Assembly (NCBI GenBank): GCA_047635955.1
Contig: JBLIGW010000003.1
Coordinates: 1 to 35,696 of the forward strand
Direction: 5' to 3'
From: Oceanicoccus sp.
Lineage (GTDB): Bacteria; Patescibacteriota; Gracilibacteria; UBA1369; 2-02-FULL-48-14
Length of the DNA: 35,696 nucleotides
Under the pieces are notes generated by a model. That model had not been told where the DNA came from. It saw only the letters and a list, made by a program, of their open reading frames with translations, and made no database searches. Position 1 is the first letter of the stretch; each line of letters starts with the position of its first letter. This document shows, one piece after another, positions 1-35,696 of the stretch. The position numbers and the translations under genes were made by a program.

Positions 1-1777
1 CGGTAAAGCTAGAGAACAAACCACTAGTAACAAGCCCACTATCAAAATTAAAACTTGAATCTGAAGCACTAAACACTTCCACAACCCCATCATTATGATT
101 GAACGTTCCTCCTGCCGTATGCGTCCAATCATCGAATAAATACATCGTTGTTGTCGGTGCATTGAAGGTCCCCGCTGAAATAATAACATCATTATTAACC
201 GTTAAGGTTCCTGCACCACTAGCATAAACCCCACCTGAAACAAGAAATTGATCTTCCACCGTCACTGCATTCCCATTTGGATCAAGTGTTCCTGAAGCAA
301 TGGTCAGATCTTGACCTGAAGCATTTAAAGTTAAATCAGAAAGGAGTGTCACGGCTCCACTAGTCTTATTAATCGTGATCAGACCGTCAAAGATAGATTC
401 AGCACCTGTTAAATCAAAATTTTGAGCATTTGTTCCTGTAAACTCAATATGCAAACTACCCCCATCAAAATCAGGGTGAATCAAAAGATTAGAAAGAGGA
501 TGAAGCCTGGAAGTAGTACCTCCTTGCTGCAAACGCCCATCCAAAAGATCAGTTTGATTCGTCACCGTAAGGCTATCACCCAAGGACACAATCACTTGCC
601 AATTAGTAGTTTTATCAATCGTAAGGTTATAAAAAGTTTCATTAGTAGCAACATTAATAGTAGTGTCTTGAGCTCCATCAAAAACAATCGTTCCATTGCT
701 ATGATTATAAGTTCCTCCCGCCGTATGAGTCCAATCATCCTCAAGATACATCGTTGTCGTTGGCGCATTAAACGTCCCACCAGACAAAGTGAAATCTCCA
801 TTAATATCCAAAGTAGCCGCATTTGAAAGGTAAGTCCCTCCCGAAACATTAAATTGATCAACGACAGAAAGAGCATTACCATTAGGATCAAAGCTACCAC
901 TCTGCAAAAGAAAATCCTGGCCTATTGAGTCTAAAGTCAGTGCTGAGAGCATAGTCAATGTACCTCCTGATTTGTTCACTGTGACTGAAGCGTCAATAAG
1001 ACCTTCCGCTCCTGTTAAATCAAAATTTTGATCTCCAGAACCTGTAAATTCGAGCTGCAAAGTATTCGAGTCTATAGTGCTAGCCACCACCACATCCCCT
1101 TGAGGTTTCAAGCGTGAAGTCCCCCCTCCCTCTATCAAACGACCATTCGTAAGTGTAAGCAAATTAACAACAACAGCGCTATCTCCCGAGCTAAGAGAAA
1201 GATAAAAAACACCATCCTTGTTAAGGGTGAAATTATAGAAAGTCTCCGTAGTATTTACGTTCATAGTCGTATCAGAAGCTTCATCAAAAACCACCGTTCC
1301 ATTACTGTGGTTGAAGGTTCCTCCTACTGTGTGAGTCCAATCATCACGAAGGTATATTGTTCCTCCTGCATTAAAGGTCCCCGCAGTCATGATGAAATCA
1401 TCATTGATATTAAAAACTCCATCCGCTGCCATTGTAACGGCTCCAGCAGCGATGTCTAAATCTGTATCTCCTATGAGCAATGTTGTCGCAGCTGCTTGAG
1501 TAACGGTTGAGTTATAACCCGTATTTAAGTCCACCCCAAGCACGCTCCCTGCAAATCCAGCATCAATCGTAGATGCAGTATCTGAAGTTGCATCAAAAGT
1601 AGCAACATCTGCTGAACCAGGACAGCTGTCGGTCGTCCAGTTTGCACAGGTACTCCAATTACTATCCCCACCTTCGTTGTCCCAAGTTATAACTGCTGCA
1701 TCTGCTGACACATTCAGGAAAAATGTGCAGAAAAAGCTCAAACTAAGCACAAAGAAATATCTAAAATTTTTTGGCAT
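1..1777 (-). CDS. Large secreted/surface repeat protein (adhesin-like, probably beta-helical), partial, runs off left edge
   Basis: Not in the ORF track. Manual translation from ATG 1777 gives MPKNFRYFFVLSLSFFCTFFLNVSADAAVITWDNEGGDSNWSTCANW..., open to the edge (>590 aa). Signal peptide, G/T/N/D-rich, motif DDWTHTxGGT(F/Y)NH repeated every 202 aa. Confidence 0.9.
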   Translation of the reverse strand, partial: MPKNFRYFFVLSLSFFCTFFLNVSADAAVITWDNEGGDSNWSTCANWTTDSCPGSADVATFDATSDTASTIDAGFAGSVLGVDLNTGYNSTVTQAAATTLLIGDTDLDIAAGAVTMAADGVFNINDDFIMTAGTFNAGGTIYLRDDWTHTVGGTFNHSNGTVVFDEASDTTMNVNTTETFYNFTLNKDGVFYLSLSSGDSAVVVNLLTLTNGRLIEGGGTSRLKPQGDVVVASTIDSNTLQLEFTGSGDQNFDLTGAEGLIDASVTVNKSGGTLTMLSALTLDSIGQDFLLQSGSFDPNGNALSVVDQFNVSGGTYLSNAATLDINGDFTLSGGTFNAPTTTMYLEDDWTHTAGGTYNHSNGTIVFDGAQDTTINVATNETFYNLTIDKTTNWQVIVSLGDSLTVTNQTDLLDGRLQQGGTTSRLHPLSNLLIHPDFDGGSLHIEFTGTNAQNFDLTGAESIFDGLITINKTSGAVTLLSDLTLNASGQDLTIASGTLDPNGNAVTVEDQFLVSGGVYASGAGTLTVNNDVIISAGTFNAPTTTMYLFDDWTHTAGGTFNHNDGVVEVFSASDSSFNFDSGLVTSGLFSSFT

Positions 1778-1838
1778 GAAAAAAAACTAATAATTCTCTT
1801 AAGATGCTACCGCATTCCCTCAGATATTCAAGACCTTT

Positions 1839-2648
1839 CTAAAATAGATGTCCTAACAATTCAGAGACAGAACTCAAAAATTGTAAATCCTCATCACTAG
1901 CGTTTTCAAGTAAATTACTTGCAAATAATGCTTTCAAAGATCCTTGTGTATCATGAACGGCAGAGAAAAACATTTTTTCCTCCTGAATAAAACTAGGCGC
2001 TCCTGCGCTAGCTAAACGGTTAGCCACGTCAGGAACTTTTAGCTGTAAAGCCTCAGCCTGCGCTTCCGATGACTGATACTGAGCCAATCCATCCATGTTG
2101 AAAATCACATGATCTCCTGGAACCACACGCTGCACTTCGTTCAAAATAGCTGGGACCACTGTCACTGGGTCACCTCCATGTTGAGTCGTAAGCTTAGCTA
2201 CATTATAAAGAGCTACTAAACGGGTATTCATAAATGCCAAGCGTCCATTTTGAACCTTAACAATACCAAGCGTAATTCCTACCGCAGCTTGCGGGTCGGA
2301 CTGAACTAAGTTTTCAAATTTTGCTCGTGATAATTTCAATAAATTACTATGTAGCGTTGCCACCACACTTGCGCCACGCCCTGAATCAGAGAGCAAAGCC
2401 CCTTCTCCAAAAATATCTCCTGCATTCAATTGCGCTAAACGTTTTTGAGTTCCAGCCTCATCACCTAAAGATTTCATCACATTCAAAGTTCCGGACAAGA
2501 CATAATAAAAGTCTTGAGTCCCTTCACCTTCTGCAACAACCGCTGTTCCTGCAGGAGCTTCGATTCGCTCCCATGTTTCTTCACCACCAAAAGTGTCAAA
2601 GATCATTGGATCAGCTAAATTGATAAAATTATTACGAATGTTTTCCAT
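1839..2648 (-). CDS. Cyclic nucleotide-binding domain protein with C-terminal GAF-like segment
   Basis: cNMP-domain motifs (EGE..FYYVLSG, GDIFGEGALL...RGASVVA), no Crp HTH. Start overlaps the pilT stop (TAATG). Confidence 0.8.
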   Translation of the reverse strand: MENIRNNFINLADPMIFDTFGGEETWERIEAPAGTAVVAEGEGTQDFYYVLSGTLNVMKSLGDEAGTQKRLAQLNAGDIFGEGALLSDSGRGASVVATLHSNLLKLSRAKFENLVQSDPQAAVGITLGIVKVQNGRLAFMNTRLVALYNVAKLTTQHGGDPVTVVPAILNEVQRVVPGDHVIFNMDGLAQYQSSEAQAEALQLKVPDVANRLASAGAPSFIQEEKMFFSAVHDTQGSLKALFASNLLENASDEDLQFLSSVSELLGHLF

Positions 2649-3706
2649 TATTCAGTTAGATTAGCGATAAGTTCTGGATCATGAGCACGAGAAAGCATAT
2701 CCCCTTCAGAGATTATATTCCGCTTATACAGGTCAGCCAAAGAAGAATCTAAAGTCAACATTCCATCTTCTCGTCCAATTTGCATCATTGAGTAAATTTG
2801 ATGTGTATTTCCTTCTTTAATACAGTTAGTAATCGCATCGTTTCGAACCAAGACCTCAATAGCCAAAACTCGTCCTGACTTATCTGCTTTTGGAATCAGC
2901 CGTTGTGAGGCCACCCCAAGCAAAGTAGTAGAAAGTTGAGTTCGCACTTGTGACTGTTGATGAGGTGGGAAAACGTCAATCATTCGATCAACCGTTTGCG
3001 CCGCATCTTGCGTATGAAGAGTAGCCAAAACCAAATGTCCCGTTTCAGCCAAAGTAATCGCTGCTGAAATAGTTTCTAGATCACGCATTTCTCCAACCAA
3101 AATCACATCAGGATCTTGACGAAGCGCCGCTCTAATTGCATTCGGAAAAGATTTACTGTGTTGACCCACTTCTCGCTGGGTAACTAAAGCCATTTTTGAG
3201 TTGTGAACAAATTCAATTGGATCTTCAACCGTAATAATATGAGCACGTCGAGTATTATTGATTTCATTCACCATAGCTGCCAAAGTAGTGGACTTACCTG
3301 ACCCAGTAGGGCCTGTAACCACAACCAATCCTTTGTATTTTTCAGTAAAAGTTTTAAGTATCGGCGGTAATCCGAGACTATCCATAGTTGGAATCTCCTC
3401 AGGAATACTTCGGAAAGCAACTGCGGTTCCATCTAATTCCATGTAAGCATTAATACGAAATCGCCCTACCCCTAGGACAGAATAAGAAGTATCCACTTCC
3501 GTGCCTTCGTGTAATTTTGCATATTTCTCTTCACCAAGCACCTGCTTCACTACCTCTTCCATCACGGTCTCCGTGAGCTTTTCTGCATTTTGCATTTCAT
3601 ACAGATCACCATTAGACAAACGAACCACAGGGACCTTCCCCACTTTCAAATGCAAATCTGGTGATTTACTATTTACGACTTCTTTTAAGTAATTATTAAT
3701 ATCCAT
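2648..3706 (-). CDS. pilT: Type IV pilus retraction ATPase PilT
   Basis: Walker A GPTGSGKST, TVEDPIE, AIRAALRQDPDVILVGEMRD, ETGHLVLATLHT. Confidence 0.95.
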   Translation of the reverse strand: MDINNYLKEVVNSKSPDLHLKVGKVPVVRLSNGDLYEMQNAEKLTETVMEEVVKQVLGEEKYAKLHEGTEVDTSYSVLGVGRFRINAYMELDGTAVAFRSIPEEIPTMDSLGLPPILKTFTEKYKGLVVVTGPTGSGKSTTLAAMVNEINNTRRAHIITVEDPIEFVHNSKMALVTQREVGQHSKSFPNAIRAALRQDPDVILVGEMRDLETISAAITLAETGHLVLATLHTQDAAQTVDRMIDVFPPHQQSQVRTQLSTTLLGVASQRLIPKADKSGRVLAIEVLVRNDAITNCIKEGNTHQIYSMMQIGREDGMLTLDSSLADLYKRNIISEGDMLSRAHDPELIANLTE

Positions 3707-3708
3707 AG

Positions 3709-4719
3709 TTATTCGTTAGTTGGGGTAGCAGTAGTAGTTGTTGTAGCAATGTCAGCGCCCTTAACAGGGATGCTTTCAAGTTGTTTCATATAGTTTTCAT
3801 AAGCGGCTGCTTCTGCTGGATCCATTCCTGGAGTCAAACCAAGAGAAGCTATAGCGTCAGCCACAGGCACTCCTTGGCGAACCAAAGTAGCGGCTACCAG
3901 CTTAGGGTCATACCAAACGGCCTGCCCTCTGTTGTAAAGATTTCCAAGATTATCCAAAGACACCAAATCGATCTCAGCTCCTTTCATAGGAACACCAGAA
4001 GGAGCAAGCACCAAACGAATCTCATTCGATCCCATTGCTGCAGCAATCCCTGTCTCTCCAGGACTCATCACGTTCACATCAAGACCCGACAGTTCAATAA
4101 CCTGTCGCATCAAAGTAATAGACCGATCCTCACCATCCATTTTTCTTTCAGGAATAACCACGGTGGTCCCCTTAGGCCATTGCATCTTAATCATATCTTG
4201 AACAATTTCTGTGTTCACCTCAGTCGAGTCATCCATCCCATTAATAAATTCCATTATTGACTGCCCTTTTCCAAGCATTTTTTGCAGTGCTACATCTCCT
4301 CTCATAATCACATTCTTATTTTCAGTTGTCGTAATCAAAGCTTTATTTCGCTCAATAAAGTCATCAAAATCAGGTGCAAGCACCTCCACTTGTTTATCTG
4401 TCACAGCAAGATCTGAATCTGAAAGTGCGCCAAAAATAGTTTCCCCTACCATCGCCTTAAAATAAATTCCCATTCTATCCTGCCACACGGTTGTTTGTCT
4501 CCATGCTGCAAGATCAATAGTTCCTTCAGCCGTTATAAAATCCGATTCAATTCCGTTCCCTTTAATTAAAGTTTCACGCAATGCTTCTCGAACACCTGGC
4601 AGGTCTAAAACTGAATCCTCAATACCTCCTTCTGCAAAAATAGACAAAGGATTAAAAGCTTCTACTCCAGAAGCCTCACCTTCTGGCCGACTTGGCAATG
4701 ATGGAGGGGTATTAGTCAT
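3709..4719 (-). CDS. Hypothetical protein in the pilT operon
   Basis: 336-aa ORF, ends 2 nt before pilT and overlaps the upstream gene; no recognised motif. Confidence 0.75.
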   Translation of the reverse strand: MTNTPPSLPSRPEGEASGVEAFNPLSIFAEGGIEDSVLDLPGVREALRETLIKGNGIESDFITAEGTIDLAAWRQTTVWQDRMGIYFKAMVGETIFGALSDSDLAVTDKQVEVLAPDFDDFIERNKALITTTENKNVIMRGDVALQKMLGKGQSIMEFINGMDDSTEVNTEIVQDMIKMQWPKGTTVVIPERKMDGEDRSITLMRQVIELSGLDVNVMSPGETGIAAAMGSNEIRLVLAPSGVPMKGAEIDLVSLDNLGNLYNRGQAVWYDPKLVAATLVRQGVPVADAIASLGLTPGMDPAEAAAYENYMKQLESIPVKGADIATTTTTATPTNE

Positions 4720-5020
4720 TCTTTTTTGCGTTCTTAGTTATTTCCTCCATTCGGATACTCAAACGTTCCAAACGTTGAAGTCTTCGAGTTGAATTAATTT
4801 GATGCTGACGAAGCCTTTTTTTCTCAATTGCTTCATAACCTTCTTTCTCCTCTTTCAAGGCAAAAACAAGTTCATCCAGCTTTTTCTCATCCAAATCTGA
4901 CAAAACTCCCAACCATTGAGATTCAGAAAGCGCAAGAACGTTTTGCATAGCCTCACTTTGACTGGCAAGGTGAGCCACGTTTTCTAGTTTTTGAACAAAT
5001 TTTTTGTCCGAATTTGGCAT
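4712..5020 (-). CDS. Small hypothetical coiled-coil protein
   Basis: Track ORF 4712..5050; ATG 5020 preferred because the TTG at 5050 overlaps the -10 box. Confidence 0.7.
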   Translation of the reverse strand: MPNSDKKFVQKLENVAHLASQSEAMQNVLALSESQWLGVLSDLDEKKLDELVFALKEEKEGYEAIEKKRLRQHQINSTRRLQRLERLSIRMEEITKNAKKND

Positions 5021-5049
5021 GTACTTAGATTTTTTAAAATCTTCATACA

Positions 5050-5078
5050 ATTATAGCAAATTTCAGGTTAAATTTCAA
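5050..5078 (-). promoter_or_regulatory. Sigma70 promoter for the hypothetical-hypothetical-pilT-cNMP operon
   Basis: TTGAAA-N17-TATAAT with extended -10 TG. Confidence 0.75.
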
Positions 5079-5081
5079 GTT

Positions 5082-6716
<1,635 letters not shown>

Positions 6717-6989
6717 TTATTCAACAATTGCATAAATTTCATCCTCTTCAAGAAGAAGAACCGTTTCACCATCCACTTCTAATTCCGTAGGACCATACTT
6801 CTTGAAAAGTACGATTTGCCCCACTGCTACTTGAGGCACCCCCTCTTTGGCCGCACCCACCGCAAGCACTTCTCCACGTTGAGGTTTGTCCTTAGCTGAC
6901 TCCGTTAAAAGAATACCTGACGCCGTTTGTGAAGGCTCTTCAATTCGCTTCACCACCACGTAACCAGCAAGAGGTTTAATACTCGACAT
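6717..6989 (-). CDS. groS: Co-chaperonin GroES
   Basis: IKPL..., TASGILL mobile loop, directly upstream of groEL. Confidence 0.97.
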   Translation of the reverse strand: MSSIKPLAGYVVVKRIEEPSQTASGILLTESAKDKPQRGEVLAVGAAKEGVPQVAVGQIVLFKKYGPTELEVDGETVLLLEEDEIYAIVE

Positions 6990-7007
6990 AATTTCTAGGT
7001 TATAAAA

Positions 7008-7034
7008 TTAGCACTCACTTATTTGTAGTGCTAA
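7008..7034. promoter_or_regulatory. CIRCE operator (HrcA binding site)
   Basis: TTAGCACTC-N9-TAGTGCTAA, one mismatch to the consensus TTAGCACTC-N9-GAGTGCTAA, immediately upstream of groES. Confidence 0.92.
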
Positions 7035-7061
7035 TTCTATTTCAAACTGAGTGGAAGTCAA
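7034..7061 (-). promoter_or_regulatory. groESL promoter
   Basis: TTGACT-N16-TAGAAT abutting CIRCE. Confidence 0.7.
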
Positions 7062-7129
7062 TATTATTTGATTGCGCTGAATCCTTTTGAGACTCAGGGC
7101 ACTGTAGATATTTTGTAGTTTACGGAAGA

Positions 7130-8656
7130 TTATTCAGCAAAAGATTCAAGTCGAAGATCTCTAATTACTTCTACTTTGATCTTACCAGGATATTGAAGTT
7201 GTTTTTCAATTTTTCGAGCAATGGAATGTGAAAGTTTGATAGCTTGCAGATCATCTACATTTTCTGGGTCTACAAAGACTCGTAATTCACGCCCTGCTTG
7301 AACCGCAAAGGCTTGAGTCACTCCAGAGAAATCTTTAGCAAGTGTTTCAATTTCAGTGAGACGCTTAATGAACTGATCTAAGTTTTGTTTATTCGCTCCT
7401 GGCCGAGAAACAGAAATCAAGTTAGCCACTTGAACAATTTTGGCTTCAAGTGTCGTTGCCTCAACGTCCGCTTCATTAGCCTCCACACAGTGAAGTACTT
7501 CTTTGGAAAGACCAAATTTTTTCAAGATGTCTCGTCCGATGAAAGCATGTTTACCTTGAACCTCATGATCAACCGCTTTACCAATGTCATGAAGCAATCC
7601 AGCCTTCTTACATGTATCTACGTTTGCACCAATCAAACCAGCCAACTCAGCAGCTAGGAAAGCCACTTCTCGACTGTGTTTAAGTACATTTTGACCGTAA
7701 GCAATTCTGAATCGAAGACGTCCTAAAATCTTCAAAAGATTAGGTTGAAGCCCAGCCACACCAAGTTCAAAAGAAGCCTTCTCCCCAAGTTCTTTAATGA
7801 GCATGTTCACTTCTTCCTTCACCTTCACGTAAGTTTCTTCAATACGAGCCGGGTGAATTCGTCCATCCTCCACCAAACGTTCAAGTGTGATTTTAGCCAC
7901 ATAACGTCGGATAGGATCAAAACCACTAATAATAATGTTTCCAGGCGTATCGTCTACAATAACATCCACACCCGTTACCGTTTCAAAGGCATTGATGTTT
8001 CGTCCTTCACGTCCAATAATTCGCCCCTTCATATCGTCTGCAGGGAGCGTAACTGAAGTGGTTGTAGATTCAACCGTAGTTTCAGATGCGTAACGTTGAA
8101 TCGCCTCAGCCAAAAGCGTTTTAGCTTTTTCATCAACTTCAGCTCGTACATCCGCTTCGAGCTTTTTAGCGTAATGAACCAAGTCATCTTTGAACTCAGA
8201 TTCGATTTGCTTGAGTAGAAGCTCTTTAGCTTGATCAGGAGTAAGCGCCGCAATTTCTTGCAGTTTTGTTTCCTGTTCAGATAGAGCTTTTTTAGCTTTT
8301 TCTCTATCCAACTTAAGTCCATCAGACTTCTCTTCCAGTTGAGCTTTTAACTTATCAAGCCCTTCTGTTTTTTCATCGAGCGTTTGCTCCTTTTTGAGTA
8401 GTCTTTCTTCCGATTCTTGAAGCTTTCTTCGATTAGCGCGTTCATCTCTTTTTGACTCTTCATGTGCACGGATTGCCTCACTTTTAGCCTTGAGTACGAT
8501 TTCTCCCGCCTTGTTCTTTGCGCTTTGAAGCTCTTTTTCTTGCTTCTGACGTTTCTTTTGCTCTTCTTCTTTAAGTTGTTGAGTTCGGATAAAAAATCCT
8601 GCTCCCCCACCAACTCCCAAAGAAAGTATAAGCAACACCACTTGTAGGATGCCCAT
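7130..8656 (-). CDS. rny: Ribonuclease Y
   Basis: N-terminal TM anchor, coiled coil, KH motif MKGRIIGREGRNI, HD motif LLHDIGKA, C-terminal QAGRELRV and YPGKIKV. Confidence 0.95.
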   Translation of the reverse strand: MGILQVVLLILSLGVGGGAGFFIRTQQLKEEEQKKRQKQEKELQSAKNKAGEIVLKAKSEAIRAHEESKRDERANRRKLQESEERLLKKEQTLDEKTEGLDKLKAQLEEKSDGLKLDREKAKKALSEQETKLQEIAALTPDQAKELLLKQIESEFKDDLVHYAKKLEADVRAEVDEKAKTLLAEAIQRYASETTVESTTTSVTLPADDMKGRIIGREGRNINAFETVTGVDVIVDDTPGNIIISGFDPIRRYVAKITLERLVEDGRIHPARIEETYVKVKEEVNMLIKELGEKASFELGVAGLQPNLLKILGRLRFRIAYGQNVLKHSREVAFLAAELAGLIGANVDTCKKAGLLHDIGKAVDHEVQGKHAFIGRDILKKFGLSKEVLHCVEANEADVEATTLEAKIVQVANLISVSRPGANKQNLDQFIKRLTEIETLAKDFSGVTQAFAVQAGRELRVFVDPENVDDLQAIKLSHSIARKIEKQLQYPGKIKVEVIRDLRLESFAE

Positions 8657-8667
8657 AAAAATGTTTG

Positions 8668-8828
8668 TTATCTCGGACGCAAAAAAACCTTCGGTCTAGA
8701 GCCGAATTTTGTGAGTGAAAGTAGTTTGTTTTCTAGTCTGTTTCTTAGTTTTCATCAAGGTTTTGCACAATAACTGTCCTTTCGCCTATTCAAAGGTTTT
8801 CAGGTCCGAATCGGTAAATAAAAGATCT
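8668..8828 (-). ncRNA. Putative 6S RNA (or structured rny leader)
   Basis: Minus strand folds by eye into a rod: TCGGAC/GTCCGA and AAAACCTTTG/CGAAGGTTTT closing stems, TTGTG/CACAA inner stem, internal bubbles. Position upstream of rny matches known ssrS synteny. Candidate promoter TTGCCA-N18-TACATT just upstream. Confidence 0.45.
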
Positions 8829-8952
8829 GCTTGCAATGTACCCGAGGCTGAGGCCTCTTGGCAAGCATACAAAACGTCAGATCCTTGTCAGAAAAAGTTC
8901 AGTTTTTCATCAAGGTCCATAGTGCAAAGTCGTAGTCCTTAACCCCAAAGCA

Positions 8953-10539
8953 ATGAAACGCATTCTCTCTTTAGTACTCGCCCTCTCCCTACCTGTTCAA
9001 GCTTTAGCTTGCATTCCTGTAGACAACATCCCACTTCATGTTGAAATAATCGCTGCCTACCCACAGCCATTAGAAAATGAAGAAGAATGGATTGAGCTCT
9101 TAAACACAGGAGATAACTCACTAGACCTAAGTCATTACACCCTGGAAGATTCAACCGCCAAGCCAATGACTTTAGACGGAACACTTGCTCCGAATGACAG
9201 CATGCAGATAAGCCCTCTAAGCTTTCAACTCAACAATGGAGGTGATGAACTTGCTCTCTACACTATTGAAGGTGAATTCGTTCACAGCTTCAGCTACGAC
9301 GCCAGTGAATCCGGCCAATCCGTCCCTTTAGACTCAAAATTTGAAACTGAAGACGCACCCGTAGAACTAAGTTCACTGCCTAGCGTATGGCCTGAGTATT
9401 CTGAATCAATTCCAAATCCAGAAGGAACAGACACCACCGAAGAGTGGATTGAGCTTTTCAACCCATATGATTACGCAATTCAAATTGATGGACTGAAACT
9501 AGATGACAATGAAGGCGGAAGCAGCCCCTTTGCCCTAACGGGAAGCATAGAAGCATTTAGCTTTTTACTTATTTCAGTCGAAGACAGTAAAATCAGCCTC
9601 AACAACAGCACCGATGAAATTCGCCTACTTCTGGAAGAAGAAGTACTTTGGAACGTATCCTACACAGATCCTGAAGAGGGACTGAGCTATGCCTTAGTAA
9701 ATGGAGACTACCAATGGACCACCCCCACCCCAGGAGCTAAGAACATAAGCAACACCACGGAAGGTCAAGTTTCTGAAGAAATAGAAATCACGGAAGTAAA
9801 CCCAAACCCAGAAGGGCCTGACGCGGAAAATGAATGGATAGAGCTCACCAATGGAGGCGATCAGAGTGTAGACCTTGGAAATTGGAGTATTGACGATGGA
9901 GAAGGAGGCTCTGATCCTTATATCATCCCTGAAGGAACCATTGTTGAACCAGGAGAAAGCATTATTATTGAAAGAACTGACAGTGAGATCGCGCTCAACA
10001 ATTCAAGAGAAAAAGTCCAACTTTATGACTTCATGGACGAGTTAATGGACGAAATTGAATATGAATCAACGGAAGAAGGTAAATCATATTCAAAAATCGA
10101 AGTCGAAGAAGTGCAAAATCTTCAAGCCAGTAATTCTGCACTTGGGTTCCGAACTAAAACACTTTGGGAATGGACTGAACCAAGCCCTGGTGAGGCTAAC
10201 CCAATCTGGAAAGAGTTTGTTGGCGTAGTTCAAAATTTTGATGGAGACCTACTAACTTTGATCCATCAAAACAGTGAAATGATTTTTGAAGCCTTAGATA
10301 GTAATTTTGGAGAATTAGTTTTTCAACCAGGAAACACCGTAATGATACAAGCCAGCCTAAACCAAATCATCCGGGCTGAACTACTGGAACAAGTCATTCC
10401 CAATCAATCAAAAAAGACCCCCTGGAGCTGGATAGTAATATTAATTTTGGCAAGCGGAATAGCTGCCTATGAATGGTATAAATACAAGAAACAAAATCAT
10501 ATAATGCTTCCCTACTCAAAACTCCTGAATCAAACTTAA
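8953..10539 (+). CDS. Lamin-tail-domain (LTD) repeat surface protein with C-terminal TM anchor
   Basis: Signal peptide, three copies of E-WIEL-N...L-N..D/E..L typical of LTD, C-terminal hydrophobic helix followed by basic residues. Confidence 0.85.
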   Translation: MKRILSLVLALSLPVQALACIPVDNIPLHVEIIAAYPQPLENEEEWIELLNTGDNSLDLSHYTLEDSTAKPMTLDGTLAPNDSMQISPLSFQLNNGGDELALYTIEGEFVHSFSYDASESGQSVPLDSKFETEDAPVELSSLPSVWPEYSESIPNPEGTDTTEEWIELFNPYDYAIQIDGLKLDDNEGGSSPFALTGSIEAFSFLLISVEDSKISLNNSTDEIRLLLEEEVLWNVSYTDPEEGLSYALVNGDYQWTTPTPGAKNISNTTEGQVSEEIEITEVNPNPEGPDAENEWIELTNGGDQSVDLGNWSIDDGEGGSDPYIIPEGTIVEPGESIIIERTDSEIALNNSREKVQLYDFMDELMDEIEYESTEEGKSYSKIEVEEVQNLQASNSALGFRTKTLWEWTEPSPGEANPIWKEFVGVVQNFDGDLLTLIHQNSEMIFEALDSNFGELVFQPGNTVMIQASLNQIIRAELLEQVIPNQSKKTPWSWIVILILASGIAAYEWYKYKKQNHIMLPYSKLLNQT

Positions 10540-10554
10540 ATAAGAAGTACGTGT

Positions 10555-10583
10555 AAGCCCTTGTATTCCAGATACAAGGGCTT
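10555..10583. terminator. Hairpin after the LTD gene
   Basis: Perfect 12-bp inverted repeat AAGCCCTTGTAT/ATACAAGGGCTT with a 5-nt loop; weak U-tract. Confidence 0.5.
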
Positions 10584-10644
10584 GAATTCATGTATTGATT
10601 TTCTCAAGGAAAAGCTTAAACTAATCCTCCTTGACCAAACTCTA

Positions 10645-12702
10645 ATGGAACGGAATGAAGCCTCTAGACCAGAATACGAAGAAGATCAGTCTCAAATGAG
10701 TAAATCTGAGATTCATAAAACACGCATCAAAGGTGAAGCCCTTTATTCAAACATGCCCTCAGAAGAAGCAATCAAAGAGCGTGATGAGATTGTTGAACTA
10801 CTAGAAAGATACGACCGAGCCGTTCCTGGAGTCAACACCAAGGATTTTCGTAAAGAACTAAAACAAACAGGAAACAAACCTGCTGCACTTAATAAGCTCA
10901 AAAAGAAATTAGACCGCGTTGCCAACAATGAATGGCGGCGGCGAGCTGAAAATCACGAAGCCTACAACGCACCAGGTAAATTAGGACGCAAACTTAAATC
11001 TGAGATGATGAACCTTTGGAAGTCTTTCAAGGGACAAGACCTACTCAAAGGTGATTACAACAAATTCGAACTGCTCACTACGATGGATGAGACTTTGAAA
11101 GCCAAAGCTGAATTTGTTAAGCGTTACAAAAAACAATCACCCCTTGTAAGGAAGCTATACGAACAATCCATGGGAGAACTCGACTTCACAGGCAGCAAAG
11201 AAAAGCTTTTGGATAAAGTTCTTAAAATTGTTGGTGACCTCGAACACTCCCCACAGGCTATTCAAAAGGAGTTTAAAGAAAGAGCAAAGAAAATTCATGA
11301 TTCAGACAAACTTAAAGTCATGAAGGGACAACTCATCAAAGAATATGGTGAAATGGATACCAACTACGAAGCAAAAATCAGAAAAAATGAAGAATACTTT
11401 GGAGGTGAAACCGCTGACGAATTCATACAATGGTTTGGTGAACAAAAAACCTTTGCTCAGATGAAGTCCGCACTCAAGCTACTACCCAAATACATATCTG
11501 AACGAAAAGAAGAACACATTAAGATTGAAGGCCTTCTGAAAGATCTTCCTGAGAAAAAAGTAAAACAATTTAGAGAAATTGTGAATAAGCTAGGACTCAG
11601 TGAACGAAAACGATTCAGAAAAGAAACCCTTGAACCAGCCTTTAGAAGTGGAAATGTTTCAGTCGCAGAATATGAAGGTGAACTTTTAGCTGCCCATCAA
11701 GATCGTGTTCCTCTATATACGGTTGTTGAGAAAATACGCCTCGCCGCACGATTTAAAACACTGAAACCCGCGCAGCAAAAACAAGTACTCCTTGCTGAAC
11801 GCTTAAATATTGCCAGACGATCACAAGTCATTCGGCAGTACAAACGGCTACCCTTAACGCTTCGTGATGATCTTGCCTTTTACAAAGGAAATGCAATTGA
11901 TAGAGATGAACTTTTATTCAACGCACAAGAAAAACTAGCAGAAGGAAACACTATCAACCCTTTTGCACAACTTGAAAATGATGAACATTTAGATAATAAA
12001 CAAATTCGAGACATCAGCCAGGCAATTGATAGCAATGCTGGGCAAGAAGCACTTGATGACGCCTTCCATGAAGAAGTAGGTGAACGAGATCGTAAAAACA
12101 TTTCCAACGTAATCAACCTTGCGAAATGGAAAATGGAACACGCCCTTGAAGCTAATCAAAAAAATGAAACCCAAAAAGAAACTTTCGTTCGTGACTATGA
12201 ATCTTGGAAAGTTGGTCTAAGTGAAGGAGATCACCATAAAGATGCCAAGCTTGAAGAAGACTGGCTCAAAGGAAACAAAATTCGAGAATCTCAAATGGCT
12301 GAGAACATATATGAGAAAGGCTTCACAACTCACGCCAACTCTTCCGTTCATGAACGGCAAGATCTCAAACGAAGTGATCTTGTGGACCTCAAAGGTCAAA
12401 AAATCACTGAAGCCATGTCCATGGCCGACTACGATACAGACATTCACTTGGCTGAAAATGACGAAAAAGAACCTGTAGATGTAGCCGCAATGTTAGGAGA
12501 AGTAGTTGAAGAAATTGCAGAAAAAATGGCTAAAGAAATGATCGAAGGCCTTGCAAATCGAATCAATGCGACGGGAGGAAATCGTTCTGTTTTAATCAAT
12601 AGCCTTTCCTCAGCAAGAAACATGGAAAACATTAAAGATCAATTCTGGGACAACGAAATGGGAGAACGTGGTAAAGTACTAAGGAATAAAAAAGCCGCTT
12701 AA
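10645..12702 (+). CDS. Large helical/coiled-coil hypothetical protein
   Basis: Track ORF 10561..12702; ATG 10645 preferred because the TTG lies inside a hairpin. K/E-rich, no recognised domain. Confidence 0.75.
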   Translation: MERNEASRPEYEEDQSQMSKSEIHKTRIKGEALYSNMPSEEAIKERDEIVELLERYDRAVPGVNTKDFRKELKQTGNKPAALNKLKKKLDRVANNEWRRRAENHEAYNAPGKLGRKLKSEMMNLWKSFKGQDLLKGDYNKFELLTTMDETLKAKAEFVKRYKKQSPLVRKLYEQSMGELDFTGSKEKLLDKVLKIVGDLEHSPQAIQKEFKERAKKIHDSDKLKVMKGQLIKEYGEMDTNYEAKIRKNEEYFGGETADEFIQWFGEQKTFAQMKSALKLLPKYISERKEEHIKIEGLLKDLPEKKVKQFREIVNKLGLSERKRFRKETLEPAFRSGNVSVAEYEGELLAAHQDRVPLYTVVEKIRLAARFKTLKPAQQKQVLLAERLNIARRSQVIRQYKRLPLTLRDDLAFYKGNAIDRDELLFNAQEKLAEGNTINPFAQLENDEHLDNKQIRDISQAIDSNAGQEALDDAFHEEVGERDRKNISNVINLAKWKMEHALEANQKNETQKETFVRDYESWKVGLSEGDHHKDAKLEEDWLKGNKIRESQMAENIYEKGFTTHANSSVHERQDLKRSDLVDLKGQKITEAMSMADYDTDIHLAENDEKEPVDVAAMLGEVVEEIAEKMAKEMIEGLANRINATGGNRSVLINSLSSARNMENIKDQFWDNEMGERGKVLRNKKAA

Positions 12703-12704
12703 TT

Positions 12705-12995
12705 ATGCATATTGTTAAAGTTTGTACCGGGAAAGCATGCTCCAAAAACTTTGGAAATGAAAACTTGAAACGTGCCGAAAAAATGCTTGGCATCAAAGCT
12801 GGCGAGACAACAGCTGATGGGCATATTCACCTTGAGAGCACAGGATGTATCGGCTATTGCAGCCAAGCACCTAATGTTTATTTCGGGTCCGCTAGTCCAC
12901 TTTCTATGACTATGAATGATGGTACAGTTGAAAATAAAATATCGCCTCCAAGCTTAGAAAAAAAGCTTCAGAAACTTCAGGAAACTAACAACTAA
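12705..12995 (+). CDS. Thioredoxin-like (2Fe-2S) ferredoxin (NuoE-like)
   Basis: VC-x4-C ... GC-x3-C-x2-APN pattern. Confidence 0.85.
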   Translation: MHIVKVCTGKACSKNFGNENLKRAEKMLGIKAGETTADGHIHLESTGCIGYCSQAPNVYFGSASPLSMTMNDGTVENKISPPSLEKKLQKLQETNN

Positions 12996-13005
12996 CCCCC
13001 TTCCC

Positions 13006-13926
13006 ATGCCAGAAAAGTTACACGATCTCATTATTATTGGAGGTGGTTGCTCAGGACTTGGAGCCTCAATTTATGCTAGTCGTTTCAATATGGATGTACT
13101 CATCCTAACTGAAGGATTAGGTGGAACCATCACAACCACTCATTTAGTAGAAAATTATCCTGGATTCATTTCTCTTACTGGACAAGAGTTAGCAGACAAC
13201 TTGATTGAACATGCCAAAGCGAATGATGTGAAATGGGAGATTGGGAACCGAGTCACAAAAATCACTAAAGAAGGTGACGTATTCAAACTTCTTTATGGAA
13301 ACGAAGAATATCAAGCCAGAACTGTTCTTATCGCAACAGGAACCACTTACCGAAAATTAGGAATCCCTGGTGAAGCTGAATTATCATCAAAAGGAGTTTC
13401 TTATTGTGCCACTTGTGATGGAGGATTTTTCAAAGGGAAAAGAACCATCATGGTTGGAGGCGGAGATAGCGCTGTAAAAGAATCTCTTGTTTTAGCCACT
13501 CACGCCGCTCATGTAACCATTGTTTACCGAGGTGCAAAAATCACAAAAGCCGAACCGATCAATATGAAACGAATGGAAGCCACTGAAAATATTGATGTAA
13601 AACTAAGCACCAACATTGTTGAAATTCTCGGCGACAAGGTAGTTACCGGAGTTAAGTTTGATGATGGAACAAGCATGGATATTGATGGGGTTTTCATTGA
13701 AGTAGGACGAATTCCACTCACTCAAATGGTAGACGAGCTTGGAGTTGAAAAGAATAAAAAAGGTGAGATTATTATTGATCACATGAGTCAAACTAACGTT
13801 CCAGGTTTTTACTGTGCCGGTGACGTTTCAGACACAGAGTGGAAACAAGCAGTGGTTGGAGTAGCTGAAGGTTGTAAAGCCTCATACTCTGCCTTTGAAT
13901 TTGTTTCAGCACAAAAGCTAGCTTGA
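13006..13926 (+). CDS. trxB: Thioredoxin reductase
   Basis: IIGGG FAD motif, ENYPG, GVSYCATCDG, VGGGDSA, AGDV. Confidence 0.93.
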   Translation: MPEKLHDLIIIGGGCSGLGASIYASRFNMDVLILTEGLGGTITTTHLVENYPGFISLTGQELADNLIEHAKANDVKWEIGNRVTKITKEGDVFKLLYGNEEYQARTVLIATGTTYRKLGIPGEAELSSKGVSYCATCDGGFFKGKRTIMVGGGDSAVKESLVLATHAAHVTIVYRGAKITKAEPINMKRMEATENIDVKLSTNIVEILGDKVVTGVKFDDGTSMDIDGVFIEVGRIPLTQMVDELGVEKNKKGEIIIDHMSQTNVPGFYCAGDVSDTEWKQAVVGVAEGCKASYSAFEFVSAQKLA

Positions 13927-14027
13927 TCAAATAATTTGTTCAAATGTTAGGCAAGAAAGGCATTATACGTCTAGGTATAGTGCCTTTTCAACAAGTAAAA
14001 TTTGTGAAAAAATGGTGAGCCACAATT

Positions 14028-15005
14028 ATGAAACAAGACCCCCCTACCATTCCACTCAATGCATTTGAACAAGCAAAAAACTTGATTTTTTCAGCTAAGA
14101 AGATATTGATTATTTCACACGCTAGTCCTGATGCAGACGCCATTGGCGCCAATCTAGCCTTGCGTGAAGTCCTAGAACGATTAGGGAAAAATGTGGACTC
14201 TGCCTGCATAGATCCGCCCCCAGAAAACTGCCTTTTCCTTCCAAAAGCTGAATCCTTTATTCAAAAAATTCAGCCTCATGACTATGACTTACTTATTAGT
14301 GTAGATTGCGGTGGTCACAAAGTACTTGGCTTTCACAAAGAACATCCTGAGATACTAGATAGAAACAAAACCACTCTCATTAATTTTGACCACCATCCCA
14401 GTAACGATCACTTTGGAAGTGTAAATATTGTGATGGATGAAACTCCTTCAACCTGCTTCATTCTATATCTATTTTTTGGCTACTGCTCCTGGGAAATCAG
14501 TCCAAGTATGGCCACAGCCATGCTCCATGGACTCTATTACGACACAGGGTCATTTATGCACTCAAATACAGACGCAACCACCTTACGAGTGGCAGGTCGT
14601 TTGAAATCACTAGGTGGAACACATGAAATTTGTGTTAAAAAACTGTTCCACTCCACCACACTGAATCAACTCAAATTATGGGGACGTGTGCTTAGCCGCA
14701 TGCACTTCAATGAAAAAAACGCCGTTGTCTCGGCTATACGCTCTGAAGATTACCTCGCTACTGGATGTAAGTTTGAAGACCTTTCAGGGCTAATAAACTA
14801 CCTAAACCAAGTTCCTGAAGCTAAATTCACTATGCTTCTCACCGAAGACATGAAAGGAAACATCAAAGGTTCACTCCGAACTCAAAATGACGACATCAAT
14901 CTTTCCAAAATTGCTGGATTATTTGGGGGTGGAGGTCACAAAAAAGCAGCTGGATTCACCATTCCAGGAAAACTACAAACTCGAACCCAGTGGAAAGTCA
15001 TTTAG
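14028..15005 (+). CDS. nrnA: DHH/DHHA1 phosphoesterase (NrnA-like nanoRNase/pAp phosphatase)
   Basis: H..PDADAIG, VDCG, DHH, DTGSF, GGGGHKKAAG. Confidence 0.88.
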   Translation: MKQDPPTIPLNAFEQAKNLIFSAKKILIISHASPDADAIGANLALREVLERLGKNVDSACIDPPPENCLFLPKAESFIQKIQPHDYDLLISVDCGGHKVLGFHKEHPEILDRNKTTLINFDHHPSNDHFGSVNIVMDETPSTCFILYLFFGYCSWEISPSMATAMLHGLYYDTGSFMHSNTDATTLRVAGRLKSLGGTHEICVKKLFHSTTLNQLKLWGRVLSRMHFNEKNAVVSAIRSEDYLATGCKFEDLSGLINYLNQVPEAKFTMLLTEDMKGNIKGSLRTQNDDINLSKIAGLFGGGGHKKAAGFTIPGKLQTRTQWKVI

Positions 15006-15343
15006 AAAATTGCTGTGAGCTTCCCAACAATAGAGTCATAAGGCAACCACAATTCAATACTCTCATCTTTATTAATACCCTCTAAATAAATTCGAGGCCC
15101 TCTCAGTTGAACAATTTTTTTGATCAAGAATTTACCCTCACCACCCACCACAACGACATCCCCAAGCTTGTACAACTTTTTTGTTCGAACTAGAATGTGC
15201 TGATAAGGCTGAATAAGAGGCACCATCGAGTGCCCCTTAATCTTAAAATGTTTTCGCCGTCTAAATGCCCAGGCTATTCCCTCACTGAGGGTTAGCGAGT
15301 ACCCATTCAACTTCTCGTCCTTTTGTGGCCCAAAATATGTCAT
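15002..15343 (-). CDS. sodX: Nickel SOD maturation protease (S26 family); start uncertain
   Basis: GHSMVP catalytic Ser, GDVVV, LIKK Lys, G-N...S; directly downstream of and overlapping sodN. Confidence 0.8.
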   Translation of the reverse strand: MTYFGPQKDEKLNGYSLTLSEGIAWAFRRRKHFKIKGHSMVPLIQPYQHILVRTKKLYKLGDVVVVGGEGKFLIKKIVQLRGPRIYLEGINKDESIELWLPYDSIVGKLTAIF

Positions 15344-15749
15344 GAATTTGTTTAACGTAGTCCATCAAGTGATCCGCATGATGCATAGAAATCTCTACCT
15401 TACAGGCACTAGCTTCTTTTGTAGCTTTCCAAATAAGATCATGAAGCTCAGGGTATTTTTCCAAATGCACTGGCTTAAAGTAGTCAGTCCAAAGAACCAG
15501 GATATGTTCTTTAGTTTCATGCGCTTGCTCCTCTTTAATTTTGATGTATCTAGCAAGTGTATTGTGATAAGCCACGTAAGCTTCTTTATCTGACTGATTT
15601 GCAGGCTCAAGTGCTAAGATCTTCTTAGTCATTGAAAGCACCGCTTCTGCTGTAATTCGAGCAGATGCTGGATCATAAATCCCACAAGGTCCATCACAAT
15701 GAGCATGTGCAATTGGAGCATCAAAAGATTTAATAAGTTTTTTAAACAT
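15282..15749 (-). CDS. sodN: Nickel superoxide dismutase precursor
   Basis: Ni-hook HCDGPCGIYDP after a short propeptide; LWTDYFK motif. Confidence 0.96.
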   Translation of the reverse strand: MFKKLIKSFDAPIAHAHCDGPCGIYDPASARITAEAVLSMTKKILALEPANQSDKEAYVAYHNTLARYIKIKEEQAHETKEHILVLWTDYFKPVHLEKYPELHDLIWKATKEASACKVEISMHHADHLMDYVKQIHDIFWATKGREVEWVLANPQ

Positions 15750-15822
15750 TTTCAAGGTGTTATAATAGGAATGATTATCAATTGTAGAGTATCACCTCTT
15801 AAGCAAACTAACCAAGCACATA

Positions 15823-16284
15823 ATGAATATCGGCGACATGATTCCTGACATCAAACTTCCCTCTTCAAGCGGAAAAGAAGTTTCACTGCATGACTTCAAA
15901 GGTAAAAATATTATTCTTTATTTCTATCCCAAAGACGACACACCAGGCTGCACTAAAGAAGCTTGCGAGTTTAGGGATAGCCACTCTGACTTTAGTGATC
16001 TCAATGCCGTGGTTATTGGAGTAAGTAAAGACCCACTGGCTAAACATGAAAAATTCATTAATAAGTATGAACTTCCTTTTGAACTTCTTGCTGATGAAAA
16101 GTTTGAACTACTCAAAGCCTTTGATGCATGGAAAGAAAAAAGTATGTTTGGGAAAAAATACATGGGAATCGTTCGTAGTACCTTCCTTATTAATGAAGAA
16201 GGAAAACTTGTAAAAGAATGGAAAAAGGTAAAAGTTACCGATCATGTGAAAGAAGTACTTGAGGCTCTTCAAGAACTCAGGTAA
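15823..16284 (+). CDS. bcp: Peroxiredoxin Bcp/PrxQ
   Basis: YFYPKDDTPGCTKEACEFRD and GIVRSTFLI. Confidence 0.95.
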   Translation: MNIGDMIPDIKLPSSSGKEVSLHDFKGKNIILYFYPKDDTPGCTKEACEFRDSHSDFSDLNAVVIGVSKDPLAKHEKFINKYELPFELLADEKFELLKAFDAWKEKSMFGKKYMGIVRSTFLINEEGKLVKEWKKVKVTDHVKEVLEALQELR

Positions 16285-16323
16285 TTTTGATGTAAAGAAA
16301 ACCACTTAAATAAACCACGCCTT

Positions 16324-17781
16324 ATGAAACTTTCGCTTGCCGAGAAATCGTCTAACGTTGACGTTCTCTTTATCCTTATGGAAAAAGATGGAAAACTATC
16401 ACCTGCTGCTAAATCAGCATTAGGAACCGCAGCAAAAGATGCTGAAGCCCGTATCAAAGCAAAAGATTTTGAAGGAGCAGAAGGTTCAAGCCTCGCCCTA
16501 TATGGAGATGGAAAACTATTCAAACGTGCCTACCTTGTAGGAACAGGTGAAGAGGAAAAACACCTACCTCAAGCCATGGAAAAACTTGGAGGAAGCATTG
16601 CTGGACTTACAAAAGGAGCCAAAGCTAAGAAAATTGCAATACTAGTAGAGTCACAACATCTTGCTGATATTGCACATGGAGTCGTTCTTGGGAACTACTC
16701 ATTTGATCGATACAAGAAAAAAGACAAGCAAGCCGTTGAGCTCAAACAAGTTGAATTCATCAACAAAGTTAACGCAGAAAACAAAGGAGTAATCAGTAAC
16801 GCTAATGTCTTTGCAGCAGCGTCACCCCTCACTAGAGACCTAGTGAACATACCTGCAGGAGATCTCACCACTAAAGATCTAGCCAATGCAGCCAAAACAC
16901 TTGGGGGGGAATATGGAATGAAAATTAAAATTTTAAACCACGTGCAACTTGCTAAATTAGGTTGTGGTGCACTCGTAGGAGTGGGACAAGGCGCTGAAGA
17001 AAAATCCAAACTCGTATTCATTGAATACAAGCACAAGAGTAAATCTAAAGTTCCTAATATTGCCTTCATTGGGAAAGGAGTTGTATTTGATACCGGAGGA
17101 CTCAACCTTAAGCCAACTGGTTACATGGAAACCATGAAACAAGATATGGCAGGAGCTGCTACAGTTCTTGGAGCTATGCAAGCCATCGCTGAAGCAAAAC
17201 TCAGTGGTCACTACCTTGGAGTACTTAGTTGCGCCGAAAATGCAGTATCAGAAGGCGCTCAACGACCTGGCGACGTAGTTACAGCATACAATGGTAAAAC
17301 CATTGAAATTACAAATACAGACGCAGAAGGACGACTATGTCTTGCCGATGCTATCGCTTACACAGAAAAGAACTACAAACCTAAAGTAATGATTGATATT
17401 GCTACCCTTACCGGAGCAGTTAGTGTTGCCCTCGGACACCACATCACAGGTGTAATGGGAAATAACAAAAAACTCATGAAAGAAGTACTCGCTTCTTCTG
17501 AAGCCACACACGAACGTTCATGGGAGCTCCCTCTAACTGAAGATTTTGTAAAAGCCACCAAAGGTGAATTCACAGATCTAAAAAACTCAACAAGTGGAGT
17601 TAGAGCAGGATCAAGCATGGGAGGTGCTTTCCTTAAGAACTTTGTTAAAGACACCCCATGGGCTCACTTTGACATTGGAGGAACTGCTTGGGCAGACAAG
17701 CCAAGTAGCACAACAGAGTACGGTGCTACAGCAGCCGCACTACGAACCTTCCTTGAACTAGCTAGACGACACCAAGGATAA
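16324..17781 (+). CDS. pepA: Leucyl aminopeptidase (M17)
   Basis: GKGVVFDTGG, MKQDMAGAA, NTDAEGRL, DIATLTGA. Confidence 0.96.
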   Translation: MKLSLAEKSSNVDVLFILMEKDGKLSPAAKSALGTAAKDAEARIKAKDFEGAEGSSLALYGDGKLFKRAYLVGTGEEEKHLPQAMEKLGGSIAGLTKGAKAKKIAILVESQHLADIAHGVVLGNYSFDRYKKKDKQAVELKQVEFINKVNAENKGVISNANVFAAASPLTRDLVNIPAGDLTTKDLANAAKTLGGEYGMKIKILNHVQLAKLGCGALVGVGQGAEEKSKLVFIEYKHKSKSKVPNIAFIGKGVVFDTGGLNLKPTGYMETMKQDMAGAATVLGAMQAIAEAKLSGHYLGVLSCAENAVSEGAQRPGDVVTAYNGKTIEITNTDAEGRLCLADAIAYTEKNYKPKVMIDIATLTGAVSVALGHHITGVMGNNKKLMKEVLASSEATHERSWELPLTEDFVKATKGEFTDLKNSTSGVRAGSSMGGAFLKNFVKDTPWAHFDIGGTAWADKPSSTTEYGATAAALRTFLELARRHQG

Positions 17782-17792
17782 GAATAAACTTT

Positions 17793-17824
17793 AAAAAGAG
17801 TCACTCACTGAGTGGCTCTTTTTT
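17793..17824. terminator. Bidirectional intrinsic terminator
   Basis: AAAAAGAGTCACTCA-C-TGAGTGGCTCTTTTT between convergent genes. Confidence 0.85.
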
Positions 17825-17827
17825 ATA

Positions 17828-18979
17828 CTATAGAGATAACATTTCTTCATATTCTTTCTCATAGATATGAACGAGGGTAATAGTCAACGTCAATATGATT
17901 GGCCCATAAATAATTCCCTTCAAACCAAAGATCAAGATACCTCCAATCACAACCAAGAAAGTAGCTAAGGAGTGCATTTTAGTTTGACCTCCAATCAAGA
18001 AAGGACGCACAATATTATCAACTGAGGACACCACCATCAACCCCCACACGACGAGGAAGCCTGCCAGCCAGTATTCACCAGTAATGGCAATAGAAGCCGC
18101 AATAGGTAACCAAATCACGGTAGCACCAACATAAGGAATCAATGAGGCAAAGGCCATCATAGTTCCCCATAAAAATACATTTTCAACTCCAACAATTGCA
18201 AAACCAATTCCACCAGCCAAACCTTGAATCAAGGCTGTACCAAAATTTCCAACCACAACACCATAAGTACTCTCTTTTAACTTAGATTCAATTTCATTTT
18301 CATATTTTGAAGGCAATGGACTAATTTTCTTTGCATATTCTTTAAGTATATCTCCATCTTTAAAGAAGTAGAAAACCGTCATCAAAAAGATAAACATCTG
18401 CGCTACTCCATCACTAAAGCCTTTAAAGAAAGCTCCTGCTGAACCAACAATAAATCCAGTCACACTCTCAGCTGTATTTTTCAGAATACTCACCAAATCT
18501 AATTCATAATCTTGAACAAATTGATTCAAACCATATCTGTTAGAAAAATCACTCAGCCATTGCCCCACCCAAGGTAAATCAGCCAAACCGTAAATACTTT
18601 GAATATCAACTGTATTCAACTTGTGTTCAATAATCACATAAGAAGAAACCGCTTCCTGTACAAGGAAAATAGATAAAAGCACCAAAGGAACTAAAAGGAG
18701 CAACATTACAAAAAGTGTTGAGATAAAGGCAACAATATTTCTATGATCACCAAGCTTAGAGCTCAACCAAGTTCGAACAGGATAGAAAACAACTGAAACT
18801 AATAATGCAAAAATTAGCGTGTCAAAAAATGGTGAGACCACCCATAGAAACAAGCCCCCTACACCAAGAATAGCGATAACAAAAAAGTACCGTGCAAAAT
18901 GTGGCAGAACCAAATTAAGATTAACTTCTTTCTTTCTTGAAGAACGAACTTTACGGACTTTCTTTTTAGCAGGTGACAT
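17828..18979 (-). CDS. AI-2E family transporter
   Basis: Multi-TM protein with IPYVG, DNIVRP, GILIFG..G..YGP signature. Confidence 0.9.
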   Translation of the reverse strand: MSPAKKKVRKVRSSRKKEVNLNLVLPHFARYFFVIAILGVGGLFLWVVSPFFDTLIFALLVSVVFYPVRTWLSSKLGDHRNIVAFISTLFVMLLLLVPLVLLSIFLVQEAVSSYVIIEHKLNTVDIQSIYGLADLPWVGQWLSDFSNRYGLNQFVQDYELDLVSILKNTAESVTGFIVGSAGAFFKGFSDGVAQMFIFLMTVFYFFKDGDILKEYAKKISPLPSKYENEIESKLKESTYGVVVGNFGTALIQGLAGGIGFAIVGVENVFLWGTMMAFASLIPYVGATVIWLPIAASIAITGEYWLAGFLVVWGLMVVSSVDNIVRPFLIGGQTKMHSLATFLVVIGGILIFGLKGIIYGPIILTLTITLVHIYEKEYEEMLSL

Positions 18980-19004
18980 AATGGAGTGTTATAGACTCAC
19001 TATA

Positions 19005-19847
19005 TCATGCTGATTTTCCTGCCGCCATATTTTCAGCATATTCCCGCAATGTTGCTCGAACTGCATCTTCAGCAGGTCGCATATGAACACCTTCAGCTTC
19101 TAGCTTTTGAGCGGAAAGGCCACAGTTAGATCGACGAGCTTTTGTGATCTTATGCATCTCTTCAACAGAAAAGACCTCATATTTAAAGCTTGGATCAACC
19201 AACTCAGTATATATGTCTAGAATAGTCGCATGATCAATAGTCCCAGGGTTCGTCATATTATAAATTCCTGTTGCTCTCTTTTCAATTAAAGCATCCGCTG
19301 CATTTAAGAAGTCTTCCATCACAGAAATAGAATTCTGAATATTAATCACCTTTTCATATTTCGTTATTTTAGTCACAAAGTTACGAGGACCAGGCATCCC
19401 ATCAAGTGGCATACGTAAGCGCAATTGAAGAACAGGTAGCTCTTTCAAACTAGCCTCACTCCAGGCCTTAGTTCGTGAATAAAAGCTCCCATCAAAATTA
19501 GGTTCATCATCTTCAGCAAAACCTTTTCCTTCATTGTAGCCATCATAAACACAACCACTTCCCACATGAACCATGTACACATCTGTATCAATACAAGCTT
19601 GAGCCAAAATAAGAGGTGCCGTAACATTCGAAGTCAAAGTTTCCATTTTATTATCCTCACACCAATCGACATTAGGCCGACCCGTTTTACCCACGCAGTT
19701 AATCACAACATCAGGTGCTTGAGCCTCAATTTCAGCTTTCACAGCTGAGTAATCCTGAATACGCAGATCAGAGATCACCGCACTATCTTCAAAATGCGCC
19801 AAAAAATGATGCGCCACATAACCCTTACCAAAAATGAGAACTTTCAT
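19005..19847 (-). CDS. dTDP-4-dehydrorhamnose reductase-like protein (3,5-epimerase/4-reductase type)
   Basis: GKGYV, GKTGRPNVDWCE, GSGCVY, FYSRTK, LRLRMP. Confidence 0.85.
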   Translation of the reverse strand: MKVLIFGKGYVAHHFLAHFEDSAVISDLRIQDYSAVKAEIEAQAPDVVINCVGKTGRPNVDWCEDNKMETLTSNVTAPLILAQACIDTDVYMVHVGSGCVYDGYNEGKGFAEDDEPNFDGSFYSRTKAWSEASLKELPVLQLRLRMPLDGMPGPRNFVTKITKYEKVINIQNSISVMEDFLNAADALIEKRATGIYNMTNPGTIDHATILDIYTELVDPSFKYEVFSVEEMHKITKARRSNCGLSAQKLEAEGVHMRPAEDAVRATLREYAENMAAGKSA

Positions 19848-19875
19848 ATGAATTTATTATTTCACCAAGAATAAC

Positions 19876-19901
19876 AAAAAGAGACCCGCAAGGCGAGCCT
19901 C
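19876..19901 (-). terminator. Intrinsic terminator of the thioredoxin lipoprotein gene
   Basis: Minus strand GAGGCTCGC-CTT-GCGGGTCTC followed by TTTTT. Confidence 0.7.
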
Positions 19902-19919
19902 TCCCATTTACACATTCAA

Positions 19920-20417
19920 CTATTGCAGAAAATCTTCAAAATTAGCTTCTCGGAAAAGTCCTGGACCAAGAGTGTCATAGTCCGTTACATCACCTCCAAA
20001 AATTAAAACATACGTAGATTGAGCCACTACTTTAAATTCAGCCTGAAGTTCAGCTGATTCATCATAATCAACGGTGAAGGCCACAAAACTTTCTGAATCA
20101 ACTCCAGCAAGTGCTGCCACTAAAGGATCATGATTGGCCACACACGTTGGACACCAGCTTGCATAAAAATCTAAGAAAACATCCTTCCCTTCAGCCAGTG
20201 CCGCTTCATAAGCTGCTTGAGTAAACTCTTGAAGAACCACACCAGAAACCATTTCTGATTCCGTTTCAGTCACTTCTGTTTCCTCCACTTCTGTTTCCAT
20301 CACTTCCTCATTAGTATCCGTTGAGTCCAGAACTTCTTCAACTTCAACAGGTGGAGTCGTGCAAGCAGAAAAAACAAGTGCTCCGAAAAGTAAAAAACTT
20401 AATGTTTTGATATTCAT
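19920..20417 (-). CDS. Thioredoxin-family lipoprotein
   Basis: Lipobox FSAC, acidic linker, FYASWCPTC. Confidence 0.88.
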   Translation of the reverse strand: MNIKTLSFLLFGALVFSACTTPPVEVEEVLDSTDTNEEVMETEVEETEVTETESEMVSGVVLQEFTQAAYEAALAEGKDVFLDFYASWCPTCVANHDPLVAALAGVDSESFVAFTVDYDESAELQAEFKVVAQSTYVLIFGGDVTDYDTLGPGLFREANFEDFLQ

Positions 20418-20483
20418 AAATGAATTAATTATTAATTATAGAATGATTATACCCTGAACTAAGTCAAAACTCAGTAGCCTAAG

Positions 20484-21140
20484 TTACATTATTTTAATTC
20501 CCGATTTACTCACTTCAATCCGACTTGTGTCTTTGAGACGTTTAAGACTGCGCGTTACCGTCACACGATTGAGCCCCGTTAACTCAGCCAACTCCTCATG
20601 CGTAACATATAGATTTGATGCTTTAAAAATACCAAACAAAGAACGGCTTCTAGATTTTTGTAATCGAGTCAGTTCATTCATAATCAAATCTTCTGCAGAG
20701 TCTCCACGTTGCTTCAATCGACTTTCATAATCTTCAATTTTACCTGTAATTTTCTTAATAAAACGGAGCATCAATTCAGGATGAGCTTTTAATACTCCAA
20801 GAAAGTCCTCTTCAGAAAAGATACAAACCTTGGTCGGATGAGTGGTTTCCGCAAAATGTGTGCTTTTTTCAGAGCTCAAACGAATCCCTCCAAATACACT
20901 TCCCGGTCCTAAAACATCAAACACAGTTCGTTTTCCATTTTTACTATGATAAAGACGAACCTCTCCGCGCTTCACCATGTAGATACACTCCAAGAAGTCA
21001 TCTGGTGAATAGATTAGTTCGTCTTTGCTGTACTGACACTCACGCACCTTCTTAGCAATTTGCATGATTTCTTCATCGGCAATACCTTCAAAAATATCTA
21101 AATTTTTGAGGTACCACAACTTGTTGTCTCCTTGGTTCAT
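20484..21140 (-). CDS. Crp/Fnr family transcriptional regulator
   Basis: cNMP-like domain plus HTH THEELAELTGLNRVTVTRSL. Confidence 0.92.
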   Translation of the reverse strand: MNQGDNKLWYLKNLDIFEGIADEEIMQIAKKVRECQYSKDELIYSPDDFLECIYMVKRGEVRLYHSKNGKRTVFDVLGPGSVFGGIRLSSEKSTHFAETTHPTKVCIFSEEDFLGVLKAHPELMLRFIKKITGKIEDYESRLKQRGDSAEDLIMNELTRLQKSRSRSLFGIFKASNLYVTHEELAELTGLNRVTVTRSLKRLKDTSRIEVSKSGIKIM

Positions 21141-21175
21141 AGGATCAGCATAGCGTTAAGCAAAGGAAAAGCAAT

Positions 21176-23413
21176 CTATAGGTTCCAAAACAACTCTTGA
21201 TGTAAAACGTCTTTGTCCGTCACATAAGTAGAACCGTAGAACACCCCCAATCTGTCCAACCAAGCAGATGCCTCATTGTAGCTGGCCTCGTCGTAAGTCC
21301 CCGCTGTGTATTCCACCCATGTTTCCATCCAAGGAACCATTGATGCAAAATCAATAAATTGAACTTGAGCTGCTGTATTGTGATCAATATTTTTAGCAGC
21401 CAATTCAAATCGACGGAGATCTTCTACTGATTCATCACCCCATGCATTTATGAAGTCATCATAGAAAGCAATTGCATATACATCCTCCTCAATAAGACCG
21501 TAGTAAAGTGAAACCTCATCACCATCAAACTGAGATTGATCTAGATCCCATTTACTTACATCACCTGAAACTGAAACATCTTGAACAAAGTAAGTCACTT
21601 CTTCTTCATCGTAAACTTGAGTTTCAGAGTTCCAGTTATAAACTATGTCAGTAACAAGCTCTTCCATCAAAGAATCCAACTCAAGAGTTAATTCAGCCGC
21701 CAAAGCTTTTTCATCACGATGCGTTAAGTGAAGGTAAAAAGCAGTGTCAGGCACAAGACCTCCAGAATCAGCCACAGTGAACGCGTAACCAGACTCTGTT
21801 AAGAGTTGAAGCGTTTCAGAGTCAAAACCAAACTCATCCTCTAAAGATTGATATAAACGCTCACCAGGGGCATAAAAGTCAAACAAGCGATCCACAATTA
21901 AACTCAAATCTTGATCCTCCATATACATCATCAAATCACCTGCGGGAACCCGATCCACCAATTCCAGGTCTTGATCAGAATACGCCATCAAGATTTCACT
22001 CTCATCTGAGCTAAAACTTGAATCTGAAACAAATCTAAATCCATCCGTACTGGCTTCAAGAGTGAATTCTAATTCCTTTATGTCGTCAAAATTCAGATCA
22101 GCCAATCCCAATAAGTCCGTATAAGCTTCAAGACTAGATTCCAGATCCACCCATCCATAAACCAATGAATCAGATTTGATTTCATCAAAACCGTCTTCTG
22201 CCAAAATTTGATCTAAAAGCGCCTCTCGATGAGCGTTTGAATTGGCAAAAACAAAGAGATCTCCATATCGCAATACATATAGATCATCCCACTCTACCGT
22301 CCACATGGTGTAAAGCTCATACGATTCACATTCAATATTTGCTCCATAACTATCCCACATACTATTCGCAACAATATGTTGGAACTCATTGAATTGATCT
22401 ACTGAAAAACTCAGAGCAAAGTCTCCCTCAATACTCTCACCTGTTTCCCAAGACAATCCAATCTGCCAGTCATCCATAATAATTTCCTCACCAAGCTCTT
22501 CATAAGAAAGTTCATCAGCTACCGCCCAATCATATTGATCAATCAACATAGACCAAACCTCACCTCCTCCAATTTCATCCACATGTTTAGCAAATTGACG
22601 AAGTTGACCTCGATTCGTTCCATCCACTTTAAGTACAAAGTCTGAACTTTCAGACATAGCCCACTCTAAAGGCACTCCTTTTACGACATCTGATTTATCA
22701 ATTGAGCACGCATTCGTAAACAACTCACCCATTGGATTAGGCACAGTCCAGAAGTCATAATACTCTGCATCATTATCAATCACCGCTTGAATTCGGTAGA
22801 AAAGCGCCGCCACCTCTTCTCGACTCATGGAGTCATTTGGATAGAACCATGCCTCACTTGAAACAAGACTCTCACTCCAAATCACATGATTTCCTCCCAC
22901 TACTTCAATATTCAAAGCCCAGCTCAATGTGTCATAAAACCAATCTGATTCATTGATGTCTGAATAAGCAACGTAATCTGCAAAAATTGGATCCTCAGCT
23001 GGAAGTAAATCCGCAAAAGCAGTCATCGCCATTTTTACACCTTCAGCACGAGTCACACATTGAGAGGGTCTAAAAGTCCCATCTTCAAAACCTATAACAA
23101 TCCCATCCTCCAGTGCCGTACCAACATAGGCCTCAAACCAAGCCCCTTCAGGAACATCGGTAAATTCACTTGAGCTATTCTGCATTCCACCTTTCATTGA
23201 GTAAAGCACTTTTACAAACTCAGCTCGATTGGCACAATCTTCAGGCCGAAAAGCACCTTCATCATTTGCCGTCATGATCGCATTCGTCGTCATCCAGTCC
23301 ATTTCCGTATCATAAGAGGACCAATACCAATCAGATCCATAAGAAGAAGTAGCTTGAGAAAGTGGCACAAGCAGCATGCTGAACATGGTGACCAGAGCAA
23401 GTAGGCGTTTCAT
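21176..23413 (-). CDS. S-layer homology (SLH) domain protein with acidic C-terminal region (DUF3352-like)
   Basis: Signal peptide; SLH motifs FRP...RAEF, FTDV...WF...G..DGTFRP..VTRAE, FYPN..MSREE. Confidence 0.85.
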   Translation of the reverse strand: MKRLLALVTMFSMLLVPLSQATSSYGSDWYWSSYDTEMDWMTTNAIMTANDEGAFRPEDCANRAEFVKVLYSMKGGMQNSSSEFTDVPEGAWFEAYVGTALEDGIVIGFEDGTFRPSQCVTRAEGVKMAMTAFADLLPAEDPIFADYVAYSDINESDWFYDTLSWALNIEVVGGNHVIWSESLVSSEAWFYPNDSMSREEVAALFYRIQAVIDNDAEYYDFWTVPNPMGELFTNACSIDKSDVVKGVPLEWAMSESSDFVLKVDGTNRGQLRQFAKHVDEIGGGEVWSMLIDQYDWAVADELSYEELGEEIIMDDWQIGLSWETGESIEGDFALSFSVDQFNEFQHIVANSMWDSYGANIECESYELYTMWTVEWDDLYVLRYGDLFVFANSNAHREALLDQILAEDGFDEIKSDSLVYGWVDLESSLEAYTDLLGLADLNFDDIKELEFTLEASTDGFRFVSDSSFSSDESEILMAYSDQDLELVDRVPAGDLMMYMEDQDLSLIVDRLFDFYAPGERLYQSLEDEFGFDSETLQLLTESGYAFTVADSGGLVPDTAFYLHLTHRDEKALAAELTLELDSLMEELVTDIVYNWNSETQVYDEEEVTYFVQDVSVSGDVSKWDLDQSQFDGDEVSLYYGLIEEDVYAIAFYDDFINAWGDESVEDLRRFELAAKNIDHNTAAQVQFIDFASMVPWMETWVEYTAGTYDEASYNEASAWLDRLGVFYGSTYVTDKDVLHQELFWNL

Positions 23414-23514
23414 ATAAAAAGGGTTATTCCGTGAGAGTATACACTGGCATAAAGTAAAAGGATTGAAAAAATTTCAAAATTCTGTAAAGTACATAAGCTA
23501 ACTTAAACTATACT

Positions 23515-24048
23515 ATGACAGATCTTTGGCACGATGTAAGCATGGGAGACAAGGCGCCTAACATTGTTAGAAGCGTTGTTGAGATTCCTGCTGGCTCACG
23601 AGCAAAATACGAACTAGATAAAGAAACCGGACACCTAATTATGGACCGAGTTCTTTACTCATCAATGCACTACCCTGCAAACTACGGATTCATTCCAAAA
23701 ACTTATTGTGATGATGGAGACCCACTCGATATCCTCATTCTTTCTCAAATCAATATTGACCCTCTTTGTTTGGTGAATGCCCGAGTGATCGGTGTGATGC
23801 ACATGGAAGACGGAGGAGAAAATGACGACAAAATTATTGCCGTTGCTGAAGGAGACATGAGTGTGAATCACATCACAGAACTTGAAGATCTACCTCAACA
23901 CCTGATAAATGAAATTGAAAACTTCTTTGAGTACTACAAAAAACTAGAACATAAAGAAGTTAAGATTCACTCATTTAAAGGACGAGAAGTCGCACTTCAA
24001 GTTATTGCAGATAGCGTGAAGCTATACAAGGAAAACTTTCCTAGCTAA
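23515..24048 (+). CDS. ppa: Inorganic pyrophosphatase (family I)
   Basis: KYELDKE, YPANYGFIP, DGDPLD, DDKII. Confidence 0.97.
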   Translation: MTDLWHDVSMGDKAPNIVRSVVEIPAGSRAKYELDKETGHLIMDRVLYSSMHYPANYGFIPKTYCDDGDPLDILILSQINIDPLCLVNARVIGVMHMEDGGENDDKIIAVAEGDMSVNHITELEDLPQHLINEIENFFEYYKKLEHKEVKIHSFKGREVALQVIADSVKLYKENFPS

Positions 24049-24054
24049 ATAGAC

Positions 24055-24088
24055 AAAAAGGCCGTGAGCTCAGCTTACGGCCTTCTTT
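24055..24088. terminator. Bidirectional terminator between ppa and gpmI
   Basis: AAGGCCGTGAGC-TCA-GCTTACGGCCTT with flanking A and T runs. Confidence 0.85.
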
Positions 24089-25556
24089 ATTGAATTAAAC
24101 TTTTTCCAGTCATTAATTTAGGGACATAAAGTCCCATCAAATTCAAAATAGTAGGAGCCACGTCTTGAAGCCCTCCATCAGACAAAGTCACAGCTCCTGC
24201 ACCAATCACAAATAGTGGAACTGGGTTACGAGTATGAGAAGGACAGTCACCACCATCATCATATTTCATTCTTTCTGCATTCCCGTGATCACCAGTAATT
24301 AAAACCACATAATCATTTTCCAAAGCTTTGGGAACAATGCGAGCCAAAGATTGATCAATCACTTCAACTGCTTTAATCGTCGCCTCATAAGAACCAGAAT
24401 GTCCAACAAGGTCCAAATTAGCAAAGTTCAAAGCCACAAAAGAATAATCTTTCTCCAATTCAGGAATCAGCGTATCCGTTAATTCAACGGCACTCATCTC
24501 AGGCTTTTCTGCATATGAAGCCACTTTTGGAGATTGAACCATGATTCGGTCCTCTCCCTCATAAGGGTCTTTGTCCTGACTATTAAAGAAAAAAGTCATA
24601 TGAGCAAATTTCTCAGTCTCAGCCAATCGAAGCTGAGATAAGCCGTTTTTAGCCAAAGTTGAACCAAGATTTTGTTCAACTACCTGAGGTGGAAACACAT
24701 TCGGTACTTTTTCCGTATAAGCTCCAAAGACCACCATGTGTGGATTCAATTCAGTCATCAATTGCTCAGTAAGTTGCGCTGCTCTATCTGTTCTAAAGTT
24801 GAAAAATACCACTGCATCCTCAGATTTAATCAGCCCCTCTTTCTCTAAAAGAACAGGCTCAAAATAATAATCACTCTCAAGTCCCCCCGCGTAAGCGGAG
24901 TCAAGCGCGGAAAGTGCATCATCAAACTCTTCACCTTCCCCCTTAACAAGTAGATTGAACGCTTTTTGTGTTCGACTTTCGTTATTATCCCTATCCATTG
25001 CATAATAACGACCAATCAGAGTAGCAAGCTTTCCACCCGTCTTCTCGAGGTGAGATTCTAGTGTTTCTATGAATCCTTTCAAACTTTTTGGCGGAACATC
25101 ACGACCATCCGTGAATCCATGAACAAAAACTTTATTCAAACCTTGCTGCTTAGCAAAATCTAAAAGAGACAAGGCATGATCCAAATCCGCATGAATTCCT
25201 TGATCTGAAATCATTCCAATAATATGGAAAGCCACATTGTTTTCTTTTGCGTACTTAGCAGCTTCCAACAAAGCTGGCTTTTTAAAGAATTCACCACTTT
25301 CTATACTTTTATCAATCATATGTAGAGGCTGAAGGACAATTCGTCCGGCCCCCATAGTAAGATGTCCTACTTCCGAACCTCCTTGAGTCCCTGCAGGTAT
25401 CCCCACAGCCTCACCTGAGGCTTCAAGCAAACTAGTTGGGTACTTTTCCCGAAGCTCATCAATAAAAGGCGTGTTGGCTCGAAGAATTGCATTCCCTTCA
25501 TAGTCTTCCCCGTGGCCAAAGCCATCAAGCACGCATAATAGAATTTTCTTGTTCAT
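24087..25556 (-). CDS. gpmI: 2,3-bisphosphoglycerate-independent phosphoglycerate mutase
   Basis: LDGFG, SEVGH, DGRD, GRYYAMDRD, ETEK, DHGN. Start moved to ATG 25556 (MNKKILL). Confidence 0.96.
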   Translation of the reverse strand: MNKKILLCVLDGFGHGEDYEGNAILRANTPFIDELREKYPTSLLEASGEAVGIPAGTQGGSEVGHLTMGAGRIVLQPLHMIDKSIESGEFFKKPALLEAAKYAKENNVAFHIIGMISDQGIHADLDHALSLLDFAKQQGLNKVFVHGFTDGRDVPPKSLKGFIETLESHLEKTGGKLATLIGRYYAMDRDNNESRTQKAFNLLVKGEGEEFDDALSALDSAYAGGLESDYYFEPVLLEKEGLIKSEDAVVFFNFRTDRAAQLTEQLMTELNPHMVVFGAYTEKVPNVFPPQVVEQNLGSTLAKNGLSQLRLAETEKFAHMTFFFNSQDKDPYEGEDRIMVQSPKVASYAEKPEMSAVELTDTLIPELEKDYSFVALNFANLDLVGHSGSYEATIKAVEVIDQSLARIVPKALENDYVVLITGDHGNAERMKYDDGGDCPSHTRNPVPLFVIGAGAVTLSDGGLQDVAPTILNLMGLYVPKLMTGKSLIQ

Positions 25557-25631
25557 TGGGCCTATTGTGGCGAAAAACTTGAATGAATTCAATGATAGAT
25601 CTAAAATAGGCGCACACGTCATAAAAATTAC

Positions 25632-26417
25632 ATGATCGCCCTTCCACGTCCCCCTTGGTCACACAAAGGTGATTTCGGCCGAGTCTTAGTCATCGGCGGA
25701 AGTCAAAAGTATACTGGTGCTCCCACTTTAGCGGGAGTTGCTGCGCTACGTGCAGGCTGTGACATTGTCACTTTAATGGGTCACGAACGAGCTATGAACG
25801 CCGCCGCAGCGTATTGCCCCGACCTAATAACCATCCCTTTGCAAGGCGAATTGGACCTAGCACAAGTACAGGACGTATTAGCCGAAGCAAGTCACGCAGA
25901 TGCCGTATTAATTGGAGGAGGCCTACCCGCTTCAAGTTTTGAAGCCATTCGTGAGCTAATTGATAGCATCAAAGTACCCATAGTACTTGATGCAGCAGCC
26001 ATTCACGCTATTGGATCAGACATTCATGAATACGACGACAAAATAATCGTAATGACCCCTCATGCTGGTGAGTTTTATTCACTCACCAATGAGAAACTAA
26101 GCAATGACCTTAAAGAACGTGAAAAACAAGTTATATACTGGGCACGTAAATTGAATGTAACCCTATTAGTAAAAGGTCACGTTGATTTTGTTTCTGATGG
26201 GATGCGTCAAGAAACCAATATGACCGGAAATTCATTCATGACCGTTGCTGGAACAGGAGATGTTCTTGCTGGAGTCCTTGTTTCACACCTAGCTCAAAAA
26301 ATGGAACGAGTAGATGCCACAATCAGCGCTGCTACAAGAGTAGGTCAAGCAGGCGATCTAGTTGCTGAAGCCAAAGGCTCTGCCCTCATGGCAAGTGATT
26401 TACTTAGCGATTTATAA
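25632..26417 (+). CDS. nnrD: ADP-dependent NAD(P)H-hydrate dehydratase
   Basis: SHKGDFGRVLVIGGS, GAPTLA, TPHAGEF, GTGDVLAG. Confidence 0.93.
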   Translation: MIALPRPPWSHKGDFGRVLVIGGSQKYTGAPTLAGVAALRAGCDIVTLMGHERAMNAAAAYCPDLITIPLQGELDLAQVQDVLAEASHADAVLIGGGLPASSFEAIRELIDSIKVPIVLDAAAIHAIGSDIHEYDDKIIVMTPHAGEFYSLTNEKLSNDLKEREKQVIYWARKLNVTLLVKGHVDFVSDGMRQETNMTGNSFMTVAGTGDVLAGVLVSHLAQKMERVDATISAATRVGQAGDLVAEAKGSALMASDLLSDL

Positions 26418-26511
26418 AGGTTTTAAAAAGGCCAGGAGCACTCGGGGTCGGCTCATGAGCCTTACCAACTCGCTTCCTTTTAGTTAGCCCTTTTTAAAAC
26501 CTTTATAAATC
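26409..26511. repeat. Perfect 23-bp inverted repeat enclosing 57 bp
   Basis: GATTTATAAAGGTTTTAAAAAGG at 26409-26431 and its exact reverse complement at 26489-26511. Confidence 0.9.
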
Positions 26512-26531
26512 TACTGTGGCTGCACCTGTAA

Positions 26532-27119
26532 CTATAGACTACCAAGAATTTCATCTAATTTAGCAAAGGTATTTTCGACTTCACCCTGTTTATTCACTAC
26601 GACATGAGTGACTTCTTTAGCCCACTCCATTTCAGTGAGAAAGCTTTGATGACGACGTTCTAGCTCTTCTTCAGATATTTCAGCTCGACTCACTATTCGA
26701 TCTCTTAAAGTATCCCACGAATCAACCGTTAGAAAAATTGAACTTAAGTTGTCAGGGTGAACCAGATCTCGAATGCTACGCAAACCTTGAACATCTACCT
26801 CACGGATCACCAACTTACCTTCTTCCAAAGGATTCATAATACTTTCCTTCAGAGTTCCATAATAATTAGTCCCATGAACCGTTGCATACTCAAGGAAGTC
26901 TCCACGCTCAATACGAGCCTCAAACTCTTCTCTGCTTACAAATAAATACACCTCTCCTTCCTTTTCCCCTTCTCGTGGCTCTCGAGTTGTACAAGAAAGC
27001 GGGAAGACAGCATCACTATGATTTTCTTTAAGATACCTAAGTACGGTTCCTTTACCAGCACCTGATGGACCCAGTATTAAAATTAGGTGTCCAGGGACTT
27101 GACTTTGTTTTGTCTGCAT
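26532..27119 (-). CDS. gmk: Guanylate kinase
   Basis: GPSGAGKGT, SCTTREPREGE, NYYGT, VDVQG. Confidence 0.96.
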   Translation of the reverse strand: MQTKQSQVPGHLILILGPSGAGKGTVLRYLKENHSDAVFPLSCTTREPREGEKEGEVYLFVSREEFEARIERGDFLEYATVHGTNYYGTLKESIMNPLEEGKLVIREVDVQGLRSIRDLVHPDNLSSIFLTVDSWDTLRDRIVSRAEISEEELERRHQSFLTEMEWAKEVTHVVVNKQGEVENTFAKLDEILGSL

Positions 27120-27175
27120 GTTATAATGGTTTGATACGTTGATTAGTTTAGATGATTTGACCCTTAAAAACTAGA

Positions 27176-27281
27176 TGTCCTAAAAGTAGGAAGAGACCGG
27201 AATATATTGATTCCCAAAGAAACTCAAACATTTGTTTCCAAAGAACCAATATATTCCTATCCCTCTCTACTCCAAACCATT
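27176..27281 (-). ncRNA. Putative structured RNA (long G-U-rich hairpin) upstream of gmk
   Basis: About 40-bp imperfect stem, GGAATATATTGGTTC pairing with GAATCAATATATTCC; several apparent mismatches are G-U pairs only on the minus strand. Confidence 0.45.
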
Positions 27282-27478
27282 CAATTGGTAAAAAAAACTT
27301 TTTCAAAACAAAAACAAAAAAGAAAAAGGTTTAGAGCGGAAACGTAGATTAATTCTATAAACACCTTCTCCTGATTCCAACCTTAAAAATTGAAATCAAC
27401 GAAATGGATGCATTGTAAAATTACCTACGCAAACTCCTGAGTCATACCTCTATCAACATACCGATAAGTACCCTAGGC

Positions 27479-27862
27479 TCAGGTTTTTGATTTAACTATT
27501 TTTTTCTTTTTAGGCTTTTTCTTGGAACGCATAGATATAATATGTAGCTCCTTATCTTCAAGGTGAACAAAAATACTAAGCATCATACGAATCAAGATCA
27601 CCAAACCAAGCGTCAAAAAATTATTAACATCACCCTGCTCCAAGGAAAGCGTAATAATTACATCTTTAGCAATCAAAAAATCTAAGCCTAAAGAAAGATA
27701 AATCATCAAAGAATGTCTCAGACGAGCCGTATTTTCATCATTCAAGCCAGTAAAGACATAATGCAGTAACTTAAATAGAGTTACAAACACTCCAAGAATC
27801 ACAATCAAAACTCCCGTATATGAGATCCAATCCCCAACAATAATGATGTAATTTTCAATCAT
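27479..27862 (-). CDS. DUF1622 family membrane protein
   Basis: R..L...LSLGLDFLIAKDVIIT...L...VLIR pattern. Confidence 0.85.
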   Translation of the reverse strand: MIENYIIIVGDWISYTGVLIVILGVFVTLFKLLHYVFTGLNDENTARLRHSLMIYLSLGLDFLIAKDVIITLSLEQGDVNNFLTLGLVILIRMMLSIFVHLEDKELHIISMRSKKKPKKKKIVKSKT

Positions 27863-27896
27863 GGCGTGCGTGGGTTATTTGAAAACATTTTAACAC

Positions 27897-27928
27897 AAAA
27901 AAACAGCCCGACCGAAGGAAGGGCTGTT
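27897..27928 (-). terminator. Intrinsic terminator of ssb
   Basis: AACAGCCC...GGGCTGTT stem followed by a T run on the minus strand. Confidence 0.75.
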
Positions 27929-27939
27929 CAAAATTGGAA

Positions 27940-28416
27940 CTAGAATGGTAAGTCATCAAGACTCATTTCTTCTTCTTTTTTAGGCCCAACCACTGCTGAA
28001 GGTGATGCTGCAGGTGTTGCCGAAGGTTTAACTGCTGCTGCATTAGTTTCACGATTCGCTCCAGCACCTTCTCCCGTAGGAGCTCCAGCACCATTGAGAA
28101 GGATCACATTTTCAGCAACAACTTCAGAACGGTAACGTTTAACACCATCTTCTCCTTCCCAATCACGGGTTTGCATTCGTCCTTCTACATAAATTTTTCG
28201 TCCTTTCTTCACGTATTGCTGACAAATTTCAGCCAATTTCCCCCAAACTACCACATTGTGGAAGTCTGCTTTTTCTTGTTTTTGTCCGGCCTTATCCGTC
28301 CAAACTCGGTTAGTAGCAATAGAGAAAGTAGCAACTGTTTGACCACCAGAAGTTTGTCGAACCTCAGGGTCTCGAGTCACGTTTCCAAGTAGCTGTAGTC
28401 GATTGAGTGAGTACAT
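27940..28416 (-). CDS. ssb: Single-stranded DNA-binding protein
   Basis: NRLQLLGNVTRDPE, WGKLAE, VEGRMQTR, C-terminal DDLPF. Confidence 0.98.
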   Translation of the reverse strand: MYSLNRLQLLGNVTRDPEVRQTSGGQTVATFSIATNRVWTDKAGQKQEKADFHNVVVWGKLAEICQQYVKKGRKIYVEGRMQTRDWEGEDGVKRYRSEVVAENVILLNGAGAPTGEGAGANRETNAAAVKPSATPAASPSAVVGPKKEEEMSLDDLPF

Positions 28417-28582
28417 ATGTATCGTGTTAGTGATTTAAATGACCCCTACTTTAACCGCCCTCACGGCGCTTGGGCAAGCCACTCAGAGAGAAATGACTTC
28501 CATGACTGGCCGATTGTGGTAGTCTACTGCTGTTTTCAGATATAGAGTCCAAATAAAGAGACTCAAAATAAATAAAATTACT

Positions 28583-29752
28583 GTGAAAAATTTCATATTT
28601 CAGACGGGTCACGGGAAAAGATTAGCGATAAAAGAAATCGAAGCCATATTAGGTGAAAATTCTGTGCTGGGAGAAGTTAACGACGGAGTACTTGTTGAAG
28701 CTGAAATTGAAGACGCGGTTGCCCTTATTAACACAATGGGAGGCATCGTACGGATCACCGAGGTAATTCAATCAGGCCCTAGTAGTATGCCTCTGAATTT
28801 TGAATCCTGGGTAATCCGATCACTTACTGATGCCTTTGAAGGGAAGTCTGGAAAATTCCGCTACGGTTTAAGTATCCACCCCAAATCTGACAAAATCCTG
28901 AAATCTTGTTTAATGGGAGCTAAAAAGAAACTGAAACCAATACTGGGAAACCTTAGGTTTGTGAACAAAGATTTCAACAATCTTTCTTCCGTTCAAGCCT
29001 GGCATGAAGGACTCTTAAAGGAAAAATGCATTGAACTACAACTCTTTGAAGGAGAAGATAAGTGGTTCATGTGTAAAACACTCGCAATCCAAGACTTCGG
29101 TTGGTACTCAACTCGTGATTACGACCGTCCTGCTAAATGTGCAAAGAATGGAATGTTCCCACCTAAATTGGCTCAAATACTGATCAACCTTTCAGGAACT
29201 AAAACTCATGTCTTTGACCCTTTCTGTGGAAGCGGAACGGTTATTCAAGAGTCCCTGCTGCGTGGACTAAATGCCACCGGTTCAGACCTTATAGGTGAAA
29301 TGGTTTCAGACAGTAGAGAAAACCTCGAATGGCTCGCAAAAAAAACAGGTAAAACTTTGGAATACGCTCTATTCCGAGCGGATGCCACTCGACTCACCAA
29401 ACAAGAACTACCTGCAGAACCATTTGCGATCGTAACCGAAACTTGGCTAGGACCACGGCTGAGTAAACCTCCAACTGAACTAGAACTACAAAAAATTCAA
29501 AGAGAAATTGAAGACCTTTATGAAGCCTTTTTCGACAATCTAAAACGAATTGTCCAGTCTCCAACTATTGTTGTATTCACAGCTCCTTACCATAAGGACC
29601 AGAACCTACGACACTTCCTTCCCAACTTGCCTGAAATCTTGGCACGATACACTAAGATTATTCCAATTTCAGATCACGAACGACCATCCATGTTCTACGA
29701 ACGAAAGAACCAACTTGTGAGCCGTGAAATTTGGAAAGTCATGGTAGGCTAA
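28583..29752 (+). CDS. TRM11-like (UPF0020) SAM-dependent RNA methyltransferase
   Basis: GMFPPKLAQILINL, DPFCGSGT, GSD, DAT. Confidence 0.85.
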   Translation: MKNFIFQTGHGKRLAIKEIEAILGENSVLGEVNDGVLVEAEIEDAVALINTMGGIVRITEVIQSGPSSMPLNFESWVIRSLTDAFEGKSGKFRYGLSIHPKSDKILKSCLMGAKKKLKPILGNLRFVNKDFNNLSSVQAWHEGLLKEKCIELQLFEGEDKWFMCKTLAIQDFGWYSTRDYDRPAKCAKNGMFPPKLAQILINLSGTKTHVFDPFCGSGTVIQESLLRGLNATGSDLIGEMVSDSRENLEWLAKKTGKTLEYALFRADATRLTKQELPAEPFAIVTETWLGPRLSKPPTELELQKIQREIEDLYEAFFDNLKRIVQSPTIVVFTAPYHKDQNLRHFLPNLPEILARYTKIIPISDHERPSMFYERKNQLVSREIWKVMVG

Positions 29753-30552
29753 CGAAGTGCATTGATGATAGTTTTAGCTTTCACACCTAGGACAAACATT
29801 CTCTGCTCATTCTCAAGCATCTTCATTTCAAAGATTTCTGAAGGAAAGGCATTAGATATTTTTGTAGCATCCGCTTGGCTCATGGAAGCAGTTTTTTTGA
29901 ATTGAGCTAGTTTTTCAAAAAAGGATTCTAGCCTTTCAGACAGATCCCTAGATGAATACATCTTAAAGATTAAAGAAATTAACTGCTGAGTTCGAACATT
30001 TCTCGATTCACACATAGCTTTGACTCTTGCTGGGATTACAGCAGTATTCAATGACTGCTTCTTGTCCGTAAAAAAAGTGCTACCCGTTGCATCTTTCAAC
30101 CTGAAAAATGACACATTATAAGCCGCTACAGTCACATCCCTAGCAACACATTCAGTGATCATACTCGCCCCCTCTTTGCCAGTAATATGATTAGGGTATT
30201 TAAAGATATAAATTGCTAAAACACAAACAAGCAATGACGTACTGCCTGCAATACACGAATTATAGTCAAACAAACATACCTGAGCTAACAATAGTGCATC
30301 CTCAATAGAAGTAACTTCAATGGGCCATTCAGGGTCAACAGGAATAGGTGGCTCATAACCAAATAAATTGACTTCTTCTTTATTTAAAGACTGGGAAATC
30401 ATGCTCTGAAGATCAGCAATAGCAAGCTTAACACCCCCATCTGAGTCTAAAGCAAGCCTATCCTCATGAGATAACGCTTGTAACCTTGCAATAATAGCTT
30501 CAACCTCAGAAAGGACTATACCCCCCTCACAATCATCTAATTCAATATTCAT
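29749..30552 (-). CDS. Hypothetical protein
   Basis: 267-aa ORF, convergent overlap with the methyltransferase; no motif recognised. Confidence 0.7.
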
Positions 30553-30620
30553 CTTCCTTGGGCAAAAGAACGGACTATCCGCCTAAGTTCGAGTTTTGTC
30601 AACTATGCTATAGTAAAGAC

Positions 30621-30992
30621 ATGAAAGAACTAAGCCCAGAACAACACCGAGTACTTCGTGAAAAAGGAACCGAAGCTCCTTTTAGTGGAGAATTCTACAA
30701 ACACGACGAAGTTGGCAATTATAGCTGCGCCGGATGTGGGAATTTACTATTCCACTCAGACACAAAATTTGAATCTGGTAGTGGATGGCCAAGCTTTTAT
30801 GATGCCATCGATAAATCAGCCGTTAAGCTCATTGATGACAAAAGCCACGGAATGACCCGAACCGAAGTCGTCTGCGCTAAATGTGACGGACACTTAGGTC
30901 ACGTTTTCCCCGATGGCCCCACCCCGACCGGACAACGTTACTGCATTAATTCTGCTTCACTGGGTTTTTCAGGAGACCAGTCTAGGACTTAA
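30621..30992 (+). CDS. msrB: Peptide methionine (R)-sulfoxide reductase
   Basis: GTEAPF, CxxC pairs, GSGWPSF, HLGHVF, RYCINS. Start moved to ATG 30621, leaderless context. Confidence 0.96.
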
Positions 30993-31031
30993 AAGTTGAA
31001 TTTAAGGTATAGAGTTTTTAAAGAAAATCTC

Positions 31032-31060
31032 TTTACCTTAAAAGTCCGACTCGCTATAAT
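31032..31060 (+). promoter_or_regulatory. tRNA promoter
   Basis: TTTACC-N17-TATAAT, 37 nt before the tRNA. Confidence 0.7.
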
Positions 31061-31097
31061 CCGCAAGCACTTACAGTTTTTCTGTATAGCATCGCGT

Positions 31098-31172
31098 TCC
31101 CCTGTAGCTCAGTGGTAGAGCAATTGACTGTTAATCAATGGGTCATTGGTTCGAATCCAATCGGGGGAGCCA
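31098..31172 (+). tRNA. tRNA-Asn (GTT)
   Basis: Acceptor TCCCCTG/CGGGGGA, D-arm GCTC/GAGC, anticodon stem ATTGA-CT GTT AA-TCAAT, T-loop GGTTCGAATCC, encoded CCA. Confidence 0.98.
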
Positions 31173-31269
31173 ACTTCTTTTTCAGGTTACTCATAAATCA
31201 AACTACGTCTTAGAAAACCACTAAACCTCAGACCCTTGATTGAATCCCAGAATATGCTATAGTTGAAGT

Positions 31270-32493
31270 ATGAATCTTAAAACACTACTACTAGCTGGAG
31301 TAATAGCGTGCAACAGTCCTCAACCGACTGACGCACCTTTATCAGAACAAATTGAAGTCCCACAAGCAGCTCCACTTTCCTTTACACTTGGAGGTGTCAC
31401 TTTTGATATGGGCACAGAATCTGGAATGAATTCCGACCAAAGAAAAGAATTGATTGAAAAAGCAACTTCTGCCTACGAAAAGCTTCTCGAGCATTTTGGC
31501 ACTGAGCTAATGAGCTCACTTTACGTAAAGACAGTCAAAGTGCAAAAAGTCGAATCTAACTCTTTCAAAGCAAGAATCAACCCTCAACCCTGTAATTACA
31601 AACTTGAATTTGTAAATGAGCAATTAGTGCTTTCTATTCCTGACTCAGAACAACAAGAGCTAAAAACTTCAACTTCAAACACTTTATATGTAAACATTCT
31701 TGAAGAGGAAACTCTGCTCCATGAATTCATACATCTTTTTTTACAAGGAGGAGAAATGACCTCATTTGCATTCATGGAAGGACTAGCTCATGGCTTAACC
31801 TACCACCTCTACCCTGATAGTCATGAAGTACATGGTGAAGTAGTGGAAAGCCTTCAAAAACATCAAAACGCATGTATTAATGATGCATTCAAAAATGGGT
31901 GGGACACAAATGAATTAGACTCACAAGTATTTGAGGGCGGTGTTCAAGGTGGAATGGCATCAAGATTTTTAAGACCCTATTGGGGCTACAAATGGGCTGA
32001 ATTCTTTGAACAACACCCTAAGTTCATCACAGCCTTTTTCCGTAAACTCAGAGAAAAACGCGAACAGGGAACTATAGCCTTCACAAAAGAGCAGATCATT
32101 GAAATAGCAAGCGACGTTGAACCAGAATTTCAAGAGTGGATGTCAAACGAAGGAAGTTCTATTCAAGATCTTGAAACTCAAGAACGTGTCTTCGCAACAA
32201 AAATGGGAGAAAATATTTGGTTATTTAACTTTTCTACCACAGCAGCACAATCTGTTCTTGATGCTCAACCTCCTTGGAAAGGTGGACACATAAGTACTGC
32301 AGGGGTCTTGCAAATTCACAACAATGTAAACGGAAATGATGGCTATATCACAGGCAACCCAAGCTTTGGCTCATTAAATATGTCAGAAGATCCAGGACCA
32401 ACAACTTATGAAGTCAGAATTGGAAGAGATGGATCGATAACAAGCGTACCTTTCATGCTTGATGTAGATGGAAAATGCATGGAGCTTAATTAA
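31270..32493 (+). CDS. Lipoprotein with gluzincin-type metallopeptidase motif (cassette 1)
   Basis: Lipobox VIAC; LLHEFIH followed by downstream FMEGLA. Confidence 0.7.
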   Translation: MNLKTLLLAGVIACNSPQPTDAPLSEQIEVPQAAPLSFTLGGVTFDMGTESGMNSDQRKELIEKATSAYEKLLEHFGTELMSSLYVKTVKVQKVESNSFKARINPQPCNYKLEFVNEQLVLSIPDSEQQELKTSTSNTLYVNILEEETLLHEFIHLFLQGGEMTSFAFMEGLAHGLTYHLYPDSHEVHGEVVESLQKHQNACINDAFKNGWDTNELDSQVFEGGVQGGMASRFLRPYWGYKWAEFFEQHPKFITAFFRKLREKREQGTIAFTKEQIIEIASDVEPEFQEWMSNEGSSIQDLETQERVFATKMGENIWLFNFSTTAAQSVLDAQPPWKGGHISTAGVLQIHNNVNGNDGYITGNPSFGSLNMSEDPGPTTYEVRIGRDGSITSVPFMLDVDGKCMELN

Positions 32494-32526
32494 AACAGTT
32501 ATAATTGCGTCCAACTTGGGGAGCCA
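32493..32526 (+). repeat. att-like junction 2
   Basis: AAACAGTT-N17-GGGGAGCCA directly after the stop codon of cassette 1. Confidence 0.75.
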
Positions 32527-32660
32527 ATACTATTGTGTGTCGTATCAACTCCAACACCACATTCTCAACCTCTAATTAACAGGGAAGGTTTGTTAAATCT
32601 CGGTGAGCATCTTAACCTGATGTTGGGGTCGTAAAGCTAGTTAAGTGTGATATATAAGCT

Positions 32661-32756
32661 TTGGTTCGTATCTATCCTGGGGAGCCATACTTTTTTACAG
32701 GTTAAAAACACCCCCAAAACCGCCTACCCCTAACTGGAATGCGAAACTTTTTGCTA
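32661..32756 (+). repeat. att-like junction 3: degenerate tRNA 3' copy plus 78-bp conserved extension
   Basis: 32661-32687 matches tRNA 31146-31172 at 22/27; 32679-32756 is homologous to 35290-35371. Confidence 0.85.
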
Positions 32757-33380
32757 TTCAACTAAAATCACCTCACCATCCCTCAAAGGTTTGTAAGGGA
32801 TATTATTCTCTACACAATATTGGATTTCCTTATCAATATCTGCAGATTCAGGATGATCAGAATCATAATGTGGCAAGAAGGCATAATCAATTATGCCCAA
32901 ACCGTCCCATATGGTTTCAACACAATCTGTATATGGAAAATCATTCGGTTCATCCACAATATCCAATCCCTTCAACGAAGGTGAAAGAATACAAGCTCCA
33001 GCACTAAAAGCTCCATACACAAAATCATCTCTTTCACTTAAATCTTGAATAAGTTCGTCAAAACCAGACAGATACATAGCCTGCCGAAGCACAAAAGTAT
33101 TACCTCCACTTACCCAGAGCATATCCAGTTGATCTAGTTTTTCCTTTAATTCTGCTTTTTTACCAAAGTATTCTTTAAAATCTAGTAATTCTGGAGTGAA
33201 TCCTAAGCCCTTAAGACCTTCAAAAGCCAAGTCTCTATGGAATTTAACTTTCTCTGGATCAGCAAATGTAAAATCTAATGCATTCGGAACATAACCCACA
33301 CGTTTTTTTGTCTGTGCAAGCCATCGTTGTAGCGTTTCAGTTTCGTTCCCTAGTTTATAAGAAGATAAATAAAGCTTCAT
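32754..33380 (-). CDS. Peptidase E (S51) / class I glutamine amidotransferase-like protein (cassette 3)
   Basis: VSGGNTFVL, YGAFSAGA nucleophile, GLG...PHY. Confidence 0.88.
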   Translation of the reverse strand: MKLYLSSYKLGNETETLQRWLAQTKKRVGYVPNALDFTFADPEKVKFHRDLAFEGLKGLGFTPELLDFKEYFGKKAELKEKLDQLDMLWVSGGNTFVLRQAMYLSGFDELIQDLSERDDFVYGAFSAGACILSPSLKGLDIVDEPNDFPYTDCVETIWDGLGIIDYAFLPHYDSDHPESADIDKEIQYCVENNIPYKPLRDGEVILVE

Positions 33381-33423
33381 AGTTGAATAAAAGGTTGATA
33401 CTCAAATTCTACCATCTCCTCAC

Positions 33424-33459
33424 AAACAGTTCGAACTTCGTCCAGTATGGGGAGACCCA
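33424..33459 (+). repeat. att-like junction 4
   Basis: 33424-33454 matches 35265-35295 at 29/31; core variant GGGGAGACCCA. Confidence 0.85.
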
Positions 33460-33602
33460 TTCACGTTTGAAGTGCACCACCTAAGGATAGAGGCTAGGCA
33501 GCATGAAAACACACATATATATATTATGTTAAAGCAGAGCGGCTGGAACTCTACAACTTAACGGGCATTGACAAGTGCAAATTAATATGTTTTTATATCT
33601 AC

Positions 33603-34259
33603 ATGAGACACCAAATTTTAAGATCAAATGCTCAATTTAATGATGAGACAGACTTAATCAACTTAGTTGAAGAGGAAGGTTTTCAGGAATGGCTACTGAT
33701 AAAAGCAACAAACGATGGCTTAACTCTTTATAATAGAGAGGCTAATGATCAGCCATTTGATTGGTCGGAGACAGACCAGCAAATAAAAGTAAGCGTTCAA
33801 CAGTTTTGTTCAACAGTACATACATGGATCATTGAAGCATTTAATGAAATTTTTCAAAGTAAGCCTGAGTACCGAAGTTTAGAATTAGACCACTTTGACG
33901 TGAACTTTCTCCCATATATTGATGCATCTGACCACGAACCTGCTCCCTACACCTTTGACCACTGGCATAGAGATTCGTACAAGGAAGGAGTGTTTATGCA
34001 TTTCACCATTGGCACAAGCCAGTGTTTTACAGAAGTGATACCAGTAAATGTACAAGCAAATGAAGCTGAAGAAGTTGACGGTGAATGGTTGTTCCACGAA
34101 AGAATCAATAGTCAGGTTTCAAATGGGCAATTAGAAAAGCAGGAAGTCCCACATGGTTATGCCATTGCACTTACAATGAAGGATGTCGAAATGATCCATA
34201 GAAGAGGGGCAATACAAACAAACGGGTCAAGAATTGCAGTTAGAGTTTATTTTAAGTAA
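33603..34259 (+). CDS. Putative 2OG-Fe(II) oxygenase-like protein (cassette 4)
   Basis: WHRD (HxD), distal IHRR and terminal R in SRIAVRVYF fit a DSBH facial triad; family not certain. Confidence 0.55.
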   Translation: MRHQILRSNAQFNDETDLINLVEEEGFQEWLLIKATNDGLTLYNREANDQPFDWSETDQQIKVSVQQFCSTVHTWIIEAFNEIFQSKPEYRSLELDHFDVNFLPYIDASDHEPAPYTFDHWHRDSYKEGVFMHFTIGTSQCFTEVIPVNVQANEAEEVDGEWLFHERINSQVSNGQLEKQEVPHGYAIALTMKDVEMIHRRGAIQTNGSRIAVRVYFK

Positions 34260-34407
34260 AATGAACTTCATGCACATTGTGCACTTCCCCAAAACAGAGG
34301 GTTAGGTTGAGAGGCAAAATTGCTCACTTTCAAAGTTATAAGAAACTATGTAATGATAAGGATATGATTCCTATCACCTAGATCAAAGCTTTCAAACAAC
34401 ATTCTGT

Positions 34408-34438
34408 ACGGCAACCCAGCTGGGTTGCCGTTTAGTTT
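34408..34438 (+). terminator. Perfect 24-bp palindrome, probable terminator
   Basis: ACGGCAACCCAG-CTGGGTTGCCGT followed by TTAGTTT. Confidence 0.65.
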
Positions 34439-34509
34439 CCAAGCTTAAAAGAAAATGAATTTAAAAAAATCTGAGATCCCCCCTCTTAAGCGAGTTGAAA
34501 ACCTCACGT

Positions 34510-34556
34510 AGTTCGGAAAAGAAACAGAGTGGGGAGCCAGTATTATCTTCAGGTTA
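34510..34556 (+). repeat. att-like junction 5
   Basis: AGTTCG...(AGTT-N17)-GGGGAGCCA-N10-CAGGTTA. Confidence 0.8.
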
Positions 34557-34608
34557 AACTTGATCACCCTATCTTCAAAAATAGGCTTATTTATGGTATG
34601 ATTAAGAG

Positions 34609-35262
34609 ATGGCAATAGAAAACACACAAACCGAATGGGAAGAAAGCCTACATCGTAGTCAATCTACGCTGGATTCAGTTGACCCTGAGCAATTGCACGA
34701 AGGACCAGCTTTTGAAGCTCAAACCAAGCAAGGTGAAAAGCTCAACGTTACTACCCGATTCTACTACTTTAAAGGAATGGATTTTTCTCCGAGCGATACA
34801 CTAAAAAATGGCTTACGCCTTTACATGTTTGCTAGAGATGAAACAGGCCAAATCGTAGGAACAAGAGTCGCATCTATCTTTCAACTTAATCCAAAGACAC
34901 TTGAATGCAAAAGTAAAATTATCGTTAGAGACAAAGGTCAGGGCTTAGCATCCCCCATTGAAGAAACTTTCATCCAAACATTGCAGCACATTGCAAATAC
35001 AGAAAATAAACGCGTCATTTGGAAGGTCGAAAACCAAAATCTTGAAAAACTAGAAGCATATCGAGCTCAAGACTCAAACGATCCACTAAAGTTAGCTGGA
35101 ATGGAGGCTGAGCAAGAACGATGGCAATACTTATATGGAGAAAATGGTAAATTTGGCATCTCAAGAAATCGAAGGATCTTTATGCCAACAAAAAACGTAG
35201 ATACACCAATAAGTGACTCTCAGACAGGTATCCACGAAAAAGTAGAATCAGCAATGAGCTAG
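34609..35262 (+). CDS. Hypothetical protein, possibly GNAT-like fold (cassette 5)
   Basis: 217-aa ORF with its own promoter; KGQGLAS resembles the acetyl-CoA-binding motif A. Confidence 0.6.
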   Translation: MAIENTQTEWEESLHRSQSTLDSVDPEQLHEGPAFEAQTKQGEKLNVTTRFYYFKGMDFSPSDTLKNGLRLYMFARDETGQIVGTRVASIFQLNPKTLECKSKIIVRDKGQGLASPIEETFIQTLQHIANTENKRVIWKVENQNLEKLEAYRAQDSNDPLKLAGMEAEQERWQYLYGENGKFGISRNRRIFMPTKNVDTPISDSQTGIHEKVESAMS

Positions 35263-35264
35263 CA

Positions 35265-35371
35265 AAATAGTTCGAACTTCGTCTAGTATGGGGAGCCAAC
35301 TTCTTTTTCAGCTTACAGATACCTCCAAAACCGCCTACCCCCCCCTAACTGGAATGCAAACCTTTTTGCTA
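35265..35371 (+). repeat. att-like junction 6 with conserved extension
   Basis: Left arm nearly identical to junction 4; first 27 nt from the core match the tRNA end and downstream flank at 26/27; extension homologous to junction 3. Confidence 0.9.
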
Positions 35372-35374
35372 TGT

Positions 35375-35695
35375 TTAAGCTTTTGTCCATTTCATAATAT
35401 ACTCCTCACCCTCTCCTGTATCTTTGAGTTGTTTCACAAGAATTTCAAAGCCACACTTCTTATATACCGATCGAGCTGCAAGATTCTCCTCATCAACCGT
35501 GAGATAAACTTCACTATGCCCTTCTTGCTCCAAGTACTGAAGCATCAATTGAATGGCCTCCGTTCCATGCCCTTTCCCCCACTCACCCCTTTCACCAATA
35601 GCTAAACCAAGAAAGGTGTTTCCTGCATAATCATCTTCCCTTTTAGCATTAAAGTGAATACCACAGTTTCCAATCAATTTATCTCCTTCCACCTT
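35375..35695 (-). CDS. GNAT N-acetyltransferase (RimJ/RimL-like), 5'-partial (cassette 6)
   Basis: LIGNCGI, WGKGHGTEA, N.AARSVYKKCGF; frame open to the window edge. Confidence 0.9.
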   Translation of the reverse strand, partial: KVEGDKLIGNCGIHFNAKREDDYAGNTFLGLAIGERGEWGKGHGTEAIQLMLQYLEQEGHSEVYLTVDEENLAARSVYKKCGFEILVKQLKDTGEGEEYIMKWTKA

Positions 35696-35696
35696 A

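Follow-up and report, generated by a model that had tools for sequence, protein, structure and literature searches.

Gene organization downstream of tRNA-Asn

The window analyzed here, a stretch of 35,696 nucleotides, belongs to contig C3 of a Peregrinibacteria/Peribacteria (CPR) MAG with an assembly of 894,775 bp that is 84% complete. The sole tRNA-Asn gene of the assembly, tRNA-Asn(GTT) with CCA encoded, is located at 31098-31172 on the plus strand, and an Rfam scan found nothing but this tRNA. The conserved upstream flank contains the gene of a THUMP/Trm14-like methyltransferase of 389 aa (28583..29752, plus strand), whose matches to NCBIfam TIGR01177/Trm14 were weak and below the cut-off. 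This gene also lies beside tRNA-Asn in relatives (blastp against the loci of 19 relatives, 50-70% identity), and synteny among them also covers the SSB gene upstream.

The final 9 nt of the tRNA (31164-31172), referred to as the core, recur downstream in direct orientation. Exact copies of GGGGAGCCA were found at 31164, 32518, 32679, 34531 and 35290, every copy on the plus strand, and a variant core, GGGGAGACC, was found at 33449. The initial annotation had described these repeats as dividing the region into units of 1354, 161, 770, 1082 and 759 bp stacked at the tRNA 3' end; we reproduced these lengths, and ORF calls confirmed one ORF per unit, in either orientation, with one unit empty.

All units are given on the plus strand. 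Cassette 1 (31173..32526, 1354 bp) contains a single ORF without a family match (31270-32493, plus strand, 407 aa) and ends in a type-A arm and core at 32493-32526. Cassette 2 (32527..32687, 161 bp) has no ORF, and its arm (32661-32687) is a plain copy of the tRNA 3' end lacking the extra spacer, with 77% identity over 44 nt. Cassette 3 (32688..33457, 770 bp) opens with a conserved post-core module (32688-32757), carries a minus-strand gene for a peptidase S51 (32754-33380) and closes with a type-B arm whose core is the variant (33424-33457); a 799-nt contig of run X4 spans 32693-33454 of this cassette with 33 differences. Cassette 4 (33458..34539, 1082 bp) encodes a 218-aa protein without a family match (33603-34259, plus strand) and ends in an atypical arm and core (34510-34539). 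A stretch of about 36 nt from about 34260 in this cassette recurs in the tail of a toxin-antitoxin cassette on contig C57. Cassette 5 (34540..35298, 759 bp) likewise contains a plus-strand ORF without a family match (34609-35262, 217 aa), followed by a type-B arm and core at 35265-35298. Only the start of cassette 6 is present (35299..35696), comprising a post-core module (35299-35377) and a minus-strand gene for a GNAT acetyltransferase (35375-35696) that continues past the window end. No integrase or transposase family match was obtained in any unit of the window, as the initial annotation had stated.

Structure of the junction repeat

The 9-mer is the core of a junction repeat of about 60 nt, in which a tRNA-3'-like arm of about 30 nt is followed by the core and often by a conserved post-core stretch. 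The arm consists of a T-loop-like GTTCKAA, a spacer that exceeds the tRNA's by 5 nt, and TCCAAC.., after which the core GGGGAGCCA begins. Junction arms are approximately 30-45 nt long and often more than 85% alike; multiple arm types occur within one array, so that neighboring junctions often share little beyond the core. The core is the most conserved part and the sole portion identical to the tRNA, the sequence to its right is weakly conserved, and a T-run often lies 3' of it. The forward-gene stops at 32493 and 35262 adjoin the arm start and the reverse-gene stops at 32754 and 35375 fall within the end of the post-core module, which refines the earlier observation that stops sit close to the junctions.

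When one mismatch was allowed, seven copies were found window-wide, which was no excess over shuffled sequences (18 of 100 shuffles reached seven); the signal is the clustering of exact copies, not the window-wide one-mismatch count. In the whole assembly the exact 9-mer occurs 12 times: nine copies, including one assembly duplicate, are on C3, C57 and C5, the contigs that carry the array, and three are elsewhere. A junction profile matched nothing outside these three contigs at E<0.01 in the 895-kb assembly, which rules out a genome-wide dispersed repeat, an outcome that would have spoken against the original proposal. DNA folds of three junctions of this genome were no better than those of shuffled sequences (z = 0.29, 0.35 and -0.68). 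Two junctions of locus L075 reached a z near -2.6, which came from a hairpin formed locally behind the core and not from pairing between arms. In the junction consensus we recognized no dyad of the kind usual at core sites of tyrosine recombinases.

Extent of the array and cassette content

The array proved larger than the initial annotation had noted. Contig-end overlaps connected cassette 6 to the reverse of contig C57 (exact 127-nt overlap) and this in turn to contig C5 (overlap of about 165 nt with one mismatch). The profile detected six, six and three copies on C3, C57 and C5, respectively, all co-oriented and including one assembly duplicate. As assembled from these overlaps, the array comprises 13 junctions after tRNA-Asn over about 15.2 kb, with cassettes of 0.16-2.8 kb, and the window holds its proximal third. 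Such an array also accounts for the breaks that assemblies of these genomes show here.

A census of 74 bounded cassettes gave a median length of 972 bp, exactly one ORF in 44 of the 74, and 83 ORFs on the plus and 64 on the minus strand. The recognized cargo includes toxin-antitoxin pairs and kinases, with families such as ParE, Zeta, Fic, Phd, GNAT and APH. No integrase remnants were found, and ICE/IME hallmark families were absent among the 25 of 70 families listed.

Conservation of the hotspot and exchange between genomes

At least one extra junction (up to seven) was present downstream of tRNA-Asn in 16 of 20 loci of the family, and such arrays also occur in two other families. Over 41 sequences, all 120 profile matches lay on the tRNA strand and none on the opposite strand. 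Several metagenome contigs carry arrays behind tRNA-Asn; one of 1.19 Mb has 7-8 junctions spanning 7.4 kb after the tRNA. The content of the locus varies: a relative of the same genus (G001) has none of the cassette proteins in common, and the distance from the tRNA to the DEAD-box helicase gene is about 20.5 kb here and 6.5 kb in relative G009. The tRNA-Asn end is a conserved hotspot across a family and beyond, where the flanks are kept and the content differs. Classical integrase-bearing islands are also present in relatives, but at tRNA-Thr.

Cassettes recur in different genomes at other array positions, with homology ending at the core. Cross-genome HSP ends lay within 10 nt of a core in 48 of 292 cases, compared with 1.1% expected under uniform placement, an enrichment that partly reflects conservation of the junction itself; nine of 73 HSPs ran from core to core. 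The ParE/antitoxin cassette of this genome is also found in G009, where the homology begins in the core, and in locus L078. Additionally, a 1181-nt cassette is common to loci L070 and L075 at 99.66% identity between unrelated flanks; the identity spans the whole upstream arm, and the crossover therefore cannot be placed. These comparisons revealed that genomes exchange individual cassettes and that the breakpoints lie at the core. Gene order differs among relatives and the units behave as independent modules, as expected from the initial annotation.

No circular cassette or clean deletion joint was found among the contigs searched, and short metagenome contigs had no terminal repeats. One contig joint skipped 865 bp upstream of the tRNA and had no relation to the junction repeat; each of the others either went back to another junction copy, as demonstrated for two, or had sides too short for interpretation (44 nt or less).

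Search for a recombinase

PF00589 had no match on C3, C57 or C5, and the only two matches of the genome lay on contigs C45 and C75. The tRNA-Asn windows of 20 relatives also gave no PF00589 match in a search that read through stops, so that pseudogenes would show. Four recombinase queries run with phmmer against 1379 six-frame ORFs matched only the two control loci, and neither an integrase gene nor a fragment was found in the 20 windows or in the metagenome loci. Resolvase, rve, IS110, Y1 and DDE_1 were not found in this genome, in which two Xer-like tyrosine recombinases, both on contigs outside the array, were the only recombinases found; since the genome is 84% complete, others may have been missed. 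No array contained a tyrosine recombinase in these searches, and the two Xer-like proteins are the only candidates in this genome for the trans-acting enzyme that the initial annotation proposed. A 271-aa relative of the C75 type scored 195.8 bits against TIGR02249 in two stretches (cut-off 265). The one-contig genome G004 has seven junctions and a single PF00589 match, which indicated that an array can exist in the absence of the second Xer-like type.

Proposed mechanism and alternative explanations

The locus looks like a gene-capture site, somewhat integron-like and without its own integrase, because relatives hold different cassettes at the same spot. We propose that the tRNA-Asn 3' end (31164-31172) is the attB/attI equivalent, and we consider it probable that a recombinase encoded elsewhere mediates both insertion and excision of cassettes by site-specific recombination at the 9-bp core. 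A free circular cassette would have an attachment site composed of arm, core and cassette start. A tyrosine-type recombinase from elsewhere would exchange strands within the 9-bp core between this site and the tRNA end, and new cassettes would therefore enter next to the intact tRNA. Any internal core could serve as the partner instead, and runs of cassettes between two direct cores could loop out. In this scheme the circular intermediates, the position of the crossover inside the core and the choice of enzyme are inferred. The strong conservation of the core together with several arm types per array suits an overlap region whose sequence has to agree in both partners.

The main rival explanation is RecA-mediated homologous recombination, in which the 30-60-nt junctions would act as portable homology for swapping, adding or deleting cassettes after DNA uptake, the tRNA-like repeats being no more than flanks in common. 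DNA uptake is commonly assumed for CPR bacteria, the arms (about 30-45 nt, often more than 85% alike) suffice as short homology, no recombinase linked to the locus was found, and in the 99.66% case the identity covers the full upstream arm, so that the crossover has no assignable place. Nevertheless, we regard this route as unlikely: the 9-bp core is better conserved than the arm and the only tRNA-identical part, arm types vary within an array to the point that neighbors are often alike only in the core, and all copies are co-oriented and confined to this tRNA. The junctions are also kept across families, which suggests recognition by a protein.

It is rather improbable that integrase-bearing islands once stacked at tRNA-Asn and were later reduced by deletions to CIME-like remnants that are immobile or passively mobile. 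Random decay would not be expected to leave whole units that recur core to core elsewhere, once at 99.66% identity, nor does it account for 44 of 74 units with exactly one intact ORF at a median of 972 bp, for internal junctions that retain a cassette-type arm and core, or for the lack of any integrase gene or fragment in the tRNA-Asn windows of 20 relatives and in the metagenome loci. Points in its favor are the empty 161-bp cassette 2 with its plain tRNA-end copy and the classical integrase-bearing islands at tRNA-Thr in relatives. In excerpts of the respective reports, moreover, tandem accretion, partial tRNA copies and decayed elements are documented in tycheposon islands (10.1101/2020.12.28.424599) and likewise for CIMEs (PMC5704250). 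Very improbable, finally, is a reading in which the repeat acts mainly on transcripts, as a terminator or tRNA-like 3' element between the genes of a static accessory cluster, with no role in mobility. Arms do lie directly 3' of forward-gene stops (32493, 35262), the core is often followed by a T-run, and the conserved module adjoins reverse-gene stops; however, the forward arm and core also occur upstream of reverse-gene starts, as at 33424-33457 for the S51 gene, and cannot be a 3' element there. Moreover, the junctions of this genome fold no better than shuffles, Rfam sees only the tRNA, and a static cluster leaves the shuffling between genomes unexplained.

Returning to site-specific recombination, dense and minimal integrase-free cassettes, their family-wide occurrence and core-bounded exchange point to a compact gene-capture mechanism. 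It is possible, although we put it forward tentatively, that a lineage-wide platform of CPR Peregrinibacteria combines the sole tRNA-Asn end, cassettes of about 1 kb and a chromosomal Xer-like recombinase into a convergent integron analogue. CPR genomes are about 1 Mb in size and, within the searches run here, contained few mobile elements, and how these bacteria gain and trade accessory genes is poorly understood. Such a platform would give symbiont genomes of about 1 Mb a compact, exchangeable pool of accessory genes, and an array driven by a housekeeping-type recombinase would mean that the problem solved by integrons has been solved a second time, independently. The site rules (a 9-bp core and a 30-nt arm) are simple and therefore testable, perhaps reusable.

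Comparison with known systems

In integrons, intI, which encodes a tyrosine recombinase with an IntI-specific extra domain, adjoins the insertion site, attC sites are imperfect palindromes that fold as single strands, and the mostly promoterless cassettes are co-oriented behind one promoter. In the present array, PF00589 was absent from C3, C57 and C5, the 271-aa relative of the C75 type stayed below the TIGR02249 cut-off (195.8 < 265), the junctions of this genome did not fold like attC (z = 0.29, 0.35, -0.68), and ORFs in the 74 cassettes pointed both ways (83 plus, 64 minus). The sites here are mimics of a tRNA 3' end with a 9-bp core instead of folded palindromes, and the insertion point is a functional tRNA gene with no IntI beside it. 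The array is thus not an integron by definition, and the term integron analogue used in the initial annotation holds for function but does not extend to the three defining integron features named above. In both systems, cassettes are small, mostly hold a single gene and have their own recombination site at one of their ends. New cassettes enter at one fixed end, an array contains several types of site, and toxin-antitoxin pairs and acetyltransferases are among the recognizable cargo, which is similar in chromosomal integrons. CALINs, like this array, have no integrase beside them.

The closest known systems are tRNA-linked additive islands, tycheposon islands and CIMEs, which are compared here as described in excerpts of their sources. 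In Alteromonas additive islands at tRNA genes, cassette number and kind vary between strains (PMC4898812). As in those islands (PMC4898812), the same tRNA site in relatives holds different cassette sets with partial tRNA repeats downstream, and near-identical cassettes occur in divergent backgrounds; the differences are that cassettes here are mostly single genes of about 1 kb, that every boundary keeps a cassette-type arm and core, that 13 are packed into 15 kb of a CPR genome of about 1 Mb, and that no integrase was found in any array examined here. Tycheposons of Prochlorococcus encode replication genes and a tyrosine recombinase of their own, and fragmented integrases are found in tycheposon remnants (10.1101/2020.12.28.424599). 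Both involve a streamlined host genome and integration at a tRNA 3' end flanked by direct repeats of that end, with successive integrations pushing older elements inward and partial tRNA copies between them (10.1101/2020.12.28.424599), whereas no array unit here encodes an integrase, recombinase or replication genes, or an integrase fragment, and the units are far smaller. CIMEs are decay products of ICEs or IMEs that move with a neighboring ICE (PMC5704250). They share with our units att boundaries, the lack of integration or transfer genes, and a tandem arrangement that arises when site-specific accretion adds units to the end of target genes, tRNA genes included (PMC5704250); however, we saw no sign of decay and no ICE or IME hallmark among the 25 of 70 families listed, and 13 cassette-sized units stand in a row. 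The units may nevertheless descend from such elements.

The dif modules of Acinetobacter plasmids are integrase-free accessory modules bounded by 28-bp XerC/XerD sites. The dif sites alternate in orientation. The sites here are chromosomal, tRNA-derived and direct in all 120 copies, and the junction consensus has no XerC-spacer-XerD dyad, so the array is not a set of Xer-dependent dif modules. Both systems nevertheless consist of integrase-free modules, and since housekeeping Xer recombinases shuffle dif modules at short sites, these modules set a precedent for the possibility that an Xer-like enzyme serves the tRNA-Asn array.

The tRNA-Asn gene and the cassettes downstream of it

ARAGORN and Rfam located a tRNA-Asn(GTT) gene with an encoded CCA at 31098-31172, which is the single tRNA-Asn gene in the whole assembly; Rfam gave no match besides tRNA. 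As the initial annotation had claimed, the end of this gene is repeated downstream in direct orientation: we found four exact copies of its last nine bases, the core GGGGAGCCA, at 32518, 32679, 34531 and 35290, and a variant core, GGGGAGACC, at 33449, all on the tRNA strand. The units between successive cores, here termed cassettes, were reproduced with lengths of 1354, 161, 770, 1082 and 759 bp, each containing one ORF in either orientation apart from one empty unit, and the claim that they lack an integrase was borne out, as no recombinase was present among the cassette products of the window. The peptidase S51 gene (32754-33380, minus strand) was the sole cassette product named by Pfam among the bounded units; products of 407, 218 and 217 aa received no Pfam family name, and a GNAT acetyltransferase ORF is cut by the 3' end of the window. 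When one mismatch was allowed, the 9-mer had 7 matches in the window, a number reached by 18 of 100 shuffles and therefore no excess over them; the signal of the 9-mer is the clustering of its copies, not their window-wide count. The exact 9-mer occurs 12 times in the assembly, nine times on the contigs C3, C57 and C5 and three times elsewhere.

The window is the entire contig C3 of an assembly of 894,775 bp in 76 contigs (84% complete). The last 127 bases of C3 are identical to the end of C57, taken on the reverse strand, and C57 is linked at its opposite end to the start of C5 through an overlap of approximately 165 bases that contains one mismatch. A profile of the junction (core plus flanking repeat) revealed six copies on C3, with the tRNA counted, six on C57 and three on C5, one of which duplicates the last C57 copy, and all copies were co-oriented along the path from C3 through reversed C57 to C5. 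The rightward extension proposed in the initial annotation thus uncovered further junctions on both contigs, and these counts give 13 junctions after the tRNA over approximately 15.2 kb. Elsewhere in the genome the profile gave nothing at E<0.01, so the junction is restricted to the three array contigs and is not a dispersed motif. The further cassettes contained GNAT plus NUDIX, DUF4336, an 868-aa PEP-utilising enzyme of the PEP-synthase/Rph family (with scores far under the cut-offs), a ParE toxin with its antitoxin, a second GNAT, an FTR1 permease, a YibE/F protein and a four-gene unit. Past the last detected junction lie GST, TspO, DUF2461 and other genes, with a DEAD-box helicase approximately 20.5 kb from the tRNA.

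Architecture of the junction repeat

The repeat proved to be a junction of approximately 60 nt, longer than the 9-mer itself. The core is preceded by an arm of approximately 30 nt that resembles a tRNA 3' end, with a T-loop-like GTTCKAA, then a spacer that exceeds its tRNA counterpart by 5 nt, and TCCAAC or a variant of it. At least three arm types occur together in the array. The arm at 32661-32687 belongs to a fourth kind, which simply repeats the end of the tRNA (77% identity over 44 nt). In a logo of 86 non-tRNA junctions, conservation peaked in the core, which was followed by a T-rich stretch.

At a subset of junctions, including those of many relatives, we also found a conserved module of approximately 70-85 nt on the 3' side of the core. 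Copies are present at 32688-32757 and 35299-35377 in the window and at 79-174, 1670-1740 and 5884-5985 in the C57 locus (L017). The module reads, in order, a T-run and CAGGTTAAAA, next a hairpin (TCGATCAT..ATGATCGA) in some copies and a C-rich stretch in others, and lastly ..GAACTTTTGCTA. If the gene downstream is on the reverse strand, its stop codon falls in this last part of the module. An origin of the module as a decayed 3' half of tRNA-Asn was rejected because local alignments were no better than those of shuffles (z<=1.0 in 15/15). A search for an inverted arm beside the reverse genes gave minus-strand profile matches that were all weak (E>1), seven of which lay at a recurring distance of 31-32 nt past the core. 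Folding of the attC kind was unsupported for the junctions of this genome. The tails of two unrelated cassettes, encoding the 218-aa ORF (window, approximately 34260-34296) and ParE/antitoxin (C57, approximately 1770-1810), have in common a stretch of approximately 36 nt with a small palindrome (TGCAC..GTGCA).

Occurrence of the array in relatives and metagenomes

The family comprises 28 species genomes of 0.7-1.4 Mb, and the tRNA-Asn locus was compared in 20 of them. At least one extra junction 3' of tRNA-Asn was detected in 16 of the 20 (E<=0.01), with a maximum of seven in the one-contig genome G004; two of the four relatives that had none have less than 2 kb of downstream sequence. The iterated profile gave 120 matches in 41 sequences, comprising our own contigs, relatives and metagenome loci, and all 120 were on the tRNA strand with 0 opposite. 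In two genomes from other families of the same order or class, tRNA-Asn was followed by one or two junctions; the class-wide pattern is too strict, matching just one of our own junctions, and its counts do not represent a distribution. A search of genome contigs with the exact arm-core pattern matched six MAG records, four of them titled Candidatus Peribacteria, Peregrinibacteria, Gracilibacteria or Patescibacteria. A further one of the six, an 8.3-kb contig with five to six junctions, belongs to a MAG titled Pseudobdellovibrionaceae; it has cassettes in common with Peribacteria loci at 76-93% identity, and it is probably a misbinned Peribacteria contig. The metagenome scan added 15 loci, one of them on a 1.19-Mb contig that carried tRNA-Asn and 7-8 more junctions over 7.4 kb.

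Two further features of tRNA genes were observed. On a 41-kb metagenome contig (L068, minus strand as stored), a high-scoring junction at 3765-3824 lies approximately 250 nt downstream of a tRNA-Gln(TTG) gene at 4039-4113, which represents either a tRNA gene inside an array or a second tRNA that serves as a hotspot. In two relatives, tRNA-Asn is split near the anticodon by approximately 500-540 nt (L051 2973-3588 in G022, and G005:C16:15647-16228); the G022 insert matched the group I intron model with 44.4 bits, under the gathering score of 50 (E = 7.7e-10).

Our survey of the main texts of the openly available literature on tRNA islands of Peribacteria and Peregrinibacteria, CPR integrons and partial-tRNA cassettes yielded no description of such an array, and the main text of the Peribacteria genome paper contains no passage on one.

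Cassettes as independent modules

The SSB gene and the gene for a 389-aa methyltransferase upstream of the tRNA were syntenic across relatives, whereas the cassettes were not. None of our cassette proteins was found in G001, a member of the same genus, and the genome closest at this locus, G009, had only the ParE/antitoxin cassette in common, with homology that begins within the core and a preceding arm of another type. In two other loci (L070 and L075), one 1181-nt cassette was common at 99.66% identity and no other cassette was; the flanks of this cassette, leftwards from the arm that precedes it and rightwards from core+4, were unrelated. Cassette order therefore differs between relatives and the breakpoints lie at the core, contrary to the two outcomes that the initial annotation had named as fatal to its reading, a common gene order and breakpoints away from the core. 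The all-versus-all comparison of arrays, from which two duplicate loci were dropped, gave 73 cross-genome HSPs of at least 150 nt, nine of them running from core to core. HSP ends fell at most 10 nt from a core in 48 of 292 cases versus 1.1% expected under uniform placement, an enrichment that is due in part to the conservation of the junction itself.

We took a census of 74 non-redundant cassettes bounded on both sides, in which ORFs of at least 60 aa were counted. The median length was 972 bp (range 94-9013 bp, interquartile range 702-1376 bp); 44 of the 74 had one ORF and three had none, and the 147 ORFs were distributed as 83 on the plus and 64 on the minus strand. Among the best 25 of 70 families, ParE accounted for 9 ORFs, ParE-like for 4, HAD for 2, and Zeta toxin, Fic/DOC, Phd/YefM, GNAT, APH, peptidase S51 and SLH for 3 each.

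A 799-nt contig from a sequencing run of a different study (X4) spans the S51 cassette from just past one core to the next (32693-33454) with 33 differences. Among the joints in Logan contigs, the one from 31189 to 32715 and one that goes back match C57 junction sequence, and the remaining ones, apart from the 865-bp skip described below, are short-sided (<=44 nt). No circles or deletion joints were seen among the assembled contigs, and none of 7 short metagenome contigs checked for circularity had terminal repeats. A contig of another run (X1; depth 13.6, side 30) joins 29751 straight to 30617 with one letter between and skips 865 bp (29752-30616) that carry a 267-aa ORF (29749-30552, minus strand, no family match) between the methyltransferase gene and msrB. 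The skip resembles a presence/absence polymorphism, located upstream of the tRNA and unrelated to the junction repeat.

Recombinase genes in the genome and its relatives

The genome contained two PF00589 matches, neither of them on the array contigs: a full Xer-like gene (307 aa) on C45 and, truncated by the end of its contig, a second Xer-like type on C75. By NCBIfam, both belong to the Xer group. A 271-aa relative of the C75 type scored 220.9 bits with the XerA / 'integron integrase' model (cut-off 220) and 195.8 with the integron-integrase subfamily (cut-off 265), which it matched in two stretches. Resolvase, rve, IS110, Y1 and DDE_1 had no match in this 84% complete genome. PF00589 had no match within any tRNA-Asn window of the 28 family genomes with stops read through, and phmmer with four recombinase queries against 1379 six-frame ORFs from all array sequences matched two control loci only. 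No array contained an integrase, and no recombinase was tied to the locus. The one-contig G004 carries seven junctions and a single PF00589 match; an array can therefore at least be maintained without the second Xer-like type. The C75-type gene, also carried by relatives such as G009:C4, G015:C6, G016:C18 and G022:C3, lies within approximately 0.4-1 kb of a contig end in four relatives, its neighbours vary between genera, and it has no match in G004; these observations suggest an accessory gene, not a housekeeping one.

In several relatives (G019, G009, G013 and G023; loci L084, L085, L086 and L087), a tRNA-Thr(GGT) gene is directly followed by a tyrosine recombinase gene. In L084 (4200-9242), this is a 312-aa ORF; downstream of it lie an ORF of 959 aa and another recombinase gene in the opposite orientation. 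The locus is a classical integrase-bearing island. The integrases of such islands were rejected as helpers of the array, as the tRNA-Thr genes end in GTGGCTCCA (L084) and GACGGCTCCA (L085), unlike the Asn core, and the islands are absent from the genome of the window. An autonomous viral partner was also rejected: arm-core patterns gave 0, 0 and 1 match in viral contigs, and the sole match was a chance one in GC-rich DNA with no array.

Proposed mechanism and alternatives

We consider it somewhat probable that the array arose from site-specific recombination at its 9-bp cores, with the recombinase encoded elsewhere. Each cassette would own the arm at its right end, so that the attachment site of a circular cassette would read arm-core-start; either the tRNA end or a core inside the array would receive it, and recombination between two direct cores would release it. 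An integrase within the cassettes would not be needed, although one somewhere would be. This model fits the invariant core common with the tRNA, the mixing of arm types inside single arrays, the strictly uniform orientation of the junctions, the intact tRNA that heads every array and the core-to-core modules.

The main rival is RecA-mediated exchange via the conserved junctions; we regard it as unlikely, since the core is conserved beyond the arm and the arms are diverse. Integrase remnants are entirely missing and the units hold one gene, which makes decay of integrase-bearing islands decidedly unlikely as an origin of the array; relatives do carry islands of this kind at tRNA-Thr. A purely RNA-level role of the repeat seems highly improbable, because forward arms sit upstream of reverse genes and the junction folds are unremarkable.

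Measured by the defining features of integrons, the array does not qualify as an integron. Several tRNA-linked or integrase-free systems are comparable. For Alteromonas, additive islands linked to tRNA genes are described that hold cassettes as well as partial tRNA repeats (PMC4898812); for tycheposons, serial integration with partial tRNAs between the elements (10.1101/2020.12.28.424599); and as CIMEs, att-bounded units without an integrase (PMC5704250). Accounts of dif modules show Xer enzymes to be able to move integrase-free modules. Compared with all four, none of the present arrays examined contained an integrase, the array is dense and its units are minimal, a cassette-type site is retained at each boundary, and the arrangement is recurrent across a CPR family.

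Follow-up and report, generated by a model that had tools for sequence, protein, structure and literature searches.

Junction repeats beside a tRNA-Asn gene of a Gracilibacteria-labelled genome are probably attP-type half-sites overlapping the last codons of large serine recombinases

Why should the end of a tRNA gene recur again and again downstream of it, mostly next to DNA that spells much the same short peptide on the other strand? The question arises in a 35,696-nt stretch of DNA (the window), which is the entire contig C3 of a 76-contig, 895-kb assembly (G000) that is 84% complete. On its plus strand lies a tRNA-Asn(GTT) gene with an encoded CCA (31098..31172), whose last nine bases, GGGGAGCCA (31164-31172), are repeated at each of the junctions that follow; an Rfam search returned this tRNA and one sub-threshold match, and nothing more. 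Within the window the repeats lie at 32518, 32679, 34531, and 35290, with an altered form, GGGGAGACCCA, at 33447. At most junctions, the DNA to the left of this core (the left arm) has the minus-strand reading WLP-x-[LF]-[DE]-x-[VI]-R-T. The analysis presented here indicates that they serve as attP-type (P-type) half-sites for large serine recombinases (LSRs) whose integration target is the 3' end of tRNA-Asn, and that the intact attP spans the last 15-30 codons of the LSR gene; we put the probability of this reading at about 0.85.

The repeats are more than a chance resemblance. Exact copies of GGGGAGCCA number 12 in the 895-kb assembly, and nine of these fall on three contigs in a single orientation; a junction profile, built with the window genome's own junctions included, gives 14 matches at E<=0.001, all of them on C3, C57, and C5 and none elsewhere in the assembly. 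This clustering and confinement place the junction repeats beyond chance. The end of C3 overlaps the end of C57, which in reverse orientation carries six additional junctions; the end of C57 in turn matches the initial 165 nt of C5 but for one mismatch, and C5 adds two more junctions, both degenerate. At least 14 junctions follow tRNA-Asn across the three contigs, and the array extends through C57 and ~16 kb into C5. In G001, a genome of the same genus, synteny picks up again at ~C5:15.9 kb, so the island measures roughly 27 kb, provided that the contig joins are correct. Its cassettes are 0.6-2.7 kb long, tightly flanked by arms, and mostly hold a single gene in either orientation; the cargo includes peptidase E, GNATs, a Nudix protein, DUF4336, a PEP-utilising enzyme, a ParE pair, FTR1, and YibE/F. 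The same arms adjoin tRNA-Asn in other members of the family, and one more metagenome contig has them too.

Some Gracilibacteria use genetic code 25, in which TGA is a sense codon. We rejected it for the window's genome, where the standard code holds: under table 11, ORFs of at least 150 aa cover 85% of the genome, and TGA ends 123 of 706.

Within the window, the first cassette carries a 407-aa ORF with no Pfam family (31270..32493, plus strand). It is followed by junction j2 (32495..32526, plus), a degenerate type-2 P arm in which GTTATAA replaces GTTCTAA, with its core at 32518 and the minus-strand reading WLPKLDAIITVL. Junction j3 (32661..32687, plus) combines the core with the arm TTGGTTCGTATCTATCCT and reads WLPRIDTNQS. 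The spacing of j3 is of the tRNA type (B-type), unlike that of the other arms. To the right of j3 runs a long conserved right arm containing TTTTTTACAGGTTA and CCAAAACCGCCTACCCCTAACTGGAATGCGAAACTTTTTGCTAT (32688..32757, plus), which recurs at j6 and on C57 and C5. A gene for a 208-aa Peptidase_S51 protein, peptidase E-like, lies on the minus strand (32754..33380), next to junction j4 (33412..33457, plus), a type-1 P arm (CTCACAAACAGTTCGAACTTCGTCCAGTAT) with the mutated core GGGGAGACCCA.

Beyond j4, a 218-aa ORF with no Pfam family (33603..34259, plus) is followed by a coreless remnant of the end of a type-3 arm (34262..34300, plus), which reads FWGSAQCA and a stop on the minus strand and contains the palindrome TGCACA-A-TGTGCA. 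Junction j5 (34508..34539, plus) has a P-type arm, with GTTCGGA 20 nt ahead of the core, and reads WLPTLFLFRTT before a stop. Next come a 217-aa ORF, again with no Pfam family (34609..35262, plus), and junction j6 (35265..35298, plus), a type-1 P arm with its core at 35290 that reads WLPILDEVRTIL / WLPILDEVRTILLAHC and stops. A second copy of the long right arm (35299..35372, plus) then leads to a minus-strand gene for a GNAT acetyltransferase (35375..35696), which is interrupted by the contig end and continues on C57. The peptides that had been read from the sequence at j2, j5, j6, and the tRNA (WLPRLDSNQ and a stop) are all present, and the differences noted between j4 and j6 are, as claimed, CTG/CTA and GTT/ATT.

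A likely source of these arms can be seen in relatives. In two of them, the gene of a 500-535 aa LSR is antisense to tRNA-Asn, and its last codons, which read ...WLPRLDSNQ, fall within the tRNA gene. The LSR of genome G013 (L018:12468-14075, 535 aa) has the Pfam domains Resolvase, Recombinase, and Zn_ribbon_recom; it runs antisense to tRNA-Asn and ends ...EEAIPNWLPRLDSNQRPSD and a stop within it. At the first junction, 9 kb away, a type-1 arm carries the same frame on as WLPILEEVRTICEEMVE.../WLPILEEVRTICEEMVESDYEAPTRYALH to a stop (WLPILEEVRT...), and this arm differs from the j4 arm of the window at four positions in the first 42 nt after the core. Genome G184 has the same layout, with WLPLLDKFRT... 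at a junction 7.2 kb away, and a third LSR that reads into tRNA-Asn is found in G002. The first-pass annotation had proposed that attP lies inside the 3' end of a recombinase gene, so that integration swaps the C-terminus; the G013 and G184 layouts, with the frame continued at the first downstream junction, bear this out.

These proteins have the features of large serine recombinases. The catalytic domain is matched by PF00239 at E 8.5e-17, and S10, R8, R54, R80, and R83 are invariant among 28 aligned members; PF07508 and PF13408 match the Recombinase domain and the zinc beta-ribbon, where C284, C287, C314, and C323 are invariant in the same 28. In a structure search by sequence, the closest solved structures match only the catalytic domain. 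The window's own genome is different: a search of the 84%-complete assembly with the LSR query P0001 found no cognate recombinase gene for the island and no close LSR, its only matches being an LSR on C24 with 27% identity and, on C54, a C-terminal remnant of 84 aa. With no recombinase upstream of them, the arms in the window are orphan P arms, the j4 arm with its damaged core among them. The exact tail WLPIL[DE]EVRT on an LSR body was not found when residues 440-535 of P0001 were used as the query, which matched just P0001 and P0002; these two proteins are singletons in a cluster look-up. A pattern scan of metagenomes gave three stretches, one being the G013 contig and the others arrays with no LSR reading through.

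The arrangement suggests how one DNA segment could serve as both site and coding sequence. In the free element, the LSR gene would end ...W-L-P-x-[LF]-[DE]-x-[VI]-R-T followed by a variable tail and a stop. Crossover at the GA of GGG|GA|GCCA would make the gene read into the tRNA and end ...WLPRLDSNQ(RPSD), and the old LSR tail would stay behind at the far end of the element as a junction left arm. TGG CTC CCC, which encodes WLP, would comprise the CCA end and acceptor strand and so form the crossover core. L-[DE] would correspond to a TGGA/TCCA box at positions 8-11, a likely contact of the recombinase domain by analogy with known integrases; [VI]-R-T would correspond to a GTTCGAAC-like box at positions 16-24, a T-loop mimic that may be the motif of the zinc-ribbon domain. 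Both domain-to-box assignments are drawn by analogy from the LI integrase, the closest solved structures reaching the catalytic domain only. The TCCA box at positions 8-11 is common to the tRNA, the P arms, and the LSR-side (P') arms of G013, G184, and G002. Since the attP half-site is, in intact relatives, the last stretch of the LSR gene, the tail of the enzyme would change at each entry into or exit from the tRNA gene.

Evidence that the arms and the tRNA form an attP/attB pair comes from the displacement of one box. Across 20 genomes of the family, 71 sites beside tRNA-Asn were compared: GTTC[GT][AG]A starts 15 nt ahead of the core in 17 sites, 20 nt ahead in 26, and 19 or 21 nt ahead in three; all 17 sites with 15-nt spacing are tRNA-Asn genes and all 26 with 20-nt spacing are junction arms. 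The proteins carry the same signature: among the best 150 of 12,057 LSR representatives, 4 residues separate W from ..SN in 35 and 6 residues separate it from [VIL]R[TNK] in 19, a difference that corresponds to a 5-nt shift of TTCGAAC. The attP half-sites of the Listeria integrase have a 9-bp ZD motif at positions 16-24, which in attB is moved 5 bp inward (Rutherford et al, 2013, PMC3783163). With the centre set at GA, the arm sequence AGTTCGAAC falls on 16-24 and the T-loop GGTTCGAAT of the tRNA on 11-19. Both sites of the pair have the distal motif, and its position in attB is 5 bp closer to the centre, as the rule for such pairs has it.

Symmetry is seen at some of the sites. The j4 left arm together with the j3 right arm forms the palindrome AGTATGGG-GA-GCCATACT, which points to GA as the centre, and some junctions show symmetry near the centre, either this palindrome or TCCA..TGGA with the LSR-side arms. 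We infer that GA is the crossover dinucleotide and that recombination takes place at these sites. The T-loop-like distal motif, in contrast, is found inverted (ATCCGAACT) in the right arm of just two of the 71 sites; most right arms (N10-CAGRTTAMAA) have no dyad partner, and the sites are therefore less symmetric than model LSR sites. Also counting against the main reading, the B-type arm of j3 is not a product of simple LSR integration. Canonical LSR rules forbid integration into attL, so the tandem arrays are left unexplained by the textbook reaction.

Tails of this kind extend well beyond the tRNA-Asn elements. A match to the G013-type LSR at E<=1e-10 occurs in 99 of 205 genomes of the order. 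We viewed 70 LSR loci, 30 listed and 40 chosen for E below ~1e-30 and a match reaching the C-terminal part of the query, with weaker or truncated matches left out; an ORF of at least 250 aa was present at 69 of them, and 59 of these 69 end antisense inside a tRNA. The tRNAs represent 12 isotypes (Gly 18, Ser 14, Gln 9, Asn 5, and eight others), and among the LSRs that do not end in a tRNA, two end WSSLINDVRTGVITI and WLAFYTEVRTHFKASGG, each before a stop. Worldwide, in the best 150 of 12,057 representatives, the motif W-x6-[VIL]R[TNK] lies within the last 70 residues in 20, at least one of which (P0018) is a tRNA-type tail that fits by chance; shuffled tails gave 0.48 on average and 3 at most, and windows from LSR bodies 0 of 916. 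The looser [DENQ]x?[VIL]RT is found in 34 of the same 150 against 2.0 expected, and 75 of the 150 have tRNA-antisense tails. The first-pass annotation had stated that serine recombinases of the CPR next to tRNAs often end in such tails, and had named the lack of any recombinase with the tail as grounds for giving up its idea. Recombinases do carry the tail, in 20 of these best 150 by the strict motif, and the statement agrees both with this number and with the 59 of 69 loci.

Eight of the best 150 representatives end in -AA, six of them among the 40 with attP-type tails. Such ends recall C-terminal degradation tags, a hint that exchange of the tail could act on the stability or direction of the recombinase.

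Is the repeated peptide, then, a product of selection on protein or on DNA? This choice, as the first-pass annotation framed it, is a false one. The conserved residues map to DNA elements of the half-site, in favour of DNA, and the frame is that of a real ORF end, in favour of peptide; the constraint on the arms is both DNA and coding. That the peptide is purely a by-product, with the arms kept only as DNA and the tail translated in intact elements but itself unselected, seems doubtful to us. Each conserved residue does map to a DNA element, be it the core, the TCCA box, or the T-loop mimic, and across 30 distinct P-type arms Arg is encoded by xGA without exception, while the third base of the Val/Ile codon is always T or C. 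Past codon ~10-16 the tails diverge wholly in sequence and length, and integration puts unrelated residues in their place, so the tail is not essential for all reactions. Against this, the type-3 arms of G023 and G020 have six differences in 27 codons, and six of six are synonymous third-position changes, in a pair picked out after the fact and with the end of the type-3 tail overlapping a palindrome; the resemblance of the two arms is confined to ~95 nt, and the cargo differs on either side. In codons 5 and 6, which played no part in selecting the arms, the second position is (nearly) invariant and the third variable. The distant LSRs L028 and L036 retain V-R-T as GTT CGG ACT, breaking the T-loop mimic at its universally conserved T, and the Arg codons taken together are CGA, AGA, and CGG. 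Type-3 tails end ...SQCA and a stop in five of eight distinct arms from three genera, an end that again overlaps the DNA palindrome. Counts of synonymous and nonsynonymous changes within arm types are circular for codons 4-10, the types being defined by peptide, and we do not rely on them.

One arm had been singled out as a possible gene in its own right. On the minus strand, j4 contains a 27-codon ORF (33460..33377; ATG GGT CTC CCC ... CTA TGA) encoding MGLPILDEVRTVCEEMVEFEYQPFIQL, an LSR-tail remnant (LPILDEVRTVCEEMVEFEYQPFIQL) behind an ATG made by an insertion. Its TGA (33379-33377) does overlap the ATG (33380-33378) of the 208-aa Peptidase_S51 gene, as had been reported, but the special status given to it does not hold up: its start is insertion-made, it has no usable Shine-Dalgarno sequence, and the other arms have no comparable start. 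The j4 core GGGGAGACCCA has a 2-nt insertion relative to the other copies, and this insertion, which created the ATG of the mini-ORF, probably killed the site. A functional leader peptide, translationally coupled to peptidase E through the ATGA, therefore strikes us as very unlikely, even with the ORF intact and the stop/start overlap in place. A 799-nt contig from sample X4 that covers 32693-33454 shows 33 differences, only one of them, synonymous, in the tail region, and in 13 of 32 P arms, the intact G013 element included, an ORF of at least 80 aa on the strand of the tail starts within 100 nt of the tail stop. Yet the ATG is owed solely to the core insertion and no other arm has a start there; the nearest AGGTGG lies ~19-24 nt upstream of the ATG, which is not the usual ribosome-binding distance; and a simple scan found no promoter-like site near j4. 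The same scan for promoters and terminators found nothing at j4, and promoter-like sites were fewer than in shuffles. The overlap is better explained as a relic of an operon running from LSR to cargo than as a property of a 27-aa gene: the 13 of 32 arms with a gene near the tail stop suggest a single operon in the free element, running through attP from the recombinase to the first cargo gene.

The arrayed orphan arms have more than one possible origin. The first-pass annotation took the cassettes for reduced descendants of autonomous elements that had kept only the tail and the cargo. This is possible but found no support: the P0001 search of G000 detected no LSR remnant in the island, and the right arms are a conserved module that does not code for LSR sequence. 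The missing LSR debris, these right arms, the neat single-gene units, and a contig from a marsh sample all sit badly with decay, possible as it is. A tentative alternative, which we hold at somewhat less than even odds, is that the cassettes are recombinase-free units with an attP-like site of their own (P arm, core, and CAGRTTA-type right arm), moved in trans by an LSR in a serine-recombinase analogue of an integron array. The units are 0.6-2.7 kb, mostly with one intact gene and arms tight on both sides; four cassettes whose cargo is unrelated share ~30 nt of type-1 arm without a difference; the right arms, conserved from genus to genus, do not encode LSR sequence (their open frames span 0-33 codons, '..ICKTKW'); and the island lacks an LSR remnant. 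In G013 and G184, small LSR-free cassettes follow the LSR-bearing element, and in the marsh sample, which comes from another study, the peptidase cassette (33 differences in 762 nt) sits on a different, j2-like arm, joined exactly at the core. Movement in trans is harder to reconcile with other observations: no circular cassette was seen, and joints of the 'goes back' kind are accounted for by the repeated arms; the supporting contigs are short Logan contigs; canonical LSR directionality (attP x attB) disallows the reaction unless extra assumptions are made; and recent common descent or gene conversion may account for the conservation of the arms instead.

It is highly improbable that the arms are ordinary direct repeats, partial tRNA copies of the kind that tyrosine-integrase elements leave behind in tycheposon-like islands. 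Tycheposons do show tandem integration at tRNAs, partial tRNA copies, and degenerate remnants (bioRxiv 10.1101/2020.12.28.424599). The arms, however, are not tRNA copies, with identity ending at 9 nt and the T-loop-like box shifted by 5 nt in 26 of them, and the recombinases found at tRNA-Asn in relatives, in a search with an LSR query, are LSRs. The full and partial tRNA copies that flank a tycheposon are not what we find here: the arms match the tRNA over the 9-nt core alone and are otherwise displaced mimics, and only j3 has tRNA spacing.

If the arms are P-type half-sites of LSRs, as we prefer to read them, the system combines features of several known ones. In integrons, cassettes that mostly carry one gene are arrayed at a single anchor and delimited by recombination sites, with IntI as the tyrosine recombinase and hairpins as the attC sites; the single-gene array at one anchor and the sites at the boundaries are shared, but here cassettes lie in both orientations, the anchor is a tRNA, and the junction sites are mimics of the tRNA end, not attC-like. 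SSV1-type archaeal integrases act on a tRNA target and have attP inside their own gene, a tyrosine integrase gene that integration splits in two; attP in the integrase gene and the tRNA target are common to both, whereas the gene here remains whole and swaps just its extreme tail. With the Listeria innocua/A118-type integrase (PMC3783163), the system shares a three-domain LSR, short sites, a putative central dinucleotide, and the ~9-bp distal motif at 16-24 in attP and 11-19 in attB; the partial dyad symmetry of the Listeria-type sites is seen near the centre of some junctions. It differs from those sites in having a tRNA 3' end as target and a T-loop as distal motif, an attP within the last codons of the recombinase itself, mostly unsymmetric right half-sites, and tandem arrays.

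Prochlorococcus tycheposons, as far as the accessible text describes them (bioRxiv 10.1101/2020.12.28.424599), likewise have a tRNA-proximal hotspot where successive integrations push older material outward, degenerate remnants, and niche-adaptive cargo, and a minority of them have LSRs. Their repeats, in contrast, are partial copies of the tRNA and their recombinases mostly tyrosine recombinases (in 910 of 937 tycheposons), our host is from the CPR (Gracilibacteria-labelled), and that text does not mention an overlap between att site and recombinase tail. In the integration-dependent immunity of mycobacteriophages such as BPs (PMC3694055), attP also lies in coding sequence and the free and integrated C-termini differ; there, however, the gene is a repressor, the integrase a tyrosine recombinase, and the lost tail a proteolysis tag acting in the lysis/lysogeny switch, whereas here the gene is the recombinase. 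Tycheposons and integration-dependent immunity are the nearest published concepts. In the full-text literature, mostly outside subscription papers, we found no description of an LSR with attP in its own tail or of T-loop mimicry.

These results account for the repeated 'peptide' as two overlapping codes, a recombinase half-site and a recombinase C-terminus. They point to a clade of serine recombinases, large and mostly uncultivated, whose targets are tRNA 3' ends and whose distal recognition motif would be the T-loop. Its putative natural attP/attB pairs, in which a 5-bp shift of one box is the sole systematic difference, offer a clean natural test for the current model of serine-integrase directionality. 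It is conceivable, if on the unlikely side, that this order of the CPR runs a serine-recombinase counterpart of the integron, anchored at tRNA 3' ends, in which single-gene cassettes bearing P arms are shuffled in trans and the tail swap could switch the stability or direction of the recombinase; the P arm of a cassette would then be a fossil or a mimic of the recombinase's own tail. With an island of roughly 27 kb in a genome of ~1 Mb, the array indicates a main route of gene gain in the very small genomes of the CPR.

At window 34262-34300 lies a remnant of the end of a type-3 arm that lacks a core; on the minus strand it reads FWGSAQCA*, and it contains the palindrome TGCACA-A-TGTGCA. On contigs from other samples, this same stretch leads into a complete type-3 arm with a core. 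At junction j3 (window 32661-32687), a tRNA-type arm, with its 15-nt spacing, takes the place of the P-type arm; j3 is a second attB-like site, internal to the array, that is unexplained by simple integration by a large serine recombinase (LSR).

Elsewhere in the source genome, an LSR C-terminus survives as an 84-aa remnant adjoining tRNA-Ser (contig C54, 6452-6676), and a distant LSR of 492 aa (contig C24, 3867-5138) ends 92 nt from tRNA-Pro and carries the tail ..FTLRTF... Among the LSR representatives (the best 150 of 12,057 hits), eight terminate in -AA (P0031, P0066, P0080, P0087, P0089, P0093, P0126, and P0138), six of which belong to the 40 with attP-type tails. These -AA ends recall C-terminal degradation tags.

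Many junctions have right arms of the CAGRTTA type; in the frame of the tail these read as a recurring ..[IL][IT]CK[TK][KV]-W directly before WLP, within short open frames of 8-33 codons. This ending occurs in none of the same 150 representatives.

In two relatives, tRNA-Asn is matched as two halves (1-37 and 35-75) with about 500 nt between them (G005, contig C16, 15647-16228; G022, contig C35, 7472-8087), a separation suggestive of an anticodon loop interrupted by an insertion or an intron. In a third genome, G020, two sites with the CGGGAGCCA core lie 1.45 kb apart (locus L096, 9662 and 11111) and have identical 42-nt left flanks; this pair looks like a local duplication with no relation to P arms.

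As for cargo, one cassette on contig C57 carries an 868-aa protein with PPDK_N and PEP-utilisers domains (L001:2442-5048), and the cassette adjoining it holds a ParE toxin and a small upstream partner.

A right-arm module of ~70 nt, ..CAGGTTA..CCAAAAYCGCCTACCCCTAACTGGAATGCGAAACTTTGCTAT(ACT), is present repeatedly, at five junctions, with copies at window 32688-32757 and 35299-35372, in L001 on C57, and at positions 25-90 of locus L002. In G009 and G010 the module has a related form that contains a CATCCA..TGGATG hairpin. When a plus-strand gene comes next, its ATG follows the TATACT of the module within about 10-35 nt; given this spacing, the module may be a cassette promoter.

Follow-up and report, generated by a model that had tools for sequence, protein, structure and literature searches.

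What is the function of a short DNA sequence in which a few motifs recur at fixed distances from a copy of the end of a tRNA gene? One such sequence occupies 47 bases, 34510-34556, of a stretch of 35,696 nucleotides that was analysed as a whole (the window). The first-pass annotation took it as one of six related sites, and likened these to the attachment sites of large serine recombinases (LSRs) rather than to the long duplications of tyrosine integrases. The spaced-motif feature is real, and we consider it probable that the flagged site belongs to the junctions of a tandem cassette array, which has its anchor at the 3′ end of tRNA-Asn.

Junctions and cassettes on the 3′ side of tRNA-Asn

The window is the complete contig C3 of the host genome (76 contigs, 895 kb, 84% complete, 41.6% G+C). 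The host, a CPR bacterium of the Peribacteria/Gracilibacteria-like type, uses the standard genetic code and has ~1 Mb of genome; its methyltransferase gene is most similar to genes from entries under the labels Candidatus Gracilibacteria (69%) and Candidatus Peribacteria (55%), and its MsrB proved too conserved for a placement. Genetic code 25 was considered for this organism and dropped, because rpoB is open over 1184 amino acids under code 11. ARAGORN finds a single tRNA gene in the window, and an Rfam scan of the window and of contigs C57 and C5, where further junctions of the same type are located, gave no family besides tRNA. The gene order SSB, methyltransferase, tRNA-Asn recurs in relatives. 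Left arms with a T-loop heptamer 8 nt before the core are termed B-type here, and those with 13 nt P-type. The features of the locus are as follows.

27940-30992, mixed strands: conserved chromosomal flank 5′ of tRNA-Asn
27940-28416, − strand: SSB, in the upstream flank
28583-29752: UPF0020 methyltransferase, in the upstream flank
29749-30552, − strand: 267-aa ORF, in the upstream flank
30558-30992: MsrB, in the upstream flank
31098-31172, + strand: tRNA-Asn(GTT) (ARAGORN; Rfam tRNA, 73.8 bits)
31164-31172, + strand: core at the tRNA end, with the T-loop heptamer GTTCGAA at 31149-31155, 8 nt before the core (B-type arm)
31173-31189, + strand: right arm at the tRNA head, ACTTCTTTTT then CAGGTTA, of the R1 class described below
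31173-32526, + strand: cassette 1, with an ORF at 31270-32493 (407 aa, no Pfam match), closing with J2
32518-32526, + strand: core of J2, with a P-type arm at 32497-32517
32527-32687, + strand: ORF-less segment of 161 bp, closing with J3
32679-32687, + strand: core of J3, with a left arm at 32661-32678 in which the heptamer is at the B-type distance of 8 nt
32688-32757, + strand: right arm of J3, of extended R1 type, with TACTTTTTTA and CAGGTTA ahead of ~50 nt of conserved tail
32688-33459, + strand: cassette 3, with a Peptidase_S51 gene at 32754-33380 on the − strand, closing with J4
33449-33459, + strand: degenerate core of J4, GGGGAGACCCA, with a P arm from AGTT at 33428
33460-34539, + strand: cassette 4, with an ORF at 33603-34259 (218 aa, no Pfam match), closing with the P arm and core of J5
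34510-34556, + strand: J5, the flagged site, AGTTCGGA (T-loop mimic), 13 nt, the core GGGGAGCCA at 34531-34539, GTATTATCTT, CAGGTTA
34540-35298, + strand: cassette 5, with an ORF at 34609-35262 (217 aa, no Pfam match), closing with J6
35290-35298, + strand: core of J6, with a P arm from 35269
35299-35372, + strand: extended R1 right arm of J6, with CAGCTTA
35299-35696, + strand: start of cassette 6, with a GNAT acetyltransferase at 35375-35695 on the − strand, cut by the contig end

The shared core is the 9-bp sequence GGGGAGCCA, which is identical to the last 9 nt of tRNA-Asn. Exact copies start at 32518, 32679, 34531 and 35290 and the degenerate copy at 33449, all on the + strand, so that all six sites of the first-pass annotation (the tRNA end and J2 to J6) are accounted for. 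Every site is co-oriented with the tRNA, whichever way the intervening genes point. The spacings on both sides of the core are as they had been described. AGTT lies 17 nt to the left in J2, J4, J5 and J6; the corresponding pattern AGTT-N17-GGGGAG occurs at 32497, 33428, 34510 and 35269, i.e. four times in the window where 0.08 are expected, and none of 100 shuffles reached four. CAGGTTA lies 10 nt after the CCA, and GAGCCA-N10-CAG[G/C]TTA occurs at 31167, 32682, 34534 and 35293 (as CAGCTTA in J6), four times where the expectation is 0.00.

Over 31 nt, J4 and J6 agree at 94% in their left arms. On its right side J6 is the same as the tRNA flank at 16 of 17 positions, and beyond these it tracks the extended right arm of J3 at 78-94%. 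Left and right arms therefore assort independently, as had been proposed. It had also been stated that identity of the left arms to the tRNA begins at the G-run. Identity does start at GGGGAGCCA, but this is not the whole of it at two junctions, since J2 adds TCCAA and J3 has a longer, decayed copy. The left arm of J3 is a copy of the last 27 nt of the tRNA itself, now 77% identical, and could represent either a former tRNA end that was displaced or an attB that was duplicated. We note that a B-type arm at an internal position such as J3 is not a product of crossover within the core.

The cassettes appear to be mobile units. Genes in the arrays of C57 and C5 include those for an FTR1 permease, GNAT, a ParE toxin and its partner, a PEP-utilising enzyme, a NUDIX protein, YibE/F, GST and TspO. 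In an all-against-all comparison of arrays, many cassettes were common to different genera at 70-92% identity and their positions differed. A ParE-like toxin-antitoxin cassette, 80% identical in relatives from two genera, lies directly after the tRNA in one (G007) and after a different P arm in the other (G020). The homology extends from right after the CCA, where the cassette has its own TTGACA...TATAAT promoter, to its own P arm and core, and the right neighbours are unlike. The unit is therefore a left end with promoter, the gene or genes, and a P arm, and exchange apparently takes place within the 9-bp core or at its edge. The Peptidase_S51 cassette of the window is matched over 32693-33454, at ~96% identity, by a contig of an unrelated sequencing run (X4), with a different left junction. 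No excision or circular forms were demonstrated among the assembled contigs of sequencing runs, where most of the joints stem from paralogous junctions within the same genome.

Spacing of the T-loop mimic and of CAGGTTA in relatives

The AGTT of the left side is the start of a longer conserved arm, at coordinates ~-27 to -1. The consensus of this P arm, drawn from 35 P-type junctions in 14 genomes, is cAaAA.AGTTCgAATTgC.TCCAAtaT, followed by the core and then TTT. Its central element, GTTCKRA, copies GTTCGAA of the tRNA T-loop, and GGGGAGCCA is all that the tRNA and P arms have in common.

The position of this heptamer was compared at the tRNA-Asn loci of 21 genomes of the family (23 stretches), which provide 21 tRNA heads and 50 other GGGAGCCA sites. 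The heptamer GTTCKRA was scored as present where at least six of the seven positions matched. GTTCGAA lies 8 nt before the core in all 21 of the tRNA-Asn genes of the family. Of the 50 non-tRNA sites, some of which are chance matches within genes, 35 have the heptamer at 13 nt, three at 12 nt and four at 14 nt; the only one with 8 nt is J3 of the window. Gaps of 3-7, 9-11 and 15-22 nt do not occur with the heptamer in this set of sites. The T-loop motif of the mobile side is therefore exactly 5 bp further from the core than that of the tRNA. The pattern GTTCKRA-N13-GGGGAGCCA was also found in 16 of 301 genomes of the class, from several families, and the reversed control pattern gave no match in the same 301 genomes. 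The strict P-arm pattern matched three loci only in genome contigs; it had 0 matches in viral contigs, and no free attP or phage form was found there.

On the right side C[AG]GNTTA lies exactly 10 nt after the CCA at four of the 21 tRNA heads and at 11 of the 50 other sites, and no site in the set has it at offsets of 4-9 or 11-18. Together with the left heptamer, this extends to relatives the fixed spacing that had been proposed from the window. Conservation as a whole spans -27 to +12, and only 15 of the 71 sites (the R1 class) have a right arm that stays conserved past +12. The 10-nt spacer of R1 is T-rich and differs at up to 6-7 of its 10 positions with no change in length (15 sites, 10 genomes); a variable sequence of constant length speaks in favour of the spacing being constrained. 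With positions numbered from the first core base, GTTCGAA at -20 to -14 and CAGGTTA at +19 to +25 lie at equal distances from a centre that falls between core bases 3 and 4. When CAGGTTA is read on the bottom strand (TAACCTG), one of seven positions agrees with the left motif GTTCGAA, and there is no dyad symmetry.

Geometry of the proposed attachment sites, and large serine recombinase genes

The zinc-ribbon domain (ZD) of the A118/LI integrase is described as reading a 9-bp motif that occupies half-site positions 16-24 in attP and 11-19 in attB (Rutherford et al. 2013, PMC3783163), and from this placement of the ZD motif attP is ~50 bp in length, compared with ~40 bp for attB. The sites described here resemble the A118/LI type in having ~50 bp with a short central identity, and in that the motif is 5 bp further out in the mobile partner than in the chromosomal one (PMC3783163). 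The outward shift of the T-loop mimic by 5 bp is thus the rule that relates attP to attB, and this points to serine integrases. If the heptamer is fitted to the ZD windows, the central dinucleotide falls at core positions 2-5, some 5-7 nt from the tRNA 3′ end. With that centre the predicted P′ ZD window is +18 to +27, and CAGGTTA, which is inside it, may be the P′ ZD motif. Crossover in the G-run had been suggested from the window, and the attP/attB geometry is consistent with this, as it would place the central dinucleotide in GGAG, at the end of the G-run. By such tests as can be made on sequence, the site would for the most part qualify as an LSR attachment site.

We found no intact LSR in the host genome, with 0 matches to Pfam Resolvase in an assembly that is 84% complete. 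Beside tRNA-Pro on contig C24 there is an LSR-like gene whose catalytic domain is truncated, and short C-terminal fragments of LSRs are beside tRNA-Ser genes. Since no intact LSR is found in an assembly of this completeness, the cassettes of the window are recombinase-less passengers or remnants. In the family, Pfam Resolvase has matches in 19 of 28 genomes, in open frames of 410-700 aa. All seven of the proteins tested have the Resolvase and Recombinase domains, and six of these also have Zn_ribbon_recom.

Three-domain LSR genes adjoin the 3′ end of tRNA-Asn in three relatives (G004, G025 and G016), and thus a recombinase gene of the usual domain structure lies directly at one end of the element there, as in other LSR systems. 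In G004 a 585-aa LSR ORF overlaps the tRNA-Asn 3′ end from the opposite strand, in convergent orientation, and the far end of the 6.7-kb element is a P-type arm plus core. G025 has a 535-aa LSR in this place too; its element closes 9 kb further on, with an arm that hardly differs from the commonest one of the window and has the preceding CTCCTCACAAA as well. In G016 a partial LSR at the tRNA-Asn 3′ end is cut by the contig end. The LSRs of G004 and G025 are only 28% identical. In a further relative, G018, there is a long array and Resolvase has 0 matches in a genome that is ~98% complete.

LSRs are also found beside other tRNA genes. A survey of the family examined 35 places, 33 of them with an ORF, and 23 of these 33 ORFs are convergent with the 3′ end of a tRNA, at -368 to +188 nt relative to the stop codon of the LSR. 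Ten specificities are represented among the targets of these 23: Phe, Thr, Ser, Pro, Gln, Met, Gly, Glu, Trp and Asn. For the remaining ORFs a tRNA is >1 kb away in three of 33, and there is none in the stretch fetched in seven of 33, several of which are at contig ends. Far junctions were sought at 18 LSR loci, up to 20 kb beyond the LSR. A downstream repeat of the last 9 nt of the tRNA is present at nine of the 18 and there is none at the other nine. By eye, the heptamer is 13 nt before the repeat, versus 8 nt in the tRNA, at six of these nine far junctions, which belong to Ser-tga (in three genomes), Trp, Pro-tgg and Met (the last with a weaker heptamer). Also by eye, the heptamer is at 12 nt in the Glu far junction, there is no clear heptamer in those of Thr and Phe, and the right arms of the LSR-bearing elements have no consistent P′ motif. 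In the host genome itself the Ser arm with a gap of 13 nt is present in at least four places (C32, C49 twice and C51), and the matches listed include a Trp arm on C2.

Taken with the geometry, the LSR reading is supported, and the junctions are likely to be the halves of LSR attachment sites. A junction would then comprise three parts, i.e. a P-type left arm with the T-loop mimic GTTCKRA 13 nt before the core, the 9-bp core that is the same as the last 9 nt of the tRNA, and the left end of the next cassette, often with its own promoter, which in the R1 class has a T-rich 10-mer followed by CAGRTTA. The ZD would read the T-loop-like motif while the recombinase domain would read the T-stem and acceptor segment. 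A 2-bp staggered cut would be made in the G-run or at its end, ~5-7 nt from the tRNA 3′ end, and with a cut at such a position within the tRNA the incoming DNA would re-supply the end of the gene. The cassettes of the window, which lack a recombinase, may have been moved by LSRs that acted in trans, or as parts of larger LSR elements of which they are the remnants.

The half-sites of a canonical attP are comparable with each other. The lopsided conservation (-27 to +12) is unlike this, and counts against the LSR reading. The poor agreement of TAACCTG with the left motif and the internal B-type arm of J3 also count against it. The host that is devoid of an intact LSR, and the array of G018 where Resolvase has no match, count in the same direction, as do the three of nine far junctions (Glu, Thr and Phe) that lack a clean 5-bp shift and the nine of 18 loci that lack a repeat.

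Integration by LSRs is normally blocked at attL-type sites. We note that repeated insertion at the tRNA head is unexpected under a strict attP x attB rule for serine integrases; the explanation would be either permissive enzymes or the restoration of a usable site by R1-type arms. The Ccr recombinases are said to be permissive.

Alternative explanations and known systems

The sites might instead be worked by a tyrosine recombinase, either a Xer-like enzyme of the host or an integron-type integrase encoded elsewhere, in the manner of integrons or dif modules and with the tRNA end as attI. The 3′ ends of tRNA genes are classic targets of tyrosine integrases, and the cassettes are integron-like in that they are small, mostly of one or two genes, carry toxin-antitoxin and acetyltransferase genes, and have a complex site at one end only. 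The host has two Xer-like PF00589 genes and all 28 genomes of the family have at least one, and therefore arrays exist wherever such an enzyme does, including G018 with no LSR match. However, there is no PF00589 gene in the arrays of the window, C57, C5, G004, G008, G012, G017 or G018, and the two of the host, which have a Xer-like look, are on other contigs. The identity with the tRNA is 9 bp in length and stops short of the T-loop and anticodon loop, unlike that of tyrosine-integrase islands. A displaced 3′ fragment of the tRNA as a direct repeat is not seen in the P-type junctions, where identity ends after these 9 nt, and J3 is the sole exception. Nor is there a conserved hairpin of the attC type (alifold -0.4) or, by eye, inverted core-type sites around an overlap of 6-8 bp, and the exact 5-bp shift of the T-loop motif and the LSR genes at array heads would be left unexplained. 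We regard it as unlikely that a tyrosine recombinase works these sites. The preference for LSR-type sites over tyrosine-integrase duplications that was expressed from the window alone is supported by the shift, by the LSRs at tRNA-Asn in relatives, by the short identity and by the lack of a tyrosine integrase in the arrays examined.

The fixed spacing could also reflect nothing but common descent. A junction module of ~50-100 bp would then have been carried along as the cassettes were duplicated or copied by homologous recombination, and AGTT and CAGGTTA would be functionless today. Several junctions in the host genome are indeed near-identical, with the type-A left arm present in at least six copies; some are visibly decaying, i.e. 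the core of J4 in the window and the junctions at 11478 in G017 and at 3360 in G023; and there is no recombinase at hand in the host genome. Against descent as the sole cause, the T-rich 10-nt spacer has varied at most of its positions without an indel, and the 13-nt stretch between heptamer and core is constant in length over at least three unrelated sequence types. The rule of 8 versus 13 nt is seen again at tRNA-Ser, -Trp, -Pro and -Met with unrelated sequences. This makes a purely historical origin of the spacing quite improbable. A role in RNA, in which the junctions would be tRNA-like 3′ tags, processing signals or terminators at the ends of cassette transcripts, seems to us very improbable indeed. 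The left arm and core do imitate the T-arm and the 3′ strand of the acceptor with its CCA, many copies have a T-rich run after the core, and the extended right arm can pair with the T-arm at tRNA heads (in one fold, that of G013, at -26.7 kcal/mol). Yet the orientation of the tRNA is kept even where the adjacent gene is on the other strand, no 5′ acceptor strand is present ahead of the sites, Rfam recognises the true tRNA only, and the extended right arm gives no conserved consensus fold. The shuffling of cassettes and the adjacency of LSRs would also have no explanation at the level of RNA.

Under the LSR reading, other accreting elements are among the closest comparisons at the level of islands. 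Staphylococcal SCC at rlmH (orfX) and the streptococcal cis-mobilizable elements accumulate in tandem at one chromosomal site, and units without a recombinase, which have att-type repeats at their borders, presumably depend for movement on the serine (Ccr) or other recombinase of a neighbour. The arrays are like these in having tandem units without a recombinase at a single site, and differ in that SCC and cis-mobilizable elements are much larger and target the end of a protein-coding gene, not a tRNA. We know of no analysis of a 5-bp P/B offset for either group. Compared with described LSR sites, those found here have as their target the 3′ end of a tRNA, with the universal T-loop as the outer motif; in addition the right half-site is poorly conserved, the recombinase-less cassettes form long tandem arrays, and the hosts are CPR bacteria.

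Chromosomal integrons are also arrays of small co-oriented cassettes with toxin-antitoxin and acetyltransferase genes, in which there is one complex site at the end of each cassette and the same cassette occurs in different arrays. Unlike integrons, the arrays have no recombinase of the IntI type beside them and no attC hairpin, the cassettes often have their own promoter, and the anchor is a tRNA gene. It is possible, though on balance doubtful, that the arrays represent an integron-like capture of genes by LSRs. Promoter-bearing single-gene cassettes without a recombinase, each with one P-type half-site, would be captured and released in trans at tRNA-Asn, and the T-loop would be kept as the outer motif while the inner half-site was retargeted. 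Because R1 arms are present both at tRNA heads and at internal junctions, R1 would regenerate a usable site with each insertion. If this were true, insertion and excision could run without a directionality factor, and a fixed T-loop outer motif with a retargeted inner half-site would explain how the LSRs reach at least ten tRNA specificities.

Most descriptions of serine integrases concern insertion in protein-coding genes, and textbooks give tRNA genes as the targets of tyrosine integrases. In this family LSRs are found at the 3′ ends of tRNAs of ten specificities, and their sites appear to reuse the T-loop with the textbook 5-bp offset between attP and attB. They would thus provide a natural set of related LSR/att pairs that differ in the inner half-site only, of direct use in efforts to understand integrase specificity and perhaps to redirect it. 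In the open literature that was searched, we found no account of LSRs that use tRNA T-loops or of recombinases of Peribacteria, and the word tRNA is absent from the main text of a preprint that surveys LSRs (10.1101/2021.11.05.467528).

The arrays further indicate how a flexible gene pool is maintained in CPR bacteria that have only ~1 Mb of genome. Toxin-antitoxin pairs, acetyltransferases, transporters and genes without known function are kept together at a single tRNA hotspot, in small cassettes that are shuffled. In this the arrays are like the tycheposons of Prochlorococcus (10.1101/2020.12.28.424599), which are described as islands of flexible genes beside tRNA genes in streamlined genomes, where successive integrations push older elements inward with partial tRNA copies between them, and where there are degenerate remnants. 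Of 937 tycheposons 910 are reported to have tyrosine recombinases, and their repeats are partial tRNAs of ~40 nt (10.1101/2020.12.28.424599). By contrast, the repeats in the present arrays are 9 nt of the tRNA plus a shifted T-loop mimic, the enzymes at tRNA heads are LSRs, and the cassettes are mostly of one or two genes.

The R1 right arm often carries a conserved tail that closes with an inverted T-arm-like copy, CCAAGTTGGAC.GTTCGAACTT, or CTAACTGGAATGCGAAACTT in the host. The tail has two forms that differ by 15 nt in length, one in the host (G000) and G020 and the other in the rest. The extended arm was considered as a palindrome centred on CAGAT that might mark the crossover site. This was ruled out, because most junctions diverge right after the CCA; it would also give P and B arms identical spacing. 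A second, attB-like site of 41 bp was set aside in view of the 15-nt indel between the two forms. A remnant of an LSR gene was sought in the extended arm and none was found. In J3 of the window, the tail of ~50 nt in the right arm terminates in an inverted T-arm-like stretch.

Arms and core of the internal junctions

The left arm of junction J3 (window positions 32661-32687 with the core) is a decayed copy of the 3′ part of the window's tRNA-Asn gene, placed at an internal junction of the cassette array. The T-loop heptamer lies 8 nt from the core, which is the tRNA-type distance, and the core is followed by an extended form of the R1 right arm (i.e. a T-rich 10-mer, CAGRTTA and further conserved sequence). 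The left arm of J3 has the appearance of either a fossil attB or a former tRNA end that was displaced. At junction J4 the core (33449-33459) reads GGGGAGACCCA, with two additional bases within the shared core; these could represent decay, or a scar left by faulty strand exchange.

The conserved extension that follows CAGRTTA is ~60-75 nt in length, and occurs twice in the window:

32688-32757, extended right arm
35299-35372, extended right arm

It is also present on contigs C57 and C5 of the same genome, and in the relatives G008, G012, G013, G017, G020, G023 and G024. There are two length forms, differing by ~15 nt, and the terminal part is an inverted T-arm-like sequence. No consensus fold was found for the extension.

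Cargo and related islands

Toxin-antitoxin pairs (ParE, Phd and Fic) are abundant among the cargo in the window (31173-35696), on C57 and C5 and in the arrays of the relatives. GNAT acetyltransferases, hydrolases, transporters and proteins without a Pfam family are also frequent, and there is an APH-type kinase. Several cassettes begin with a near-consensus promoter, TTGACA-N17-TATAAT, immediately after the core.

P-type arms, in which the heptamer is located 13 nt before the repeat, were found in the window's genome for the 3′ end that the tRNA-Ser genes have in common, and for tRNA-Trp:

C32:2199
C49:2939
C49:2057
C51:2325
C2:10244

The genome therefore contains several tRNA-anchored islands of like kind. 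The strict P-arm pattern has an exact match on CAZYOE010000190.1, a contig of 8.3 kb from a MAG that carries the label Pseudobdellovibrionaceae. Either wrong binning of the contig or a transfer could account for this.

Large serine recombinases and the tRNA genes they target

A gene resembling those of large serine recombinases (LSRs) adjoins tRNA-Pro(tgg) (complement of 5347-5423) on contig C24 (~3600-5177) of the window's genome. Over residues 107-537 it shares 43% identity with the tRNA-Pro LSR of G004. The catalytic domain is truncated, and a match to Pfam Resolvase was not found. The gene probably represents an inactivated recombinase.

At most LSR loci surveyed in the family, including those of G004 (L141, 3226-3289) and G025 (L168), the LSR reading frame extends 11-110 nt into the target tRNA gene on the antisense strand, so that the complement of the tRNA codes for the recombinase's final residues. 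The tRNA-Asn gene is crossed in one frame by the LSR of G004, but in a different one by that of G025.

In two relatives the tRNA-Asn gene (G026:C16:15647-16228 and G007:C35:7472-8087) is interrupted at the anticodon region by an insert of ~500-540 nt, which may be an intron.
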